Virus record (IMG/VR): IMGVR_UViG_3300035703_000006
Span: 183,113-247,112 of that record
DNA: 64,000 bases
Reading direction: 5' to 3' (one strand)
Both the position numbers and the translations under genes were made by a program. This document shows positions 1 through 64,000 of this stretch, piece by piece (the first letter of the stretch is position 1; every line of letters begins with the position of its first letter). The notes under the pieces are model-generated. The model was not told the origin of the DNA, made no database searches, and saw nothing but the letters and a program-made list of their open reading frames with translations.

Positions 1-2
1 TT

Positions 3-3000
3 GGAATTGGTTCTACTGGAATTCGTAAAACTTTAACTTATGATTATATAAATGATTCATTAAAATCGAGTGAAAATGTTAATATTGCTATAGGAAAAAC
101 TTATAAAATTGATGGAACTGATGTACTAAGTTCTACGACTCTTGGTGCTGGTGTAACTATTTCAAATATAAGAAGTGTAAATCCAGGATTAATTTTTGAT
201 AGAACTACATATTCACCAACTTCAGATGATTATTTGTTAATTTATGATAATGCCGATAATCAACTGAAAAAAGCAACAATTCAAAATGCTGCTTTACAGG
301 GTATTCAAGGTACTCAAGGTCTTCAAGGAACTCAAGGAACACAGGGTACTCAAGGTTTACAAGGTCTTCAGGGAACACAGGGCACTCAAGGAACTCAGGG
401 AACTCAAGGTACTCAGGGAACTCAAGGTACACAAGGAACTCAAGGTTTACAAGGACTTCAAGGAACTCAAGGTACACAAGGAACTCAAGGTTTACAAGGA
501 CTTCAAGGAACTCAAGGTACACAAGGAACTCAAGGTACTCAAGGTACACAAGGAACTCAAGGTACTCAAGGTACTCAAGGTACTCAAGGTACTCAAGGAA
601 CTCAAGGTACACAAGGAACTCAAGGTACTCAAGGTACACAAGGAACTCAAGGTACTCAAGGTACTCAAGGTACTCAAGGTACTCAAGGAACTCAAGGTTT
701 ACAAGGTCTTCAGGGAACTCAAGGTCTTCAGGGAACTCAAGGTCTTCAGGGAACTCAAGGTACACAAGGAACTCAAGGTACACAAGGAACTCAAGGTCTT
801 CAAGGTCTTCAAGGACTTCAAGGCACTCAAGGAACACAGGGTACTCAAGGAACACAGGGTACTCAAGGTACTCAAGGACTTCAAGGTACTCAAGGTACAC
901 AGGGAACTCAAGGAACTCAAGGTACACAGGGAACTCAAGGAACTCAAGGTACACAGGGAACTCAAGGTACACAGGGAACTCAAGGTACACAGGGAACTCA
1001 AGGAACTCAAGGAACTCAAGGTCTTCAAGGAACTCAAGGAACACAGGGTACTCAAGGTTTACAAGGTCTTCAGGGAACACAGGGCACTCAAGGAACTCAG
1101 GGAACTCAAGGTACTCAGGGAACTCAAGGTACACAAGGAACTCAAGGTTTACAAGGACTTCAAGGAACTCAAGGTACACAAGGAACTCAAGGTTTACAAG
1201 GACTTCAAGGAACTCAAGGTACACAGGGCACTCAAGGTACACAGGGCACTCAAGGTACACAGGGCACTCAAGGTACTCAAGGTACTCAAGGTACTCAAGG
1301 CACTCAAGGTACTCAAGGTACTCAAGGTACTCAAGGTACTCAAGGCACTCAAGGTACTCAAGGCACTCAAGGACTTCAAGGAACTCAAGGACTTCAAGGA
1401 ACTCAAGGAACACAGGGAACTCAAGGTCTCCAAGGCACACAGGGCACACAGGGAACTCAAGGTCTCCAAGGTACTCAAGGAACTCAAGGAACTCAAGGTC
1501 TCCAGGGTACTCAAGGTACACAGGGAACTCAAGGAACTCAAGGTCTCCAGGGTACTCAGGGAACTCAAGGTACACAAGGAACTCAAGGTTTACAAGGACT
1601 TCAAGGAACTCAAGGAACACAGGGTACTCAAGGTACTCAAGGTACTCAAGGAACACAGGGCACACAGGGAACTCAAGGTCCCCAAGGTACTCAAGGAACT
1701 CAAGGAACTCAAGGAACTCAAGGTCTTCAGGGAACTCAAGGAACTCAAGGAACTCAAGGAACTCAAGGTACACAAGGAACACAGGGTACTCAAGGAACAC
1801 AGGGTACTCAAGGTACTCAAGGTACTCAAGGAACACAGGGCACACAGGGAACTCAAGGTCTCCAAGGTACTCAAGGAACTCAAGGTCTTCAGGGAACTCA
1901 AGGAACTCAAGGAACTCAAGGTACACAAGGAACTCAAGGTATCACTGGGCCAGTAGCAGGTTCTGCAAATCAAATTATTTTCAAAGACATCTCCAATAAT
2001 CCAACTGGTTCTGGTAATTTAACTTTTGATGGATCTAATCTTTATGTCGGTGGAAATGTAACGATTGGTGGTACTAGTGTTCTTATTGCTGCCAATACTT
2101 TAACTGTAAAAGATAAAGATATTATTGTTGGACTTGCAACAACTGCTGGTGGAGTTGTAATTTCCAATGACACAACAGCAAATCATGGTGGTATTGCTGT
2201 TGCTTCTACCGAAGGAAATCCACTAATTGATATTAATGCTGGTGTTGGTACTGATGATATTCCATCCACATATAAGCAACTTATGTGGATTAAGGCAGGC
2301 ACTTTTACTGGTTTGAATACTGATGCGTGGATATCAAACTATGCAGTTGGTGTTGGTACTTTTGATCTTTCCAATGGAGTAAGATTTGCCGCAGGTGGAA
2401 TGAGAGTCAGTGATGACATTACAACTATCAATGCACTTGATGTAAATAAATTGTCTCCAAATGGCACTGATTTTGGTGCTGCATCTTATGTTCCAATTGC
2501 AGATGGTGCAGGAAATTGGAGTTGGGGAACAGTAAGTGCTGCTGGTGCGGCAACAACAAACGCAATTAATATTAGAGATGAAAATACCCCACAAGGAAGT
2601 GCAACAACACTAAACTTTACTGGAGATGGTATAAGTGCATCGGTTGCATCTGGAACTGCGACTATAACTGTTAATACTATTCAAGGTCTTCAGGGAACTC
2701 AAGGTACTCAAGGATTTCAAGGAACTCAAGGAACTCAAGGAACTCAAGGAACTACAGGTACTCAAGGAACTACAGGTACTCAAGGTACTCAAGGACTTCA
2801 AGGAACTCAAGGAACTACAGGTACTCAGGGAACTACAGGAACTCAAGGAACTACAGGAACTCAAGGAACTACAGGAACTCAGGGAACCACAGGTACTCAA
2901 GGAACCACAGGTACTCAAGGAACTACAGGTACTCAGGGAACTACAGGAACTCAAGGAACTACAGGTACTCAAGGTACTCAAGGACTTCAAGGAACTCAAG

Positions 3001-5015
3001 GAACTACAGGAACTCAAGGAACTACAGGAACTCAAGGAACCACAGGTACTCAGGGAACTACAGGTACTCAGGGAACTACAGGTACTCAGGGAACTACAGG
3101 AACTCAAGGAACTACAGGTACTCAAGGAACTACAGGTACTCAGGGAACTACAGGAACTCAAGGTTTACAGGGTTTACAAGGAAGACAGGGAACTCAAGGA
3201 ACTACAGGTACTCAAGGAACCACAGGTACTCAAGGAACCACAGGTACTCAAGGAACTACAGGTACTCAGGGAACTACAGGAACTACAGGTTTACAGGGTT
3301 TACAAGGAACTACAGGTACTCAGGGAACTACAGGAACTCAAGGAACTACAGGAACTCAAGGAACTACAGGAACTCAGGGAACCACAGGTACTCAAGGAAC
3401 TACAGGAACTCAGGGAACCACAGGTACTCAAGGAACTACAGGTACTCAAGGAACTCAAGGTTTACAGGGTTTACAAGGAAGACAGGGAACTCAAGGAACT
3501 ACAGGTACTCAGGGAACTACAGGAACTCAAGGAACTACAGGAACTCAAGGAACTACAGGAACTCAGGGAACCACAGGTACTCAAGGAACCACAGGTACTC
3601 AAGGAACTACAGGTACTCAGGGAACTACAGGAACTCAGGGAACCACAGGTACTCAAGGAACTACAGGAACTCAAGGTTTACAGGGTTTACAAGGAACTAC
3701 AGGAACTACAGGTACTCAAGGAACTACAGGTACTCAGGGAACTACAGGTACTCAGGGAACTACAGGTACTCAGGGAACTACAGGTACTCAAGGAACTACA
3801 GGAACTCAGGGAACTACAGGAACTCAAGGAACTACAGGTACTCAAGGTTTACAGGGTTTACAAGGAACTACAGGAACTACAGGTACTCAAGGAACTACAG
3901 GTACTCAGGGAACTACAGGTACTCAAGGAACTACAGGAACTCAGGGAACTACAGGAACTCAAGGAACTACAGGTACTCAAGGAACTACAGGTACTCAAGG
4001 AACTACAGGTACTCAGGGAACTACAGGTACTCAGGGAACTACAGGTACTCAGGGAACTACAGGTACTCAAGGAACTACAGGTACTCAAGGAACTCAAGGT
4101 TTACAGGGTTTACAAGGAAGACAGGGAACTCAAGGAACTACAGGTACTCAAGGAACTACAGGTACTCAAGGAACTACAGGTACTCAAGGAACTACAGGTA
4201 CTCAGGGAACTACAGGAACTCAAGGAACTACAGGAACTCAAGGAACTACAGGAACTCAGGGAACCACAGGTACTCAAGGAACTACAGGTACTCAAGGAAC
4301 TACAGGAACTACAGGTTTACAGGGTTTACAAGGAACTACAGGAACTACAGGTACTCAAGGAACTACAGGTACTCAGGGAACTACAGGTACTCAAGGAACT
4401 ACAGGAACTCAGGGAACTACAGGAACTCAAGGAACTACAGGTACTCAAGGAACTACAGGTACTCAGGGAACTACAGGAACTCAGGGAACCACAGGAACTC
4501 AGGGAACCACAGGAACAGGTACTCAGGGACTTCAGGGACTCCAAGGTCCTGCTGCCGCAGGAGGAGGTGGTGGTGGATCTTTAACGGTTATTGATGACAC
4601 AACTACAAATGCTACTTGGTATGTTGGAGTTCTTTCTGTTACGGCAGGAACTGCTTCAACCATTCATACTTCATCTACAAAACTCAACTTCAATCCAAGC
4701 ACTGGAACGTTATCAGCAACAGTCTTTACATCTCTTTCTGACCAAACACAGAAAACAAATGTAAGAAAGATTGAAAATGCTTTAGAAATAGTTAAAAAAA
4801 TTGAAGGTGTAAAATATGAATGGATCGACAATCACAACCAACCCTCAATCGGTGTAATTGCTCAGGAAATTGAAAAAGTACTTCCTGAAGTAGTGACAAC
4901 AAATGATAAGGGACTGAAGACAGTTTCTTATGGAAATATTGTTGGTTTGTTAATTGAAGCAATTAAAGAACAACAAGTTCAAATTGAAAAACTGGAGAAG
5001 AAAATAAATGCCTAA
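3..5015 (+). CDS. Collagen-like tail fibre/appendage protein with C-terminal intramolecular chaperone (peptidase S74-like); 5' end lies outside the window
   Basis: Frame is open from base 3 (GIGSTGIRKTL...), so the listed 234 start is internal. Two long Gly-X-Y tracts flank a phage fibre domain (VKDKDIIVG...GGIAV). C-terminus SLSD..KTNV..IENAL..V..IEGVKYEW..IGVIAQEIEKVLPEVV..VSYGNIVGLLIEAIKEQQ matches the S74 chaperone pattern. Confidence 0.88.
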   Translation, partial: GIGSTGIRKTLTYDYINDSLKSSENVNIAIGKTYKIDGTDVLSSTTLGAGVTISNIRSVNPGLIFDRTTYSPTSDDYLLIYDNADNQLKKATIQNAALQGIQGTQGLQGTQGTQGTQGLQGLQGTQGTQGTQGTQGTQGTQGTQGTQGLQGLQGTQGTQGTQGLQGLQGTQGTQGTQGTQGTQGTQGTQGTQGTQGTQGTQGTQGTQGTQGTQGTQGTQGTQGTQGTQGTQGLQGLQGTQGLQGTQGLQGTQGTQGTQGTQGTQGLQGLQGLQGTQGTQGTQGTQGTQGTQGLQGTQGTQGTQGTQGTQGTQGTQGTQGTQGTQGTQGTQGTQGTQGTQGLQGTQGTQGTQGLQGLQGTQGTQGTQGTQGTQGTQGTQGTQGLQGLQGTQGTQGTQGLQGLQGTQGTQGTQGTQGTQGTQGTQGTQGTQGTQGTQGTQGTQGTQGTQGTQGTQGTQGLQGTQGLQGTQGTQGTQGLQGTQGTQGTQGLQGTQGTQGTQGLQGTQGTQGTQGTQGLQGTQGTQGTQGTQGLQGLQGTQGTQGTQGTQGTQGTQGTQGTQGPQGTQGTQGTQGTQGLQGTQGTQGTQGTQGTQGTQGTQGTQGTQGTQGTQGTQGTQGTQGLQGTQGTQGLQGTQGTQGTQGTQGTQGITGPVAGSANQIIFKDISNNPTGSGNLTFDGSNLYVGGNVTIGGTSVLIAANTLTVKDKDIIVGLATTAGGVVISNDTTANHGGIAVASTEGNPLIDINAGVGTDDIPSTYKQLMWIKAGTFTGLNTDAWISNYAVGVGTFDLSNGVRFAAGGMRVSDDITTINALDVNKLSPNGTDFGAASYVPIADGAGNWSWGTVSAAGAATTNAINIRDENTPQGSATTLNFTGDGISASVASGTATITVNTIQGLQGTQGTQGFQGTQGTQGTQGTTGTQGTTGTQGTQGLQGTQGTTGTQGTTGTQGTTGTQGTTGTQGTTGTQGTTGTQGTTGTQGTTGTQGTTGTQGTQGLQGTQGTTGTQGTTGTQGTTGTQGTTGTQGTTGTQGTTGTQGTTGTQGTTGTQGTTGTQGLQGLQGRQGTQGTTGTQGTTGTQGTTGTQGTTGTQGTTGTTGLQGLQGTTGTQGTTGTQGTTGTQGTTGTQGTTGTQGTTGTQGTTGTQGTTGTQGTQGLQGLQGRQGTQGTTGTQGTTGTQGTTGTQGTTGTQGTTGTQGTTGTQGTTGTQGTTGTQGTTGTQGTTGTQGLQGLQGTTGTTGTQGTTGTQGTTGTQGTTGTQGTTGTQGTTGTQGTTGTQGTTGTQGLQGLQGTTGTTGTQGTTGTQGTTGTQGTTGTQGTTGTQGTTGTQGTTGTQGTTGTQGTTGTQGTTGTQGTTGTQGTTGTQGTQGLQGLQGRQGTQGTTGTQGTTGTQGTTGTQGTTGTQGTTGTQGTTGTQGTTGTQGTTGTQGTTGTQGTTGTTGLQGLQGTTGTTGTQGTTGTQGTTGTQGTTGTQGTTGTQGTTGTQGTTGTQGTTGTQGTTGTQGTTGTGTQGLQGLQGPAAAGGGGGGSLTVIDDTTTNATWYVGVLSVTAGTASTIHTSSTKLNFNPSTGTLSATVFTSLSDQTQKTNVRKIENALEIVKKIEGVKYEWIDNHNQPSIGVIAQEIEKVLPEVVTTNDKGLKTVSYGNIVGLLIEAIKEQQVQIEKLEKKINA
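300..1950 (+). repeat. 9-bp periodic tandem repeat encoding (GTQ/GLQ)n
   Basis: ggWactcaa / ggtcttcaa / ggtacacag units directly visible. Confidence 0.97.
2685..4550 (+). repeat. 18-bp periodic tandem repeat encoding (GTTGTQ)n with GLQ/GRQ punctuation
   Basis: ggaactacaggtactcaa units directly visible. Confidence 0.97.
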
Positions 5016-6198
5016 TCAATTTTTCTCACCAGAAGGAGATTTAGAAAACTATTTTGTATCAGAATACTGGTTAATTGACCAGTGGATTGGTGATGAATTG
5101 TGGAATTGGGGATATAATGTTTATGGAAACCTTGGAACCAATGATACAACTCAAAGAAATACTCCCGTCACCACATTTGCTGGAGGAACTAATTGGAATC
5201 AAGTTGATATCGGAGATCTTCATACTGCAGCAATCAAAACTGATGGAACCTTATGGATGTGGGGAAGAAATTTTGAAGTTCAACTTGGAACCAATGATTT
5301 AACCCAAAGAAATACTCCCGTCACTACATTTGCTGGAGGAATTAATTGGAAACAAGTTAGTTGTGGAGGTGGTCATACGGCAGCAATCAAGACTGATGGA
5401 ACCTTATGGATTTGGGGTTTAAATTCTTCAGCACAACTTGGAACTAATGATTCTATTACTAAAACTACTCCAGTCACCACATTTGCTGGAGGAACTAACT
5501 GGAAACAAGTTTCTTGTGGTGGTAATATGACAGCAGCAGTCAAAACAGATGGAACCTTATGGGGATGGGGTGCTAATACTACGGGTCAATTAGGAACTAA
5601 TGATACGACTCAGAGAAATACTCCAGTCACCACATTTTCTGGAGGAAATAACTGGAAACAAGTTTCTTGTGGTGGTATGCAGATAGCAGCAATCAAAACT
5701 GATGGAACCTTATGGATGTGGGGATTTAATCCTGAAGGAAACCTTGGAACCAATGATACGACTCAGAGAAATACACCTGTCACCACATTTTCTGGAGGGA
5801 CTAACTGGAAAAGAGTTAGTTGTGGGGGTAATCATACATCAGCAATCAAAACAGATGGAACTTTATGGACTTGGGGATATTCTAGTTATGGGTGTTTAGG
5901 AAATAATGATACGGGCAGCAGGTATACTCCAATAACCACTTTTGCTGGAGGAGTCAATTGGAAGCAAGTTGATGTTGGTACTCAACACACTGCAGCAATC
6001 AAAACAGATGGAACCTTATGGACTTGGGGATATAGTTATCTTGGTCGTTTGGGAAACAATGATTCGACATATGCACTTGGTATACTCACTCCAATCACTA
6101 CATTTTCTGGAGGAACTAACTGGAAACAAGTTTCTTGTGGATCCGTTTATACTGCAGCAGTTACTTCAGGACTCATAGCAGACCTACCTATCTCATAA
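5008..6198 (+). CDS. RCC1/BLIP-II-like beta-propeller (7 blades), probable tail-associated protein
   Basis: Repeats TPVTTFAGGTNWKQVSCG..HTAAIKTDGTLWxWG; overlaps the fibre gene stop. Confidence 0.85.
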   Translation: MPNQFFSPEGDLENYFVSEYWLIDQWIGDELWNWGYNVYGNLGTNDTTQRNTPVTTFAGGTNWNQVDIGDLHTAAIKTDGTLWMWGRNFEVQLGTNDLTQRNTPVTTFAGGINWKQVSCGGGHTAAIKTDGTLWIWGLNSSAQLGTNDSITKTTPVTTFAGGTNWKQVSCGGNMTAAVKTDGTLWGWGANTTGQLGTNDTTQRNTPVTTFSGGNNWKQVSCGGMQIAAIKTDGTLWMWGFNPEGNLGTNDTTQRNTPVTTFSGGTNWKRVSCGGNHTSAIKTDGTLWTWGYSSYGCLGNNDTGSRYTPITTFAGGVNWKQVDVGTQHTAAIKTDGTLWTWGYSYLGRLGNNDSTYALGILTPITTFSGGTNWKQVSCGSVYTAAVTSGLIADLPIS

Positions 6199-6216
6199 AT
6201 ACTTCAAAAACTTCTA

Positions 6217-6870
6217 ATGGAAATAGCATTAATTCATAATAACTCATTAATACTTGGACCGATGGGATTTAATGTCAGAATGATTAATTCTGACCTAGAT
6301 GATCTTGAATTGGAAGATAGAATAACAACTCAGAGTTACACTAATATTCCTATTCATTTTTCTGACGGATTAACACATCTTCTTTTAATAGAAAAGGAAG
6401 TTCCTGGATATGATCCAAAGTATTATAATCTTGGAAATTTTACTTGGGAAATTATAGAAGAGGGTAATGTTCCAGTTAAAGTCAAACTAACTTATCCATT
6501 AGTTGAAAAAACAATAGAAGAAGTTAAATATTTAAGAAAACAAGAAGTAACTACAGAAAGAAAACAAAAAGAAAATAAAATTATCAATCTCACAATTAAT
6601 GATTCTGAAATAAAAATATCAACAACAAGAGAAGAAAGATTGATGTTAGCATCAAAACTTTCAGCATCACCTGGATTGCATAATTATAAGTTCTCAAATA
6701 CTTGGTTGGAAATCACAAGTGAAAATCTTCAATATATTATTACTGAAGTTGATAAAGTTGTTCAATCTGCTTATGATTGGGAGTTATCAAAACTTCAAGA
6801 AATTGATGCGTGTCAAACTCTTGATGAAATTTATAATGTAATTATTAAAGAAGAAGTAGCAATCGGATGA
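6217..6870 (+). CDS. Tail-fibre-associated protein (DUF4376-like C-terminus)
   Basis: C-terminal KQEVTTERKQKE...VQSAYDWE....EIDACQTLDEI pattern; position among fibre genes. Confidence 0.55.
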   Translation: MEIALIHNNSLILGPMGFNVRMINSDLDDLELEDRITTQSYTNIPIHFSDGLTHLLLIEKEVPGYDPKYYNLGNFTWEIIEEGNVPVKVKLTYPLVEKTIEEVKYLRKQEVTTERKQKENKIINLTINDSEIKISTTREERLMLASKLSASPGLHNYKFSNTWLEITSENLQYIITEVDKVVQSAYDWELSKLQEIDACQTLDEIYNVIIKEEVAIG

Positions 6871-6877
6871 AGTAAAA

Positions 6878-9800
6878 ATGCCATTAGAAGTTACTACTAA
6901 TTTTAAAGATAGTAATGGTGCTGATTTGGGAACAAAATTAGTCACTAAAGATTACTTAATAAGTGTTTATTCTTCTATTGGGCAGAAAATTGGACTTACT
7001 CCAGAATTATGGGTTTGGGGTAATAATGGTAATGGGCAACTTGGAACCAATGATACAATAACCAAAACCACTCCAGTCACGACAGCTGCTGGTAGTTCTA
7101 CTTGGAAACAGATTTCTGGCGCACTTACTTATACTGCAGCAATTAAAACAGATGGAACTTTATGGACTTGGGGTTATGGTGCAAATGGAAGACTTGGAAA
7201 TATTTCAGGATATAGCGCACTTACACCAGTCACAACATTTGCAGGAGGAACTAACTGGAAACAAGTGAGTATTAGTTATGCTCACGCAGCAGCAGTCAAA
7301 ACAGATGGAACTCTGTGGGTTTGGGGAAATGGAGCTTTTGGAAGACTTGGAACATCAGAAAGTTTTCCATTATCTGCTCTTACTCCTATCACTACATTTT
7401 CTGGAGGAACTAACTGGTCAGATACTGCAACTGGAGCTGCAGAAGAACTTTATACTTTATCTGCTGGTTATCGAATTAACGCAGCAATCAAGACTGATGG
7501 AACTTTATGGACTTGGGGATCTGGATCTTCGATTGGAAATGGAAGTTTTAGTAACTCAGAAACTCCAGTCACAACATTTTCTGGAGGAACAACTTGGAAG
7601 CAATCTTCTTGCGGAAGAATTCACTCTGGGGCAATTAAAACTGATGGAACTTTATGGATGTTCGGTAGTGGTGTTAATGGAAAACTCGGAGACAATGATA
7701 CTGTATCAAAATCCACTCCAGTCACAACATTTACTGGTGGAACCAATTGGAAACAAGTTGCTTGTGGAGGATATCAAACAGCAGCAGTCAAAACGGATGG
7801 AACCTTATGGACTTGGGGAGATAATGGTTCTGCTCAACTTGGTAGACTTTTTGGAACTACTATAGCATTCCCTATGATTATAAGTAGAACCTGGGCAGAT
7901 ACTGCAACTGGTGCTGCTAATGAACTTTATACGTTTTCTGCAGGAAAACTTCATAGTGCAGGTATTAAAACTGATGGAACTTTATGGACTTGGGGAAATA
8001 ACTCATATGGTGTTACTTCATCTAGACAACTTGGAAATGGATTAACAACAGATTCTAGTACTCCAATTACTACATTTGCTGGAGGAACTACTTGGAAACA
8101 AGTAAGTGTTGGTTATTATCATACTGCAGCAATTAAAACTGATGGAACCTTATGGACTTGGGGAAATAATAATAGTGGAAGACTAGGAGATAACTCAACA
8201 ACAAATAGATCTACACCAGTCACTACATTTGCTGGAGGAACTACATGGAAACAAGTCTCATGTGGTTCTTTTCATACGGCAGCAACCAAAACTGATGGAA
8301 CTTTATGGGTTTGGGGATCTAATTCAAGTACTCAACTCGGAGATAATACATCAACTCAAAGAAATACTCCAGTCACAACATTTGCTGGAGGAACAACTTG
8401 GTCGCAAGTAAGTGCTGCAGATTCTCATACAGCAGCAATTAAAACTGATGGAACCTTATGGATTTGGGGACGTAATCTTAATGTACAACTTGGGATTAAT
8501 CAGTCAAGTAGTTTTCCCAAATCAACTCCAGTCACAACATTTGCTGGAGGAACAACTTGGTCGCAAGTTTCTTGTGGTATTTTACATACTGCAGCAATTA
8601 AAACTGATGGAACTTTATGGACTTGGGGATATGGTGGTAATGGAAGACTTGGAAATGGTATTATAGTCTCATCTAGAAGTACTCCAATTACAACATTTGC
8701 TGGAGGAACTAACTGGAAACAAGTTTCTTGTGGTACTAATCACACTGCAGCAGTAAAAACTGATGGAACTTTGTGGACTTGGGGTTTTAATAGTGGCGGT
8801 CAACTTGGAACTAATAATACATCTAGCATTAGTACCCCAGTTACAACATTTGCTGGGGGAACTACTTGGAAGCAAGTAAATGCTGCTATGGGTGGTAATC
8901 ATACAATAGCACTAAGAGATGATGGAACTAATAAAGAGTTATTTTCTTTTGGAAATAATGTTAGAGGTCAACTTGGATGTGCGGTTTCGCAAAATATACC
9001 AGGAGAAGTTTTTTCTTACACAAACAATTGGAAGCAAGTTAGTAGTGGAAGGTTTTATGTCTCTGCAATCAGAACCGATGGAACTTTATGGACTTGGGGA
9101 AATAATAGTGCAGCACAACTGGGAGATAATAGTAATGTAAATAAATCAACACCAGTAACTACCTTTGCTGGAGGAACTAACTGGAAACAAGTTTCTTGTG
9201 GTACTAATCACACTGCAGCAGTAAAAACTGATGGAACTTTATGGACTTGGGGAAATGGACTTTCTGGACAGATTGGGAATGCAAGTATAACTATTAGATC
9301 TACACCAGTCACTACATTTGCTGGAGGAACTACTTGGACTGAAGTTTCTTGTGGTTTATCACTATCAGACTCTCATACAGCAGCAATTAAATCTGATGGA
9401 ACTTTATGGGTGTGGGGAACTAACTCTCTTGCACAATTGGGTATCAATAACACAAACAATAAATCAACTCCAGTTACAACATTTGCTGGAGGAACTACTT
9501 GGAAACAGGTAAGTGCTGGTGGTGAGCATACAATTGCTTTGTCTGATGATACAATAAACAAAAGGTTGTATGTATTTGGACTCAATTCGAGTGGAGCACT
9601 TGGAGTTAAAATAAGTGTTTTAAATCCTGTCACAACATTTGCTGGAGGAACTAATTGGAAACAAGTTGCCTGTGGTGGATATCACACCTCAGCAATTAAA
9701 TCTGATGGAACCTTATGGACTTGGGGAAAAAATGACAAGGGACAAATAGGAGATAATGACACAACATCAACAAATAGATTAACTCCAGTCACTACATTTT

Positions 9801-10357
9801 CAGGAGGAACAACTTGGAAGCAAGTTTCTGCAGGAAGAGAACACACTGCAGCAATTAAAACCGATGGAACTCTGTGGGGTTGGGGAAGTAATGCTACTCG
9901 TCAACTTGGTAATAATTCAACAACTACTTTTATATACACACCAGTAACTACATTTTCAGGAGGAACTAATTGGAAACAGGTTTCTTGCGGTGGTTATTAT
10001 ACAGCAGCAGTTAAAAATGATGGAACTTTATGGGCATGGGGTAATAATTCACATCGTCAATTGGGAAATAATGCAACAACGACTTATGTATCAACACCTG
10101 TAACTACCTTTGCTGGGGGAAATAACTGGAAACAAGTTTCTTGTGTGTCTGGCAACACATTATTGGGAAGAACAGCAGCAATCAAAACTGATGGAACTTT
10201 GTGGGTCTGGGGAAATAATTATAGAGGATCATTGGGGACTAATGATATAACAAACAGATCCACACCAGTAACAACATTTGCTGGAGGAACTAATTGGAAA
10301 CAAGTAAGTGGGTCTAGTATAAGCACATTCGCAATCAAGTCCACCGACATCATATAA
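6878..10357 (+). CDS. Large RCC1-repeat protein (21 blades counted, i.e. three propellers)
   Basis: 18 GTLW repeats plus 3 variant blades. Confidence 0.85.
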   Translation: MPLEVTTNFKDSNGADLGTKLVTKDYLISVYSSIGQKIGLTPELWVWGNNGNGQLGTNDTITKTTPVTTAAGSSTWKQISGALTYTAAIKTDGTLWTWGYGANGRLGNISGYSALTPVTTFAGGTNWKQVSISYAHAAAVKTDGTLWVWGNGAFGRLGTSESFPLSALTPITTFSGGTNWSDTATGAAEELYTLSAGYRINAAIKTDGTLWTWGSGSSIGNGSFSNSETPVTTFSGGTTWKQSSCGRIHSGAIKTDGTLWMFGSGVNGKLGDNDTVSKSTPVTTFTGGTNWKQVACGGYQTAAVKTDGTLWTWGDNGSAQLGRLFGTTIAFPMIISRTWADTATGAANELYTFSAGKLHSAGIKTDGTLWTWGNNSYGVTSSRQLGNGLTTDSSTPITTFAGGTTWKQVSVGYYHTAAIKTDGTLWTWGNNNSGRLGDNSTTNRSTPVTTFAGGTTWKQVSCGSFHTAATKTDGTLWVWGSNSSTQLGDNTSTQRNTPVTTFAGGTTWSQVSAADSHTAAIKTDGTLWIWGRNLNVQLGINQSSSFPKSTPVTTFAGGTTWSQVSCGILHTAAIKTDGTLWTWGYGGNGRLGNGIIVSSRSTPITTFAGGTNWKQVSCGTNHTAAVKTDGTLWTWGFNSGGQLGTNNTSSISTPVTTFAGGTTWKQVNAAMGGNHTIALRDDGTNKELFSFGNNVRGQLGCAVSQNIPGEVFSYTNNWKQVSSGRFYVSAIRTDGTLWTWGNNSAAQLGDNSNVNKSTPVTTFAGGTNWKQVSCGTNHTAAVKTDGTLWTWGNGLSGQIGNASITIRSTPVTTFAGGTTWTEVSCGLSLSDSHTAAIKSDGTLWVWGTNSLAQLGINNTNNKSTPVTTFAGGTTWKQVSAGGEHTIALSDDTINKRLYVFGLNSSGALGVKISVLNPVTTFAGGTNWKQVACGGYHTSAIKSDGTLWTWGKNDKGQIGDNDTTSTNRLTPVTTFSGGTTWKQVSAGREHTAAIKTDGTLWGWGSNATRQLGNNSTTTFIYTPVTTFSGGTNWKQVSCGGYYTAAVKNDGTLWAWGNNSHRQLGNNATTTYVSTPVTTFAGGNNWKQVSCVSGNTLLGRTAAIKTDGTLWVWGNNYRGSLGTNDITNRSTPVTTFAGGTNWKQVSGSSISTFAIKSTDII

Positions 10358-10360
10358 ATA
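10353..10360 (+). promoter_or_regulatory. T4-type late promoter TATAAATA
   Basis: Exact gp55 consensus upstream of the modification operon. Confidence 0.7.
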
Positions 10361-10382
10361 TTTTTTAATTAAAAGACTTATA

Positions 10383-11729
10383 ATGAATCCACTTGAACTA
10401 GTCGTAAAGACTTTACATTCGTTTGAAGAAAAAGAACTTTCCAAACAAGTTCTTCAAGCATTTGGAAAGAAGGCAGAAACATTCAAACAATATGATGATG
10501 TAGCAAAGATTTTTTTTGAACTCAAAGATTTTACAAATGCTATAACTTATGGTGAACAGGCACTTAAACTTGCAAATTCACCACAGGAAAAATATATAAC
10601 TTCAAAAAATTTGATTAATGCTTATAATCAAAACAATTATCCTGAAAAAGCAATTACTCAAATTTCAAAAATTAAATCACAAAATCCTCAAGATGCTGAA
10701 CTTCTCTTAGAGGAAACTTTTTCATATTCTGCAATTAATCAAAAAGACAAGGCAGAAAAACTTCTTTTTGATTTAATCAAATATAAACTTCCTGAGGAAA
10801 TAGAAAGAAAGGCATATCATAATCTTTCTGGTCATTATTTTAGGAAGGATGATTTGAAAACAGGTCTCAAACATTTTCTCAAAGCAGGAGAAGTGGAGGC
10901 ATATAAAAACCGACAAGTTCCACCATTTCCTAAGTGGGATGGTAAAGTAACCCCAGGTAAAACTATAGTAATTGATAGTCAGTGTGGTGCTGGTGATGAA
11001 ATAATTCATGTAAGATTCATGAAGCACATTAAAGATCTTGGAATGAATCCAATCTGGACAACTACAAGAAAACACATTCAAGATATTTTTAACTATAATG
11101 GTTTTCAAACAGAATTAGTTTGGGATAATCCAAAATTTCCAGAAGATTCTGAATGGGTTTATGCTCTTGCACTTCCATATTATCTTAATCTTTCTGTAAA
11201 TGATTTGGGGAAAGAACCTTACCTTAAACCATTACCAGAAAAAGAAAAAAAATATTCTTATTTAAAGAAAGATGATAAGTACAAAATTGGAATCTTTTGG
11301 AACTCTGGATCTGGATTTGAACAAGCACATTTCAGAAGTATGGATTTTTTTGATTTGTGGAATGTAATTTCTGATCCAGACCATTCACTTTACTCACTTC
11401 AAATGAGTGATACGCAAGTCCCCAAAACTTGTAAAAATCACATTAAAGAATTTCATTCAAAGGATAGAGAATTTTCAGATACTTTTTCTATTATAAATCA
11501 AATGGATTTGATAATTACTTCTTGTACTTCTGTGGCACATGTTGCTGCTTCTATGGGAAAAGAGGTATGTGTCTTTGTCCCAATTATGGAATATTATGTT
11601 TGGACAAGTTCTAATGGGAAATCCTGGTGGTATGGTGATAATGTTCATTTGTTTAGGCAAAAGAAACCAAGAACTTGGAAAGAACCTTTAATTGAATTGA
11701 AGGAGTTTTTAAATGATAGAGGAGTATAA
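10383..11729 (+). CDS. TPR-repeat plus GT-B (GT9-like) glycosyltransferase
   Basis: Helical N-terminus; PKWDG..GAGDEI.HVRF; IGIFW.SG; FSDTFSII..MDLIITSCTSVAHVAASMGK; WY..VHLFRQ..PRTW. Confidence 0.8.
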   Translation: MNPLELVVKTLHSFEEKELSKQVLQAFGKKAETFKQYDDVAKIFFELKDFTNAITYGEQALKLANSPQEKYITSKNLINAYNQNNYPEKAITQISKIKSQNPQDAELLLEETFSYSAINQKDKAEKLLFDLIKYKLPEEIERKAYHNLSGHYFRKDDLKTGLKHFLKAGEVEAYKNRQVPPFPKWDGKVTPGKTIVIDSQCGAGDEIIHVRFMKHIKDLGMNPIWTTTRKHIQDIFNYNGFQTELVWDNPKFPEDSEWVYALALPYYLNLSVNDLGKEPYLKPLPEKEKKYSYLKKDDKYKIGIFWNSGSGFEQAHFRSMDFFDLWNVISDPDHSLYSLQMSDTQVPKTCKNHIKEFHSKDREFSDTFSIINQMDLIITSCTSVAHVAASMGKEVCVFVPIMEYYVWTSSNGKSWWYGDNVHLFRQKKPRTWKEPLIELKEFLNDRGV

Positions 11730-12195
11730 TTTATCTTATCTCAATCTTGAATACTTAAAAAATACACTTTTAAATATAAAAACAAGTCCTCATGGACTTG
11801 TAACAAAAGGTACTTCCACTTACAATCACGGAATGCCTGTCTTAATGTATCCAGAACTGATTGGATTGAGAAATATCATCAAACAATATGTTAGACTATA
11901 TTGTAGTAAGTATAATATTTCACCTCTAAAGTTTATTAATAGTTGGTTTAATATCTCACAACCAGGAAATAAACTTAAGGCACATAAACACGAAGAAAGT
12001 ATTATTAGTGGAGCATTTTATATTTCTGGAAAAACTTCATTAATTTTTTCAGATAAATCCATTAAACCTTACTCTGGACTATTAGTAATCTTCTCAAGTG
12101 ATTTGATTCACTACACAGAAGAAGAAACAGAAGAAAGAATAGTTATTAGTTTCAATACCGATTATGAAGAAAGTACTCGTTACACTGGACATTAA
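11713..12195 (+). CDS. 2OG-Fe(II) oxygenase
   Basis: SWFN..PG....HKH..SIISGAFY...GLLVIFSSDLIH...RIVISFN. Confidence 0.8.
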   Translation: MIEEYNLSYLNLEYLKNTLLNIKTSPHGLVTKGTSTYNHGMPVLMYPELIGLRNIIKQYVRLYCSKYNISPLKFINSWFNISQPGNKLKAHKHEESIISGAFYISGKTSLIFSDKSIKPYSGLLVIFSSDLIHYTEEETEERIVISFNTDYEESTRYTGH

Positions 12196-12886
12196 TTATA
12201 ATAAAGACATCACAAATCTTACATATCCTTATATGAGGAAGTATGCTGAGAGAATTGGTGCTGATTTTGTAATTATGAATGAGAGAAAGTTTCCACATCT
12301 CTCAGCAAATATGGAAAAGTTTCAATTATATGAAATTGGAGCAAACTATGATTGGACTATTTTTCTTGACGCAGATGCTTTAATTCATCCCAATTGTCCA
12401 GACATTACGGAAATTTATAATAAGAATTGTGTAATCTTTAATAGGCACGATTATTATCCTTTTAGATTCAAACACAATAATTATGCAAGAAGAGATGGGA
12501 GAAATATTGCTGCTTGTACTTGGTTATGTGTTTTTAGTGACTGGACTCGTCATGCCTGGGAACCATACGAAAATCCAGAGCAATTTATAGATCAAATCAA
12601 TCCTATGGATTTGGAAAAAAACTTTGGATACGAACCACATCATATTCTTGATGATTACCTAGTGAGTCGTAATATCGCAAAGTATGGATTGAAAGTTGAA
12701 ACATTATATCAGTTAGTTCCAAAAGATGCTAAGATGAACTATTGGTTCAATCACGACTTTTGCATTAATGAAGATGACAAAATTAACCTTCTTAAAATGT
12801 GGATAGATAAGATTGAAAAAGGTTCTTATCGTGAAGAAAATCAGATTGAAGAACAATTATGGGGGTGGAAAAAGGGATTACTATGA
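12164..12886 (+). CDS. GT-A fold glycosyltransferase-like protein
   Basis: YAERIGADF..K...YDWTIFLDADALI.PNCPD DxD motif. Confidence 0.7.
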   Translation: MKKVLVTLDINYNKDITNLTYPYMRKYAERIGADFVIMNERKFPHLSANMEKFQLYEIGANYDWTIFLDADALIHPNCPDITEIYNKNCVIFNRHDYYPFRFKHNNYARRDGRNIAACTWLCVFSDWTRHAWEPYENPEQFIDQINPMDLEKNFGYEPHHILDDYLVSRNIAKYGLKVETLYQLVPKDAKMNYWFNHDFCINEDDKINLLKMWIDKIEKGSYREENQIEEQLWGWKKGLL

Positions 12887-13671
12887 AATTTTTATTTTTA
12901 GTTGGGTCTGCACTTAAACATTTTCAAGAAGAAAATTTTAGTGCCTACGATGAAGAGCAAAGATTTAATCAAACACTAGATACTATTGAGTGCATAAGAA
13001 AAAAAGTTCCAGAGTCTTATGTTGTTTTATTTGAGTGCTCGTCTAAACCAATCAATCAAAAACAAAAGGATATACTTGAAGAAAAATGTGATTTGTTTTT
13101 AGAGTTCCATTCGGAATCGGTCATTCAGCAAATTTATGAAAATATTGAAAAAAGACCAGAATTGATTACCTATGGAAAATCATTACTGGAAACTAGAGGT
13201 TTATTGAATGCACTTTATACAATCAAAGAACATAACCTTTTTAATGATAGTCAAAGAGTTTTCAAATTAACTGGAAGATATTTACTAAATGATGATTTCA
13301 ATATTGAAGATTACCAAAGTAAGTTTTTGGAAGGTCATTATGTAATTAAAAAGTATGATTATCTTTCTGAAGAAGAACAGAATTTAAATGAAAAGAGTCT
13401 TGAGAATGTTTATGCATATCTTTATGGTGCTAAAGGTATGATGATTACTGGGTTGTGGTCGTTCGATAGAATTTTATTTAATGATGCAGTTGAAGCACTC
13501 GAAAGAGCATTTTTTTATATGGAAAAGATGATACAATATACTGCTGGTACTGATGTTGAGCACTCACTTTACAGATTCATTGATAAGAGAAATATTATTA
13601 GTATTCCCAATCTTGGACTTACTTTAATTAAAGGAATGAGTGGTGAAAATGGAGGAACATATCATACGTGA
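12883..13671 (+). CDS. Putative glycosyltransferase-like protein
   Basis: EQRF.QTL.TI..IRKKVP and FKLTGRY motifs common in phage glycosylation islands; ATGA overlap. Confidence 0.5.
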   Translation: MKFLFLVGSALKHFQEENFSAYDEEQRFNQTLDTIECIRKKVPESYVVLFECSSKPINQKQKDILEEKCDLFLEFHSESVIQQIYENIEKRPELITYGKSLLETRGLLNALYTIKEHNLFNDSQRVFKLTGRYLLNDDFNIEDYQSKFLEGHYVIKKYDYLSEEEQNLNEKSLENVYAYLYGAKGMMITGLWSFDRILFNDAVEALERAFFYMEKMIQYTAGTDVEHSLYRFIDKRNIISIPNLGLTLIKGMSGENGGTYHT

Positions 13672-14348
13672 AAATAGCAATTTTTTATCACATAGGACAA
13701 ACAGGTTTAGGAGCATTCATCTATCAACAGCAGATTCATAGATTATATGCTTCTGGTCTTATGCAAGCAGCAAATCATATTCACTTTGGAGTCAATGGAG
13801 ACCAAGAGTTGTTTAATGTTCCTGAAAAAGTGAAAGTAAATTACAATCCAAAAGAACAATGGACAACAGAAAAGCAGACACTACTTGACCTAAAAAATTT
13901 TTGTAAAGAAAACCCAGATTATAAAGTTCTTTATTTTCACACAAAAGGTTCTACCAAAGACTCTTTAAGTGTTCAATCTTGGAGACTAATGATGGAATAT
14001 TTTGTAATTGATAAGTGGGAAGAATGCGTAAAATATCTTGATGAGTATACTTGTGTTGGATGTCATTTAGGAACAATTGGTCCTAGTATTTGTGCAGATG
14101 GTTCTTTGATAGAAAATGATAAGACTTATGCTTATATGGGAAACTTTTGGTGGGCAAATTCTTCCTATATAAACACAATCAAATCAAGATATATGGATTC
14201 TGATTGTAGAATGGAGAAAGAAAGATGGATTGGTGATAGTGATACTTGCTATCCAAAAACACTATACAATAATATAGAATTTGATTCCAATCCTTTTAAC
14301 TTTAATAATTATTCTTATTATTTTAGGGAGGAAGATTATGTTTCGTGA
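13668..14348 (+). CDS. Putative glycosyltransferase-like protein
   Basis: VLYFHTKG, WR..MEYF and GNFWWA motifs; GTG start overlapping previous stop. Confidence 0.5.
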   Translation: MKIAIFYHIGQTGLGAFIYQQQIHRLYASGLMQAANHIHFGVNGDQELFNVPEKVKVNYNPKEQWTTEKQTLLDLKNFCKENPDYKVLYFHTKGSTKDSLSVQSWRLMMEYFVIDKWEECVKYLDEYTCVGCHLGTIGPSICADGSLIENDKTYAYMGNFWWANSSYINTIKSRYMDSDCRMEKERWIGDSDTCYPKTLYNNIEFDSNPFNFNNYSYYFREEDYVS

Positions 14349-14694
14349 ATGTGGTGAATGCACTGCTTGCTGTTCGTGGTTAATTGGTGATGCTTTTGCT
14401 TGGCAATTTGGTGCAGGGAAGTCTTGTAAGTTTTTGGAATGTAATGGGTGTGGAGTTCATAAAGCAAGACCAGAACCTTGTAGAAATTACCAGTGTGCTT
14501 GGAGTCAGCATTTATTACCAGAAGAAATGAGACCTGATAAATGTAATGTACTGGTTTCTGTTGAAAACAATGAAAGAGGACAATATCTTAGAGTTTTACC
14601 AATAAATACTAAAGAAATAAATGGTGAAGTCAAAAAATATCTTACCAAATGGAGTGATAAAATGAATACTCCAGTTATTTTTGTAGAACTTTAA
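14338..14694 (+). CDS. YkgJ-like Cys-cluster (Zn/Fe-chelating) protein
   Basis: CGECTACC...CKFL...CGVH..RP..CRNYQCAW. Confidence 0.7.
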   Translation: MFRECGECTACCSWLIGDAFAWQFGAGKSCKFLECNGCGVHKARPEPCRNYQCAWSQHLLPEEMRPDKCNVLVSVENNERGQYLRVLPINTKEINGEVKKYLTKWSDKMNTPVIFVEL

Positions 14695-14706
14695 CACTCT
14701 CCCCAA

Positions 14707-15906
14707 ATGCCTACATTTTATAACTTTACCGAAAATAATATAGTACGTTCTTTTGATGATGTTTTTGTTCCTGCTGATGCATTTAGGGATGGAAATTTGT
14801 TTACTTGGGGTTATAATTCAAATTCTCAATTAGGACTCAATGATACAACCAATAGATCTACACCAGTCACAACAATTGCTGGAGGATCCAATTGGATTCA
14901 AATAAGTTGTAGTGGTGCTCATTTTAATTTTAACTACCACACAGCAGCAATCAAAACTGATGGGACTTTATGGGTTTGGGGTAATAACAATAATGTACAA
15001 CTTGGAACCAATGATACAATTAGAAAATCCACTCCAGTAACAACATTTGCTGGAGGAAGCAATTGGAAACAAGTTTCTTGCGGTCCTACTTATACTGCAG
15101 CAATCAAAAATGATGGAACCTTATGGACTTGGGGAAATAATAGTTCAGGACAACTTGGAATTAACATTGCCGGTTCTAATGTTGGTAGATCTACTCCAGT
15201 CACCACATTTGCTGGAGGAACAAATTGGAAACAAGTAAGTGCAGGATATAATTCCTGTATGGCAATTAAAACTGATGGAACATTATGGTCTTGGGGTTAT
15301 AATGGTCGTGGTCAACATGCAACCAATGACACAACTCAAAGAAATACTCCAGTCACAACATTTGTTGGAGGAACCAATTGGATGCAAATAAGTGCCGGTT
15401 TTCGACATAGGGCAGCAATCAAAACTGATGGCACTTTATGGACATGGGGTTATAATACTAGTGGGCAACTAGGAATTAATAATGTAACCACTCAAATACT
15501 TACTCCAGTCACAACATTTGCTGGAGGAACCAATTGGAAACAAGTTTTTTGTGGAGAAAATTCATCTGCAGCAATCAAAACTGATGGAACCTTATGGACT
15601 TGGGGAATTGGTTTTAATTCGGGACTAGGAGTTGCTGATGCAACTAATAGATCTACTCCAGTCACTACCTTTGCTGGAGGAACCAATTGGAAACAAGTGA
15701 GTATTGGTACTCATCGTATGGGAGCAATCAAAACTGATGGGACTTTATGGATGTGGGGTAGTGGAAATGATGGAGCACTAGGAAATGCTGGTATAACTAA
15801 TAGATCTACTCCAGTAACAACATTTGCTGGAGGAACCAATTGGAAACAAGTTTCTTGTGGTACTAAACACACTGCAGCAGCCACATACATAGATTCTGTG
15901 ATATAA
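14707..15906 (+). CDS. RCC1-like beta-propeller (7 blades)
   Basis: Same repeat unit as the 5008 and 6878 genes. Confidence 0.85.
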   Translation: MPTFYNFTENNIVRSFDDVFVPADAFRDGNLFTWGYNSNSQLGLNDTTNRSTPVTTIAGGSNWIQISCSGAHFNFNYHTAAIKTDGTLWVWGNNNNVQLGTNDTIRKSTPVTTFAGGSNWKQVSCGPTYTAAIKNDGTLWTWGNNSSGQLGINIAGSNVGRSTPVTTFAGGTNWKQVSAGYNSCMAIKTDGTLWSWGYNGRGQHATNDTTQRNTPVTTFVGGTNWMQISAGFRHRAAIKTDGTLWTWGYNTSGQLGINNVTTQILTPVTTFAGGTNWKQVFCGENSSAAIKTDGTLWTWGIGFNSGLGVADATNRSTPVTTFAGGTNWKQVSIGTHRMGAIKTDGTLWMWGSGNDGALGNAGITNRSTPVTTFAGGTNWKQVSCGTKHTAAATYIDSVI

Positions 15907-15921
15907 TAATTAATAAAAACT

Positions 15922-16704
15922 ATGAAGAAATTGTATTTTCTTGGAGGACTTCCAAGAAGTGGTTCTACATTACTTGGATCACTTCTCAATCAGCATCCAG
16001 AGATTTACGTATCACCCACTTCTCCATTAGGTGATGTTGTTTCTGGGATTGAAAAGATATTCAATGAAGTTGATATTCAATTTACATTTGATCGCAAAGA
16101 AGTATCTTATAATGTTTATTCATCAGTTCTTGCTAACTTTTATAATCACATTCCCAAACCTGTCATTTTAGATAAGCACAGATTTTGGGGAAAGAATCTT
16201 GATGTAGTTCAAATGTTTCTTTCCAACAAACCAAAAATTGTAGCAACATATCGTTCCATACCAGAAGTTCTTACGTCATATATTTCGTTAATAGAAAGAT
16301 CTAAGCACAAAGATAATTTTATTGACGAACATTTAAGAAAAGATAATTTACCCATCACAAATAACAATCGTGCTGAGTATATTTGGAGATATTATGTTTC
16401 TCCTTCTTATGAGTCTATGGTTTACGGATTAAAAAAATATCCAGAATGGGTTCATTTAGTTGAATATAATAATCTTGTAAAAAATCCACAAGAAGAACTT
16501 AATAAAGTTTATGAATTCTTAGAAATTTCATCTCATACAAATACTTTTCATAATATCGAAAATGCTTGTGGAGAGCAAAAAGATGAAGAATGGGGACTAA
16601 AAGGTCTTCATGATATTCGTCCAAATCTTTCTAAAATATCACAAAATCCTATTGATATAATAGGAGAAGAAAACGTAAAAATTTATTCCAAATTTGATTT
16701 ATGA
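15922..16704 (+). CDS. Sulfotransferase
   Basis: PAPS-binding GLPRSGSTLL..LLNQHP; YNNLV.NP. Confidence 0.85.
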   Translation: MKKLYFLGGLPRSGSTLLGSLLNQHPEIYVSPTSPLGDVVSGIEKIFNEVDIQFTFDRKEVSYNVYSSVLANFYNHIPKPVILDKHRFWGKNLDVVQMFLSNKPKIVATYRSIPEVLTSYISLIERSKHKDNFIDEHLRKDNLPITNNNRAEYIWRYYVSPSYESMVYGLKKYPEWVHLVEYNNLVKNPQEELNKVYEFLEISSHTNTFHNIENACGEQKDEEWGLKGLHDIRPNLSKISQNPIDIIGEENVKIYSKFDL

Positions 16705-17396
16705 AAACACAAATTGAAGTATTTTTAAGACATTGTTATACATCAAAAGTTAATTTATCAGGAGCAAATCGTCCAGACTGGTGGAATAAGGAAAAAGTAT
16801 TTCAAAACTTCAAAAGTACTCTGAATCCAGAGACTACAAATTATACAATTATTTTTGATGAGTGTTATGGAAAACAACAAGACACATTTCTAAAAAATGA
16901 AAGTGCAGTCACTATCAATTGTGGAAAAGAAAGTTCTAGTTTTTGCAAGACATTAGAGTATATTCTTTCACAAGACTTTGATAATGATACAATCATTTAT
17001 TTTCTTGAGGATGATTATCTACATCGTCCAGGATGGGATAAAGTTTTGATTGATGGATTTACTCTCCCAGTTCAGTATGTGACCTTATACGACCACGGAG
17101 ACAAGTATCAGGAGATGTATGAGAACTTTATGACTAAAGTTCTTGCAACAAAATATTCTCATTGGATGCCAACTCCTTCAACTACTAATACTTTTGCAGT
17201 GAAGTTCAAGACTCTCAAGGAAGACGAAGAGATTCATAAACACTTTTCTACAGGATTTGAACCATCTGCAGATCACGGAAAATTTTTAGAACTACATAAA
17301 AGAGGAAGAAATTTAATTTCAAGTATTCCTGGTTATTCTACACATTGCCATTCTCAATTTTTATCTCCTTGTATTGATTGGGCAAGTTATCTATGA
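16701..17396 (+). CDS. GT-A glycosyltransferase-like protein
   Basis: IIYFLEDDYLH; YVTLYDH.DKY; STTNTFA. Confidence 0.65.
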   Translation: MKTQIEVFLRHCYTSKVNLSGANRPDWWNKEKVFQNFKSTLNPETTNYTIIFDECYGKQQDTFLKNESAVTINCGKESSSFCKTLEYILSQDFDNDTIIYFLEDDYLHRPGWDKVLIDGFTLPVQYVTLYDHGDKYQEMYENFMTKVLATKYSHWMPTPSTTNTFAVKFKTLKEDEEIHKHFSTGFEPSADHGKFLELHKRGRNLISSIPGYSTHCHSQFLSPCIDWASYL

Positions 17397-17962
17397 AAGT
17401 GATTCAAATTGGATCAAATAAAGGTGACGACGATCTATCAGATTATCTTAAAAAAAATTATAAGGAATTGGAGTTTGGTCTTTTTGTAGAAGCAAATCCA
17501 CTTCATATTGGTAACTTAAAGAATTGTTATTCTCAATATAAAAATGCTATAATAGAAAATATTGCAATCAAAATTCCTTCACATCAAGAAGATATTCTAA
17601 AGTTGTATTATCATCAAAATGATGGTCCAATGTATCACGTTGCCTCTTGCAATAAATCACATATTGAGATTTATTATTCAACAGAAGGAATTAAATATTT
17701 TGAAATTCCTTGTATAACTTTAGATGATTTATTTAAAAAGTACCAAATCAAAGATTTAGATTGGTTGCTATTAGACATTGAAGGTATTGATGCTGAAATA
17801 TTACTTTCTACTGATTGGAGTAAGTATGACATTCAAAGAATTGAATATGAAAAATTACATTTGGGAAATAAAAAAGATGAGATAGAAAATATATTTGAAA
17901 ATCTTGGATACAAAAAAATAAATTCTTTACACGATTATGACGATGCTTGGGGGAAACACTAA
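17393..17962 (+). CDS. FkbM-family SAM methyltransferase
   Basis: VIQIGSN.G; FVEANP; IPCITLDDL; LLLDIEG.DAEIL. Confidence 0.8.
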   Translation: MKVIQIGSNKGDDDLSDYLKKNYKELEFGLFVEANPLHIGNLKNCYSQYKNAIIENIAIKIPSHQEDILKLYYHQNDGPMYHVASCNKSHIEIYYSTEGIKYFEIPCITLDDLFKKYQIKDLDWLLLDIEGIDAEILLSTDWSKYDIQRIEYEKLHLGNKKDEIENIFENLGYKKINSLHDYDDAWGKH

Positions 17963-18645
17963 TGAAAAATCATCCTGTAACTGAAACTGATTATTTTAAA
18001 ACCATTAAAATGGTGGTAGACAATATTCACAATACTGGAATGGTAGAAGCAGGTTCTGGGTACTGCTTAAGTATGAGTGACATTGTACTTAAACTTTTAC
18101 ACAAAGAAGGGATTAAGTCAAGACTTGTTGAGTGCAATTTAATGGTTACACTTAAAAACCCTCCTGGATTATTTTTGATTGGTTATCCTGGATTTAATCA
18201 GAATAACTATGATTCAGAAAAAATGATGCAAACGCATATTATTTGCATCACCGAGACTGAAATTCCCATTTTAATTGACACTAGTATTTCTCATATTGAT
18301 AAAAATGTTCCTTATATCTGTGCTCCAATTCTGAGAAATTATGAGCACGCAAATATTTCAGAGTATGAATTTGAAACAAGCACTTGGACATACACTGAGA
18401 AAAAAGAAACCGAAATAGAACTTCCAAAACTCCATCAAAAAAGTATTATTGATAGAATCAAAAAAGATACCGAAATACAAACTCAAATTAATTTTATTCG
18501 GAACTTTATGATTATTTTATTTGCAATATCGGGATTGAATTTAATTCGTGGTACATACGACTTTTACCAGACTTTTGTTAACCCGAATAGTGGTTGGGGT
18601 CCACAAAAAGTTCAAATACATAATACGAATGAGGTTAAAAAATGA
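17962..18645 (+). CDS. Hypothetical protein with C-terminal transmembrane segment
   Basis: In-operon ORF; GYC and H..C motifs; hydrophobic FMIILFAISGLNLI. Confidence 0.55.
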   Translation: MKNHPVTETDYFKTIKMVVDNIHNTGMVEAGSGYCLSMSDIVLKLLHKEGIKSRLVECNLMVTLKNPPGLFLIGYPGFNQNNYDSEKMMQTHIICITETEIPILIDTSISHIDKNVPYICAPILRNYEHANISEYEFETSTWTYTEKKETEIELPKLHQKSIIDRIKKDTEIQTQINFIRNFMIILFAISGLNLIRGTYDFYQTFVNPNSGWGPQKVQIHNTNEVKK

Positions 18646-20174
18646 AAATTACACTATACGCAATTGCAAAGAACGAAGAAAAAAATGTTTCAAAATTCGT
18701 TGAAATTTCAAAAAAGTTTGATGATGTTGTTGTAGTTGATACTGGAAGTACAGACAATACAATTCAACTACTCAGAGATGCTGGTGTTAAAGTCTATGAG
18801 CATCCACAAACAAGAGAAGAGTTTGATTTTTCAGTCGCAAGAAATCAGGCACTTTCTTATGTAGAAACAGATTGGGCATTTTCTATTGACTTCAATGAAG
18901 AATTGAGTGAATTCTTTTCAGAAGGTCTTGAAGTAATTTCTAATGAGTTCACCTCATTCAAGCATCAAAGATATGATAAAATTGGTGACCAAGAACCGAC
19001 TTTAGGGCAAGCAACACACATTCGTTTTCACAGAACTAAAAACTATACTTGGGTTAATGCTGTTCATGAAACCCCGATGTTTCTTCCAACAGAAGATTTT
19101 ATAAATGAATCAAGTGTAGACACTACAATAAAGATCATAAAAAACATTCAACCAAGTATTGATAAACAATTATTTTATCTTTCAATTTGTGAAAGAGAAT
19201 ATCAAAAAAATTCAGAAAATACTTATTACCTTTGGTTTATTTTTAAACATTATTTTGAGGTTAAAAATTTCCAAAAAGTATTAGAACTTGGTCAAGAGTA
19301 TCTTAATATTTCTAAAGCATACTTTGATCCTATGAGGATTGATATTTTTATTATGACTGGTCTTGCTTTAGTTAACTTACAAAATATAACATTAGCATCA
19401 AATTATGCATTCCATGCAGTAAGTGAAGCAATGAATATTGGTGGAGATGTTATGGGTAAGGCATTTACAAACCTTCTTGAAATTGGAAAACTGGTAAGAA
19501 ATCCGAATATTATTGTATTTGCTTCTGGATTTTCTGAAGTAACAAAATCACTTAAAGAAAGAACAGATGCGATTGATAAATTGTTTTTGACAAACTTGGA
19601 TGACACTCCATCAACTTCTTGGACTGGACATAGAGACTTTGCGGAATGGTTAGTACGATTCACAAATCCAAAAGTTGTCGTAGATCTTGGGGTTGATTTT
19701 GGATATTCTACGTTCTCATTTGCATTTCCAAGAATTGGTCATGTGTATGGAATTGATAATTTTGTTGGAGATGATTATATTGGAATTGATGACCAAAGAT
19801 TGAAGTATAATTTTGTTACGATGAAGAGAGAAAAACTTCATCTTCAAGATTATATAACTTTCATTGAAGGAACTTTTGATGAAGTAGCAAAAACTTGGGA
19901 TAAACCAATTGACATTCTTCACATTGATGGAAGTCATCATTATGAAGATATCAAAAATGATTTTGAAACTTGGAGTAAATTTGTTTCTGATGATGGAATT
20001 ATTTTACTTCATGACACTTGCGTAGAAACTGCTTTTGGTAGAGAGTATGGTGTTAAAAAGTTTTTTGAAGAAATAGATTTACCAAAATTTACATTCACTC
20101 ATTGTTATGGTCTTGGAGTTGTTTGTAAAAATCCAATTATTTTAGATCAAATTAAGAATACTCTTTGCTTATGA
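18642..20174 (+). CDS. GT2 glycosyltransferase + TPR + class I SAM methyltransferase fusion
   Basis: IAKNEE..VVVDTGSTDNT..FDFSVARN; C-terminal VVDLGVDFGYS..IDILHIDGSH.YE..ILLHD. Confidence 0.82.
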   Translation: MKITLYAIAKNEEKNVSKFVEISKKFDDVVVVDTGSTDNTIQLLRDAGVKVYEHPQTREEFDFSVARNQALSYVETDWAFSIDFNEELSEFFSEGLEVISNEFTSFKHQRYDKIGDQEPTLGQATHIRFHRTKNYTWVNAVHETPMFLPTEDFINESSVDTTIKIIKNIQPSIDKQLFYLSICEREYQKNSENTYYLWFIFKHYFEVKNFQKVLELGQEYLNISKAYFDPMRIDIFIMTGLALVNLQNITLASNYAFHAVSEAMNIGGDVMGKAFTNLLEIGKLVRNPNIIVFASGFSEVTKSLKERTDAIDKLFLTNLDDTPSTSWTGHRDFAEWLVRFTNPKVVVDLGVDFGYSTFSFAFPRIGHVYGIDNFVGDDYIGIDDQRLKYNFVTMKREKLHLQDYITFIEGTFDEVAKTWDKPIDILHIDGSHHYEDIKNDFETWSKFVSDDGIILLHDTCVETAFGREYGVKKFFEEIDLPKFTFTHCYGLGVVCKNPIILDQIKNTLCL

Positions 20175-20527
20175 AAATGATGATTCCTGTTTCAGTAGGA
20201 GAATTGATTGATAAGATCACGATTCTCGAAATTAAAGTATTTCTCACTGATGATGAATATGTTCACAAAGAGTTGAATGAATTGAATAAAATTAAATCAA
20301 CTCTTACTCAATATACTTTAGATTATGAAGTTCAACTTAAAAAAGTAAATGAAGATCTTTGGAAAATTGAAGATAAACTCAGAAAACTCGAAAAAGAACA
20401 AAAATTTGATGACGAATTTATAGACCTTGCTCGGAGTGTATATATAAAAAATGATGAACGAGCAAGAATTAAAAAAGAAATTAATATTGTTTGCAATTCA
20501 GATTACCAAGAAATAAAAATTTATTGA
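20171..20527 (+). CDS. DUF6165-like coiled-coil protein
   Basis: PVSVGELIDKITILEIK..LW.IED..F..LARSVY..ND.RA.IK..IN. Confidence 0.7.
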   Translation: MKMMIPVSVGELIDKITILEIKVFLTDDEYVHKELNELNKIKSTLTQYTLDYEVQLKKVNEDLWKIEDKLRKLEKEQKFDDEFIDLARSVYIKNDERARIKKEINIVCNSDYQEIKIY

Positions 20528-20532
20528 ATTTT

Positions 20533-21507
20533 ATGAGCAACTTTGTTAAACTTGCATTGGAAAGTGGAGGAACAATCAAACCTTTAATGTTTGATTCAAA
20601 AGATTTTACAGGACCTTCTTTAAATAATCCATCTGTTTTAATTGTAAATGATAAAATATTAGTAAATATTAGAAATGTTAACTATACATTGTATCACTCA
20701 GAACTGGATAGATTTGAACATATCTGGGGTCCATTGACATATGTTCACCCAGAAGATGATATGCATCTTAGGACTTGGAATTATATTGCTCAATTGGATG
20801 ATGACTTAAATATAGAACATTATTCAAAAATAGATACTTCTAAATTTCCAGACCAAGAACTTTGGGAATTTGTTGGACTAGAAGATGGTCGTTTAGTGGA
20901 TTGGGAAGACAAAATATACTTATGCGGTGTTAGAAGGGATACGACACCCAATGGTGTCGGAAGAATGGAAATGTGTGAACTTGAATTTGATGACCTGTCT
21001 GTAAGAGAAGTGTCTAGATATAGAATTCCTGGACCACCTCCTGATGATGAATATTGTATGAAAAATTGCACTCCAATAGAAGGAAAACCATTTCATTTAA
21101 TTAAGTGGACCAATCCAACTTGCATTATGAAATTTGATCCTAATGGAGGAGAAACAATAGTCCAAGAAACCACTTCATATGTTCCTGGTTATAATGATAT
21201 GAGGGGTGGTTCTCAAGTTATTAAATATAAAGATGGTTATTTAACTATAATTCATGAAACGGATTTATATGATTCCGTCCAAGGAAGAAAGAATGGAACA
21301 TATAGGCATAGGTTTGTATATTGGAATCATGATTTTACAGAACAAAAATTTTCTAGATTATTTTCTTTCTTAAATATGAAAATAGAATTTTGTTGTGGTT
21401 TAACAAAACATAAAAATGATTACCTAATCACATTTGGTGCATCAGATAATGCTGCATATATTTTAAAAATTTCTGAGTCTTTTCTGGAGGATTTTATCAA
21501 TGAATGA
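20533..21507 (+). CDS. Five-bladed beta-propeller glycosidase/phosphorylase-like (GH130-like) protein
   Basis: NPS, GLEDGRL, KN.TP, RGGSQ, Y.HRF, IEFCCGL, ITFG..D motifs. Confidence 0.65.
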   Translation: MSNFVKLALESGGTIKPLMFDSKDFTGPSLNNPSVLIVNDKILVNIRNVNYTLYHSELDRFEHIWGPLTYVHPEDDMHLRTWNYIAQLDDDLNIEHYSKIDTSKFPDQELWEFVGLEDGRLVDWEDKIYLCGVRRDTTPNGVGRMEMCELEFDDLSVREVSRYRIPGPPPDDEYCMKNCTPIEGKPFHLIKWTNPTCIMKFDPNGGETIVQETTSYVPGYNDMRGGSQVIKYKDGYLTIIHETDLYDSVQGRKNGTYRHRFVYWNHDFTEQKFSRLFSFLNMKIEFCCGLTKHKNDYLITFGASDNAAYILKISESFLEDFINE

Positions 21508-23464
21508 ACTAATTGAATTTTGTTTGGATACAGAAAATCCAGAAAAAAATTATAAACTAGCACAATGGTATGAAAAGCAAAATCATACTGCATCTGCTCA
21601 TGTTTATTACTTTAGAACGGCAGAAAGAACAGATACTAAAAATCTTGCATATACTTCACTTCTTCGTTCATCAATTTGTTATAAAAGTCAAGGAAAAAGA
21701 GACGCAACTGAAAAATTATTAATTCATGCTGCTTTATCTTATCTACAAGAAAGACCTGAAGCATATTACTTTCTTTCTTTATTTTATCAACGAAAGGAAG
21801 AATGGGACCAATGTTATTTGTATGCAGACTTTGGATTAAAATGTTATGAAAATCAAATAGATTCAATAGATTTACCAGAGTATCAAGGAAAATATGCACT
21901 CATTTATCAAAAAGCACTTGCCTCTTGGTGGTGGGGAAGAGGAGAAGAAAGTAAAAAACTTTTTCAGAGTCTTAAGGATGAATATTGGAATGTCATGAAC
22001 GATGATTATAAAAATCTTGTTGACGAAAAATTATTTACTTTCCATCAAGTTCCAAACTCTAGAGGAGAAAAAAATTATATTAAAAAAATTACAACACTTG
22101 ATAATTCAATTCTAGAAAAATATAATTTAAATTCAGAACATTTTGAAACTACTTTTGAATTTGATTGGGGAGTGAATTGTAGTAATATGAATGAAATTAT
22201 CAAAAAAGAAATATTTGAAGAAAATATTTACGAAAAATTTTTCTCAGTCAAAGAAAACGATATTGTAATGGACATTGGAGCAAATGTTGGAGCATTTTCT
22301 TATTCAATTTTAAACAAAAAACCAAAACATATTTACTGCATAGAACCTTCTGTTAATCTAATTAGTGCGATTAAAAACAATTTAAAGGGGCATAGTGCAA
22401 CTATCATAAATTGTGCAGTTTCAAATGAAAATAATAAATCTAAAAAACCTAATGAGAATGTGTATATTTACTCTCATGAAGGAGAATATGAGACAAAAAC
22501 TTTTAAAAGTATTCTTGAGGAGTATAATATTGACCACATAGATTTTTTAAAAATTGATTGCGAAGGTGGGGAATATGATGTATTTAATGAAGAAAACAAA
22601 GATTTTATTTTAAATAAAGTCAAGTATATTGTAGGAGAATGGCATTTTACTGGGATTGAAAATTTCTTAGAAAAATTTAAAAAATTTAGAGAACTTTATT
22701 TAAGTAATCACAATAATTATAGAGTTTTTGAAAGATGTGGAAAAGAAATAACTGACAAAATATTTGATGATGATTATCTGATTGGTTTTGAGCAATGGTA
22801 TCGTGAAAATGGGGATGGACAACTTACGATTTATATTAATAATGATATTGAAAATAATAAAAAACAATTTTTTTCAATTAATGAATATAAAAAATCAACT
22901 AGTTGGATTGTAGATAATTTTTATGATAATCCAGATGAGATTCGTAAGTTTGCTTTAGAGCAAGAATTTGGAGATGAAAGTGTAATTACTGGATTTGTTG
23001 GTAGAAGAACATTTAATCAATTTTTATTCCCAGGATTGAAAGAAGAATTTGAATCTGTAATGGGTAAAAAGATTACAAAATGGGAAGAACACGGAATGAA
23101 TGGAAGATTTCAAATCTGTTGGTCTGGGGAACGACTAGTTTATCATTGCGATGAACAAATGTGGGGAGGTATGATTTATCTAACTCCAAATGCACCATAT
23201 CAATGTGGAACTACATTATATGCTGACAAGAAAAATAGGGCAAGGACTTATTATGATCCAGGTTGGGATGAATATTGGGCAAATACTCCTGGAGATTGTC
23301 ATCTAGACAAAACACCATTTGAACCAGTAGACGTTCTTGGTAATGTATACAATCGTCTTGTAATTTTTGATGCAAGTTGTATTCATTCTGCCTCTGAATA
23401 CTTTGGGACTAATAAAGAAAATGCAAGATTATGGCAAATGTTCTTTTTTGATACAGAAAAATAA
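21500..23464 (+). CDS. TPR + FkbM methyltransferase + 2OG-Fe(II) oxygenase-like fusion
   Basis: ERPEAYY TPR; DIGANVG.F, LKIDCEGGEY; IVDNFY.NP..R, H.D, YLTP, YNRLVIFDA..IHS..RL.Q.FFF. Confidence 0.78.
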   Translation: MNELIEFCLDTENPEKNYKLAQWYEKQNHTASAHVYYFRTAERTDTKNLAYTSLLRSSICYKSQGKRDATEKLLIHAALSYLQERPEAYYFLSLFYQRKEEWDQCYLYADFGLKCYENQIDSIDLPEYQGKYALIYQKALASWWWGRGEESKKLFQSLKDEYWNVMNDDYKNLVDEKLFTFHQVPNSRGEKNYIKKITTLDNSILEKYNLNSEHFETTFEFDWGVNCSNMNEIIKKEIFEENIYEKFFSVKENDIVMDIGANVGAFSYSILNKKPKHIYCIEPSVNLISAIKNNLKGHSATIINCAVSNENNKSKKPNENVYIYSHEGEYETKTFKSILEEYNIDHIDFLKIDCEGGEYDVFNEENKDFILNKVKYIVGEWHFTGIENFLEKFKKFRELYLSNHNNYRVFERCGKEITDKIFDDDYLIGFEQWYRENGDGQLTIYINNDIENNKKQFFSINEYKKSTSWIVDNFYDNPDEIRKFALEQEFGDESVITGFVGRRTFNQFLFPGLKEEFESVMGKKITKWEEHGMNGRFQICWSGERLVYHCDEQMWGGMIYLTPNAPYQCGTTLYADKKNRARTYYDPGWDEYWANTPGDCHLDKTPFEPVDVLGNVYNRLVIFDASCIHSASEYFGTNKENARLWQMFFFDTEK

Positions 23465-23470
23465 TTTAAT

Positions 23471-24634
23471 TTACTCTATCCAAGTTCTTATATACTCACT
23501 TTTATATAATTTTTGAATTGAAGATTTTACTTCTGGAAAAATTACTTCCCCAGAAGTAATTTCAAAATTAAATGATTGAGTATTTCCAGAATAAAATTCA
23601 CAAGAAAATTCTCCAACTAATATTTCTTTACTTTGTTTAATATAATCTGGTGAGTCATCAAAACTAAGATATATCTTATAAAATCCTTTACCATATTGAA
23701 TTTCTTCTATTTTTGGCATAACATATTGAACAAATTGATTTTTAATATCAACATTAATGTCACAAAAATTAAGTTTTTGACCATAATAAATTATTAATTG
23801 TTTAATCTCATTAATTGTTTTTTGAATCACATCATCATTTAAATACATTTGCCAATTTAGATGTTTTGTATTGTCATAATCTGGCTGCTTTCTAAAACCA
23901 TCTGGTGCAAACATTCTTAATCCATTATCTGACATTCTGGATGAAAAAAATGGTCCCATACCATAAGTATCAATCAAACCAAGTATATTTACTTTTTTTC
24001 TTTTAGACAAGATACTTAAAATTGATTGATCGTGTCTATGACCTTTATACTCATTTAATTGCTCAAAATCATCGTCATCATTCACTAAAGAATAATTGTC
24101 CTCTGTGACCAAATTTAACCATTCTTTTACAAAATTAATGGACTCTTGAGATTTTTTACAAATAAAAACTCCCCCTTCAATTTGACCAGAGTTTAAAAAA
24201 TTTTCATCATTTTCTAAACTAAATCTTTTGAGTACTTTCATTTTTTGAAAATACTTTTCTTTATAGTCTGGAGGATTTCCACAAGACCCTCCATCACAAA
24301 AAACAAGAATTGGAGTAGAATTCAGCATTTCTAGATACTCTTCAAATCTTTTATTTCTATGTTTTAAAATACAACCACCAGAATCAATATAAAAAATATT
24401 GTCTCCCTCATTAATTTTTTCTAATAAATCTAAAATAATATAAGGTTTCCAAATCCAATATCCATATCCTCTAGAATTAGTAACAAAGTCTTTATGTTTA
24501 ATAAAAAAATTTGAAAGAGTTTCTGGTGAATGGATAATAACTTTATCAAACCATCCAGTATCCTCTGCTTGTTTCTTTAAGATTTGTTTTTTATAATTAA
24601 AATAATCATCCCCGAAAGATATTAAATAATTCAT
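23471..24634 (-). CDS. Glycosyltransferase-like protein, the only convincing minus-strand gene
   Basis: RGYGYWIWKPYII..FYIDSG..HRHDQSILS; own divergent promoter. Confidence 0.7.
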   Translation of the reverse strand: MNYLISFGDDYFNYKKQILKKQAEDTGWFDKVIIHSPETLSNFFIKHKDFVTNSRGYGYWIWKPYIILDLLEKINEGDNIFYIDSGGCILKHRNKRFEEYLEMLNSTPILVFCDGGSCGNPPDYKEKYFQKMKVLKRFSLENDENFLNSGQIEGGVFICKKSQESINFVKEWLNLVTEDNYSLVNDDDDFEQLNEYKGHRHDQSILSILSKRKKVNILGLIDTYGMGPFFSSRMSDNGLRMFAPDGFRKQPDYDNTKHLNWQMYLNDDVIQKTINEIKQLIIYYGQKLNFCDINVDIKNQFVQYVMPKIEEIQYGKGFYKIYLSFDDSPDYIKQSKEILVGEFSCEFYSGNTQSFNFEITSGEVIFPEVKSSIQKLYKSEYIRTWIE

Positions 24635-24682
24635 ATTTAAATTTATTGTATATTATAATTTATCTTCAAACCCAACAGAGTG

Positions 24683-24744
24683 ATTTTAGACGATTTTTGA
24701 TACCTTTGTCAATACTTGACATTCAAGTGTCTCTGGTATATGAT
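24683..24744. promoter_or_regulatory. Back-to-back sigma70-type promoters
   Basis: + strand TTGACA(24716)-N17-TATGAT(24739); - strand TTGACA(24712-24707)-N18-TAAAAT. Confidence 0.6.
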
Positions 24745-24749
24745 TAAAA

Positions 24750-24847
24750 AGTCTTCACAACTTTGTAGCTTTGAGATGTGAAGACTCGTCCTGTGGTGGG
24801 GACGGATTTTAAGGTGGAACAACGGGGGTCTTAGGACCCCTTTTTTT
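24750..24847 (+). ncRNA. Candidate small RNA of about 98 nt
   Basis: Own sigma70 promoter; stems AGTCTTCACA/TGTGAAGACT and CGTCC/GGACG; ends in an intrinsic terminator. Confidence 0.5.
24824..24847 (+). terminator. Intrinsic terminator
   Basis: GGGGTC-TTAG-GACCCC followed by T7. Confidence 0.8.
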
Positions 24848-24883
24848 CTGCTATGATACTAGAAGTTCAAAAGCAGACCCCTG

Positions 24884-27076
24884 ATGTCCGTTAATCTAGA
24901 AGTTAAAGGAATGCTGGCTAAATGCCTTGCGATGGAAAATATTATTATTGAGCACAAGAAAGTCCCGACTGCGATGTTTGATGTAGAACGTCGTGTGCTG
25001 ACTTTGCCGACTTGGGATAAAGCAAGTAATACTGTGTATGACCTTTTGGTTGCCCATGAGGTAGGCCATAGTCTCGCAACCCCTAATATTGACTGGACTA
25101 AAGAATATCCCGAAGTTCCTAAAGACTTTGTGAACGTTCTTGAAGATGTTCGTGTTGAACGTCTGATGAAGAAAAAGTATCCTGGACTCTCTCGGACTTT
25201 TTACAATGGTTATAATGAACTGAACAACGATGACTTCTTCTCAACGAAAGATGAGAACCTAGATGAACTGACTTTCATTGACCGAATCAATCTTTATTAC
25301 AAGATTGGTGCATTTCATAACATTTGCTTCAATGATGAAGAGAATGAGTTTCTGACTCGTGCTTCTCTGACTGAAACTTTTGATGAAGTGCTTCAACTTG
25401 CTCGGGAAATTGTTGAGTTTGTTCAATACAAACGTCAAAAAGTTGATTCTATGCCCACTATTGATGGTGGTGAAGAGATGTCTGGTCCTGGTGGTGAGGA
25501 AGTAGAAACTCCTCAGCAAAACTCTTCTTCTCAAGACGGAGAAAATCAGGATGGTCAAAACAAGACTCAACTGGAGCAAGATTCGCAGGGTCAGTCTCAA
25601 ACTGAAGGTGAATCTTTCGGTGATGAGATGAATAAGTCTATGGAAGCACCGAATGGTGGTGGTTTCGGTCAGGAAGCAAGTGATAAACATGGGGAAACCA
25701 GTAAAGATGAACTGACTTCTAAGACTTCTCGTTCTTTTGATGAAAAGTCTCAAGACCTGGTGGATAAGTATGCTCAGGAAACTCATTATGTGGAACTTCC
25801 TAAGATGAATCTTGAGACGATGATTATCCCAAATGAGTTTATTCATCGTAAAGCAACCGAGTTTTATACTACTCGTGGTTCTTATTACAAAGATTCTTTT
25901 GATTTTGCTTGTAAGGAATATAATACTTACAACAAATCTGCCGAAAAGGAAGTTTCTTATCTGGTAAAAGAGTTTGAGTGCAAGAAGTCTGCAGACCAAT
26001 ATGCTCGTTCTAGCACTGCTCGCACGGGTGTTTTGGATACTTCCAAACTCCACACCTATAAGTTCAACGAAGACCTGTTTAAGAAGGTTTCTGTGGTTCC
26101 TGATGGTAAGAACCATGGACTTATCTTTATTCTAGATTGGTCTGGTTCAATGGGTGATTTTCTTCTGGATGCTTACAAGCAACTGTTGAATCTGATTTGG
26201 TTCTGCCGTAAGGTGAATATTCCTTTCGAGGTGTATGCCTTCACTCTGGATGCTCATTCTTATATGGAACTGCAACCCAATCATCCTCCTGTGTATGATA
26301 AAGTTGCGGGTGTTCTTTCTCCAGAGAATTCTTTTCGTCTGATGAATTTCTTCACCAGCAAAGTGAATAACCGAGTTCTTGATGAACAACTCAAGAATAT
26401 TTGGTCTGTTTGTCATGCGTATCAGAAACGTTCTGGTGTTGTTCCTCCTCACCTGGACCTTTCGGGTTCTCCTATCGGTGAGAGTATGATGGCACTTCAT
26501 TCTCTGATTCCTGACTTCCAGGCAAAGAATAAACTTCAGAAGGTGAATGTTATCTTCTTGACAGATGGTGAGGGGTATCAGAATTCGGTGACGGTTGCTC
26601 GTAAGGGTCGTTATCCTGATTCTCCCGAATATATCGGAAACACAAAGTATAATCGCACTGCGATTCGTGACCGCAAGACTGGTCGTGTATATCCTGCTTT
26701 GGATTATGATAGCTTCCCTCGTTATGCTAAAATTCTTCTGCAAACTGTGAAAGATAGGTTCCCAAATGTGAATCTTATCAACTTCCGTATCACTCCTGGT
26801 CGTGATTTCCAGAATTGTTATCGTTGGTATGGAAGTGGGCAAGAAAACTACGAGAAAGTAAAGGCAGATTATCGTAAGAATGGTTGTGTTCAATTCGATG
26901 GAACTGGATTTGATCAATTTAATGTGATTGCTGCATCTTCTCTTGCACAGGATGAAGACTTTGTGATTCCCGAGAATGCAACGAAAGCACAAATTAAAAC
27001 TAGTTTTAGTAAGATGTTGGGCAAGAAAAAAACCAATAAGAAAATCCTAGGTTCTTTTATCAGTCTTGTTGCCTGA
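24884..27076 (+). CDS. Metallopeptidase-like + VWA protein (CobT-like partner of CobS)
   Basis: AHEVGH zincin motif, NVLED.RVE, acidic linker, MIDAS DWSGSM, FLTDGEG. Confidence 0.85.
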   Translation: MSVNLEVKGMLAKCLAMENIIIEHKKVPTAMFDVERRVLTLPTWDKASNTVYDLLVAHEVGHSLATPNIDWTKEYPEVPKDFVNVLEDVRVERLMKKKYPGLSRTFYNGYNELNNDDFFSTKDENLDELTFIDRINLYYKIGAFHNICFNDEENEFLTRASLTETFDEVLQLAREIVEFVQYKRQKVDSMPTIDGGEEMSGPGGEEVETPQQNSSSQDGENQDGQNKTQLEQDSQGQSQTEGESFGDEMNKSMEAPNGGGFGQEASDKHGETSKDELTSKTSRSFDEKSQDLVDKYAQETHYVELPKMNLETMIIPNEFIHRKATEFYTTRGSYYKDSFDFACKEYNTYNKSAEKEVSYLVKEFECKKSADQYARSSTARTGVLDTSKLHTYKFNEDLFKKVSVVPDGKNHGLIFILDWSGSMGDFLLDAYKQLLNLIWFCRKVNIPFEVYAFTLDAHSYMELQPNHPPVYDKVAGVLSPENSFRLMNFFTSKVNNRVLDEQLKNIWSVCHAYQKRSGVVPPHLDLSGSPIGESMMALHSLIPDFQAKNKLQKVNVIFLTDGEGYQNSVTVARKGRYPDSPEYIGNTKYNRTAIRDRKTGRVYPALDYDSFPRYAKILLQTVKDRFPNVNLINFRITPGRDFQNCYRWYGSGQENYEKVKADYRKNGCVQFDGTGFDQFNVIAASSLAQDEDFVIPENATKAQIKTSFSKMLGKKKTNKKILGSFISLVA

Positions 27077-27131
27077 CCACTTGAAGGGGTGTCCACTTTG
27101 GACCCCCCTATACCTTTTTCCGTGGTAGAAT
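27075..27131 (+). promoter_or_regulatory. Palindrome + -10 early promoter
   Basis: GACCACTT-N4-GGGTGTCC, with TGnTAGAAT 39 nt after the right arm. Confidence 0.65.
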
Positions 27132-27153
27132 TACGGAGTAATCAACCAAACCG

Positions 27154-28290
27154 ATGCCTACAAAATCTAACATCATGACCGAACAAGCAATCAACATTTT
27201 GAAGGAAAAGTATGGCACCGAGTTTGGTGCTGATGCTGTCAAAGAAGTGGCAGATGAACTGAATACTTCTTATGCGACTCTCTCCAAGTATCTGAATCAA
27301 TACAAGGTGGGTCGTGGTAAATGGAATCTGGAGCAAACTGTGCAAGACCTTGAAGAAACTTACAACTCTCCTGCTGCAGAGGGTTCCGATACGGTTCCTG
27401 GTGTGGCAACTATGAATTCTGTCGTGCAAAATCTTATTCCCAACAAAGATGCTACCTTCGTCAGCTTTGGTAACTTTTCGGATATTAAGAAAGTTATTCA
27501 GTCTGGTCTATTCTATCCTGCTTTCATCACTGGTCTTTCTGGCAACGGAAAAACTTTCGTTGTGGAACAATCTTGTGCTCAACTTAGTCGGGAACTGATT
27601 CGTGTTAACATTACTGTTGAAACTGATGAGGATGACCTTATTGGTGGTTTTCGTCTCGTGAATGGGGAAACTGTGTGGCACAATGGTCCTGTCGTAGAAG
27701 CAATGGAACGTGGTGCAATCCTTCTGCTCGATGAGATTGACCTGGCATCTAACAAGATTATGTGTCTGCAGTCTGTTCTTGAAGGTAAAGGTGTATTCCT
27801 TAAGAAAATCGGTAAGCACGTTGTACCCAAAGCAGGTTTCAATGTGATTGCAACTGCCAACACCAAAGGTAAAGGTAGTGATGATGGCCGATTCATCGGC
27901 ACAAATGTGCTCAATGAGGCATTCTTGGAACGATTCCCTATCACTTTTGAGCAGGAGTATCCTACCATCAGTGTTGAGACTAAAATCTTGACTAAAGTAG
28001 CAGAATCTCTTAAAATTCCTATGATTGGTGAGCATACTGATTTTATCAAGCACCTTTGCACTTGGTCTGAGATCATTCGTAAGACCTTCAACGATGGTGG
28101 TATTGATGAAGTCATCAGCACTCGTCGTCTGGTTCATATCATTAAGGCATATTCTATCTTCGGTAAGAAGGACAAAGCACTTAAGGTTTGTCTGAATCGT
28201 TTTGATGATGAAACCAAATCAACTTTTGTTGAGTTGTATGACAAGATTGATGCTGAATTTAAGCAACCCGACACAGAGGAGGTGGGGTGA
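27154..28290 (+). CDS. cobS: CobS-like MoxR/CbbQ AAA+ ATPase
   Basis: Walker A GLSGNGKT, Walker B LLLDEID, TANTKGKG.DDGRFIGTNVLNEAFLERF, ISTRRL. Confidence 0.9.
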   Translation: MPTKSNIMTEQAINILKEKYGTEFGADAVKEVADELNTSYATLSKYLNQYKVGRGKWNLEQTVQDLEETYNSPAAEGSDTVPGVATMNSVVQNLIPNKDATFVSFGNFSDIKKVIQSGLFYPAFITGLSGNGKTFVVEQSCAQLSRELIRVNITVETDEDDLIGGFRLVNGETVWHNGPVVEAMERGAILLLDEIDLASNKIMCLQSVLEGKGVFLKKIGKHVVPKAGFNVIATANTKGKGSDDGRFIGTNVLNEAFLERFPITFEQEYPTISVETKILTKVAESLKIPMIGEHTDFIKHLCTWSEIIRKTFNDGGIDEVISTRRLVHIIKAYSIFGKKDKALKVCLNRFDDETKSTFVELYDKIDAEFKQPDTEEVG

Positions 28291-28339
28291 TCCCCCCTTC
28301 CTGACTATATAAAACGAACCTTCCTACGCACTTCTACCT

Positions 28340-31300
28340 ATGACTTCACTTTTTCTAGAGAAAGACTCCGATAGAATTTACGAAGAATTTCAAGATACAA
28401 ATGAAGATAATCAAGAAGAAGAATATAGAGAAGATAGAATGGATCAAATGATTTCTAAGTATGGTTGATTGGAGGTCTTATGATTCAAACCATAGAAGAA
28501 ACAATTAAAAAAGAACACGTAGAAGACCTGAAAGAATTTGCTACTTATCTTGGAGTAGATTTTGAGGACTATCTAGAATTTTTACATCCTGACGTTGATT
28601 TTGATGACTACTCCCGATAAAACAGAAGAGAATGGAATTGATGGATACATTAGTCCAAATAGAATGTGGGCTGCAGTTCCTTGGGGTAAGGGGAAATATA
28701 TTTCCATTTACAACGGGGAACAAATTTGTGTTCATCATAGTTTAGAAACTGCTAAAAAGTTTATTCAAAAGGAAACCAGAAAAAGAAAATGATTCTATCA
28801 ATTGATGAATTGAGACAAGAAAATGATTTGGTTTTTGTGAGAGCAGTTGTAGAAGATGTCATTCAAACTCGTTCCCAAACATATTATGAACCAGCAGAGT
28901 ATGGTCCAGCATTATGTGAATCTTCTTTTTGTCTTGATGAGGATGAACAACTTCCAGAAAATGAAGAACATCTATTAAATTACTTAAATAGTTTAGGTCT
29001 TGATTGGGAAGTTCTTCCTAACGATTGGGATTAAAATAAAATCTACCTCATTACATAAATGAACTACTATTACATTTGGTTTATTTTATTCGTTATAGTT
29101 GCTTATTTGATTATAACGGATAATAGCATTGCAATAGCATTTAACTATGTGATGAGGTTGATTCGTTTTGATTACGAAAAGATTGTTTGGTGGATTAGAA
29201 ATTCACCAGATAATCCCATTGTTCGTTTTCTAATTTATAGACGTTCAATGAAAATGGCAAAGGAACTTATGAAGGAATTTGAAGAAAAAAATGACTGAAC
29301 AAAAGAAATCAAAAAAATCTACTCCAAAGAAAAAAAGTACAGCAGTTAAAATCAGTGAGAGTGATAAAACTCATTTTCCCCATACTCAGTTTCCTATAAA
29401 AATTATTCACAAAGACGGAAAGGAATTGCAGGATACGAAGACTTGTTATTTTCAAAATGAAAGTCACGCACAAAAGTATATTGATAGATGCAAATTCAAG
29501 AAGACAGACTATCAGATGTTTGTAAAACCACAAAAAACGTGAAAAAGAAAAAAAATGCCTGGAGATGGTGGGCAAAGGCACTTGGTGAAAAAGCATATAA
29601 ATGTGATAAGGAATCCGATAGAGTTGCAGTAATTAGAACAATTATCTTTGCAACTTATCTAATTACAAACTGCTTTATTGTTTATGGTGTTGTGAGAACT
29701 CATATCATTCCAGCACCACAAAAAGCAGTAAAGTGTATTATTCAATAAGAAAAAAAATGACTCAAAGAACTTTTATAGATAAAAATGGTAATTCTTGGTA
29801 CTGGGAAGAAACACCAGAAACAATAAAAGCAGTTGAAGAACTTGCTAAATTTGCTGGTAATTATCATGGACCCCTTTATGCACCTCATCCCGATTTAAAG
29901 AATGGAAAAGAAACTAATTGACGATTGTTTTTACGTTCAACGAAAAAAGTATGGACTCTGGGACTCAACCGATCTTGAAGAAAATGGACTGGTCACGTCT
30001 CTCACTGAAGAGCAATGTATATCAGCGACCCGTGCTTTGCTTAAGTGGAGGCAGGAGGGTTTCCCTGAACCCCAAAGCATTCACTCAGGAGAAGTCGGAG
30101 GCAAATTGTGAGTGATACTGACTCAACAGCACCTTGGTACGAATTCATTTCATATTGTAGGTGCTGTGAAAGTCTTGGAGTAACACCTTCTCTCCAAAGG
30201 TTTATGGCATATCAAAGATACTTTAAGACTTATGGAATCAAATAAAAATCTATTTGAATTGATTGAAGAATTGCAAGAGAAAGTTCAATTCCTTGAAGAT
30301 CAGATAAAAGAGTTGCAGTATGAAAATATTGCAACTACAAATGAACTTTATCGTATGGAGAATTCCCTTGAAGCACGTATTGACATTCTTGCTTCAGAAC
30401 CTTATAATCTTGAAAGATTTTCACTTGAAAAATAATGTACGAACACCTATCAGAATATGAAAGAGCACTTGCTCGTTTTGGTGATAAAGTTGGTCTAATT
30501 GCTGGATTAGAAATCAACGATAAGATTTCACCAGAAGAAGCATATCAACAAATCAAAACTCTGTACAAAGAACTTAAATCTCTTCGCAAAGTAGAGAAAA
30601 AGGATTGGGAACAAGATATTCATATTGATATGTAATGGAAGACTCACTTAAAATTACAGAGAACGAGGACGGATCGTTCACTATGGATTGGGATCCACAA
30701 GACCCAAAATGGAAATTTCTTAATGGATTGACAAGCAAGGAGATCCAGGTTATAGTGGAGCAAGCAATTAAGGAACATCTTGATGGACTTTGACTACAAG
30801 AAGTATTCTCTTGAAAATCTTGAGAATTGGATGCACGATGCAATGTCTTGTGCAGAAGCAACACCCCAAGAAATCTATGATGTTATTGTTGGTGTAGTTA
30901 AAGAAAACTATTACACATACAAACATCAAGCATCTCAGGCATATGAACTTCTTTCTCTTCTGAATAGTGGTATTGACAATAACAAATATCAGAATATTCT
31001 GAATAAAGTTCTGAGATGTGATAAGGATGATTCATTTGAAGAGTGTAAAAAGTCTTGGACTTCTTTCTGGGAAGATGATGCTATGCCTCCTTGGGGACAT
31101 AGTGATTTGGAAGCACTCAAATATACTGATGAAGAACTGAATGCAATGTGTGATAATGCAGCATCAGATCAAGAAAAAGAGCAGTGTCGTGAATATAATC
31201 TGCGGGAAGCAGAATATTATGATAAGCGAGCAAAACTTGATGCAACTTACGATGATATGGTTGCTGCTGGATATACAATGACTGATGATGGTTTTTGGAT

Positions 31301-32376
31301 TCCACCACAAAAAGAAGATAAAGTAGTTAAGTGGCAACTTTCTGTGGAAATAGATGGTCCCAGTGGAGAATATTTTGTATGTTTCCCTGATGACCTTCTA
31401 GAGGCAGCAAATCTTAAAGAAGGTGATGAAATTAAATGGGTTGATAATGGTGATGGTTCTTATACTATTCGTAAGGTAACTAAAGAGATTAAAATGGAGA
31501 ATTGTTGATGGCATTATCGGATTCTGTTGAAACTAACTTAAAAGAAGCAGAACAATCATTACGTGCTGCATTGTCATTTGCGGCACGTCAAGAACGTCCA
31601 ATGGTAGTTTCTGTGATTGCTGATTTAATTTCCCGCATTGAATCTGTGAGAAATACTGATGCAATTCTAGATAAACTTGAAAATCGCAAATTTGGTGACT
31701 CTGGATTTTTTGGAACTTTCTTTGGTAAAGAATGATGGAAGAAAAACAACCCAACGAATTTGGTAAAGCAATGCAAGAGTGGTGGGATTCCGATGCTTGT
31801 AAAAATCTTCAGAAAGCAAATAAAGAAGCACGAGAACGTGCAGTTGGAAAGTATTTTATGCTTCCAGAATCAGAAAAACTGGATATGGTAGAAGCAATCA
31901 CATACATTATGTGCAAAGCAGAACAAAATGGGTGCAGTCATCGTGGACTTCAAGATGCACTTGGAATCTATCCTGCTGGTTTTTGGGTGAACCATCTTAT
32001 GGATGTACATAACTCACTTTACGAGTATTTTGATAAAAAAAGACAAAAACAAGAACTAGAGGACGATATTAAAACTTTACAGAAGTTTACGGAAAAAGAA
32101 AGAGAAGATTAAGAAAAATCATTTTGACTAGATATTATGTTAGGATTTCAACAAATTTGAAAAGAAACTATGACCCTCTCAAAAACTGGAACTGAAGTTC
32201 TAAATGATGAAGAATGGAATGAATTGGTTGCTCTTAAGAACGCAATTCATGATAATCCAGCATCAGTATCTTATGAAAAAATGGAAAAATTTACTGAACT
32301 AATGGTTCGTTCTCTTGAAGGTAAATTTGACCCTCCTCCTCCAAAAAATTGGAGAGGAAACACTTTAAGTGAGTGA
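28340..32376 (+). other. Array of about 18 small, tightly overlapping hypothetical phage genes
   Basis: ORFs 28340-28468, 28480-28620, 28604-28792, 28789-29034, 29059-29298, 29291-29542, 29539-29748, 29757-29921, 29902-30111, 30232-30435, 30435-30635, 30635-30793, 31508-31735, 31732-32112, 32170-32376, many with start/stop overlaps. Confidence 0.75.
30783..31508 (+). CDS. Protein with C-terminal AbrB/MazE-like DNA-binding domain
   Basis: GEYFVCFPDDLLEAANLKEGDEIKWVDNGDGSYTIRKV. Confidence 0.6.
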   Translation: MDFDYKKYSLENLENWMHDAMSCAEATPQEIYDVIVGVVKENYYTYKHQASQAYELLSLLNSGIDNNKYQNILNKVLRCDKDDSFEECKKSWTSFWEDDAMPPWGHSDLEALKYTDEELNAMCDNAASDQEKEQCREYNLREAEYYDKRAKLDATYDDMVAAGYTMTDDGFWIPPQKEDKVVKWQLSVEIDGPSGEYFVCFPDDLLEAANLKEGDEIKWVDNGDGSYTIRKVTKEIKMENC

Positions 32377-32406
32377 GATAAATATATAAGGGTTTGGTGT
32401 ATATAA

Positions 32407-33201
32407 ATGCTTGACGAAGCAAGGAAAAGAGAGAAAGTTGCGAATGCATTTTTAGCAGCAACAATGGCAGCATCTGCTGCACAATCACCAAAAGATTTCG
32501 TAAGAACAGGACACATTGAAGCACCTGGAACTGCTTTAATGCAAATGTGGGGAAAGAAAAGAGGTGAGGCAGAAAGAAATTTAGATAGTGGTAGAGTATC
32601 TCATCCTGCTCGCAATCGCAAGAAAAAGACATTTGAGGAATTTGTTTCTGAAGCAAGACAACCAACATTTTCAAGTAGAGCAGAACTTGAAAAGCATCAT
32701 AGTGGAATTCCATCTGGGTATTATGCTAATAATGCGGGAAGTACAGAAAATCCAAAGTGGAGACTGAAACCAAAATCTGGTGGTGTTAAAGAGAGACAGG
32801 CAAGAGCAGAAAGAATTGCTACTTTGAGTTCTGATGAAGAAAAACAAGCAGCAGCAAAAAAGGCAAATAAATTAAAAAGAGCAGGACTTGAGGCACATCA
32901 CATTACTCCAACTCATTATTCTGCAAAAATTAAATCATCTATGAGTGATGCTGAGTGGGAAGCACGAAAGAAAAGAGATGCAGAACAAGGAATTTATCAC
33001 GGGCATCATCCTAAAAATGTAATGGGTGTTGTGACTGATAGAACACCAGAAAGTAGAAGTAAAAGAGGAATTCGTCATAGAGCAGGTGGAGCACACGAAT
33101 TGGAAGGAAAGACGAAAGATATTGCACACGTTGGGCACAAGGGATTACTTGCTGCGGCACATAAAAGAAGATTGAGAAAAGAAAAGGAAACAAATAAATA
33201 A
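32407..33201 (+). CDS. Basic late protein with internal KTFEEFVSEA signal and HNH-like C-terminus
   Basis: ATAAATA upstream; KKTFEEFVSEA; LEAHHITP...HHPKNV. Confidence 0.6.
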   Translation: MLDEARKREKVANAFLAATMAASAAQSPKDFVRTGHIEAPGTALMQMWGKKRGEAERNLDSGRVSHPARNRKKKTFEEFVSEARQPTFSSRAELEKHHSGIPSGYYANNAGSTENPKWRLKPKSGGVKERQARAERIATLSSDEEKQAAAKKANKLKRAGLEAHHITPTHYSAKIKSSMSDAEWEARKKRDAEQGIYHGHHPKNVMGVVTDRTPESRSKRGIRHRAGGAHELEGKTKDIAHVGHKGLLAAAHKRRLRKEKETNK

Positions 33202-33220
33202 AAATAAAAGTCATAAAAAG

Positions 33221-33679
33221 ATGAAGACCTTCAAAGAGTTTTTAGAAGAAGCATATCTCGTTGAGATGCGTAAAGAAGATAAAGTTAAGGGTGAGAAGAA
33301 AACTCCACTTTATGTGACTAAAACTTCTGGTAGAGTTGTGAAGAATCCTGAGACTGGTCGTTCAGAAGTTAAAAAATCAACAAGAACTGCACTATCACCT
33401 AGAGCAGCAATCGGTAGGATTAAGCAGGGTATGAAAGACCCTCTCAACACCTATAGTCAACCAGAAACTTATGGTGCTACTAGACACGCACAAGGTGGTG
33501 GTGGAAGTGGAGCAGCAGCACCTGGAAGACTTAGAGGTGTTGGTAAGTTAGAAAAGCAGAAGATGGATAAGGAACAAAGAGAAAAAGGAGAAAGACCAGT
33601 TGGTTCAGGTCCATCTCCAGAATATAAAGTTGCATTGAGAAGAGCACAAAGAGCACGTTCATCTGGTGGTGGAAGATGA
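33221..33679 (+). CDS. Putative head internal protein
   Basis: N-terminus MKTFKEFLEEA resembles the T4 IP capsid-targeting sequence; very basic. Confidence 0.65.
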   Translation: MKTFKEFLEEAYLVEMRKEDKVKGEKKTPLYVTKTSGRVVKNPETGRSEVKKSTRTALSPRAAIGRIKQGMKDPLNTYSQPETYGATRHAQGGGGSGAAAPGRLRGVGKLEKQKMDKEQREKGERPVGSGPSPEYKVALRRAQRARSSGGGR

Positions 33680-34998
33680 AGACTTATCAAGAGTTTATTT
33701 CTGAAGCAAAGAAGTGTTGGCCTGGATATAAGAAGAAAGGCACTCAAAAACTCTTTGGGAAGACTTATAATCGTTGTGTGAAAGAAGGAAAAGTTCCCTG
33801 GGATGACCCAAAATATCCACTACAAAGTGGATGGACTCCAGCAGAAAAGAATAGAGCAAAAAGAGAAAGAACTGGTGTAGAAGACCCTAATAATCCACAA
33901 TATAAAATAAGTGATAAAGATATGGCTAGATATAGTGGAATGAAAGAAGTAGATGATACTGAAACTTCAAAATCACCTAAACAAAAGAAAACTTTATTAG
34001 GTAAAAAGAAACCACTAGAACATAAAACTCCTCCACACAAATTCAAAAAACAAAGACATGTAGACAACACATCTGATAATCCGTATTCTAAAAATTCAGC
34101 TTCTGGTTTATTAAAACCTGCAACTCATACAAAGGGGCAAGGAAGAAGAGCAGTAGGAGATAAATTTGATTCAACAATAGCACAAACTCCAATTCGTTCT
34201 GATGATACAAGAAGAAGAACCTCCAAAAAATGGGGAGGACCAAATCCAAAAAAAGAAGAATTTGAATATGAACTAGAAGAAAGTTCATCGGGTGAAAGAA
34301 GTGGAAGAAGAACCAGAGGCAAGGTAACTCTTGCCCGTGGTCGTGGTGCTGATATGGACCGTAAAGAGAGAACTACTGCTGCGATTGCAAAGAAAGCAGG
34401 TCTCAAGGGAACTGGTAAGTATTCCACTAAAGATTTGAGAACCAGAGCAGATGATTATACAACTTATGATAGTGATGATACTGATGATGATTATGGTAGC
34501 ACCGAGCAGGACCATTACATCCGCACTCACTCTTCTGCAAGAAAAGCAGCAAAGGGAGAGCATTTAGTTAAAAAATACAAGTTTAGAAGAAAAACACCCG
34601 AAGGACACACTAAAGTTAAAACTGCACCTTCAAGTGAAAGTGTAAGAAGAGTAAAGGATTTAAGAAAACAAATGACTAAAGCAGGTGCTAATAAGAGAGG
34701 TCCAGTTCATACTGTTGATATTATGCATCGTGATAGTGATGTTGGAAAAGGTGATAAGGACCAACAAATGGAAAGAGGTAGAAACTTTATCCAAGCACTG
34801 AAAGATACACCAAAGCATCTGAAGAGAGCAGGTGCAAAAAAAGGTGAAACTGTAGTCGGAAAACCAACAGCAGTGATGTCTGGTGAAGACCAGAAGACTG
34901 GAGTAGCAAAGAGAGCAAAACTTTATAAGAAAGTATTCGGCAAAAAGAGCACTGAAAAGTCCGCAAAAACAGGATTGATGACTGGAAAGGTCGATTGA
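33676..34998 (+). CDS. Putative head internal protein
   Basis: N-terminus MKTYQEFISEA; CWPGY...NRCVKE motif; Lys/Arg rich. Confidence 0.68.
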   Translation: MKTYQEFISEAKKCWPGYKKKGTQKLFGKTYNRCVKEGKVPWDDPKYPLQSGWTPAEKNRAKRERTGVEDPNNPQYKISDKDMARYSGMKEVDDTETSKSPKQKKTLLGKKKPLEHKTPPHKFKKQRHVDNTSDNPYSKNSASGLLKPATHTKGQGRRAVGDKFDSTIAQTPIRSDDTRRRTSKKWGGPNPKKEEFEYELEESSSGERSGRRTRGKVTLARGRGADMDRKERTTAAIAKKAGLKGTGKYSTKDLRTRADDYTTYDSDDTDDDYGSTEQDHYIRTHSSARKAAKGEHLVKKYKFRRKTPEGHTKVKTAPSSESVRRVKDLRKQMTKAGANKRGPVHTVDIMHRDSDVGKGDKDQQMERGRNFIQALKDTPKHLKRAGAKKGETVVGKPTAVMSGEDQKTGVAKRAKLYKKVFGKKSTEKSAKTGLMTGKVD

Positions 34999-35053
34999 AC
35001 CACTTTCCAAACTGTCCCCAGACCCCGCAAGGGGTCTTTTTTTGTGCTATAAT
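34998..35053 (+). promoter_or_regulatory. Palindrome + -10 early promoter overlapping a terminator
   Basis: AACCACTT-N4-AACTGTCC, TGCTATAAT; terminator AGACCCC-GCAA-GGGGTCT plus T-run at 35020-35043. Confidence 0.65.
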
Positions 35054-35073
35054 ACTTGAAACAAAGGACTCAA

Positions 35074-35481
35074 ATGGAACTTACAGTTGTAGCAATCAAA
35101 CGTGAAGATGGTCTGTATCACTTTGACCATCCTCATAATGATACAGTTGAAGAACTGCTGATGAATGGAACTGAAGAAGCAATTGATGAGCATTGCTACT
35201 TTAAGACTGGGAAGTATCCGATTGAAGGTGATGAAGTTGAGATTTCTCTCTTCCTTGAAGAACCTGCTGATTATGATACTCTTCTTGTGAAAGAAGTATC
35301 TGATGAAGAAGGAACAACTTATACTGATACTACAATGTGTCTTCCTGTATGGTTGTGCAACTGGAACCAAGGGTATTTTGGTTTTGTTCCAGAAAACCTT
35401 TATGTAAAAGTTCGTCCAATTAACAAAGGTCTTGAGAGTTTTGTGAAAACAACGGGAATGACTGGGTTTCTCAATAAATAA
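35074..35481 (+). CDS. Hypothetical protein (DUF6717-like)
   Basis: E.L..G.EE.ID..Y....WLC...YFG..PE.LYVK. Confidence 0.5.
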   Translation: MELTVVAIKREDGLYHFDHPHNDTVEELLMNGTEEAIDEHCYFKTGKYPIEGDEVEISLFLEEPADYDTLLVKEVSDEEGTTYTDTTMCLPVWLCNWNQGYFGFVPENLYVKVRPINKGLESFVKTTGMTGFLNK

Positions 35482-35501
35482 AGTTACTGAAAGAATTTAA
35501 G

Positions 35502-35828
35502 ATGCTCTCAACACAATACAGACTTAGGTTAGAAGCAATCTGCCATAAAATTTCCTTACACGAAGAAGTGTCTCTTGAAGATATGATTTGGGCAGAAAAA
35601 CTTGCAAAAGCAAATCGTTCTGCTGGGACAATGTTACGACAAGCACGTAGAAAGGCAGAAAATCCTGATATGCAAGAAGGTGATATGGATGATTTTTTAA
35701 ATCAACTTGATATTGGTGGTTTGGGAAATGAAAGATTTGGTGTTCGTAGATTTGAAAGTGTTGATGATATTGTAGATTTCTTTTCTGAAGATAGGGATAA
35801 ACCAGATGATTGGAGACAAAGAGATTGA
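35502..35828 (+). CDS. Conserved cyanophage hypothetical protein
   Basis: MLSTQYRLRLE.IC..WAEKL.KAN..LRQARR..DDW.QRD. Confidence 0.7.
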   Translation: MLSTQYRLRLEAICHKISLHEEVSLEDMIWAEKLAKANRSAGTMLRQARRKAENPDMQEGDMDDFLNQLDIGGLGNERFGVRRFESVDDIVDFFSEDRDKPDDWRQRD

Positions 35829-35851
35829 GGTAAAAATAAATAAAAATAAAA

Positions 35852-36220
35852 ATGAAAACCTTTAAAGAATTTATTGAAGAATCTTGGTCACAAAAATATA
35901 AAAAGTCCATTGATTGCAATAATCCAAAAGGATTTTCACAAAAAGCACATTGTGCTGGAAGAAAGAAAAGAGCAGCAGGTGGTGAAACTAAATCTAAACC
36001 AATCTCCGAACATTGTGGTTGCACAGATAACGCAGTAGGTGAACTTGAGGACGGACTCAAGAAATTGAATGATACTTCTTATGATTCAATTGATAAGTTA
36101 ATGCGTAAAATTATGAAAAAGCACAAGATGAGTGCAAAGGAACTACATAATGCTTTTGTTGACACTCACGGTAAAATACCTGATGAGTGGATAAAACAAA
36201 TAAATAAAAGAAAAAAGTAA
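35852..36220 (+). CDS. Putative head internal protein
   Basis: MKTFKEFIEES; WS.KYK.SIDC.NPKGFSQKAHC. Confidence 0.65.
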   Translation: MKTFKEFIEESWSQKYKKSIDCNNPKGFSQKAHCAGRKKRAAGGETKSKPISEHCGCTDNAVGELEDGLKKLNDTSYDSIDKLMRKIMKKHKMSAKELHNAFVDTHGKIPDEWIKQINKRKK

Positions 36221-36224
36221 TCAG

Positions 36225-36383
36225 ATGAAACCAACACCTAGAGAACTACAGGAAACTTATAAGACTTATTCAAAAGTTGTAGAGCATTTAGTTGCTGAAG
36301 GTTATGCAGATGATAATGAATCAGCAGATAAGATTATTGAGGGAATGAGTGAAACCTGGTATAATCTTATTATTGGATATTGA
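36225..36383 (+). CDS. 52-aa stand-alone HLxxEGYA module protein (absent from the ORF track)
   Basis: MKPTPRELQETYKTYSKVVEHLVAEGYADDNESADKIIEGMSETWYNLIIGY; ATAAATA upstream. Confidence 0.65.
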   Translation: MKPTPRELQETYKTYSKVVEHLVAEGYADDNESADKIIEGMSETWYNLIIGY

Positions 36384-36414
36384 TTTTATAAATACCTAAA
36401 AAGTATTTGTAAAA

Positions 36415-37245
36415 ATGGACGCACAAGACCTGCATAATCTTTCAGAAGCATATAGAGAAGTTTATGATAATATAATGGAAAGGGAAGATAGTCCTTATGA
36501 AAAAGCATCTGATGCAGCATTAGATGCAAGATATGGATATGGAAGAGCAACTGGGGATAAACGTTCTTTTGGAAGAGCAGCAAATCGTGCGTCTGCTGCT
36601 GCAATGTTGAAAAGATTGAGAAGAGATAGGGATGAAGGAAGATCAACTTCTAGAGAATCTGGAGCAGATGCAGTTCATCAAGGATGGGCACACACCGCAA
36701 GAACAAGTTCAGACCAAACACCAGAAAAGAAAGAAAGAAGAGCAAAACTTGCTGATACCTCATATTCAAATCTCCCTGATGATGAAAAGGAAAAAGATAG
36801 AGTTTCTGCTGACGCAGTAAGAGCAGTTTATAATAGAAATAAATCAACTAAAAAGGAAGAAGTGGATATTTACGACATTATCCTTTCGCACTTACTTGAT
36901 GAAGGATATGCCGAAACACCAGAAGCAGCAGAAGTCATTATGGTCAATATGAGTGAAGATTGGAGAGAAGATATTGTAGAAGCATACAAAGAACTTCCTG
37001 TTGGTAAAATGAGAAAACAGGTCATTAAACACGCTGCCTCTGGCACAAAGAGAGCATTTTTGTCAAAATTTAGAGGACAAAAAGGAACTACAGCAGGAAA
37101 TGTTGAAGATGCAAAAGCAATGAAATCTTTGAATAAGGCAAAAAAAATTCAAGCTGAAATTGAAAATAGAGAAAAAATGGGATCAGATTTTTATCAGGGT
37201 TCTAGAGAAGGACGTGCTCTTGTCAATAAAAGAAGAGGTCGTTGA
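36415..37245 (+). CDS. Late protein with RyR-like domain and HLxDEGYA module
   Basis: TATAAATA at 36387; AVHQGW..YSNLPDDEKEKDR; YDIILSHLLDEGYAET.EAA..IMVNMSE.W. Confidence 0.62.
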   Translation: MDAQDLHNLSEAYREVYDNIMEREDSPYEKASDAALDARYGYGRATGDKRSFGRAANRASAAAMLKRLRRDRDEGRSTSRESGADAVHQGWAHTARTSSDQTPEKKERRAKLADTSYSNLPDDEKEKDRVSADAVRAVYNRNKSTKKEEVDIYDIILSHLLDEGYAETPEAAEVIMVNMSEDWREDIVEAYKELPVGKMRKQVIKHAASGTKRAFLSKFRGQKGTTAGNVEDAKAMKSLNKAKKIQAEIENREKMGSDFYQGSREGRALVNKRRGR

Positions 37246-37301
37246 GGACACCTCAGCATCTGTCCACTAGTCTTGCCAAGCACCCCAAGAGGTGCTATGA
37301 T
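37246..37301 (+). promoter_or_regulatory. Palindrome + -10 early promoter
   Basis: GGACACCT-N4-ATCTGTCC, TGCTATGAT. Confidence 0.6.
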
Positions 37302-37326
37302 TACTAGGTAATCAAGAGAGGCACTG

Positions 37327-37545
37327 ATGGAAGTTCTTGAGTTCACTGATTCTTCTGCTATTGCAAAGATTCAGTTTGATAATGAACAAAATCAAGTAGG
37401 AATTGCTTATACCTACAAACCAGACAAAGTTTATGTCTTTAACTGCAACGATTTGACTCTTGTGAAAGAAAAAGTCAAAGGTGCAGAAAGTGTTGGAAAA
37501 CTTGTTTCTGAACTTCGTAAAGATGGGACTTTGATTGCTACTTGA
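37327..37545 (+). CDS. KTSC-like small protein
   Basis: SSAIAKIQFD....IAY....YVF....AESVGK. Confidence 0.6.
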   Translation: MEVLEFTDSSAIAKIQFDNEQNQVGIAYTYKPDKVYVFNCNDLTLVKEKVKGAESVGKLVSELRKDGTLIAT

Positions 37546-37586
37546 CAAAGAGTTCCAAGTCCTCTACAATTGACTTGGGTTTTTAT

Positions 37587-37674
37587 GGAAGTGAGACTTG
37601 GTAGTCAGAGTCGTCTTATAAACGATTTGCCCCAGATTAGGGCCTTTGAGATGGTTCGAATCCATCCACTTCTA
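37587..37674 (+). tRNA. Atypical tRNA with anticodon TAT (nominally Ile)
   Basis: GGAAGTG/CACTTCT acceptor, AGTCGT-CTTATAA-ACGATT, long variable arm, GATGG-TTCGAAT-CCATC; TTGACA-N17-TACAAT promoter upstream. Confidence 0.75.
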
Positions 37675-37678
37675 CCTT

Positions 37679-37752
37679 GCTCGTTTAGCAATCTGTCCGA
37701 ATGCAATCGTCTCATAAACGATCGAAGGTGGGTTAGATTCCCACAACGAGCA
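37679..37752 (+). tRNA. tRNA-CAT (Ile2 or Met)
   Basis: GCTCGTT/AACGAGC; ATCGT-CTCATAA-ACGAT; variant T-loop TTAGATT. Confidence 0.8.
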
Positions 37753-37795
37753 CTTGACAATCATAACTCTTTGTGGTATGATTGTCTCATCATCT

Positions 37796-37881
37796 GGGCG
37801 AGTGATGAAATTGGTTAGACATCTCAGACTTAAAATCTGACGGGCATAACGCCCATGCGGGTTCGAGTCCCGCCTCGCCTA
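37796..37881 (+). tRNA. tRNA-Leu(TAA)
   Basis: GGGCGAG/CTCGCCT; TCAGA-CTTAAAA-TCTGA; long variable arm. Confidence 0.93.
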
Positions 37882-37931
37882 TAAAATAACGGAAAAGGCA
37901 TATAAATAACTATACACTTGCCTATTTAAAT

Positions 37932-38396
37932 ATGCCGATGCCTAGAAATTACACTGATGAGCAATTTATAGAAGCAGTTGAAACTTCTACAAGTATTAGA
38001 CAGGTATTGTTTAAACTTGGGCTAAAAGAAGCAGGTGGAAATTATAAAGTTGCTCAAAATAGAATGAAGCAACTTGGTGTTAATTTACTCTCTGGACCTA
38101 ATGGACAAGGTTGGAGTAAAGGAAAAACTCTTGGACCTAAAAGGTCTATTGAAGAATATTTAAAAGAAGATATAGTAGTTCAATCATTTCGACTCAAAAA
38201 TCGCCTATTAGCAGAAGGTCTCAAAGAACACAAGTGCGAGTGCTGTGGTATAACTAAATGGAATGGGCAACCAGCACCAATTGAACTTGATCACATAAAC
38301 GGCAACCATCACGATAATAGATTAGAAAATCTTCGTATCTTATGTCCTAATTGTCACGCTCAAACTGAAACTTACCGAGGAAAAAACAAAAAATGA
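37932..38396 (+). CDS. HNH homing endonuclease
   Basis: CECCG...ELDHINGNHHDNRLENLRILCPNCHAQT; TATAAATA at 37901. Confidence 0.9.
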   Translation: MPMPRNYTDEQFIEAVETSTSIRQVLFKLGLKEAGGNYKVAQNRMKQLGVNLLSGPNGQGWSKGKTLGPKRSIEEYLKEDIVVQSFRLKNRLLAEGLKEHKCECCGITKWNGQPAPIELDHINGNHHDNRLENLRILCPNCHAQTETYRGKNKK

Positions 38397-38998
38397 TTAC
38401 TATTGATTACTTGAAAACCATCTGCGAAACCCAATGGGATTGGAATAGAATTTTTGGAGCAGTAGTTGATGTTTATTCTGATAAAGGATTTAAAAGTAAA
38501 GCAGACAATTTTATTCGATCTAGAATTCTTGAGCTATCTGTAGTTACTTTTTCAGAACTTATTCACATTGATGAAGATGGTGTGGATTTTATTCTGATGG
38601 TTGATGGTCAAGAAGTTTTAATTGAAGGAAAATTTCAAAAAGATTTCTTTAAACAAAGAAAAATTAAAGGAACTAATGAATTTCATACTTGCAATAAAGT
38701 CAAGATGAAAAATTACCGAGGTAAAATTGACGAGGATGCATTTAATAGATTTAAAGGAGAGAATAAATTTCATTATGTAATGATTATTGACCGAGAGTGC
38801 CTTAAAGTTGCGTTTGCATCCAAAGAAACAGCACAAAAATATTATGTTCACGAAGGTGATGGAGTTTTTTCATATCTCCCTTACAATGAATTGACTTATC
38901 TTGATTTGGATGTTGAAAACTTTACATTTCCTTCTTCTAATGTTAAACTTTCTGAGTTATTAGATGAAGTAATCATCAATTGGATTAAGAACCGATGA
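38393..38998 (+). CDS. Putative PD-(D/E)XK nuclease-fold protein
   Basis: E..DGVDF..(9)..IEGK motif; translationally coupled to the methylase. Confidence 0.5.
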   Translation: MITIDYLKTICETQWDWNRIFGAVVDVYSDKGFKSKADNFIRSRILELSVVTFSELIHIDEDGVDFILMVDGQEVLIEGKFQKDFFKQRKIKGTNEFHTCNKVKMKNYRGKIDEDAFNRFKGENKFHYVMIIDRECLKVAFASKETAQKYYVHEGDGVFSYLPYNELTYLDLDVENFTFPSSNVKLSELLDEVIINWIKNR

Positions 38999-39834
38999 AA
39001 CAATTTCCGCTTAAGACGGCATTGCGCTACCCAGGAGGCAAGAGTAAAGCACTAAAAACTCTTGCTCCTTGGTTTCCGAGTGACTTCAAAGAGTTCCGTG
39101 AACCATTCTTGGGTGGTGGAAGCATTTCTTTAATGATTTCCCAAAACTACCCAAAGGTTCCTATTTGGGTAAATGACAAATACTTTTATCTCTATAACTT
39201 CTGGATTCAACTTCGTGATAATGGTCAAACATTATCAGAAAAGTTGAGAGCAATCAAAGAAGAAGTAAATGGGGATGATGAAGCACATAAGGACTTGTTT
39301 AATCTGTATCAAAGTGACATTGAAACTCTTGAACCTTTTGAACAAGCAGTTGCTTTTTTCATTCTAAACAAGTGTTCCTATTCTGGTTTGACTGAAAATT
39401 CTACATTCTCAGTTCAAGCATCACGTTCTAATTTTTCTCTTGTTGGTATTGACAAACTTCCAAAGTATTCATACATTATCAAAGACTGGAAAATCACAAA
39501 CATTGATTATGAATCAGTAATGAATGATGCTGGTGATAACGTATTTGTCTTTCTTGACCCTCCTTACGACATTAAAGATTTTCTTTATGGAACGGGAAGG
39601 AAATTGCACTCCTCATTCTCACACGAAAGATTTGCGGATGATGTAGATAAATGTCCTCATCGTTTTATGATTACTTATAATCTTAATGATTGGTTGTTAA
39701 ATCGTTATAAAGAGTACAATCTTAATGAGTGGAAACTTCGTTATTCAATGGTTCATCGTGGTGAAAAGGGTACTCAGGACAATGTAAAAACAGAATTATT
39801 AATTACAAACTATGTTCTAGATTCAGTTTTATAA
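38995..39834 (+). CDS. dam: DNA adenine methyltransferase (D12/Dam class)
   Basis: RYPGGKS, FREPFLGGGS, WVND, FLDPPY. Confidence 0.9.
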   Translation: MKQFPLKTALRYPGGKSKALKTLAPWFPSDFKEFREPFLGGGSISLMISQNYPKVPIWVNDKYFYLYNFWIQLRDNGQTLSEKLRAIKEEVNGDDEAHKDLFNLYQSDIETLEPFEQAVAFFILNKCSYSGLTENSTFSVQASRSNFSLVGIDKLPKYSYIIKDWKITNIDYESVMNDAGDNVFVFLDPPYDIKDFLYGTGRKLHSSFSHERFADDVDKCPHRFMITYNLNDWLLNRYKEYNLNEWKLRYSMVHRGEKGTQDNVKTELLITNYVLDSVL

Positions 39835-39863
39835 ATAAAGTATATAAAACACATTCTGGACCA

Positions 39864-40829
39864 ATGAATTATAAGGACCTTCAAAACATTTCCGATCTTT
39901 CCCAACAAATTCTTACAGAAGCTGCTTCTGAAGAGTACGATGTAATGAATCGTTGGCCTTATGCCTCACCTTATCTTCAAGAAGAAAGAGCACCTGGTGT
40001 AAAACCATATAAAGCAGGACCAACTCAAGCAGAAGTCAGAGCAGATGCAAGAGCAGCTCGTAAGAAGCACGTAGGAAAAGCAGAAGGTCAGTATGGTTAC
40101 GGTCCTGAAGAAAAGTTCAAAGACTGGAAAGATAGAGCAACACCCGCTTCAATACTTAGAAGAAGAAGTCCAGAAGGAGGAACAGAAGAGGAAACTGTTT
40201 CACAAAGAATGAATCGTGAAAAGCCCTATGTCAAGAGAATGACTGGTCCTCTTGCTAGAGCACAAGGAAGTCGTACTGCTTCTGCTGTTACTAGAACAAT
40301 TGAAGGTCCAGGAGAACCTCAAGCAGTTACAATGCCTAGAAAAGGTAGAGATGAAAAGAAAAAGCCTTCTAGAGAAATTGTTCGTAAGGGAAAGCAAGAA
40401 GAAAGTTTTGACCTTTGGGTAAATTCTCTTCTTGATGAAGGTTACGACCTAAGTGATTATAGTTGGGATGAGATGTATGAGATTTATATGAGTGAAGAGA
40501 GAATTGATCTTTATGATGTAATCCTTTCGCATCTTATTGACGAGGGTTATGCAGAAACTCAAGAATCAGCAGAAGCAATTATGGTGAATATGAGTGAAGA
40601 GTGGAAGCAGAGTATTGTTGAAGACATTAGAGGTGCCATTACTTATAATCCAAACACTCCTATTGGCAAATTGAAAAGAAGAATAAAGGGTTCTACTCCA
40701 GAAAAGAGAGAAGCAAGAACAAGAGCATATCAGGGAAATAGATCCGATGCTGCTGAGAGATATGGTGCATCTCAACGTAATCCATATGATGACAACAGGG
40801 GAGATATACCTTCTTTGAGGGGAAAATAA
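39864..40829 (+). CDS. Late protein with HLxDEGYA module(s)
   Basis: TATAAATA at 39830; LLDEGYDLS..; YDVILSHLIDEGYAETQESAEAIMVNMSEEW. Confidence 0.65.
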   Translation: MNYKDLQNISDLSQQILTEAASEEYDVMNRWPYASPYLQEERAPGVKPYKAGPTQAEVRADARAARKKHVGKAEGQYGYGPEEKFKDWKDRATPASILRRRSPEGGTEEETVSQRMNREKPYVKRMTGPLARAQGSRTASAVTRTIEGPGEPQAVTMPRKGRDEKKKPSREIVRKGKQEESFDLWVNSLLDEGYDLSDYSWDEMYEIYMSEERIDLYDVILSHLIDEGYAETQESAEAIMVNMSEEWKQSIVEDIRGAITYNPNTPIGKLKRRIKGSTPEKREARTRAYQGNRSDAAERYGASQRNPYDDNRGDIPSLRGK

Positions 40830-40852
40830 GACCACTTCCCAAACTGGCACAC

Positions 40853-40878
40853 AAGAGGGTTTCACCACCCTCTTTTTT
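40853..40878 (+). terminator. Intrinsic terminator
   Basis: AAGAGGGT-loop-ACCCTCTT followed by T-run. Confidence 0.75.
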
Positions 40879-40975
40879 AACTTTAATTTTATTTCATTTG
40901 AAGTTTGACAATTTTAAATAGTTAATTTAAAATTACATATATAAATAATAATTATTTTATTTTTTTATAACAATT

Positions 40976-41173
40976 ATGTCTGACACTGTAACCCAAATTG
41001 CTTCTGTTTTTGAAACTTGGAAACAAGAAGACGAAAAATTTGAAAATGGCAATGCTTCTGCTGGAACTAGAGCAAGAAAAGCACTTCAAGAAATTGCAAA
41101 ACTTGCAAAGGCTCGTAGAGCAGAAATCTCTGAAGCAAAGAATGCTAGAAAAGAAGCAAAAGTTGCATCTTGA
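40976..41173 (+). CDS. Histone H1-like (Hc1-family) protein
   Basis: KFENGNASAGTRARKALQEIAKLAKARRAEI; TTGACA-N17-TAAAAT and TATAAATA upstream. Confidence 0.72.
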   Translation: MSDTVTQIASVFETWKQEDEKFENGNASAGTRARKALQEIAKLAKARRAEISEAKNARKEAKVAS

Positions 41174-41327
41174 TCTTATAAATAAAACAACGACTTAAAA
41201 CAATGACTAACCTACATACACAACCAAAGAGTGATTATCGTCCCATTACCTGCTGGTTTATGGGAGAATCCCTCTTGGTTGCAAATATGGTAAGTCAAAG
41301 TTAAAAGAACAAACCATAAAAGCAATC

Positions 41328-41363
41328 AAGAGGGAGAATCCAAAAGGTTCTCCCTCTTTTTTT
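41328..41363 (+). terminator. Intrinsic terminator
   Basis: AAGAGGGAGAA..TTCTCCCTCTT followed by T-run. Confidence 0.8.
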
Positions 41364-41370
41364 ATGCCTT

Positions 41371-41523
41371 GTGCCACTTGTTCAACTGGTCGTATCATTT
41401 TCCGTTGAGGGTCAAACCCTGGTATATTACATGAGTCGGTGGGGGAACGAGACCCAAAGTGCTCAGGTCCACTTATGGAACTGGCACAAACCACTTGCCC
41501 CGCAACGGGTTCCGTGGTATTCT
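41371..41523 (+). promoter_or_regulatory. Two tandem palindrome + -10 promoters driving the tRNA operon
   Basis: TGCCACTT-N4-AACTGGTC..TGGTATATT and GTCCACTT-N4-AACTGGCA..TGGTATTCT, both with 39-nt spacing. Confidence 0.7.
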
Positions 41524-41573
41524 TAAGGGGTGGTTGAGAGACCACCAGCACCTAGACAACTTAAACCTTTAAT

Positions 41574-41653
41574 GGGGTGGTTCCCGTAGTGGCGAACGGA
41601 CCTGGCTTTTAACCAGAGATTATACACCGTGGGTTCGAGTCCCACCCACCCCA
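41574..41653 (+). tRNA. tRNA-Lys(TTT)
   Basis: GGGGTGG/CCACCCC; CTGG-CTTTTAA-CCAG. Confidence 0.88.
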
Positions 41654-41656
41654 TAT

Positions 41657-41747
41657 GAGAGAGTGTCTACTGTCGGCAATATGTGTAGTCCGTGTCTGTA
41701 AAACACGTACATAAGAACCATCGGGGGTTCGATTCCCTCCTCTCTCA
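41657..41747 (+). tRNA. tRNA-Tyr(GTA), enlarged D-arm
   Basis: GAGAGAG/CTCTCTC; CGTGT-CTGTAAA-ACACG. Confidence 0.85.
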
Positions 41748-41751
41748 CCTT

Positions 41752-41826
41752 GCGGACTTAGTTCAGTGGTAGAACGCAACCTTGCCAAGGTTGATGTCAC
41801 GAGTTCGAATCTCGTAGTCCGCTCCA
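41752..41826 (+). tRNA. tRNA-Gly(GCC)
   Basis: Canonical cloverleaf, CCA encoded. Confidence 0.95.
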
Positions 41827-41829
41827 TTT

Positions 41830-41903
41830 GACGATGTAACTCAGCGGTCTAGAGTGCTTCCCTGTCACGGAAGAAGTCGGGGGTTCAAATCCCCTCATCG
41901 TCG
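41830..41903 (+). tRNA. tRNA-Asp(GTC)
   Basis: GACGATG/CATCGTC; CTTCC-CTGTCAC-GGAAG. Confidence 0.93.
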
Positions 41904-41951
41904 TTGCTATGCTGCCGATGGAGTGTCCCTCCTTGGTGGTTGTAGAATTAA

Positions 41952-42023
41952 GTTCCTATCGACTAGCGGTTAGGTCACCACCCTTTCAAGGTGGTAGCAC
42001 GGGTTCGAATCCCGTTAGGAATA
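41952..42023 (+). tRNA. tRNA-Glu(TTC)
   Basis: GTTCCTA/TAGGAAT; CCACC-CTTTCAA-GGTGG. Confidence 0.93.
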
Positions 42024-42026
42024 CTT

Positions 42027-42100
42027 GGGAACATAGCTCCAATTGGTAGAGCACAGGATTGAAGATCTTGGTGTTGTCGGTTCAAGTCCGACTGTTCCCC
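42027..42100 (+). tRNA. tRNA-Phe(GAA)
   Basis: GGGAACA/TGTTCCC; CAGGA-TTGAAGA-TCTTG. Confidence 0.92.
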
Positions 42101-42104
42101 CCTT

Positions 42105-42176
42105 GGAACCGTAGCTCAGTGGTAGAGCACTCGGCTGATAACCGAGCGGTCACAAGTTCAAATCTTGTCGGTTCCA
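42105..42176 (+). tRNA. tRNA-Ile(GAT)
   Basis: GGAACCG/CGGTTCC; CTCGG-CTGATAA-CCGAG. Confidence 0.95.
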
Positions 42177-42230
42177 TTGTTGCCTTGATGCAACCTAAAT
42201 CGCACTTAGGTTAATTCAAGGCAACATTAA

Positions 42231-42320
42231 GGAAGTGTGGCAGAGAGGTCTAATGCAGTGGATTGCTAATCCGCCGATGTTCTTTAAGAGCATCCGTTGG
42301 TTCGAATCCAACCACTTCCG
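42231..42320 (+). tRNA. tRNA-Ser(GCT)
   Basis: GGAAGTG/CACTTCC, G73, long variable arm. Confidence 0.93.
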
Positions 42321-42324
42321 CCTT

Positions 42325-42396
42325 GGCAATGTAGTTCAGTGGTAGAACAAGAGATTCATACCCTCTATGTCGGTAGTTCAATTCTACCCATTGTCA
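42325..42396 (+). tRNA. tRNA-Met(CAT)
   Basis: GGCAATG/CATTGTC; anticodon loop TTCATAC. Confidence 0.88.
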
Positions 42397-42397
42397 T

Positions 42398-42469
42398 GTG
42401 TCGTTATCCTAGTGGTCAAGGAACCTGTTTGTGAAACAGGGTAGATGAGTTCAATTCTCATACGGCACC
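42398..42469 (+). tRNA. tRNA-His(GTG)
   Basis: GTGTCGT/ACGGCAC, C73; CCTGT-TTGTGAA-ACAGG; position -1 is T. Confidence 0.88.
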
Positions 42470-42471
42470 CC

Positions 42472-42544
42472 GCCCGATTAGCTCAGTGGTAGTAGCATCT
42501 GTCTAGTAAACAGAAGGTCGTCAGTTCGAATCTGACATTGGGCT
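42472..42544 (+). tRNA. tRNA-Thr(AGT)
   Basis: GCCCGAT/ATTGGGC; TCTGT-CTAGTAA-ACAGA. Confidence 0.9.
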
Positions 42545-42577
42545 CTCAACTATCCAGTAATCCTTGATAGTTCAAAT

Positions 42578-42653
42578 GTTCAGGTGGCAGAGTGGTCGAA
42601 TGCGAGAGTCTGCAAAACTCTTATCATCGTGGGTTCGAATCCCACCCTGAACT
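42578..42653 (+). tRNA. tRNA-Cys(GCA)
   Basis: GTTCAGG/CCTGAAC, U73; AGAGT-CTGCAAA-ACTCT. Confidence 0.93.
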
Positions 42654-42682
42654 CTTATCCCATCGAATTCGATGGGATTTAA

Positions 42683-42754
42683 TCCAGAATCGACTAATTG
42701 GCAGGTCAGCACCCTTTGAAGGTGTACGTCTAGGTTCGAATCCTAGTTCTGGAA
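42683..42754 (+). tRNA. tRNA-Gln(TTG)
   Basis: TCCAGAA/TTCTGGA; GCACC-CTTTGAA-GGTGT. Confidence 0.92.
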
Positions 42755-42756
42755 TT

Positions 42757-42829
42757 GTCCATGTAGCCCAATGGAAGAGGCAATAGACTAAGGATCTATT
42801 TGTTGGAGGTTCGAATCCTCTCATGGACA
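42757..42829 (+). tRNA. tRNA-Leu(AAG) lacking the long variable arm
   Basis: GTCCATG/CATGGAC, A73; ATAGA-CTAAGGA-TCTAT; 5-nt variable loop. Confidence 0.82.
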
Positions 42830-42833
42830 CCTT

Positions 42834-42905
42834 GTTGGGTTGGTGCAATTGGTAGCATCTTGGTCTCCAAAACCAAAGATCAGAGTTCAAGTCTCTGACC
42901 CTTCG
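42834..42905 (+). tRNA. tRNA-Trp(CCA)
   Basis: TTGGT-CTCCAAA-ACCAA; acceptor GTTGGGT/ACCCTTC with two U-U mismatches. Confidence 0.82.
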
Positions 42906-42908
42906 CCT

Positions 42909-42982
42909 ATCCTCTTAACTCAGTGGACTAGAGTGCTTGGCTACGAACCAAGAAGTCGCAGGTTCAAATCCTGCAGAGGATG
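42909..42982 (+). tRNA. tRNA-Arg(ACG)
   Basis: ATCCTCT/AGAGGAT; CTTGG-CTACGAA-CCAAG. Confidence 0.92.
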
Positions 42983-43011
42983 TTGACAATTTATACTACA
43001 TATAGTATGAT
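42983..43011 (+). promoter_or_regulatory. Internal sigma70 promoter
   Basis: TTGACA-N17-TATGAT. Confidence 0.75.
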
Positions 43012-43020
43012 TGTCATATT

Positions 43021-43103
43021 GGAGAGAGTCCGGTTGGTCGAGGACACCGCCTTGAAAGCGGCTGGGTGTAAAAGCTTCGCAGGTTCGATTCCTGTTCTCT
43101 CCG
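43021..43103 (+). tRNA. tRNA-Ser(TGA)
   Basis: GGAGAGA/TCTCTCC, G73, long variable arm. Confidence 0.92.
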
Positions 43104-43124
43104 TTGCTCCTTGTGAGCAACAAT

Positions 43125-43196
43125 GCCCTTGTAGCTCAGTGGTAGAGCAATGGTTTTGTAAACCATTGGTCGTCCGTTCAAATCGGATCGGGGGCT
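43125..43196 (+). tRNA. tRNA-Thr(TGT)
   Basis: GCCCTTG/CGGGGGC; ATGGT-TTTGTAA-ACCAT. Confidence 0.94.
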
Positions 43197-43234
43197 CTTG
43201 ACAAATCCGAAAGGGTATGTCATAATAAACAAAT

Positions 43235-43309
43235 GCGAAATTAATTCAGCGGTAGAATGTCTGCCTTCCAAGCAGAACGTCAGGAGTTCGAATCTCCTAT
43301 TTCGCTCCA
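43235..43309 (+). tRNA. tRNA-Gly(TCC)
   Basis: GCGAAAT/ATTTCGC, CCA encoded; TTGACA-N17-CATAAT upstream. Confidence 0.94.
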
Positions 43310-43384
43310 GGGTGATTAACTCAGTGGTAGAGTAATTCCCTTACAAGGAATGAGTCACTGGTTCGAATCCAGTATTACCCACCA
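43310..43384 (+). tRNA. tRNA-Val(TAC)
   Basis: GGGTGAT/ATTACCC, CCA encoded; abuts both neighbours with no spacer. Confidence 0.94.
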
Positions 43385-43458
43385 CGGAATGTAGCTCAGT
43401 TTGGTAGAGCACTCGCTTTGGGAGCGAGATGTCGCAGGTTCGAATCCTGTCATTCCGA
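43385..43458 (+). tRNA. tRNA-Pro(TGG)
   Basis: CGGAATG/CATTCCG; CTCGC-TTTGGGA-GCGAG. Confidence 0.95.
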
Positions 43459-43499
43459 CTTGGAGGTAATAAATATCTCCATTAATTGCAAAATACATT

Positions 43500-43655
43500 A
43501 TGTCTCTTATTTCACAAAAAGACCGAGAAAATGTTATTGAGTCTCTTGACTTCTACCTTTTTAGTAAAGGACAAGATTTCACAGAGGAAAAAAGAGCAGA
43601 ATTCAATGCTCTTCTCAATTGGATTAAACTTGAGTATTCAAAGAATGAAAATTAA
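43500..43655 (+). CDS. 51-aa hypothetical protein within the tRNA array
   Basis: MSLISQKDRENVIESLDFY..FNALLNWIKLE; overlaps the next start. Confidence 0.6.
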   Translation: MSLISQKDRENVIESLDFYLFSKGQDFTEEKRAEFNALLNWIKLEYSKNEN

Positions 43656-43818
43656 TCTTTGGCATTGTAAAGATATGGGTCAATGGAGATGGTCATTAAC
43701 TGACGACTCTAGACCAATTATTAAACAAGAAACTGGTCAAAGACCTAATTTACGTGATGCGATGAATGATATCGCAAATAATGTTGAACATATGATGGGT
43801 TATAGTGGGGAAGTGTAA
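43645..43818 (+). CDS. Hypothetical protein; 3' end overlaps the initiator-type tRNA
   Basis: MKINLWHCKDMGQWRWSLTD..LRDAMNDIAN. Confidence 0.65.
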   Translation: MKINLWHCKDMGQWRWSLTDDSRPIIKQETGQRPNLRDAMNDIANNVEHMMGYSGEV

Positions 43819-43878
43819 CGGTTGCACAGAAGTCTCATAAGCTTCAGGTAGGAGGTTCAATTCCTCCCCCCGCCACCA
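43804..43878 (+). tRNA. tRNA-Met(CAT), initiator-like
   Basis: A1-C72 mismatch, CCA encoded; lacks the three consecutive G-C anticodon-stem pairs. Confidence 0.82.
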
Positions 43879-43881
43879 AAT

Positions 43882-43955
43882 GCCGTGGGTAGTCTAGTGG
43901 TCAGGACAGGCAGACAATGCACTTGGAGTTTGGGTTCGATTCCCAATCTGCGGCA
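43882..43955 (+). ncRNA. tRNA-like RNA or pseudo-tRNA with aberrant anticodon arm
   Basis: GCCGTGGG/TCTGCGGC stem, normal D-arm, TTGGG-TTCGATT-CCCAA T-arm; no 7-nt anticodon loop. Confidence 0.7.
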
Positions 43956-43984
43956 CACACAACATACACACAAGGAGTAAACAA

Positions 43985-44188
43985 ATGACACCTTACGAAC
44001 TACGATTTGAAATTTTTAAGCAAGCATATAATTTTGCTAATGATAAGTTCAGTATCGAATATGATACTGCCCGTTGCTGGAATGAAAATTCTAGAAATAC
44101 GGTGAAAATAGATTACCCAGATTTTCCGACTTATGAGCAGGTAGAGTACCTTGCAGAAAAGATTAATACTTTTGTAAGTTCTAAGTAA
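43985..44188 (+). CDS. Conserved phage hypothetical protein
   Basis: MTPYELRFEIFKQA..YP.FPT...V..LA..IN.FVS; AAGGAG RBS. Confidence 0.75.
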   Translation: MTPYELRFEIFKQAYNFANDKFSIEYDTARCWNENSRNTVKIDYPDFPTYEQVEYLAEKINTFVSSK

Positions 44189-44219
44189 AATAGTGGGGTG
44201 GCAACACCCCCGTTAGTAT

Positions 44220-44292
44220 TCCCATCGACCGAGCAAGCGAACGGGCCCGACTGTTAATCGGAGATTGGTAGGGGCAGTACCTACGATGGGAG
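44220..44292 (+). tRNA. tRNA-Asn(GTT) with GGCAGTA T-loop
   Basis: TCCCATC/GATGGGA, G73; CCGA-CTGTTAA-TCGG; GTAGG-GGCAGTA-CCTAC. Confidence 0.82.
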
Positions 44293-44465
44293 TTAGAAGG
44301 GTTGGAAATGTCCGATTCTTCTAAATTTAATAAGGTCTGGAAAGTAAAAGGAGAATGGGAACCGAAAGGAGATACCTCACCTGCCTTATTATCTTATTCA
44401 CTGCCCTCTAATGCAGTGAAAATTGCAGAAAGTGTCTTCTGCGGGTGACGGGCACTCGTTACCCA
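44293..44465 (+). ncRNA. Multi-hairpin pseudoknotted RNA (manA-motif-like candidate)
   Basis: Five stems; loops AGTGTC and GGCACT are complementary. Confidence 0.65.
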
Positions 44466-44468
44466 TTT

Positions 44469-44549
44469 GCTCAAGTGGCGGAATGGTATACGCAGCAGAC
44501 TTAGAATCTGCCGTCGCAAGACTTGGAGGTTCAAGTCCTCTCTTGAGCA
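44469..44549 (+). tRNA. tRNA-Leu(TAG)
   Basis: GCTCAAG/CTTGAGC; GCAGA-CTTAGAA-TCTGC. Confidence 0.94.
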
Positions 44550-44575
44550 TTGAAAACTAAATAGTTTTCTTATAA

Positions 44576-44648
44576 GGGGGCATAGCTCAATTGGTAGAGC
44601 ACTTGATTTGCATTCAAGAGGTTTCGAGTTCGAGACTCGATGCTTCCA
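44576..44648 (+). tRNA. tRNA-Ala(TGC)
   Basis: GGGGGCA/TGCTTCC with G3-U70. Confidence 0.94.
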
Positions 44649-44698
44649 TTATGGAGAGTAGGGGAATATTATAAATAACTATAGTTGTGGAGAGCACT

Positions 44699-45235
44699 AT
44701 GGTTACTTGTAAGTGTCAAAAATGTGGATTACAGTTTGAAAAGATTAAAAGTGAATATAATAGAAAAATTAAATTGGGAACTCCATTTTTTTGTAGTTTG
44801 AAATGTTCTAGTAGTTTTGATACTTCACATTTGGATAACTGGAGAAAAAGTGAGGAAAACAAAAAGTTTATAAAGCAGTTTAGTGGAAGTAGTAAAGATG
44901 AATATTCTCCTTTCAGAGAGACATTAAAAAAAGTCAAAAATAGAAGTAAATCTAAAAATAGAGAATGTGATATTGATTTGCAATATTTAAAAGAGGTTTG
45001 GGAAAATCAAAAGGGCAAATGTCCATATTTGAAAAGAAAATTAGTTCTTCCCCTAACTGACCAATCTCACGACAAATCAAACCCAAATCTAATTGCTAGT
45101 TTGGATAGAATTGATAGCTCTAAAGGATACGTAAAGGGAAACATACAATTTATCAGCACGACCTTAAATTTTGCTAAAAATAAATATTCTGAAAATGTTC
45201 TCTTGAATTTAATTGAAATGTGTGCTACTATATAA
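44699..45235 (+). CDS. HNH-like endonuclease
   Basis: N-terminal CxxC..FCS..C; QKGKCPY..ASLDRIDSSKGYVKGNIQFIS...N; TATAAATA at 44670. Confidence 0.8.
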   Translation: MVTCKCQKCGLQFEKIKSEYNRKIKLGTPFFCSLKCSSSFDTSHLDNWRKSEENKKFIKQFSGSSKDEYSPFRETLKKVKNRSKSKNRECDIDLQYLKEVWENQKGKCPYLKRKLVLPLTDQSHDKSNPNLIASLDRIDSSKGYVKGNIQFISTTLNFAKNKYSENVLLNLIEMCATI

Positions 45236-45237
45236 AG

Positions 45238-45457
45238 TGTTCAAGAGGATAAACCTCTATATTCCAACACATCGGGGCAGTACCGATTACCTCCATTACA
45301 GGGGGGTAAAACAGAATCGACTGGGGTGTATGTATTATCTGTTGACGGGACAAAAAACAAACGCAAACAACATTGTTGCATTCACTCGTCAGACCGCATT
45401 GGTTTGACCATAAAAGAGTGAGGGGGTTATAAGTTTCCTTCTTACCCAAAACTTATG
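45238..45457 (+). ncRNA. ssrA: tmRNA, circularly permuted two-piece type; tag ANNIVAFTRQTALV
   Basis: T-arm plus 3' acceptor strand TACCTCC-A (45271-45295) precede the 5' strand GGGGGTA (45302); G3-U70; AATCGAC D-loop; P2 TGGGGTGTA/TATATTCCA; tag 45363-45407; 3' pseudoknot; TTGAAT-N17-TACTAT promoter. Ends approximate. Confidence 0.88.
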
Positions 45458-45461
45458 CTGG

Positions 45462-45518
45462 GGACACTTGAAAAGGTGTCCCCTTTTTCGTCCAAGGTGG
45501 TTTTGAAGGTGCTATAAT
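45462..45518 (+). promoter_or_regulatory. Palindrome + -10 early promoter
   Basis: GGACACTT-N4-AGGTGTCC, TGCTATAAT. Confidence 0.7.
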
Positions 45519-45541
45519 TGCAAGGTAATTCACAAGACAAG

Positions 45542-45952
45542 ATGGCAACCCGTTCTCGTATTGGAATCCAACTCTCAGATGAATCTGTTCTTTCGGTGTA
45601 TCACAATTGGGATGGTTATCCTGAATGGTTGGGTCGTATTCTGAAAACTCACTACAATACTCGGGAGAAAGTTGCCGAGTTGATTGATGGTGGTGATATG
45701 AGTTCTTGCTGGACGGAAGACCGTTGGAACAGTGAGACCAAAGCACAAGAATACGGTCCTCAATACTACTCTCAACGGGGTGAGGATTGTCCTCCACGAC
45801 TTGATGAAAATAAGTATGAGTATCTTGCTAATGGTGAGGAATACGCATATCTTTATACTCTAAATGATGAGTGGGTGTGCTATGATACGCATGACTTCGG
45901 GAACAAATATCCCGAAATTGTTGAAATTCCGTCTGCTGCTCTTCACGTTTGA
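45542..45952 (+). CDS. Conserved phage hypothetical protein
   Basis: MATRSRIG..SVYHNWDGYP..LG..LIDGGDMS..EEYAYLY. Confidence 0.75.
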   Translation: MATRSRIGIQLSDESVLSVYHNWDGYPEWLGRILKTHYNTREKVAELIDGGDMSSCWTEDRWNSETKAQEYGPQYYSQRGEDCPPRLDENKYEYLANGEEYAYLYTLNDEWVCYDTHDFGNKYPEIVEIPSAALHV

Positions 45953-46145
45953 CTATGAAAACTTCTGCTACTGTTGCTGCTGCTCTTGCTGTTATTGTTC
46001 TTGCCACTGTTGGAATTCTCTTTGAAGCATGGTTGCTTGGAGTGATTCTGTCTTGGTTCGGAGTTTCTTTGACCTTCTGGCAGAACCTTGCTATGATTGT
46101 ACTTGCTAATCTTATCTTCAAAAACAACGGGAGTTCTAACTGATT

Positions 46146-46553
46146 ATGACTAAACAAAACGGATTTATTGAACCTGCTGCAGTTGTTGTAGTTGGTGGTG
46201 TGATTATGCTTGGTGCTCTCATCTTTATTGGTGGCCCGCAGTATAACGTGTGGCAACAATCTCTTGCTGGTAAAGCAGAACTGCAAAAAGCAGAATATAC
46301 TCGTCAGGTTGCTGTGCTTGAAGCACAAGCAAAGAAAGATAGTGCTCAACAACTTGCTGATGCTGAAATCATCCGTGCTACTGGTGTCGCTAAGGCAAAC
46401 CAAATCATTGGTGATAGTCTGAAAGATAATCGTGAGTATCTTCAGTATCTGTATATCACTGGTCTGGAAGATGGTAGCAAGAATGGTAATGTGACCATCT
46501 ATGTTCCGACCGAAGGTGGTATGCCTGTTCCTACACTTCAAATGAATAAATGA
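46146..46553 (+). CDS. Membrane-anchored SPFH/band-7-tail-like protein
   Basis: TM helix then PQYNVW..G.AEL..A..AE..RA.GVA.AN.IIG.SL..YL.Y. Confidence 0.6.
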   Translation: MTKQNGFIEPAAVVVVGGVIMLGALIFIGGPQYNVWQQSLAGKAELQKAEYTRQVAVLEAQAKKDSAQQLADAEIIRATGVAKANQIIGDSLKDNREYLQYLYITGLEDGSKNGNVTIYVPTEGGMPVPTLQMNK

Positions 46554-49500
46554 ATTTAATTAAAGTTTTTATCGCATCTATTCGGTGGGGGGAACTTTCT
46601 CCCTCTGATGTTGAACTTGTTGAGTCTTCTACTTTGAAACAAGTTTTCCGAGCATCTTATCTACGACGTACTATTTCTTCACCTCATAATATCGTTGTTC
46701 TTGAAAAATGACCGCAACAATTAAACGCAAATTTGTCTGTGTTGAACCTGTTTCTAGTGTCGCAAAACTTCGGTTTGATACTGAAATGGACCATCTGCAT
46801 AGTTGTTATGTAGATGATGAAAAGGATGGTCTTATGTTTCTGACTTCTGTAAATGGTAAGTACAAATTTACCTTAGATAAAAAACAAGACTTTAACTGGC
46901 AAATTGTTAAGTGACACTATGAAAAGTATTTTTCTTCTTGCTGCACTCCTTCTGACTTCTCCTGTTTTCGCACAAACCGAAAAGGTTGTAGAAAAGAAAA
47001 CTTATCGTCCTTTCCGATACGAAACTCCTTGTGGTTTGGAAACGGCAAATGATTTTCTGCAGGATAATTGTGTTGTAATTGAAACTCGTGAAACTGGTGG
47101 AGCACTTCGTACTCGTAATATTTACTCCAATCGTTTTGGTTTGACTATTAAGGGACGATTTGATAAAGAGAAAGGATATATGACCTGGGACTCTCATAAC
47201 AAATATGAATATAAGTGGGAGTATAAACCTGCTGGAACTGGTTGGACTTATGTGATGCCTGGAGTTCTAATTCAAAACATTTCTTGGGATTGAAATTATG
47301 TTTATTAAATCTTATGTTGCTTATCCAGTTCTAATTTTAACTGCAATTGCTGGTTTTGCTGTCGGTGGTGCATCTTCTGTAAGTACAATCACTAATAACA
47401 CACTTAAAATGTGTAATCAAAAACCACTTGAATGTAAGTTCAAGTATGATATTTTGATGTACAATGAAACTGGTAGAGTTCCTTACACTCAACCAAAACC
47501 TCAAACTGAAGAAAAACAAAATAAAAAATGAATGAAAGAGCAAAAAAATTAATGGATGAGATTTGGGCAGCAAGAAACTCTGGTGCTGACACAGAAGAAA
47601 AGTTAATTGCTGCCGTTCTTCGTATTACTGCTGAGAGTGTTCAGTTCTATAATGCTCAAAATGACTTGATTGTTTTGGATAAAAATGATATGCTTCAATT
47701 AGCACAGGAACTAGAAGAATGAAAATCTTTCAAGTAGCAAAATGGTATGTAAGAGAAGATTACGGTAAAGAATATTGCCTGACTCTTTTCTTTAATGAAA
47801 GACAAGCACTTCTTCAAGTTGCAGTTGATATTGGGGATTATGGTTCTTGGTTTGACTGGCCTTATCTACAAATTTCTATGGGATATGGAAGGTTGTTTTC
47901 ATTCCTATTTTCTCTTGGTAAGATAGGTTTTACTTTTGATATTGCTGGTCGTAACTGGAGAGATGAATTGTTTTATGTTCAAGAGGTGAAAGAATGACTA
48001 TTTCGCAAGGTTTAGTATCGGAAGAGAACGAAGATCCTGGATTTGAAATTATCCATCTATCTTTCCGTAAGAGAGAGTCCATCCATCTTTATGGTGGACC
48101 AGTAAACTATTATTGTGGAAACATTGTATTCCGTCTAACAGACCCAGATGCAATCAACCGCATGAAGTATTACATGGAGGAGAATGAAGACCTTCGTGTA
48201 GCACCAGACCTAGAGTTGATGGAAAAGTATTACGAAGGTCTTCATTTTGTCTTTGATAAAGATGAAAAAGTAAATGTTGATGGTGAAAAGTATACTCCAC
48301 TTGACATTCGTAATAAGCATGGTATCAAGGATGAAGATGTATTCATCCGTGCTCATCGTCGTAACATGATGCCACTTCATGACTTTATTCAATACCATGA
48401 GAAGTTTGATGTGTATTCGATGAGAGAATACTTTCAAGACACCCCAGTTGTTCGCGGTATAATGCAGTATCTTCAAGATATGAAGGATGGTAAACCGAAT
48501 CCAAGTCGAACGGTTTATCATGAACAATTTATTAACACTCTTGAAAACCTCTGCTGGTGGTGGGACTGATGAAAGAACTACCCGATAAACTACAACTTGA
48601 TATAATGTGGGCAGTGGCAACCAGTTCCGCAATTGAAACTGGCACAAGACCTCACATCCTCTTTGCCAAAATGCTGTATGATGAGTTCAACGACACCAAA
48701 CCCCCTGTAAAACTTGCTGACTAATTATGAGTTTTTCTAAGACTGTTTCTGTTGTTGCCGCACTGGGTAGTATCTTCAGTGTTGGTCTTGCAAGTTGGAA
48801 GATTTCTGAGGACATTAAAAACGCACAAACTGCACCATTGGAACAGAAAATTGAAGATCTTGAAAAGAAACTAGAAGAAACTAAACAACCAATCCAACAA
48901 TCAAATACAATTGTTCCTGCTCCTGTTAATCTTCCACCAACAACTATTCAACCAATTCCCCAACCAATTCAACCTTCTCCACCACCTCCCCAAGTTCCAC
49001 CAAATCCATGAAAACTTATACTCTCACTATTACAGAAGAACAGGCAAAGACTATTCAGGTTGCTTGTGAATTTCTTGCTCGTATTCAAGGTGGTCAGGTG
49101 CGTGAGGTATTCCAACATCTTCCACTTCGTGAAGGTATTGATTGGAGTGTTTATCATGAAATTCAAGATGAACTGACCAAACGAATGCCTGAAATTTTGA
49201 AAGATAAAATTAATGGATGGAATTCTCATTTTGGTGTGGGACATCCAGACCTTCCAAAATCTCATGATATTGCTTGGGATTTATACCAGGTTGTGAGGCA
49301 TCAATTATCTTGGGAGTATGCTGTGAAACAAGGTTGGGTAGAAGACTTGAATTCTCCAAGAAAATGGGATAAAATGCTTGGAGTATCTTATGATGAACCA
49401 ATGCGTTTTGGTTGCGAACCACTTGCTAAAATGGAGAGGATTGATGAAACTCTTTGATTATGAAACTTATGAAGATTTTGGGAAGGAGTTCTTCCTCCAA

Positions 49501-49799
49501 ATTCTCACATCCCGTAGGTTTGCTCTGTTTGATTTTACTCTCCAGTGGGATGACTATGGTTCTGATGAAATCTTCCCAGCAATTTCATTGAGTATTGGTT
49601 CTAGTCATTTGCTTGGATTTTTCATCCGATACAAACGATTTCAATTTGATTGTAGTATAATTGACTCAAAACCTAGGGATTTGCAATGGTATCGTCAGCA
49701 TAAATAATAATGCTTGTGTTTGGTCGCAGAAGCAGAGATTAGGTGTCCTCGGGCACCTTTTCTTGTATAAATAATACAGACCAAACACAAAGTAGAATT

Positions 49800-50471
49800 A
49801 TGGTGAACCCATATAGATTTTATACTTACGCATATTTGCGGGTAGATAGAACTCCTTATTATATTGGTAAGGGTAGAGGAAATAGAGCATATTACAAATA
49901 TAAGGGAACAAAACCACCTAAAGACAAATCAAGAATAATACTCCTCAAACAGAATTTGACAGAGGAGGAATCATTCAAACACGAAAAGTATATGATTGCT
50001 GTCTTTGGTAGAAAAGATTTGGGAACTGGTATTCTTCATAACAGAACTGATGGTGGAGATGGTTCTTCTGGTTTGATAAGGACTGAAGAACATAAGAGTA
50101 AAATTCGTAAATCGTTACTTGGTAGACCTCGTTCTCAAGAAACTAAAGAAAAATTGAGAAAAGCAAATTTAGGAAAAATTCGCAACCCTTGTTCGCAAGA
50201 AACTAAAGATAAAATAGGTGCTGCCAATAGAGGAAAAAAACACTCTAAATAATCTAAAGAAAAAATTGGTGCTATTTGGTCAAATTGGTGGAGAATAACA
50301 TTTGATGATAATAGTGAGATTGTGATATTTGGATTATCTTCTTGGTGTAAGAAAAATAGTACATATAATAAATCTTGTCTTCTTTGTGTTTCATCAGGAA
50401 AACAGAAAAAACATAAAGATATTGTGTCAGTTGAAAAACTGGCACACTATACTCCTACAAGACCTTCTTGA
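49800..50471 (+). pseudogene. GIY-YIG + NUMOD3 homing endonuclease interrupted by in-frame TAA at 50250
   Basis: FYTYAYLR..PYYIGKG..RA..E...I..FGR..G.L.N.TDGG; NUMOD3 repeats; frame continues KHSK*SKEKIG...KKHK to 50471; TATAAATA at 49766. Confidence 0.75.
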
Positions 50472-50482
50472 TGCACTATAAT
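50425..50482 (+). promoter_or_regulatory. Palindrome + -10 early promoter
   Basis: TGTCAGTT-N4-AACTGGCA, TATAAT at +40. Confidence 0.7.
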
Positions 50483-52888
50483 GACTTCATACAAAACAAA
50501 TCACGATGACTGACCTTTCCAAACTATCTTACAAAGAACTTCAAGAACTTGAAAAGCAAATTGAAGAACGCAAACAAGTATTGAGTGAATCAAATGATTG
50601 TGTTGAAGGATATAAAGTAACTTTCTGTGTGAAGTTCAATCCTGCCACCAACCCATATAGTGACTTGAGAAGTCCAGAAGACTTTGGTGATTACTTGGCA
50701 AATGATATTGCTAATGTACTTGTTAATGATTTTGGTCTTCGTCAATCTGATGTGAGTTCTTTTGAGGTGGAATGGATGAATGACGAGTATAAGGTAGAAT
50801 GGAAGGATTTCTGGGAGGGTGAAGAGTGACTGACGAACAGATTGATTTTATGCTTCAAATGCATAGGTATTTAATTAAATGTGAGATGAATACTATGGTT
50901 GCTAAAATCAATAGAGAAAAAGACACAGAACTCCTCCAAGAAGCATTTAATGATACAAAATGGGAAGAGTTTGCTAAATGGTTCAAAATGATTAGAGACC
51001 AATGACTACTAGAGCACTGCAAATCTTGGAATGCACGATGGAACTCTCTATGAGACCAAAAAGTAAAGATAGGCAGAAGTTGATTGCTCGTGTAATCAAT
51101 GAAGTTGCTGATAGGTTATGTACGGATTGTGGAGAACTTGAAGACCCTGTATCTGTTTTGCGTGAAATTGCTGATGAAGTGGAGGCACTCTAATGGAAAA
51201 AGTAAAATTCAAACAGGTCACAAGAACCATCTGTCCCAAAACAGGCACACACTACTTGGATGCCATTGACACTAATAATCAGCACTGGATGGCAGAAATG
51301 CGAAGTGATGTAGAAAAATGGTTAGTTTTCACCCGAGTATGGCACAAAGACGCACAACACCCTTATGACTGACCTCAAACTCTGTAAGGATTGTAAGCAC
51401 TATAAGAGGGATTGGGGTGCTCGTATTACTGGATTTGGAGACACATTTGACCTATGCCTTCATCCTCTTGTGACTGAAAATGTTGTGACTGGAAAATCTA
51501 ATGGTCGTTATTGTGATAGTGTGAGAAAGTATCAAGGATGTGGTATGGAAGGTAAGTATTTTGAGGCACGAAAATGAGTTCTTATATTTCGTGCTATAAT
51601 CAAGGAACACGAGAACTGGAACACTATAAGGTTCCCTATGATGTTTATGTGTATATCGTTCAACTGGAAAATGAAATCAGGTATGCTTCTGGTGGTGTGA
51701 AACGACTTTATCCTTTTAGATTTGGAGAGAAAGTAAATGACTGACATAAAAACCAAAGCAGATAAAGTACTTTCTGCTTATTATGATGACTTAGCACACG
51801 ACCCTGCCTTCCACCTTACTGGTATTCTTCGTGAAGTCATCAATCAACTTCAACAATCTTCTGCTACTCATCCTGCCTTTATTTCTTGTCCTGATATGTT
51901 AGAATTATGTGAGGAAATTGAAAAACTATGACTGACTTCACAAAACTTACCGACGAAGAACTTCTTCAACTTTATGATAATATAAGATCTTATGTTATAC
52001 ACAAAAAAATTCCAGAACCTGACTTTAATCTATATAAATCAATTCAGTTTGAACACAATTCTAATGTAAATCCAAATACTCTTATTCCAACTCTGGACTT
52101 TAAAATTTCAGTGAATAAAGAAGACTTGCAAGACTTTAGAGTTTTATGGGAGGATTTTTACAATAAGCAACAACAATTTTACAAATACCGTAATAGTCTT
52201 CCTCCCGAAAAACAAGTAACTGTTGATATTAAAAACGCAATTCAACGTGCATTTATTGATTATCTGGATAAGGTATTTCCTGTTGTTCATTATACATGAG
52301 AGAACTTATGACTAATGATTGGAAACCTGAAAAGAATATCTCATCTCCTTGGGATGTTGATGTGATGGAGTATAACATAGGACAACCAGTAAAACCTTCT
52401 GGGGATAATCTACCATATCCTTATACATCTTCATACATTCATAATCCAAAACAATCTAATTGGACTTGTTATATGTTTGGTGGTAGTCCTGGTTGTGGAA
52501 TTGCTTATACTCCACAAGAAGGACACGTTCCTAATAGGTTTGTGAGGTTTATGATGAAACTTTGTTTTGATTGTACTTGGGTAGAGGAGAAATGAAATAC
52601 AACAGACCTATGAATGTCTTTGAAAAACTCCAAGCAGGTTGGTATTGGACTTGGGAATGTTTTGATGAATGGTGCTATACTATGTTGTATGATGATGGAG
52701 AGTTCTTCAACTATCTTCAATCTGATTATGTAAAATATGAGGAGGATATGTATTATGACTAAACCAACAGATGAAGAACTTGATGGATTTATTGAAGGTT
52801 ATTTGAGTGATGGTATGGATTGGTGGTATGATAAAGAAATAGTGAGAGGACTTGCCCGTGCTCTATTGGAACATTTTGGTGATAAAGA

Positions 52889-52993
52889 ATGACTTACGCA
52901 TCTTACCGTTGTCAAAAATGTGGAGCACAGATAGGATATATTGGAAGGTTCTTTCAGTTTCTTCGTATTCCATTGCATCGGTGTGAAAAATGA
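52889..52993 (+). CDS. 34-aa CxxC...HxC zinc-finger-like peptide, copy 1
   Basis: MTYASYRCQKCGAQIGYIGRFFQFLRIPLHRCEK; ATGA overlaps on both sides. Confidence 0.65.
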   Translation: MTYASYRCQKCGAQIGYIGRFFQFLRIPLHRCEK

Positions 52994-53297
52994 CTAATCC
53001 TCTCCTACAAAAATATGAAGAACTCTACGGAAAGAAAGAAGAACCAGTAGTAGAAGAAAAGTATGAAATGCCACCAGAATGGGATGTAAGAGGTGTAACT
53101 ACTACAAATGCTCCCAATTATAATACAAAAGCAAATCATATTCCAATCACAAAACTCACATCTTATGATAATGAGAGTTTGAATGATGGTTTCTTACAAA
53201 TTGCCGAAAAGGTGAAAAGCAAAGAGGCACAAGTATTTTCTATGAATATGGATATAGACCAATTAAGTCGCACAAAAAAAATTACCTTTGAGGTGTG

Positions 53298-53354
53298 GGA
53301 CAATTTTTGAACTGGCACAAGGACTTCCCAAAGTCCCTGAAAATGCCTTATAAT
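53298..53354 (+). promoter_or_regulatory. Palindrome + -10 early promoter
   Basis: GGACAATT-N4-AACTGGCA, TATAAT at +39. Confidence 0.7.
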
Positions 53355-53687
53355 ACTCTCATAACCAAAGGAACTCCAAATGGCAATTGAAATCACTAAT
53401 CAAGTTCGTATTCAACAAGACAAAGATTTTTGGTACACAGTAGAAGACACCAATATTGATGTGGGGTGTGATGGTTGTACCATTTCTTATTGGGAGTTTG
53501 TAAAAGATACTGGTGACAGACGATTTCAAAACATTTCTATGAACGAAGAAGAAGCACTTGCCGTTGCTGATGCAATCTACAAATTTTTCAAAAAGAACTG
53601 ATGAAAGACGAACAAATCCTAAAACTTGCTAAAACCTGTGGATTTGATGAATTTCCAGATGATATTACATCAACCAAAGAACAACTC

Positions 53688-53797
53688 TTGAAGTTTGCCC
53701 GAGAACTTTATGATGAAGGTTATACAAAAGGTTTCAAAGTAGGGCACGATGCTGGTTGGGAACTAAATGAAGAAGTATCACGCAGAGGATTATGACT
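53688..53797 (+). repeat. About 110-bp direct repeat, second copy near 54839-54949
   Basis: Both encode LKFAR.LYDEGYTKGFKVGHDAGWELNEEVSRRGL* followed by ATGACT. Confidence 0.9.
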
Positions 53798-55834
53798 TCT
53801 ATTCTCCAACAATACACTCTTGAAGATTTCGTCAAATGTCGTAATCAAAAAGAATGGATTTGTGATGAATGTAGAAATTGTGGTGATAGAGATTGTTGCT
53901 CTGGAAATCACATAATGTTTAGAGTTCCTAAAACTGATGATTGTCTCTGTTCTATTTGTATGAGTAAATTAAAATGAAACTTTCATATAATCTCAAACAG
54001 TTTTGGTTGCGAAGATTGATGTGGAGATGGTGTTTTGATTGGTGGTTTAGAGTAATGTATCCTCACATTTATTATAGTGAATATGGTAAAAGGTATGAGG
54101 AATATGTGAGTGATGATGATATGTTGTGGTTTTGGAACTATCTAAACAACTTTGATAATGAGGTATTATGACTTTACTTGAAACTATTCAATACTTTCTC
54201 ACAGAAACCGCAGCAGATATGGATGGTTTGTCTTGGGAAATCCGTGAGGAAACTAACTTTGAGGACAACAACATAGAGCATTTGACTGAATGTTATGATT
54301 TCAATAAAGAACTTTATGATAATCTCAAACAAATCAAATCCATTATTGAGAAACTGAAATGACTGAACCAACCGACACAGAAATCCTTGAGTTTCTACTC
54401 AATCAGTTCCAAGGACATTCTCTCAAAATGAATGGTGAAAGTGATTGGGTTTTTATCAATACTGGATTTCCTATGAACCACGCAAAAGGACAAACCGCAA
54501 GAGATGCTGTGATTGCTGCTATGAGGGCAAAATGTCTTACGAAGAATTTTTAGATATTCCATTTAGTTCTCTCAAAGACATTGAAACTATCCTTATCTTG
54601 AAAGACAAACACAATATGGATATTACTAAACAAGAAGAAGATTTGTGTAGGCATATCAACAAGTATTATGGAGAGCAAATCAAATCTTATGAACTCTTCA
54701 AGAACAAAGAAAAACTTGAAAAACTTTTTAGAAAATGACTAACGAAGAACTTCTAAAACTTGCTGAAACCTATGGGTGTTCTAGACACATAAGTAAAACA
54801 ACACACGACATTTACTGGGAATGTGATGAAGATGACTTCTTGAAGTTTGCCCGAGCACTTTATGATGAGGGTTATACTAAAGGTTTCAAAGTAGGGCACG
54901 ATGCTGGTTGGGAATTAAATGAAGAAGTATCACGCAGAGGATTATGACTGAAAAAATAGGATATAAACTCAATCCAAACAAACTTGTGGGAGCATCTTCA
55001 AGTATTCTTCCTTATTTTGTTAGTGCTTTTTATTACACCGAAGATTTTGAGTATTTTGATGTAATCAAACCTTATCTTGAAATCCCAGAGAAACCTAAAA
55101 CTCTGGAAGAAATCCAACAAGAATTTGAAGAGAAGTTTGATAAACATATTGAGAGTATCAAGCATAAGTTTGCTGAACTCAAATGTCATCAAGAGTATTA
55201 CTACAATCAAAGGTTCAATAGAATTATTGAGGACTTTGAGTATGCTTGCAAAAATGGAAGATTTCCAGAAAAACATAGATTAATTTATAGTGATAATCTT
55301 GGAACAAATAATTTTACTTCCAGTTTTATAATTAAACAAGGAAATAACCACGAAGGTTATTATACAATCGGTAATGGTTATTTAAGGTTCTATATGCCGA
55401 CTAAACCAAATGCTATTACTCGTTGGTTTATGAATAAATGTCTTTCCATTAGATGGGTGGATGAGAAATGAAATACCCCCAATCAGTAAATAAATCTATC
55501 TTCATTAGAGAAGTGTATGAAGACACTTATGAAACACCATATGACTATATTGTAGATACTATGATTTGGGAAAATCGTGTTGATGAACTTCATACGATTT
55601 GGCATAAAGGTAAAGACCCACGAAAGGATGAGAAATGACTAAACTATCAGCAGCAGACCTTATGGTAATTCATAACACTCTTTATAAAAGTTTGAGTGTC
55701 GTTGGAAATAGTATTTGGACACAAGAAACCAGAGAAAGAGTTATGGATAAGGTGTCTATTATTATGGAACAAATGAATGCAGAAGTTGTCTGTGGTGATG
55801 TAGAACCTATTGTAGTGAGTGGAGATTTGGGTGG

Positions 55835-55942
55835 ATGACTTACCCATCGTATTGTTGCCCTAAATGTGGAGAACAGATAGGATGGACTGGAAGGTTCTTT
55901 CAGTTTCTTCGTATTCCATTACATCGGTGTAAGGACACTTGA
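55835..55942 (+). CDS. 35-aa zinc-finger-like peptide, copy 2
   Basis: MTYPSYCCPKCGEQIGWTGRFFQFLRIPLHRCKDT. Confidence 0.65.
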   Translation: MTYPSYCCPKCGEQIGWTGRFFQFLRIPLHRCKDT

Positions 55943-55989
55943 AGAACTGGTACAAGGGATGCTCTGGGTGCCTCTGTGGGTGCTATAAT
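55933..55989 (+). promoter_or_regulatory. Palindrome + -10 early promoter
   Basis: GGACACTT-N4-AACTGGTA, TGCTATAAT at +39. Confidence 0.72.
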
Positions 55990-58900
55990 ACTCTCATACA
56001 CACAGACACCTGATGACTTATCAAATCACAAAAGAAATTCGTATTCACCACGAAGATGGTTGGTTCTACCAATTTACTGATGATGGTCAAGGTCTTGTAG
56101 AGATTAATCAATATACAACTCACGGAGTTGAAGAAACTAAAACAGGGGAACCTTTCCACATTCCCAAAGATTGCCTTGAAACCTTTATCTCTGTTCTCCA
56201 ACAACTGAAATGACTAACGAAGAAAAACTCACACTTCTCCTCAAGGTTCTCAAAGAATACGCAGAGGTAAAACACTGCTATGATGTATATGGAGATGATT
56301 ATACTCCAAGTGCTGGTAGTTATGATGATGCCTTTGAAGATGGTTGTGCTTATGGTGAGATTACCTTTGCCCGCACTATGTTAGAATGTATTGGTGTAGA
56401 ATTTGAGTATCCTTGTATGAGTGAAGACAAATGACTGAAATTGAAGAACTCAAAGCACAACTCAAAGTATTGGAAAAGAAACTCTCATTCCTTGAAGAAC
56501 TGGAAAAAACAAAATCACCAGTAGAAGAAGCATATAAAGATTGGTGGGGTGAGTATCCTGGAGATGAAAACTGGACAAGTGATGCTACAAGGTGGCAAGG
56601 TTTCCAAGCAGGTTATAATGCTGCTTATGAAGAAAAGGTAAGTGAAACCGCACAAGAACGAGGAGAACGAGTACATAATGAAATGGAAGAAACTATCAAA
56701 ATCCACGATGGTTATGGTGTAGTTGATTACAAACCAACTCCACAAACACCAGAGCAAGTTGCTGATGGATTGAAAGAAGCATTTCGTGAAGCAGTCAAGC
56801 AAGGTGTAGTTTCATCTTCTACCAAACCACAAACTCTCACTGATTTGATTTATGATTGGTGGGAAGATGTATTCACAACTCATAGTGATTGGGATATGGA
56901 AACTTCCATTGATAATTTGGTAGATGAAATTAGTTTATGGTTGCCGACAGAACACGAAACTAACAGTTATAAGTGGAATGAGTGTATCCGAATGATTAGG
57001 GAGAAACTACGATAATGCCATTCTTTCCAGACTGCTATGATGAGTGGGGTCTTTATAAGATTACCTACGATGGAGACCACAAACTATATGAAATGTTATT
57101 TGAGGGCACAGAAGAACAATGCCGTCAATATGCTTATGAGAACTACACAGACAAAGAACAGGGTGAAATGTGCCTGATGGATTGGGAGGGGAGAGATTGG
57201 CAAGTATGACTGACCGAAACTTCAAGAAAGAACTGAATTACTATGTCTATAATGACCCAGAGTATAGTGAAGATATTGAAACAATTGATTATGATTGTCT
57301 GATTGGTATTATCACCGAGTTGTGTGATAGAATTGAAAAACTTGAGGACAAAGTAGATGAACTTAACCCTAACCCGAGATGGAGTTTGGATTGATGACTG
57401 AACACAATCTGCCAGACAAGGATGATGCTCCTTGGTTAAACACACAATACGATGGTTTTATGACACACGAAGAAATGCTTGAAGTTGCCAAACAACGAGA
57501 AGAAGCAAACAAAAAAGCATGGGAAGCAGTACAAAAACTGTATGCTGAAAATGGTGATGCTTTAAAAGAACTTGCTGATATTGAAAAAGAGGAACGAATG
57601 GATGCAATCAGAACTGCTATTGCTGGTATTGATAAGTATTCCGATGCTCTCAAAGAACTTCGTAAGGTTGAGCATGAAGAACTGATTGAAGAACTGCAAG
57701 CAAAGAAGAAAGAAAACTTTCAACTGGTTGCCGATGCTTGTATGAAAGAATATGAGCAGAAGTATAATCGTGATGTATTCCCAGTAGATGAATACTGGGT
57801 GTATATGGTTTCTGAATACTTTGGCACAGGTGAAGGTCAAACTGTGTGTATTATGATGACACAGGCAAATCCATATGGTGATGACTTTGCTGATGGTAAT
57901 TTCTATGTACCTGTTAATTCTAAGCAATATCGTGCTGTGAGAGCATTCCACGAGCAGTTTGGCACTTGGCATCTTCATGGTCTCAGATTCCTCAGTAAAG
58001 AAGATTTCTTCAGTGAATATTCATACTACATTCCTCCAGTGATGATGAAACTCTCTAATAAGAGTTGCTACAAAGATTTCCACACTCGTGTTCACTACAA
58101 CTTCTCATGACTTATTCACTCAATCAAGAAGCAAAAGCATTCTCTTACACTCGTGAAGAGTTATTTGAGTGTATCACAAAGATTGTGGCACATCCTCATA
58201 AGACCATCACAGAACATGATCATTCTCGTGCTCTTGCGATTATGGTAGTGTTTGATGACTACCTCACAAATTATACCGAATCAGATAATAATGGTGGGTA
58301 TTGTGTATATGAACGGGATGCAACTGACTTTATTGATTTTGTAAGGTTCAAGATGGGTATTGATGATTATGATTATGTGAATGTTGATGGGGTATTGAAA
58401 TGACACGATTTACAAAGAATCCTGATGAAATTGTTCTGGAAGATGTGAAGATGTTCCATTATGAGGTAATGGAACCAAATAAGGCAGTATGGTTAGGAAT
58501 CTATCTTAATAACGGACAAATTTTTCATCTAAACATCGGTGGGGACAATCTTTATGTTAATTACTCGGACGAGACATTGGATTGATGATGTCTATTGGTC
58601 TTGGAAAAATTGTATTGAATGTCGTTTGAATTTAGAAGATAATATTGATAGACTTATGTTTTTTGAAGAACTATCAAGTGGATTTATGCAAATGACAGAC
58701 GAGTGGATTATGTCTCAAACAAACTTTGACCCTTATAATCTATCAGGTAGAGATCCTTACTACACTTATATGATGAGGAAAAAATGAACTTCTTATGGTC
58801 TTTGTGGTATAGGTATAAAGAGTGGAGATACGAACGCAAGTGTCTCAAACATCTTGGTATAAAACCCACAAAGATGTATGTGACAAAAGAACAATATGAT

Positions 58901-59155
58901 GCTCTGATTAAAAGAATCAATGCACCACCAGACCCAGAAAGTATGGCAAAAATTCGTAAAGTATTAGAACGCAAGGCACCTTGGGACAATGAATGAAAGA
59001 CATATTGGTTATGAGATTGATTGCGATTATCAATGGTTAAATATGCTCACAAAAATGAAAGAAAGAAATCCACAAAGATTTTATTCTTTTTATGATGATA
59101 ACACAATCTATCATTATATGGATAAACTTCAGTATCGTCATTTAACTACCGATTG

Positions 59156-59213
59156 AGACACTTGTGGAACTGGCACAAGGCACTCCCCAAATGGGTGGAA
59201 TCACCCCTATAAT
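59156..59213 (+). promoter_or_regulatory. Palindrome + -10 early promoter
   Basis: AGACACTT-N4-AACTGGCA, TATAAT at +40. Confidence 0.72.
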
Positions 59214-59684
59214 GAGTACATACTCAAAAACCCAATGACGACTTCCAATCTTTCTAAAATTAAACCAAAACTTCGCACTCAAGGTGTGGTTTCGGGTAAT
59301 TTTGGAAAATCAAAAGTTAAAGCAGGTTCTCCTTTGCGTGATATTGGTGTCACCAGTGCAAAAGTTGTAAATGTCGTAAAGCAAGAGGATTACCTCAAAC
59401 GTCTTTATGCTGCTTATGAAACAACCAATGACACAAAACTAAAAAGTTTTATTTACAATGAGATTCGTAAGATTCTAATTCAAAAGGGGGAATGGTGACT
59501 AAGATTGTTTATGCTTATGCAGAAGTTGAACGTGCGTACAAGATTCTGACTGAACTTGTAGAACGTGAAAACAAACTTCATGAGATGGATATGACTATTA
59601 TGAGTCAACATCTTAATGATATTCAATATGAGATTCTTCCGATGCTGGAAGAAATTGTTTATTTTGACCCTACTCCTTAATCTA

Positions 59685-59978
59685 ATGCAATTTGATTTTT
59701 CTACCATTAAAGACTTTTACACGGAAAACGTGACTGATGATGTCCTGAAGAAAGTTGGACTGACTGCTGGTATCTTTGCGGTAGTTATTGTTTCTCAGGT
59801 TCTCCTTCACGGACTTGTAGAGATTGTTGATGGCATCCCTGTGTTTAATTCTTTGATGCAGGTTGTTGGTGTTTATGCAACTCTACGATTTGTTCTTTCT
59901 AATCTTGTAACACAAGAACAAAGAACCACTCTACGTTCAAAGGTTCGGAGTTCTTACCAAGAAATTGTTGGTAATTGA
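59685..59978 (+). CDS. CAAD/CurT (CURVATURE THYLAKOID1-like) membrane protein
   Basis: Two TM helices joined by VDGIPVF..LMQVVGV..T.RFV..NL...EQR..L..KV...YQEIVG, matching the CAAD pattern. Confidence 0.72.
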   Translation: MQFDFSTIKDFYTENVTDDVLKKVGLTAGIFAVVIVSQVLLHGLVEIVDGIPVFNSLMQVVGVYATLRFVLSNLVTQEQRTTLRSKVRSSYQEIVGN

Positions 59979-59996
59979 CTACATAGGTATAACAAT

Positions 59997-60053
59997 GGAC
60001 ACTTTTTTGAGTGTCCATTGTCACTTGCTTCAGCACCCTAAAGGTGCTATGAT
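59997..60053 (+). promoter_or_regulatory. Palindrome + -10 early promoter
   Basis: GGACACTT-N4-GAGTGTCC, TGCTATGAT. Confidence 0.7.
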
Positions 60054-60894
60054 TAAAAAGTAAATCAATCAGGTTATGCCCGAAACTTACACATTTACAA
60101 GTGATGCCATTACCATTATCGGTTTGGTTGGTGTTATCAGCACTGCTTTCATTATTCTCTCTGTTTTTCGTTCTTACTGGTCTAGTCCTTATCGCAAATG
60201 AATTATACAAAAACTCTCACTGAGTACGAAAAAGAACTCAAAGAAGCAAAGAAAAAGTTTGATAAACTCTCCAAGCAATATAAAAAGTGCAGGAGTGCTT
60301 ATCAAGCAGAAATGATGTATGATGACCTCACAATTCTCAATGAAGACATTTCAGAACTTCAAATGATTGTGAAGGAACTGCGACAACAAAAGAAACTTGC
60401 AGAAATTGATGTTTATTGATTATGACTGACCTTTATACTGAAATCCTGAAGTGCGAGCAAATGCCAAAATCTCTTGATGAGTTTATCACTGAAATTGTTG
60501 ATGACCCAACAACTAGAGATAATTTTCTTGAAGAGTTTGTTGATGAATTGATTGATTCAATGGACCCAAAAGATATTGTCCGTGCTTATGCAGACAATCT
60601 CCTTCAGGATTTGTATAGGAAATGTGATGAGAATGAAGAGGAATACATTGTTCAAGAGTGTGCCGAGTATTTCCCTTATGTTCTCCAACGATTTGGAGTT
60701 GAAGTAGAGGAAAATGCTTAAACTTGATAACTACAACTATTGTAGAAAGAACTTTGAAGTTCTTGAACTTGTCTGCACTCAAGGAATGAAACATTACAAT
60801 CATCTTTTGAGTGTTGTGGATAATAAAGTTGATGAGTTCTATTATCAGGAACACTTCAACGAATATAAGTGGTATGATGTTTGATTGTACCTTG

Positions 60895-60951
60895 TGCCAC
60901 TAATTCTTCTGGCACATAACACTTTACAGACCAGAGCACATCTGCTATGAT
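60895..60951 (+). promoter_or_regulatory. Palindrome + -10 early promoter
   Basis: TGCCACTA-N4-TTCTGGCA, TGCTATGAT. Confidence 0.68.
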
Positions 60952-61780
60952 GTATTCATCAAGTCAAGGGAGGTTTCAAGATGATTGACACTTGTGTTCT
61001 TCACGATGATTACGAGGACTTTGCTGAAAAGTATCTCGGTATTGATTATGATGACTATGTGACTTTTGAACTTGGTCTTCCTGATGAAGATGAACTTGAA
61101 ATTGAATATCCTGTAGGTATTTGATTTCAAAAGGAATGGGTTTGCCTCAAAGTTACCCACTTTTACTCACTTGACTTTTTATTAAATGTCTGCTAAACTG
61201 ATTGCTCTTGCTGCTGAAATTGTTGATATCAACCCTGCTGGTGCTCAACTGATTGTCAATCTGACTAAGGCAGAAACTGGTGCTGAGATTGTAGAAGCAC
61301 TGGATAATTATGATTCTGTAGTTCTTGAGTATCATACTGAATCTGTTGAAACTGAGGGTGAAGTAACTCTCACCGATGCAGATGGTGTTGTAACTTCTGT
61401 TTGATTTTTACTCTTTAATTTCATAACCAACTAATTTTATTATGGCACGTCGTTCTAAATCTGCATCTCGTCAAATGGTTGAATCTCTCAAAGACCAACT
61501 CACAGAGTATTTCCGTGAAAATGTTTTTGATGATTATGACTATGAAGATTTGACGGGTTCCGAACTCTTTGAAGCACTTATTGAAACATTCAAAGAACTT
61601 GAGAATGAACTCAAAGAAGAACTGAAACCAATTCAGTATGTGCTAAATAAACTTGACCCAGAGGATACTGAACCTCAAGTTCTCAACGGGTGATTCTTAT
61701 GGGCATCAAAGGTCCAAACTTTGAGTAAGTCCCACCCCCTCCATGCCTCTTTACAATGCACAAACAGGAGGGTCTCTTAT

Positions 61781-61853
61781 GGGGCAGCAGCATGACGGAT
61801 CATGCACCATCCTTCTAAGATGTAAGATGGGGGTTCAAATCCCTCCTGCCCTG
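61781..61853 (+). tRNA. tRNA-Arg(TCT)
   Basis: GGGGCAG/CTGCCCT; CATC-CTTCTAA-GATG. Confidence 0.88.
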
Positions 61854-61900
61854 TTTAATAGTCTATTTATATAAATAATAATAAATATCCATTGAACTAT

Positions 61901-62473
61901 ATGGACAAACAAAAATTAATAGAGTATGTTGAGATGGGAATGTCAACTACTCAAATATCTAAGTTGGAAAACAAAGGGAAAACAACTATTAGATATTGGT
62001 TAGATAAGTATGGCCTGAAAACAAAAAACAAATCTTTTAAAGAAGGATATGTAGAAAATCCTATTTTAAGAATAAATGGAACCCCAATTCAGTCTTGTGC
62101 TAAGTGTGGAATTTCACTAAATGAAGATACTGGATATTGGAGAGAAAGTAAAAAAGTTTGGCAAGCAAATTGCAAAAAGTGTCAAAATAAGTACTCTGTT
62201 AAAAGATGGCAAAATAATAAAAAAAGAGCAGTTGATTATAAAGGTGGAAAGTGTGAGAGGTGTGGATATAATAAATGTATTGATGCATTAGAGTTCCATC
62301 ATATTGACCCATTAGAAAAAGATAAAAATTTTGGAAACATAAAAATTAGAAAATGGGAAGACCAGAAAAAAGAACTTGATAAATGCATATGTGTTTGTGC
62401 TAATTGCCACAGAGAAATTCATTCAGAAATAAGAAATGCCACTTCAAAAACTGGCACACTTGACTCCCAATAA
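61901..62473 (+). CDS. HNH endonuclease with N-terminal HTH
   Basis: S..QI......TTIRYWL.KYGL; YKGGKCERCGYNKC..ALEFHH.DP..KC.CVCANCHREIH; TATAAATA at 61870. Confidence 0.88.
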   Translation: MDKQKLIEYVEMGMSTTQISKLENKGKTTIRYWLDKYGLKTKNKSFKEGYVENPILRINGTPIQSCAKCGISLNEDTGYWRESKKVWQANCKKCQNKYSVKRWQNNKKRAVDYKGGKCERCGYNKCIDALEFHHIDPLEKDKNFGNIKIRKWEDQKKELDKCICVCANCHREIHSEIRNATSKTGTLDSQ

Positions 62474-62493
62474 ACCCCAAAATGTCCTATAAT
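62437..62493 (+). promoter_or_regulatory. Palindrome + -10 early promoter overlapping the HNH 3' end
   Basis: TGCCACTT-N4-AACTGGCA, TATAAT at +39. Confidence 0.7.
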
Positions 62494-62513
62494 GAAGACA
62501 AGAACAAAAACCA

Positions 62514-63284
62514 ATGAAACTCAAAGTTCTCAGTGATTTGCATCTAGAACATTTTTGTGCAAATCAAATCTATCCAGTCGGAGAAGGTGATGTTCTAGTT
62601 CTTGCTGGTGACATTCTTAATGCCAAGCATTTCAAAACTGATGGATACATTCACGAGGTCTATGATAGGTTCCTGAGTGATTGTAGCAAGAACTATGACA
62701 AAGTTCTTTATGTATTTGGAAATCACGAATACTATGGATACAATTATGAAGGTGCAAAGAGGAAAATAAAAGAGAATCTTCCTGATAATTTTCAAATCCT
62801 TGACAATGACACAGTTAAGATTGGAGACTGGGACTTTATAGGTTTCACTCTCTGGACAGACTTTAGAGATGAAAATGCTCTAGAGATGATGGAAGCAGCA
62901 CAGGTGATGAATGACTACAAGGTTATTCGTATCACTCCAAAGTATCGGAAACTGAATCCAACAGATACTCTCAACTTCCATAAGGATAGTAAGAAGTATC
63001 TGCTGAATCAACTACAAACACTGAATGAAAACGTATTTGTCATCAGTCATCACGCACCGAGTTATCAGTCGATTCCGCAGGAATACAAAAAGAATGCAAA
63101 TGGTGCTTATTGTAGTAATCTTGATACTCTTATTCTAAATCATCCACAAATCAAATACTGGGTTCACGGACACACTCATACTGCCTTTGATTATATGATT
63201 GAAGATTGTAGAGTTATCTGCAATCCTGGTGGTTATCCTGGTCAAAATACTGGATGCAATCCAGATTTATTTTTTGACATCTAG
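62514..63284 (+). CDS. Calcineurin-like metallophosphoesterase
   Basis: SDLH, LAGDI, GNHE, SHHAP, HGHTH, NP.GY. Confidence 0.9.
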   Translation: MKLKVLSDLHLEHFCANQIYPVGEGDVLVLAGDILNAKHFKTDGYIHEVYDRFLSDCSKNYDKVLYVFGNHEYYGYNYEGAKRKIKENLPDNFQILDNDTVKIGDWDFIGFTLWTDFRDENALEMMEAAQVMNDYKVIRITPKYRKLNPTDTLNFHKDSKKYLLNQLQTLNENVFVISHHAPSYQSIPQEYKKNANGAYCSNLDTLILNHPQIKYWVHGHTHTAFDYMIEDCRVICNPGGYPGQNTGCNPDLFFDI

Positions 63285-63333
63285 ATATAAGGGGAGTTAG
63301 AATCTCCCCACTTACCAAACACGCAATAGGTCG

Positions 63334-63810
63334 ATGGACTACTTACAAATTGAACCAAATCAAACTATACTTGTACTCAATGCATCTTACGAACCAATCA
63401 ACTTTACAAATTGGAAAAGAGCTATTGTACTGCTTATGAAAAATAAAGCACAAGCACTTGGTAAAAGAGTCATTCGTTTGGTCAATTATATTAAGTTGCC
63501 CTACGAGAAACTTATGCAAAATAAACCATCAAGATCAATGATATACAAACGTGATGGTCATAAATGTCAGTATTGTGGTTCTACAAAGAATCTAACTATT
63601 GATCACATTATTCCACGTTCCCGTGGTGGTGAAGATACTTGGGAAAACTTGGTTGTTGCTTGTATGCCATGCAATACTAGAAAGAGTGACAAACTTCTTG
63701 AAGATACCAACTTAACTCTTCATACCATTCCAAGAAAACCAATCAACAAAATGCTTTTTACTTTAGATAGAGCAAATGTTGAAGAGTGGAATGAGTATTC
63801 TTATAGTTGA
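63334..63810 (+). CDS. HNH endonuclease (McrA-like)
   Basis: LVLNASYEP..RD...CQYCG..LTIDHIIPRSRGG..TWENLVVAC..CN..K. Confidence 0.9.
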   Translation: MDYLQIEPNQTILVLNASYEPINFTNWKRAIVLLMKNKAQALGKRVIRLVNYIKLPYEKLMQNKPSRSMIYKRDGHKCQYCGSTKNLTIDHIIPRSRGGEDTWENLVVACMPCNTRKSDKLLEDTNLTLHTIPRKPINKMLFTLDRANVEEWNEYSYS

Positions 63811-63812
63811 TG

Positions 63813-63869
63813 TGACACTTGTGAAAGTGTCCATAACACCTCTCCAAACCACTGGGGAGGTGTTATACT
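63813..63869 (+). promoter_or_regulatory. Palindrome + -10 early promoter
   Basis: TGACACTT-N4-AAGTGTCC, TGTTATACT. Confidence 0.7.
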
Positions 63870-63893
63870 ATGCTCATCAAGCAAAGGGGAGGT

Positions 63894-64000
63894 ATGACAC
63901 CGAATTGGCAGCACAATTCAGGAAAACGTAAAAACACCAAAGGTTCCTGTAAGGGGAAACTCAAAGCAAGAAAACAAGCACTTCAACACATCAAACGCAA
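63894..64000 (+). CDS. Basic hypothetical protein, 3'-truncated by the window
   Basis: GGAGG RBS; MTPNWQHNSGK.. Confidence 0.6.
   Translation, partial: MTPNWQHNSGKRKNTKGSCKGKLKARKQALQHIKR

What the first reader, a model, noticed from the sequence alone, without database searches (positions are those of the whole stretch)
44293..44465. Complex kissing-loop RNA between tRNA-Asn and tRNA-Leu
Seen: a 14-bp hairpin (44293-44324); AATAAGG/CCTTATT enclosing a purine-rich region with CC-GAAA-GG; TTCACTGC/GCAGTGAA; then two adjacent hairpins whose loops AGTGTC and GGCACT pair over 6 nt. Known: the manA motif is an orphan structured RNA of cyanophages often next to tRNAs. Here no protein gene follows, only tRNAs. 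Inference: it is excised as a trans-acting RNA rather than acting as a riboswitch.
Basis: partly seen in the sequence, partly recalled or inferred. Interest (0 to 1): 0.6.

Follow-up and report, generated by a model that had tools for sequence, protein, structure and literature searches.

The report
Modular hairpin RNA in cyanophage tRNA array
The 176 bases between two tRNA genes of this T4-like cyanophage encode a real, conserved, non-coding RNA made of interchangeable hairpin modules; it matches no catalogued RNA family and its function is unknown, but it is probably cut out of the tRNA transcript.

Summary
Four are supported by compensatory base changes in 50-60 distinct relatives. The element is not manA and matches no Rfam 15 family.

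It is one arrangement of a mosaic. I counted 34 architectures, built from about eleven hairpin modules in a nearly fixed order, in 230 viral contigs. The same modules occur in the isolates S-SRM01 (freshwater) and S-PM2 (marine). Three pattern scans of 185,579 cellular genomes found no copy.

The first hairpin starts 0-2 nt after the tRNA-Asn discriminator in 144 of 169 loci. In 11 loci it starts 6-7 nt after a near-consensus sigma-70 promoter. The last hairpin usually ends 3-5 nt before the next tRNA. These boundaries suggest a discrete RNA released by tRNA-processing enzymes, but this was not tested.

Loop sequences are conserved on covarying stems, so the loops look like the working parts.

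The 6-nt complementarity between the last two loops is real and conserved (chance about 0.02). It has no compensatory covariation. A zero-nucleotide linker makes pairing within one molecule sterically unlikely, so pairing between molecules fits better.

Function is unknown. My best guess is a stable trans-acting decoy or scaffold RNA, analogous to T4 RNAC/RNAD.

The parts
44220..44292 (+). Non-canonical tRNA-Asn(GUU), the upstream boundary. Its discriminator G at 44292 is the last base before the element. The T-loop is GGCAGUA and the D-loop lacks GG.
   Evidence: Not called by ARAGORN or Rfam. Acceptor, anticodon and T stems covary across 12 loci and in Microcystis phage Mwe-JY26. Relatives have a canonical tRNA-Asn(GTT) at this position.
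44293..44324 (+). Module HP-A: a 14-bp hairpin with loop AAUG and conserved apical motif UGGAAAUGUCYG. It forms the 5' end of the element.
   Evidence: In 52 distinct sequences, 7 of 14 pairs change on both sides. G8.U25 is kept in 49 of 52 and U11.G22 is invariant. It starts 0-2 nt after tRNA-Asn in 144 of 169 loci and 6-7 nt after a TTGACA-N17-TAATAT promoter in 11.
44328..44391 (+). Module E, the central domain. Outer stem 44328-44336 with 44383-44391. A 12-nt purine-rich strand on the 5' side only (44337-44348). Inner helix AGG-A-GA with UC-A-CCU. Variable apical hairpin, here CC-GAAA-GG at 44362-44369.
   Evidence: RNAalifold on 15 distinct sequences gives 4 covarying pairs, including A-U to C-G at 44354/44377. 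The apical hairpin varies from 8 to about 40 nt. The module occurs alone between tRNA-Asp and tRNA-Glu in L142. It is not thermodynamically unusual.
44397..44420 (+). Module HP1: an 8-bp hairpin with the conserved 8-nt loop CCUCUAAU (44405-44412).
   Evidence: The stem covaries (CACTGC/GCAGTG, CACCGC/GCGGTG, CACTGT/ACAGTG, CGCCGT/ACGGCG) while the loop stays CCUCUAAY. In marine S-PM2 the same loop sits on a wholly different stem, GGGGAGU/ACUCCCC.
44425..44442 (+). Module HP2: a 6-bp hairpin with loop AGUGUC (44431-44436).
   Evidence: Three of 6 pairs change on both sides. The loop is invariant in 54 of 55 distinct sequences. In these data it is always found together with HP3.
44443..44464 (+). 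Module HP3: an 8-bp hairpin with loop GGCACU (44451-44456), complementary to the HP2 loop. It follows HP2 with no linker.
   Evidence: Five of 8 pairs change on both sides. The loop varies at one main position (G, A, U or C opposite the U of HP2) and once C to U. Loop-loop duplex energy is about -6 to -8 kcal/mol.
44465..44468 (+). Single-stranded AUUU tail, the short 5' leader of the next tRNA. The presumed RNase P cut lies before G44469.
   Evidence: tRNA-Leu(TAG) is 44469-44549 by Rfam and 44468-44550 by ARAGORN. In most relatives HP3 ends 3-5 nt before whichever tRNA follows: Thr, Val, Leu, Ala or Met. In a minority another module or a longer gap intervenes.

Best explanation
The region encodes a non-coding RNA of about 176 nt that is part of the phage's tRNA transcript.

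It is a string of independently folding hairpin modules: HP-A, domain E, HP1, HP2 and HP3. These come from a repertoire of about eleven modules. T4-like cyanophages carry them in a nearly fixed order but in many combinations inside their tRNA arrays.

The proposed processing is as follows. The RNA is released by the enzymes that mature the flanking tRNAs. RNase Z or a similar enzyme cuts after the tRNA-Asn discriminator (G|UU). RNase P cuts 4 nt after HP3. In some relatives the same 5' end is made by transcription initiation instead.

The released RNA has a hairpin at each end. This should protect it from end-dependent nucleases.

The conserved loops, held on stems that are free to covary, are the working parts. 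HP-A and HP1 would present fixed loop sequences to a protein or RNA partner. The mutually complementary HP2 and HP3 loops would pair, most likely between two copies of the RNA.

The most likely role is a stable trans-acting decoy, sponge or scaffold made during infection.

Shown here: the structure, its conservation, its modularity, its boundaries relative to tRNAs and promoters, and its absence from the cellular genomes scanned.
Inferred: processing, stability, partners and role.
For: - Structure.
- Strand specificity and conserved G.U pairs.
- Loops conserved while stems change, including HP1 in S-PM2 on a wholly different stem.
- The same 5' end is reached in two ways. It follows the tRNA-Asn 3' end in 144 of 169 loci, or in 11 a promoter whose -10 hexamer ends 6-7 nt upstream.
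- The 3' end usually lies 3-5 nt before varied downstream tRNAs.
- No conserved ORF is possible, because element lengths differ by non-multiples of three: 71, 106, 126, 152, 175 and others.
- Absent from cellular genomes. The HP2/HP3 pattern gave 0 hits in 185,579 species genomes. The HP-A pattern gave only coding-sequence or chance matches.
- Precedents. T4 makes two small RNAs of unknown role from its tRNA region (PMC3014915). In S-CREM1 the manA RNA exactly fills a tRNA-tRNA spacer.
- This window also carries an orphan abiF-motif RNA 6 nt before tRNA-Arg, with no AbiF gene nearby. That motif neutralises AbiF toxin as an RNA antitoxin (bioRxiv 10.1101/2025.04.15.648962).
Against: - There are no expression or processing data for any member.
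- No partner has been identified.
- No single module is universal, so there is no obvious indispensable core.
- The E domain is no more stable than shuffled sequence.
- The loop-loop pairing has no compensatory change.
- Conserved loops could also serve a cis-acting role, for example binding RNA polymerase or a processing enzyme.
Confidence: 0.5

Rival explanations
1. It is a cis-acting spacer of the tRNA operon. The hairpins would insulate neighbouring tRNAs from misfolding, block 5'- or 3'-end-dependent nucleases on processing intermediates, guide RNase Z, E or P, or modify the transcribing polymerase as put or nut elements do. After processing, the excised piece would be waste.
For: HP-A sits at the very 5' end of whatever RNA is left after tRNA-Asn is cut off, or at the start of the primary transcript. 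HP3 usually lies 3-5 nt before the next tRNA. The element occurs only inside tRNA arrays. Modules can be lost without loss of the array.
Against: Generic insulation or nuclease blocking does not need invariant loop sequences, conserved G.U pairs, or the same 8-nt loop kept on unrelated stems. Most other tRNA junctions in the same array have spacers of only 0-50 nt with no such element.
Confidence: 0.25
2. It is one compact RNA with an intramolecular HP2-HP3 kissing loop, acting as a ligand sensor or ribozyme.
For: The loops are complementary over 6 nt, 98.8% of cells are paired across 55 distinct sequences, and HP2 and HP3 always occur together. The chance of such a match is about 0.02.
Against: No position changes on both sides. 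All four bases occur at one loop position, and one variant breaks a central pair. Both 6-nt loops would be fully consumed and the stems are joined without a linker. A coaxial kissing complex would put the stem bases about 20 bp apart (inference). The other modules come and go, so there is no common tertiary core. There is no downstream gene or terminator to regulate. No known ribozyme or riboswitch model matches.
Confidence: 0.07
3. The modules are selfish or neutral palindromic DNA. They would be recombination scars or mobile cassettes, like the promoter-stem-loop cassettes of other T4-type phages, which accumulate in tRNA arrays without an RNA function.
For: The content is mosaic, with 34 architectures. 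Homing-endonuclease-like genes lie next to some arrays. In one contig the HP1 loop is inverted between its stem arms, which is a DNA-level event. The module D loop is a DNA palindrome, TGATCA or TGGCCA.
Against: Pairing is strand-specific, with conserved G.U pairs that would be A.C on the other strand. Module order is nearly fixed rather than random. Loop sequences are conserved from freshwater to marine phages. There is only one copy per locus and none outside tRNA arrays in about 0.74 Mb searched.
Confidence: 0.08
4. It is a divergent member of the manA family.
For: The context is the same. In S-CREM1 manA lies between tRNA-Leu and tRNA-Asn and begins with a terminal hairpin.
Against: The manA model gives no hit at E<=10. 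None of manA's conserved strings or its 5'/3' pseudoknot (alignment) is present.
Confidence: 0.01

Closest known systems
Phage T4 RNAC and RNAD (stable 'species 1 and 2' RNAs of the tRNA region)
   Same: They are small non-coding RNAs encoded inside the tRNA cluster of a T4-type phage and co-transcribed with the tRNAs. Their function is unknown (PMC3014915).
   Different: I did not test sequence or structure similarity, because the T4 sequences were not fetched. The cyanophage RNA is a mosaic of optional modules. Its excision and stability have not been shown.
manA RNA (Rfam RF01745) of cyanophages
   Same: It is an orphan structured RNA of T4-like cyanophages. In S-CREM1 it fills a tRNA-tRNA spacer exactly and starts with a terminal hairpin.
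   Different: It is a different fold. manA is a pseudoknotted multi-stem domain with its own conserved strings, and the model does not match here.
ROOL and GOLLD RNAs
   Same: They are phage-encoded, often lie next to tRNA islands, are ornate, have unknown function, and have variable domains. Loop-loop pairings first read as tertiary contacts turned out to be bridges between molecules (PMC12286853).
   Different: They are 3-5 times larger and have a conserved core with long-range pairings. There is no Rfam match here. Multimerisation of the present RNA is only a hypothesis.
Dimerisation or oligomerisation loops: retroviral DIS and phi29 pRNA (from general knowledge)
   Same: They are hairpin loops with 4-6 nt of self- or cross-complementarity that pair between molecules. 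The sister module D carries a 6-nt palindromic loop, UGAUCA or UGGCCA. HP2 and HP3 carry a complementary pair.
   Different: There is no experimental evidence and no compensatory covariation for HP2/HP3. T4-type phages do not use a packaging RNA.
abiF-motif RNA (RF03085), a type III-like RNA antitoxin
   Same: It is a short hairpin RNA placed a few nt before a tRNA in the same phage arrays. It shows that these arrays carry protein-binding decoy-type RNAs. Its loop, CUCUUUACAAU flanked by UGC/GCA, loosely resembles the HP1 loop.
   Different: The abiF model does not score HP1. The resemblance is short and of low complexity.

Membership tests
manA RNA (RF01745) | A match to the Rfam covariance model, which combines sequence, multi-stem structure and the 5'/3' pseudoknot | tested here: not met
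   No manA hit at E<=10 in window 43400-45600 or 44293-44467. Positive control: 96.6 bits in S-CREM1.
Any Rfam 15 family, including ROOL, GOLLD, ribozymes, riboswitches, YrlA and 6S | A covariance-model match at or near the gathering score | tested here: not met
   The best hits in the element are on the wrong strand or far below threshold: cow-rumen-4 at 18.5 against 48.5 bits, and Dictyoglomi-1 at 9.4 against 150. The larger relatives also give none.
Small RNAs processed out of phage tRNA clusters (T4 RNAC/RNAD type) | Encoded within a tRNA cluster on the same strand, with no ORF | tested here: met
Small RNAs processed out of phage tRNA clusters (T4 RNAC/RNAD type) | Accumulates as a discrete stable RNA with ends made by tRNA-processing enzymes | not testable with these tools
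   Only indirect evidence: the boundaries lie at the discriminator and 3-5 nt before the next tRNA, and some loci have an alternative promoter start.
Kissing-loop pair | Two hairpin loops with Watson-Crick complementarity beyond chance | tested here: met
   Six contiguous pairs. Chance 0.023. 98.8% of cells paired in 55 distinct sequences.
Kissing-loop pair | Compensatory changes that preserve the loop-loop pairs | tested here: inconclusive
   None of the 6 pairs changes on both sides. Three never vary, two vary on one side, and one only breaks. No divergent-loop copies were found in 0.74 Mb.
Riboswitch or cis-regulatory leader | Lies upstream of a regulated gene and has an expression platform (a terminator or a sequestered ribosome-binding site) | tested here: not met
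   A tRNA follows 4 nt later. No terminator-like site lies on the + strand within or after the element. The downstream tRNA differs between relatives.

The most novel reading that the evidence does not exclude
The RNA is a self-assembling unit. Once released from the tRNA transcript, copies join through reciprocal HP2-loop/HP3-loop pairing. Relatives with module D would also join through its palindromic UGAUCA or UGGCCA loop. The result would be dimers or larger RNA-only assemblies, a small modular cousin of the ROOL and GOLLD nanocages. The other loops (HP-A, HP1, the E purine strand) would be displayed to capture host factors.
Probability: 0.15. Interest if true: 0.8.

Novelty: new variant of a known kind. 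Interest (0 to 1): 0.6.

Why it matters
Phage tRNA arrays are usually read as codon-usage aids. This window, and about 240 related contigs, show that in T4-like cyanophages the arrays also carry a rich, conserved set of non-tRNA structured RNAs:
- the modular family described here
- an orphan antitoxin-type abiF RNA
- a permuted tmRNA
- tRNA look-alikes.

If the modular RNA is released and acts in trans, then tRNA-processing enzymes are being used as a general production line for small phage effector RNAs. Each conserved loop would then be a handle for finding a host or phage partner.

The family is small and modular, and it is present in at least two isolates whose hosts are named in the records (S-SRM01 and S-PM2). 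It is therefore a far more tractable model than ROOL or GOLLD for asking what tRNA-island RNAs do. It also offers a test of whether loop-loop pairing between RNA molecules is a recurring design in them.

Tried and rejected
- **manA and all other Rfam families:** no match.
- **Protein coding:** the 48-aa TTG ORF at 44302-44448 cannot be conserved, because relatives differ by insertions and deletions that are not multiples of three.
- **Terminator or attenuator:** there is no + strand terminator-like site in or after the element.
- **Host origin or prophage:** the HP2/HP3 pattern gave 0 hits in cellular genomes. Of the 26 hits to the HP-A pattern, 20 share one context that reads as the peptide FDVGLEMSGSP and varies mainly at third codon positions, so they look like coding sequence. 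The other six look like chance. They include a 23-nt identity in an Ignavibacteria MAG that has no tRNA context.
- **More divergent copies to test loop-loop covariation:** a covariance-model search of 0.74 Mb found one copy per locus and no altered loops.
- **HP1 as an abiF motif:** the resemblance is loose and the model does not hit.
- **HP1 loop AAY as an Asn codon pairing with the adjacent tRNA-Asn anticodon (T-box-like):** by my estimate an 8-nt loop contains AAY by chance about one time in five. In S-PM2 the module follows tRNA-Thr. Dropped.
- **Ideas from memory that I could not test, so I make no claim:**
  - HP1 as a CRISPR-repeat mimic (its 5' half recalls type I-F repeats)
  - GGA-rich loops as CsrA-type sites
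  - HP-A as a Ro/Y-RNA-like helix
  - HP1 and its linker as a boxA or nut-like antitermination signal
  - the E domain 3' strand as a mimic of the 16S rRNA 3' end.
- **Neighbouring proteins:** they give no clue. They are HNH endonucleases, a Dam-type methylase and unknowns.
- **Published candidate RNAs:** the supplement of the 10,006 candidate viral RNAs paper is not held as text, so I could not check overlap with that list. The S-SRM01 genome paper lists the flanking tRNAs and leaves the 208-nt gap unannotated.

Full report
**What the window is.** The window comes from a T4-like cyanophage (Kyanoviridae). The nearest isolate is the freshwater Synechococcus phage S-SRM01, but DNA similarity is only patchy. 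ARAGORN finds 27 tRNA genes, most of them in one + strand array at 41.5-44.7 kb. Rfam adds a permuted, cyanobacterial-type tmRNA at 45222-45481 and an abiF-motif RNA at 61737-61773.

**The observation.**
- HP-A: 44293-44324
- central domain E: 44328-44391, closed by AATAAGG/CCTTATT and capped by CC-GAAA-GG
- HP1: 44397-44420, loop CCUCUAAU
- HP2: 44425-44442, loop AGUGUC
- HP3: 44443-44464, loop GGCACU

The stretch folds far better than shuffled sequence (z = -4.9).

tRNA-Leu(TAG) starts at 44469. The upstream 'tRNA-Asn' (44220-44292) is real but unusual. ARAGORN and Rfam both miss it, because its T-loop is GGCAGUA and its D-loop lacks the GG. Its stems nevertheless covary across a dozen contigs and in a Microcystis phage. 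Relatives have a normal tRNA-Asn(GTT) at this position.

**Relatives.**
- S-SRM01 has the same element between tRNA-Asn and tRNA-Thr. The central domain differs there, and the region is unannotated.
- Four exact-pattern scans of IMG/VR were keyed on HP1, on the HP2/HP3 loops, on HP-A, and on modules C/D. Together they returned about 240 contigs.
- The modules also occur in the marine phage S-PM2, there after tRNA-Thr.
- The HP2/HP3 pattern was absent from 185,579 cellular genomes.
- The HP-A pattern gave only matches that look like coding sequence or chance.

**Anatomy of the family.** The spacer is a mosaic. I distinguish about eleven modules:

| Module | Description |
|---|---|
| A | HP-A, the first hairpin |
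| B | a hairpin |
| C and D | two hairpins that occur together |
| E | the central domain found in this window |
| F | the central domain found in S-SRM01 |
| G | a five-hairpin domain containing a canonical T-arm |
| X | an extra hairpin |
| HP1 | hairpin with loop CCUCUAAY |
| HP2+HP3 | always found together |
| H | a domain of about 110 nt |

They occur in 34 combinations in 230 loci, and the order is nearly fixed. The window's arrangement, A-E-HP1-HP2/3, is seen in 15 loci. No module is universal. E also occurs alone between tRNA-Asp and tRNA-Glu in L142.

**Evidence that it is RNA structure.**
- HP-A: 7 of 14 pairs change on both sides. Two G.U pairs are essentially invariant.
- HP1, HP2, HP3: 2, 3 and 5 pairs change on both sides, with 98% of cells paired against 33-50% in slid registers.
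- E: 4 covarying pairs, around a conserved purine-rich strand and a variable apical hairpin.
- A covariance model scores 101 bits on the + strand and at most 26 on the - strand.
- Loops are far more conserved than stems. HP1 keeps CCUCUAAY on four stem variants in freshwater contigs and on an unrelated stem in S-PM2.
- The HP-A apical motif UGGAAAUGUCYG also appears grafted onto other stems.

**Boundaries.** Of 169 loci with enough upstream sequence:
- In 144, HP-A starts 0-2 nt after the discriminator of a tRNA-Asn(GTT) called by ARAGORN.
- In 11, it starts 6-7 nt after the -10 hexamer of a TTGAC(A/T)-N17-TAATAT promoter.
- Most of the rest follow non-canonical or truncated tRNA-Asn genes.

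At the other end, HP3 usually stops 3-5 nt before whichever tRNA comes next: Thr, Val, Leu, Ala or Met. Two different routes to the same 5' end, and a 3' end set by the RNase P site, are what one expects of a discrete RNA product. Processing itself is inferred, not shown.

**The 'kissing loops'.**
- *For:* the complementarity is real. There are six contiguous pairs, with a chance of 0.023 for any loop pair in the element. It is kept in 98.8% of cells. HP2 and HP3 are never found apart.
- *Against:* no position shows a change on both sides. One loop position takes all four bases, and one variant breaks a central pair. No copies with different loops were found.
- *Geometry (my inference):* both loops are only 6 nt and would be fully paired, and the two stems are joined without a linker. 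In a coaxial kissing complex the stem bases would lie about 20 bp apart, so pairing within one molecule is sterically doubtful. Reciprocal pairing between two molecules would form two antiparallel 20-bp rods and fits well.
- *Related modules:* the sister module D has a 6-nt palindromic loop. UGAUCA is found in most, and UGAUCG, UGGCCA or GGCC in others. The AU-to-GC switch keeps the loop self-complementary. A palindromic loop can only pair between molecules, or else it is a DNA-level palindrome.

**What it is not.**
- Not manA. No hit at E<=10, while the same search finds manA at 96.6 bits in S-CREM1.
- Not any other Rfam family.
- Not coding.
- Not a terminator or a riboswitch leader.

**Most likely mechanism.** I favour a stable, excised, trans-acting RNA whose conserved loops bind partners (confidence 0.5). 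Three precedents support this:
- T4 makes RNAC and RNAD from its tRNA region, and their role is still unknown.
- In S-CREM1, manA exactly fills a tRNA-tRNA spacer. There tRNA-Asn is followed by a short UUGG...CCAA hairpin, then an abiF RNA, then a tRNA.
- This window has an orphan abiF-motif RNA 6 nt before tRNA-Arg(UCU), with no AbiF gene nearby. That motif neutralises AbiF toxin by direct binding.

These arrays therefore already appear to deliver at least one decoy-type RNA through tRNA processing.

The main rival is a purely cis-acting role in processing, stability or transcription (0.25). It does not easily explain the invariant loops. Selfish DNA (0.08) and a single compact kissing fold (0.07) are less likely.

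**Novelty and interest.** The kind of thing is known: an orphan structured RNA in a phage tRNA island. This family is not in Rfam 15, and the papers I could search do not describe it. It differs from known examples in being a short, colinear mosaic of optional hairpins with loop-loop complementarity. I rate it a new variant of a known kind, with interest 0.6.

Noticed in passing
window 44220-44292; also L005, L047, L059, L085, L116, L135, L169, L181, L188; L002 about 1497-1570: A conserved family of non-canonical tRNA-Asn(GUU). The cloverleaf stems covary, but the T-loop is GGCAGUA (AGCGUUA in one contig) and the D-loop is AGCAAGCGAA without GG. ARAGORN and Rfam do not detect it. It is also present in Microcystis phage Mwe-JY26.
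   Followed up: partly
window 45274-45284 compared with 44271-44281: The phage's permuted tmRNA has the same unusual T-arm string, GGGGCAGTACC, as the non-canonical tRNA-Asn. Two unrelated tRNA-like domains therefore share an altered 'elbow'.
   Followed up: no
window 41657-41750: A tRNA-Tyr(GUA)-like gene between tRNA-Lys and tRNA-Gly. It has acceptor GAGAGAG/CTCTCTC, a canonical T-arm, anticodon loop CTGTAAA and an odd D-arm. ARAGORN and Rfam miss it. Asn and Tyr are two amino acids absent from the 27 called tRNAs.
   Followed up: partly
window 43883-43954; S-PM2 L272 about 1606-1676; many IMG/VR loci: A conserved tRNA-like RNA. Rfam tRNA scores it only 33 bits and ARAGORN does not call it. 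It has normal acceptor, D and T arms, but a shortened anticodon arm ending in a GACAA loop. It may be a tRNA mimic without an anticodon.
   Followed up: no
window 61737-61773; L001 2599-2635; L011, L099, L112, L126, L135; S-CREM1 L217 1532-1568: An orphan abiF-motif RNA (RF03085) sits a few nt 5' of a tRNA. In the window and in S-SRM01 that tRNA is tRNA-Arg(TCT). No Abi_2/AbiF gene was found among the five nearest ORFs in the window. It may be a phage pseudo-antitoxin.
   Followed up: partly
module D in about 120 loci, e.g. L072 about 3225-3245, L154, L184; S-PM2 L272 1547-1565: The hairpin loop carries a 6-nt palindrome. UGAUCA is found in most, and UGAUCG, UGGCCA or GGCC in others. The AU-to-GC change keeps the loop self-complementary. 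This is either a dimerisation loop or a DNA palindrome.
   Followed up: partly
L055 about 1500-1590: The 8-nt HP1 loop is inverted (ATTAGAGG instead of CCTCTAAT) between the intact stem arms. This is a small hairpin-mediated inversion at the DNA level.
   Followed up: no
L001 2716-2798; L142 about 2461-2554 (- strand); L185: Another conserved leader, GATAGAGGKTAAGTCACTGTTATAYCCTTATGAG...ACTTAMTCCATCA, follows a sigma-70-like promoter. It lies directly upstream of different tRNAs: Asn, Leu and Ala.
   Followed up: no
window 42983-43011 and 43198-43226: Two near-consensus sigma-70 promoters (TTGACA-17-TATGAT and TTGACA-17-CATAAT) lie inside the tRNA array. The array therefore appears to be transcribed in several units.
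   Followed up: no
L111 7677-7774, L126 156-256, L135 6230-6327, L136 4785-4882: wcaG RNAs (RF01761) lie within a few kb of the tRNA arrays in related contigs. None was found in this window.
   Followed up: no

What the first reader, a model, noticed from the sequence alone, without database searches (positions are those of the whole stretch)
45203..45457. Phage two-piece tmRNA with cyanobacterial tag ending LV and an alphaproteobacterial-type T-loop
Seen: permuted order with only a 6-nt intervening segment (45296-45301), G3-U70, no encoded CCA, tag ANNIVAFTRQTALV, one 3' pseudoknot (GTGAGGGGG/TCCTTCTTAC; ATAAGTTT/AAACTTAT) and T-loop GGCAGTA. Known: picocyanobacteria have two-piece tmRNA with ANxIVxF...AA tags; C-terminal AA is the ClpX degron; GGCRGUA is described as the alphaproteobacterial/mitochondrial tmRNA signature. 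Inference: a phage ribosome-rescue RNA that frees stalled ribosomes while changing the proteolytic fate of tagged proteins.
Basis: partly seen in the sequence, partly recalled or inferred. Interest (0 to 1): 0.78.

Follow-up and report, generated by a model that had tools for sequence, protein, structure and literature searches.

The report
Cyanophage two-piece tmRNA with LV tag
A T4-like cyanophage carries its own working-looking ribosome-rescue RNA (a two-piece tmRNA) from a virus-only family whose tag lacks the usual Ala-Ala "destroy me" ending, and whose tRNA-like head was swapped for a type normally seen in alphaproteobacteria and their phages.

Summary
Window 45203-45488 holds a promoter, a circularly permuted tmRNA gene and a terminator. 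All these are as described: G3:U70, A73, no CCA, a 6-nt linker at 45296-45301, T-loop GGCAGUA, tag ANNIVAFTRQTALV and one pseudoknot. Rfam RF04321 passes its threshold; RF01851 falls just short; ARAGORN misses it.

Phage two-piece tmRNAs, including cyanophage ones, are already published. Three points appear new.

1. The gene belongs to a short architecture found in 54+ IMG/VR contigs and in none of 185,579 species genomes. Its tags almost always end in Leu-Val or Ser-Val. About 75 sampled host two-piece tmRNAs all end in Ala-Ala. Synonymous codons keep Leu-Val, so the peptide end is under selection.

2. The tRNA-like core is alpha-type: 41/45 identical to alpha-type phage tmRNAs, against at most 29/45 for sister cyanophage genes. 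It sits on a cyanophage scaffold, and module exchange is demonstrated. L136 and L168 have identical 3' halves and 55% identical 5' halves. L342 has a 52-nt patch in otherwise identical flanks.

3. ARAGORN misses all 11 unique members of this subclade.

Ribosome rescue is well supported. A changed proteolytic fate is plausible but untested, because V-ending tags are still weak degrons in Synechocystis.

The parts
45203..45231 (+). Sigma-70-type promoter: -35 TTGAAT (45203-08), 17-nt spacer, TG-extended -10 TGCTACTAT (45223-31). It ends 7 nt before the conserved GUUCAAGAGG start.
   Evidence: Read from the sequence. TTGACA-17-TACTAT sits at the same distance in most relatives, including S-CAM1, S-CAM3 and AG-345-P14. 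The simple promoter scan did not call it (8 of 12 matches).
45239..45295 (+). Acceptor piece of the tmRNA: 5' strands of helix P2, the T-arm, the 3' strand of the acceptor stem and discriminator A73. CCA must be added after transcription.
   Evidence: Rfam alignments. In some relatives a tRNA 3' end abuts GUCCAAGAGG, which marks the 5' boundary.
45271..45287 (+). T-arm: 5-bp stem AUCGG/CCGAU with the non-canonical 7-nt T-loop GGCAGUA (45276-82).
   Evidence: The stem is 100% paired, and all 5 pairs covary across relatives. The loop matches the Rfam alpha_tmRNA consensus GGCgGUA.
45288..45308 (+). Acceptor stem, UACCUCC (45288-94) paired with GGGGGUA (45302-08), closed in the precursor by A73 plus the 6-nt intervening segment UUACAG (45296-45301). 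G3:U70 is 45304:45292.
   Evidence: G3:U70 is invariant in 37/37, and pairs 5:68 and 7:66 covary.
45302..45488 (+). Coding piece: 5' acceptor strand, D-loop region, 3' strands of P2, tag frame, helix 5, pseudoknot and terminator.
45309..45321 (+). D-loop region AAACAGAAUCGAC, of the alpha type. The alpha consensus is AAAuAGGAUCGAC. Host cyanobacteria have cAAUGGUUUCGAC.
   Evidence: T-loop type and D-loop type are coupled in 88 of 89 unique cores, and the one exception is a false call.
45239..45351 (+). Helix P2, which holds the two pieces together: 45239-42 with 45348-51; 45247-53 with 45333-40; 45263-66 with 45322-25.
   Evidence: RNAalifold consensus and pair counts: 97-100% paired, and 10 of 16 pairs show double changes.
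45363..45407 (+). Tag reading frame: resume codon GCA, peptide ANNIVAFTRQTALV, stop UGA (45405-07). The stop lies inside helix 5 (45388-95 with 45401-08).
   Evidence: ARAGORN calls the same tags in sister genes with standard T-loops. Leu is encoded by TTG/TTA/CTA/CTT, Val by GTT/GTC/GTA, and the stop is TGA or TAG across relatives.
45418..45456 (+). Single H-type pseudoknot: S1 GUGAGGGGG/CCUUCUUAC and S2 AUAAGUUU/AAACUUAU.
   Evidence: S1 is 87% paired and S2 is 72% paired, with 6 pairs showing double changes. The unpaired cells come from a subfamily aligned out of register.
45460..45488 (+). Intrinsic terminator: a 10-bp GC-rich hairpin plus a U run.
   Evidence: Relatives carry one of two alternative terminator hairpins at the same place.

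Best explanation
This is a functional, phage-encoded two-piece tmRNA (ssrA) gene at the end of the phage's tRNA gene array.

Shown by sequence and comparison:
- It has its own sigma-70-type promoter and an intrinsic terminator.
- Its precursor folds into a tRNA-like domain with G3:U70 and A73, a P2 helix joining the two halves, a tag frame, a stop-containing helix 5 and one pseudoknot.
- It belongs to a short, virus-only cyanophage tmRNA architecture whose tags end in Leu-Val or Ser-Val instead of the host's Val-Ala-Ala.
- Its tRNA-like core (T-arm and D-loop) is of the alphaproteobacterial/phage type, set in a cyanophage scaffold. Such cores are exchanged between cyanophage tmRNA genes by recombination.

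Inferred from established tmRNA biology:
- Host RNase P cuts 5' of G1 (45302).
- A 3' processing enzyme trims to A73 (45295), and the CCA-adding enzyme adds CCA, as it must for 21 of the phage's 25 tRNA genes.
- Host AlaRS charges the RNA through G3:U70.
- With host SmpB and EF-Tu it enters ribosomes stalled on broken mRNAs during infection. These should be plentiful if host mRNA is degraded, as is generally assumed for T4-like phages.
- It adds A-ANNIVAFTRQTALV and releases the ribosome at UGA.

More speculative, about 0.45: the tag keeps the conserved N-terminal part but lacks the terminal Ala-Ala. Tagged products would then be degraded more slowly, or by another route, than host-tagged ones. 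The phage would gain ribosome recycling without loading the host's ClpXP pathway.
For: Identity as a tmRNA:
- RF04321 scores 47.9 bits against a threshold of 47. RF01851 scores 65.2 bits for the window and 84.9 bits for clade member L136.
- Covariation and the invariant G3:U70; fold z-score -4.3; terminator; conserved promoter.

Virus-only family:
- The architecture-specific pattern gives 0 hits in 185,579 species genomes and 54 IMG/VR contigs.
- Host genes all have T-arm AGCGG-UUCGAUU-CCGCU and tags ending AA, in about 75 of 75 two-piece genes sampled.

Tag ends:
- In the short architecture the contig counts are 46 LV, 4 SV, 2 AA and 1 TA. Later scans added 8 contigs ending PSLV and 8 with VNNIV..VSV.
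- Synonymous codons and two different stop codons preserve Leu-Val.
- L137 reads ..ALVAA, so the LV type corresponds to loss of the two Ala codons.

Alpha-type core:
- The window's 45-nt core is 41/45 identical to L039/L061/L111. The four differences form two compensatory base-pair changes. The best match among standard cyanophage cores is 29/45.
- Rfam consensus sequences for the alpha and cyano families agree with this split.

Recombination:
- L136 and L168 have 3' modules identical at 140/140 and 5' modules 55% identical.
- L342 differs from L343 and L337 by a contiguous patch of about 52 nt within identical flanks.

Processing context:
- The gene follows a 26-tRNA array, and 21 of 25 tRNA genes lack CCA.
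Against: - There is no expression, processing, charging or tagging data.
- ARAGORN does not call the gene, and RF01851 is below its gathering score for the window itself.
- No smpB was found, so function depends on the host protein accepting an alpha-type core. Only 28 ORFs of a 64-kb window were scanned.
- Whether Leu-Val ends escape Clp proteases is unknown. E. coli-type tags ending ASV or AAV still reduce EYFP accumulation in Synechocystis, though less than LVA (PMC2860132).
- 'Virus-only' rests on one representative genome per species and on exact-pattern scans.
Confidence: 0.8

Rival explanations
1. It is an ordinary, recently captured copy of the host's ssrA gene with no phage-specific properties.
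For: The overall layout and the first ten tag residues are cyanobacterial. Lack of CCA and a short linker are host-like.
Against: Host genes are nearly uniform: T-arm AGCGG-UUCGAUU-CCGCU, D-loop c/uAAUGGUUUCGAC and tags ending ..PVAA. None of these is shared here. The short architecture has 0 hits in 185,579 species genomes. The window scores only 65 bits on the cyano model, against 160-186 bits for the best-scoring viral loci with host-like ..VAA tag endings (L123, L127, L158, L142, L137).
Confidence: 0.03
2. It is a decaying or non-functional relic: a pseudogene, or an attachment-site fragment.
For: ARAGORN misses it. It has a non-canonical T-loop, is below the RF01851 threshold, and has an unusual tag end.
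Against: Compensatory changes maintain every helix. G3:U70 is invariant, and the promoter and terminator are conserved. The tag frame is intact, with synonymous variation, in about 27 contigs of the GGCAGUA type. The gene is full length, and the phage is a lytic T4-like type.
Confidence: 0.04
3. It acts mainly as a decoy or competitor. It would soak up host SmpB, or block host trans-translation, as reported for the mycobacteriophage DS6A TLD-only RNA. Tagging would be secondary.
For: A TLD-only phage RNA is reported to inhibit tmRNA (PMC4131195). The tRNA-like core is the part that is swapped and diversified among phages, as expected if SmpB binding is the target of selection.
Against: The tag frame, the stop-containing helix 5 and the pseudoknot are conserved, and the peptide C-terminus is under selection. 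A pure decoy would need none of these.
Confidence: 0.1
4. It is a working tmRNA, but Leu-Val ends are still good degrons in picocyanobacteria, or target another protease. The proteolytic fate would then be tuned rather than changed in kind.
For: Tags ending ASV and AAV lower EYFP levels in Synechocystis, less than LVA does (PMC2860132). Hydrophobic C-termini are common protease signals (general knowledge).
Against: All sampled hosts keep Ala-Ala, as do 48 of 50 alpha-type phage tags. Cyanophage tags have repeatedly left it, for LV, SV, TA and AL ends. This argues that the difference matters.
Confidence: 0.35
5. The GGCAGUA T-loop and matching D-loop arose by convergent mutation inside the cyanophage lineage, not by acquisition of an alpha-type module.
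For: The acceptor stem (U66:A7), the absence of CCA and the 6-nt linker between T-arm and D-loop are cyanophage-like, not alpha-like. The two loops contact each other in tRNA-like folds, so they could co-evolve.
Against: No intermediate T-loops were seen among 30 unique standard cores. The window's T-stem and whole D-loop also match a specific alpha-type group (41/45). L342 shows a whole-patch replacement between 100% identical flanks, which point mutation cannot produce.
Confidence: 0.15

Closest known systems
Two-piece tmRNA of marine picocyanobacteria (Rfam RF01851, cyano_tmRNA)
   Same: Permuted gene order, no encoded CCA, short linker, P2 pairing, tag beginning ANNIV.F.R, stop inside helix 5, a 3' pseudoknot and a terminator hairpin.
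   Different: - Host T-arm and D-loop are invariant and canonical (UUCGAUU; AAUGGUUUCGAC).
- Host tags end ..PVAA.
- Host genes carry an extra 5' hairpin and an extra helix before the tag, both missing here.
- The window scores below the family threshold.
Alphaproteobacterial two-piece tmRNA (Rfam RF01849), and the many alpha-type tmRNAs of marine phages such as OM43 phage Melnitz and pelagimyophages (PMC9004378)
   Same: T-loop GGCRGUA and D-loop AAAUAGGAUCGAC. At least 120 IMG/VR contigs carry such genes. The window's 45-nt core is 41/45 identical to one such group.
   Different: Alpha-type genes encode CCA (all but a few), have longer linkers, carry ANDNFA-like tags ending in AA (48 of 50) and have different P2 and 3' domains.
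Published cyanophage tmRNAs (S-CAM1, S-CAM3, S-SSM7/S-SSM6a, S-CRM01, S-CBWM1, AG-345-P14; listed in Table S1 of PMC9004378)
   Same: Same lineage, same conserved promoter and GUUCAAGAGG start, position next to tRNA genes, and tags that depart from the host's end.
   Different: The five isolate tmRNAs fetched here (S-CBWM1 was not) have standard T-loops and tags ending VAA, VTA, ATA or AAL. No record among 50,697 phage genomes matches the window's gene. Neither the LV tags nor the alpha-type core appear in the papers I could search.
Mycobacteriophage one-piece tmRNAs (Bxz1 group) and the DS6A TLD-only RNA (PMC4131195)
   Same: Phage-borne components of the trans-translation system.
   Different: They have the one-piece gene form, unrelated hosts and tags. 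DS6A lacks a tag frame altogether.

Membership tests
Permuted (two-piece) tmRNA | Gene order T-arm, then 3' acceptor strand, then linker, then 5' acceptor strand, then mRNA-like domain | tested here: met
Permuted (two-piece) tmRNA | 7-bp acceptor stem with G3:U70 and discriminator A73 (alanine identity) | tested here: met
   45288-94 with 45302-08. G3:U70 is invariant in 37/37 relatives.
Permuted (two-piece) tmRNA | Score at or above the Rfam RF04321 gathering threshold | tested here: met
   47.9 bits against 47, a narrow margin. Clade member L136 scores 68.2 bits.
Permuted (two-piece) tmRNA | Helix P2 joining the two pieces, supported by covariation | tested here: met
   16 pairs, 97-100% paired, 10 with double changes.
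Permuted (two-piece) tmRNA | Short tag frame starting at an Ala resume codon and ending at an in-frame stop | tested here: met
   GCA 45363 to UGA 45405-07.
Permuted (two-piece) tmRNA | Cleavage into two RNAs, CCA at the 3' end, alanylation, SmpB binding, trans-translation | not testable with these tools
   Needs RNA and protein experiments. No CCA is encoded, as in host genes.
cyano_tmRNA (RF01851, host lineage) | Score at or above the gathering threshold of 70 bits | tested here: not met
   65.2 bits for the window. Relatives score 85-170 bits.
cyano_tmRNA (RF01851, host lineage) | Canonical T-loop UUCGAUU with D-loop AAUGGUUUCGAC | tested here: not met
   The window has GGCAGUA and AAACAGAAUCGAC.
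cyano_tmRNA (RF01851, host lineage) | Tag ANxIVxFSRQxAPVAA ending in Ala-Ala | tested here: not met
   The N-terminal ten residues match, but the end is ..TALV.
alpha_tmRNA (RF01849) | T-loop GGCRGUA and D-loop AAAUAGGAUCGAC | tested here: met
   T-loop 7/7. D-loop 11/13 in the window and 12/13 in clade members.
alpha_tmRNA (RF01849) | Encoded CCA, ANDN-type tag ending LAA, alpha-type P2 and 3' domain | tested here: not met
   No CCA, a cyano-type tag and a cyano-type scaffold. RF01849 was not the reported best family.

The most novel reading that the evidence does not exclude
Cyanophages carry a virus-only tmRNA family that re-programmes trans-translation rather than merely boosting it.

- The phage RNA would out-compete host tmRNA for SmpB and stalled ribosomes.
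- It would append a tag that keeps the conserved N-terminal part but has lost the Ala-Ala degron. Ribosomes would be recycled while tagged products are spared from, or diverted away from, ClpXP.
- The tRNA-like cores, including alpha-type ones, would be swapped among phages as interchangeable modules that tune the interaction with host factors such as SmpB, processing or modification enzymes, or a defence that targets canonical T-loops.
Probability: 0.3. Interest if true: 0.8.

Novelty: new variant of a known kind. Interest (0 to 1): 0.6.

Why it matters
Why phages carry tmRNA genes is an open question, and the literature I could search offers only speculation (PMC9004378).

This family gives the question a concrete handle. 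It is a natural, recurrent and selected change of the degron end (Val-Ala-Ala to Leu-Val or Ser-Val), and it occurs only in the viral copies. That makes the competing ideas 'rescue without degradation' and 'rescue with degradation' directly testable in a phage-host pair of global ecological weight.

The mosaic tRNA-like core shows two things. tmRNA domains are exchanged as modules between marine phage lineages. An alpha-type T-loop/D-loop pair is evidently tolerated in cyanobacterial hosts, which bears on how SmpB and processing enzymes recognise tmRNA.

There is also a practical point. ARAGORN misses this whole subclade, the cyano covariance model scores the window itself below its threshold, and GenBank records of cultured cyanophages leave their tmRNA genes unannotated or covered by 'hypothetical protein' CDSs. 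Surveys of viral tmRNAs therefore undercount them.

Tried and rejected
- blastn of the gene against 50,697 phage records found nothing. The low-complexity filter may have contributed. Sister genes did find S-CAM1, S-CAM3, S-CRM01, S-SSM7 and AG-345-P14.
- I first took the long 'type B' viral tmRNAs with ..APVAA tags for host contamination. I rejected this because their T-stem (AGGGG/CCCCU) differs from the invariant host AGCGG/CCGCU, and because isolates S-CAM1 and S-SSM7 carry that type.
- I considered L025, L076 and L093 (GGCAGUA, no CCA, 5-nt linker) as possible donors of the core. Their tags are ADESLALAA-like and their scaffolds are unrelated, so there is no evidence for this.
- L039, the closest alpha-type core, lies in a T4-like myophage whose NrdA is about 69% identical to both cyanophage and pelagiphage proteins. 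Its host could not be assigned.
- The papers that describe the alpha T-loop signature (Keiler 2000; Sharkady and Williams 2004) are not held, and a search for 'GGCRGUA' found nothing. I used the Rfam alpha consensus instead.
- No SmpB or CCA-adding enzyme domain turned up in 28 window ORFs scanned with Pfam. The window is only part of the genome, so this is uninformative.
- The simple promoter scan did not call the promoter. Conservation in relatives did show it.
- My first TLD parser mis-registered the acceptor stem by one base. My hand-counted coordinates were also off by one. Both were corrected by script.
- The supplements of the 2025 tmRNA database paper that are held contain no cyanophage tags.
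- The metagenome scan was not used.
Full report
**What is there**

The window is part of a T4-like cyanomyovirus. Its nearest but distant relatives are S-SRM01, S-PM2 and S-CREM1, each covering 6% or less of a 10-kb query. It carries a 26-gene tRNA array at 37.6-44.6 kb.

An endonuclease ORF lies at 44687-45235 (phrog_3322, E 5e-24). Directly after it, the sequence at 45203-45488 reads as a complete transcription unit for a circularly permuted tmRNA:
- -35 TTGAAT at 45203-08, then TG-extended -10 TGCTACTAT at 45223-31.
- A conserved 5' motif GUUCAAGAGG at 45239.
- T-arm at 45271-87, with T-loop GGCAGUA.
- 3' acceptor strand at 45288-94, A73 at 45295, and no CCA.
- Linker UUACAG at 45296-45301.
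- 5' acceptor strand at 45302-08, with G3:U70.
- D-loop region AAACAGAAUCGAC at 45309-21.
- Tag frame at 45363-45404 reading ANNIVAFTRQTALV, with stop UGA at 45405-07 inside helix 5.
- One pseudoknot at 45418-56.
- An intrinsic terminator at 45460-83 followed by a U run.

**Is it more than chance?**

- Rfam's general permuted-tmRNA model (RF04321) passes its threshold narrowly, at 47.9 bits against 47.
- The cyanobacterial model (RF01851) aligns end to end at 65.2 bits, with E 2e-17 on the local search. This is below its threshold of 70.
- ARAGORN reports nothing.
- The precursor folds with a z-score of -4.3.

Comparison is the stronger test. I aligned 37 unique relatives (alignment A1). On this alignment the tRNA-like helices and the three P2 segments are 97-100% paired. 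Thirty of 53 pairs show compensatory double changes, a level no shuffle out of 500 reached. G3:U70 never varies. The gene is real and under selection for structure.

**Relatives**

Pattern scans of IMG/VR show that two-piece tmRNAs are common in marine viruses. Every hit is a plausible tmRNA. Nearly all are alpha-type, with encoded CCA, and 48 of the 50 tags ARAGORN called end in AA.

A scan for the cyanobacterial tag start, blind to both T-loop and tag end, gave 92 loci, of which about 88 are tmRNAs. They fall into two groups:
- A short architecture ('A'), to which the window belongs.
- A longer one ('B'), found in isolates S-CAM1/S-CAM3 (tag ..STVAA), S-SSM7 (..ELVTA) and AG-345-P14 (..QLATA). 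Freshwater S-CRM01 reads ..SLVAAL.

Those isolate genes are unannotated, or overlaid by hypothetical CDSs, in GenBank.

**Hosts**

About 75 of these are two-piece genes of Prochlorococcus, Synechococcus, Cyanobium and Vulcanococcus. They are strikingly uniform:
- T-arm AGCGG-UUCGAUU-CCGCU.
- D-loop c/uAAUGGUUUCGAC.
- No CCA.
- Linkers from 5 nt to over 100 nt; Prochlorococcus usually has the 6-nt 'ctattt'.
- Every tag ends in Ala-Ala, nearly always ..PVAA.

The tag end and the T-loop are not. A pattern specific to architecture A found 0 hits in 185,579 species genomes and 54 viral contigs. Within the limits of exact-pattern scans, this architecture is virus-only.

**The tag**

Contig counts for architecture A are 46 LV, 4 SV, 2 AA and 1 TA. 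Architecture B splits 14 AA and 14 TA. Later scans added 8 contigs ending ..PSLV and 8 with a GUA resume codon ending ..VSV.

Across these genes Leu is written TTG, TTA, CTA or CTT. Val is written GTT, GTC or GTA. The stop is TGA or TAG. The Leu-Val end is therefore kept at the peptide level, even though the nucleotides also sit in helix 5.

One architecture-A gene reads ..KALVAA (L137). The LV type is equivalent to losing the two Ala codons. The first ten residues (ANNIVAF[S/T]RQ) stay close to the host's.

What the change does is not shown. In Synechocystis, E. coli-type tags ending ASV or AAV still lower EYFP accumulation, less than LVA does (PMC2860132). I therefore expect weakened or re-routed degradation rather than none, and I hold this at about 0.45.

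**The tRNA-like core**

The Rfam alpha consensus has T-loop GGCgGUA and D-loop AAAuAGGAUCGAC. The cyano consensus has UUCGAUU and cAAUGGUUUCGAC. The window has the alpha states at both sites.

Over 89 unique cores, T-loop type and D-loop type are coupled in all but one case, and that exception is a false call. I defined a 45-nt core as T-arm, both acceptor strands, A73 and the D-loop.
- The window's core is 41/45 identical to the alpha-type genes of L039, L061 and L111. The four differences form two compensatory pair changes.
- Against sister cyanophage genes with standard loops it is at most 29/45 identical.
- The parts between and around the loops (U66:A7, no CCA, 6-nt linker, GUUCAAGAGG leader, everything 3' of P2) are cyanophage-like.

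Exchange of modules is directly visible.
- L136 (GGCAGUA core) and L168 (standard core) have 3' modules identical at 140 of 140 positions. Their 5' modules are only 55% identical.
- The GGCAGUA 5' module is found with at least three different 3' modules, and each of these also occurs with standard 5' modules.
- L342 carries a different GGCAGUA T-arm (TCGGG/CCCGA) in a contiguous patch of about 52 nt. Its flanks are identical to L343 and L337. This is a second, independent replacement.

I conclude the core was acquired by recombination from a GGCAGUA-type tmRNA. I give convergence about 0.15. The donor was not found. In all, about 27 IMG/VR contigs carry a GGCAGUA core on a cyanophage scaffold.

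ARAGORN finds 49 of 54 unique standard-core cyanophage tmRNAs, calling the same tags. It finds 0 of 11 with the GGCAGUA core.

**How it most likely works**

Transcription comes from a conserved sigma-70-type promoter. TTGACA-17-TACTAT sits at a fixed distance from the gene in most relatives. In a few, the gene instead abuts the 3' end of a tRNA and must be co-transcribed with it. In L142 a tRNA-Asn even sits inside the linker.

The tRNA-processing machinery would release the two pieces. CCA has to be added, as it must for 21 of the window's 25 tRNA genes. The remaining steps are inferred from established tmRNA biology, not shown here: charging through G3:U70, SmpB and EF-Tu delivery, tagging, and release at UGA.

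**What is known and what is new**

Phage tmRNAs have been known since the mycobacteriophage examples (PMC4131195). Two-piece tmRNAs in marine phages were surveyed by Buchholz et al. (PMC9004378). They listed 53 permuted genes, cyanophages among them, and proposed that viral copies follow their hosts' lineages. The tmRNA database holds 79 phage sequences (PMC11915505).

In six full-text searches I found no description of three things:
- a virus-only cyanophage architecture;
- its Leu-Val or Ser-Val tag ends;
- alpha-type cores on cyanophage scaffolds.

I therefore rate this a new variant of a known kind. It is of moderate to good interest because it makes the purpose of viral tmRNAs experimentally approachable.

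**Limits**

- All distribution statements rest on exact-pattern scans, several of which were capped at 120 rows, and on one genome per species.
- No experiment bears on expression or tagging.
- Only part of the phage genome was available to look for smpB.

Noticed in passing
L142:1318-1695 (tRNA at 1412-1486): A tRNA-Asn(GTT) gene sits inside the intervening segment of a cyanophage two-piece tmRNA gene (tag ANNIVSFSRQRVPVAA). Processing the tRNA would free both tmRNA ends.
   Followed up: partly
L342 (tmRNA about 7220-7470) compared with L343 and L337: A second, independent GGCAGUA T-arm with a different stem (TCGGG/CCCGA), acceptor stem, linker and D-loop. It forms a patch of about 52 nt between flanks identical to sister genes with a standard T-arm. 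The tag is ANKIVAFSRTSVPSLV.
   Followed up: yes
L345-L350, L352, L353: Eight contigs have the window-type core but a GUA (Val) resume codon instead of GCA. The tag frame reads VNNIVAFSRQTVSV.
   Followed up: partly
L351:8300-8560: The window-type GGCAGUA core sits on a scaffold resembling the freshwater S-CRM01 tmRNA. The tag region reads ..NNIVSFRRTAVAV, and the 3' strand of P2 looks shortened. It may be degenerate.
   Followed up: partly
window 44687-45235 (+): A 182-aa endonuclease ORF (phrog_3322, HNH/endonuclease VII-like) is wedged between the last tRNA and the tmRNA. Its 3' end overlaps the tmRNA -35 element. Relatives L045, L139 and L208 have a tRNA there instead, so it looks like an inserted homing-type gene. 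Further HNH/NUMOD ORFs lie at 37932-38396, 49743-50252 and 63334-63810.
   Followed up: partly
window 61737-61773 (+): An abiF RNA motif (RF03085, 50.8 bits against a threshold of 37) lies immediately upstream of tRNA-Arg(TCT) at 61780-61854.
   Followed up: no
window 43883-43954 and 37587-37676: The tRNA callers disagree twice. Rfam gives a weak tRNA hit (33.4 bits) at 43883-43954 that ARAGORN does not call. ARAGORN calls a 90-nt tRNA-Ile(tat) at 37587-37676 that Rfam does not match.
   Followed up: no
L211 (S-CAM1), L212 (S-CAM3), L213 (S-CRM01), L214 (S-SSM7): Cultured cyanophage genomes carry full tmRNA genes that GenBank leaves unannotated or covers with 'hypothetical protein' CDSs. Examples are S250808_204 in S-CAM3 and SSSM7_025 in S-SSM7.
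   Followed up: partly
Type B viral tmRNAs, for example L123, L147, L131: ARAGORN reads a longer tag starting at a second in-frame Ala codon seven codons upstream (for example AKTSDVAANNIVAFSRTRELATA). Which resume codon is used is unclear.
   Followed up: no
L025, L076, L093, L355-L357, L354: These are alpha-type (GGCAGUA) viral tmRNAs that, unusually, lack encoded CCA and have a 5-nt linker. Their tags are ADESLALAA-like. The host is unknown.
   Followed up: partly
L039:11809-13086: A T4-like marine myophage contig with an alpha-type tmRNA also encodes a full cytochrome b (Pfam Cytochrome_B, E 8e-70).
   Followed up: no
L124:2452-2659 and L158:11738-11823: Rfam finds a manA RNA motif (100 bits) inside a cyanophage tRNA array, and a PhotoRC-II motif, on contigs that carry architecture-A tmRNAs.
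   Followed up: no
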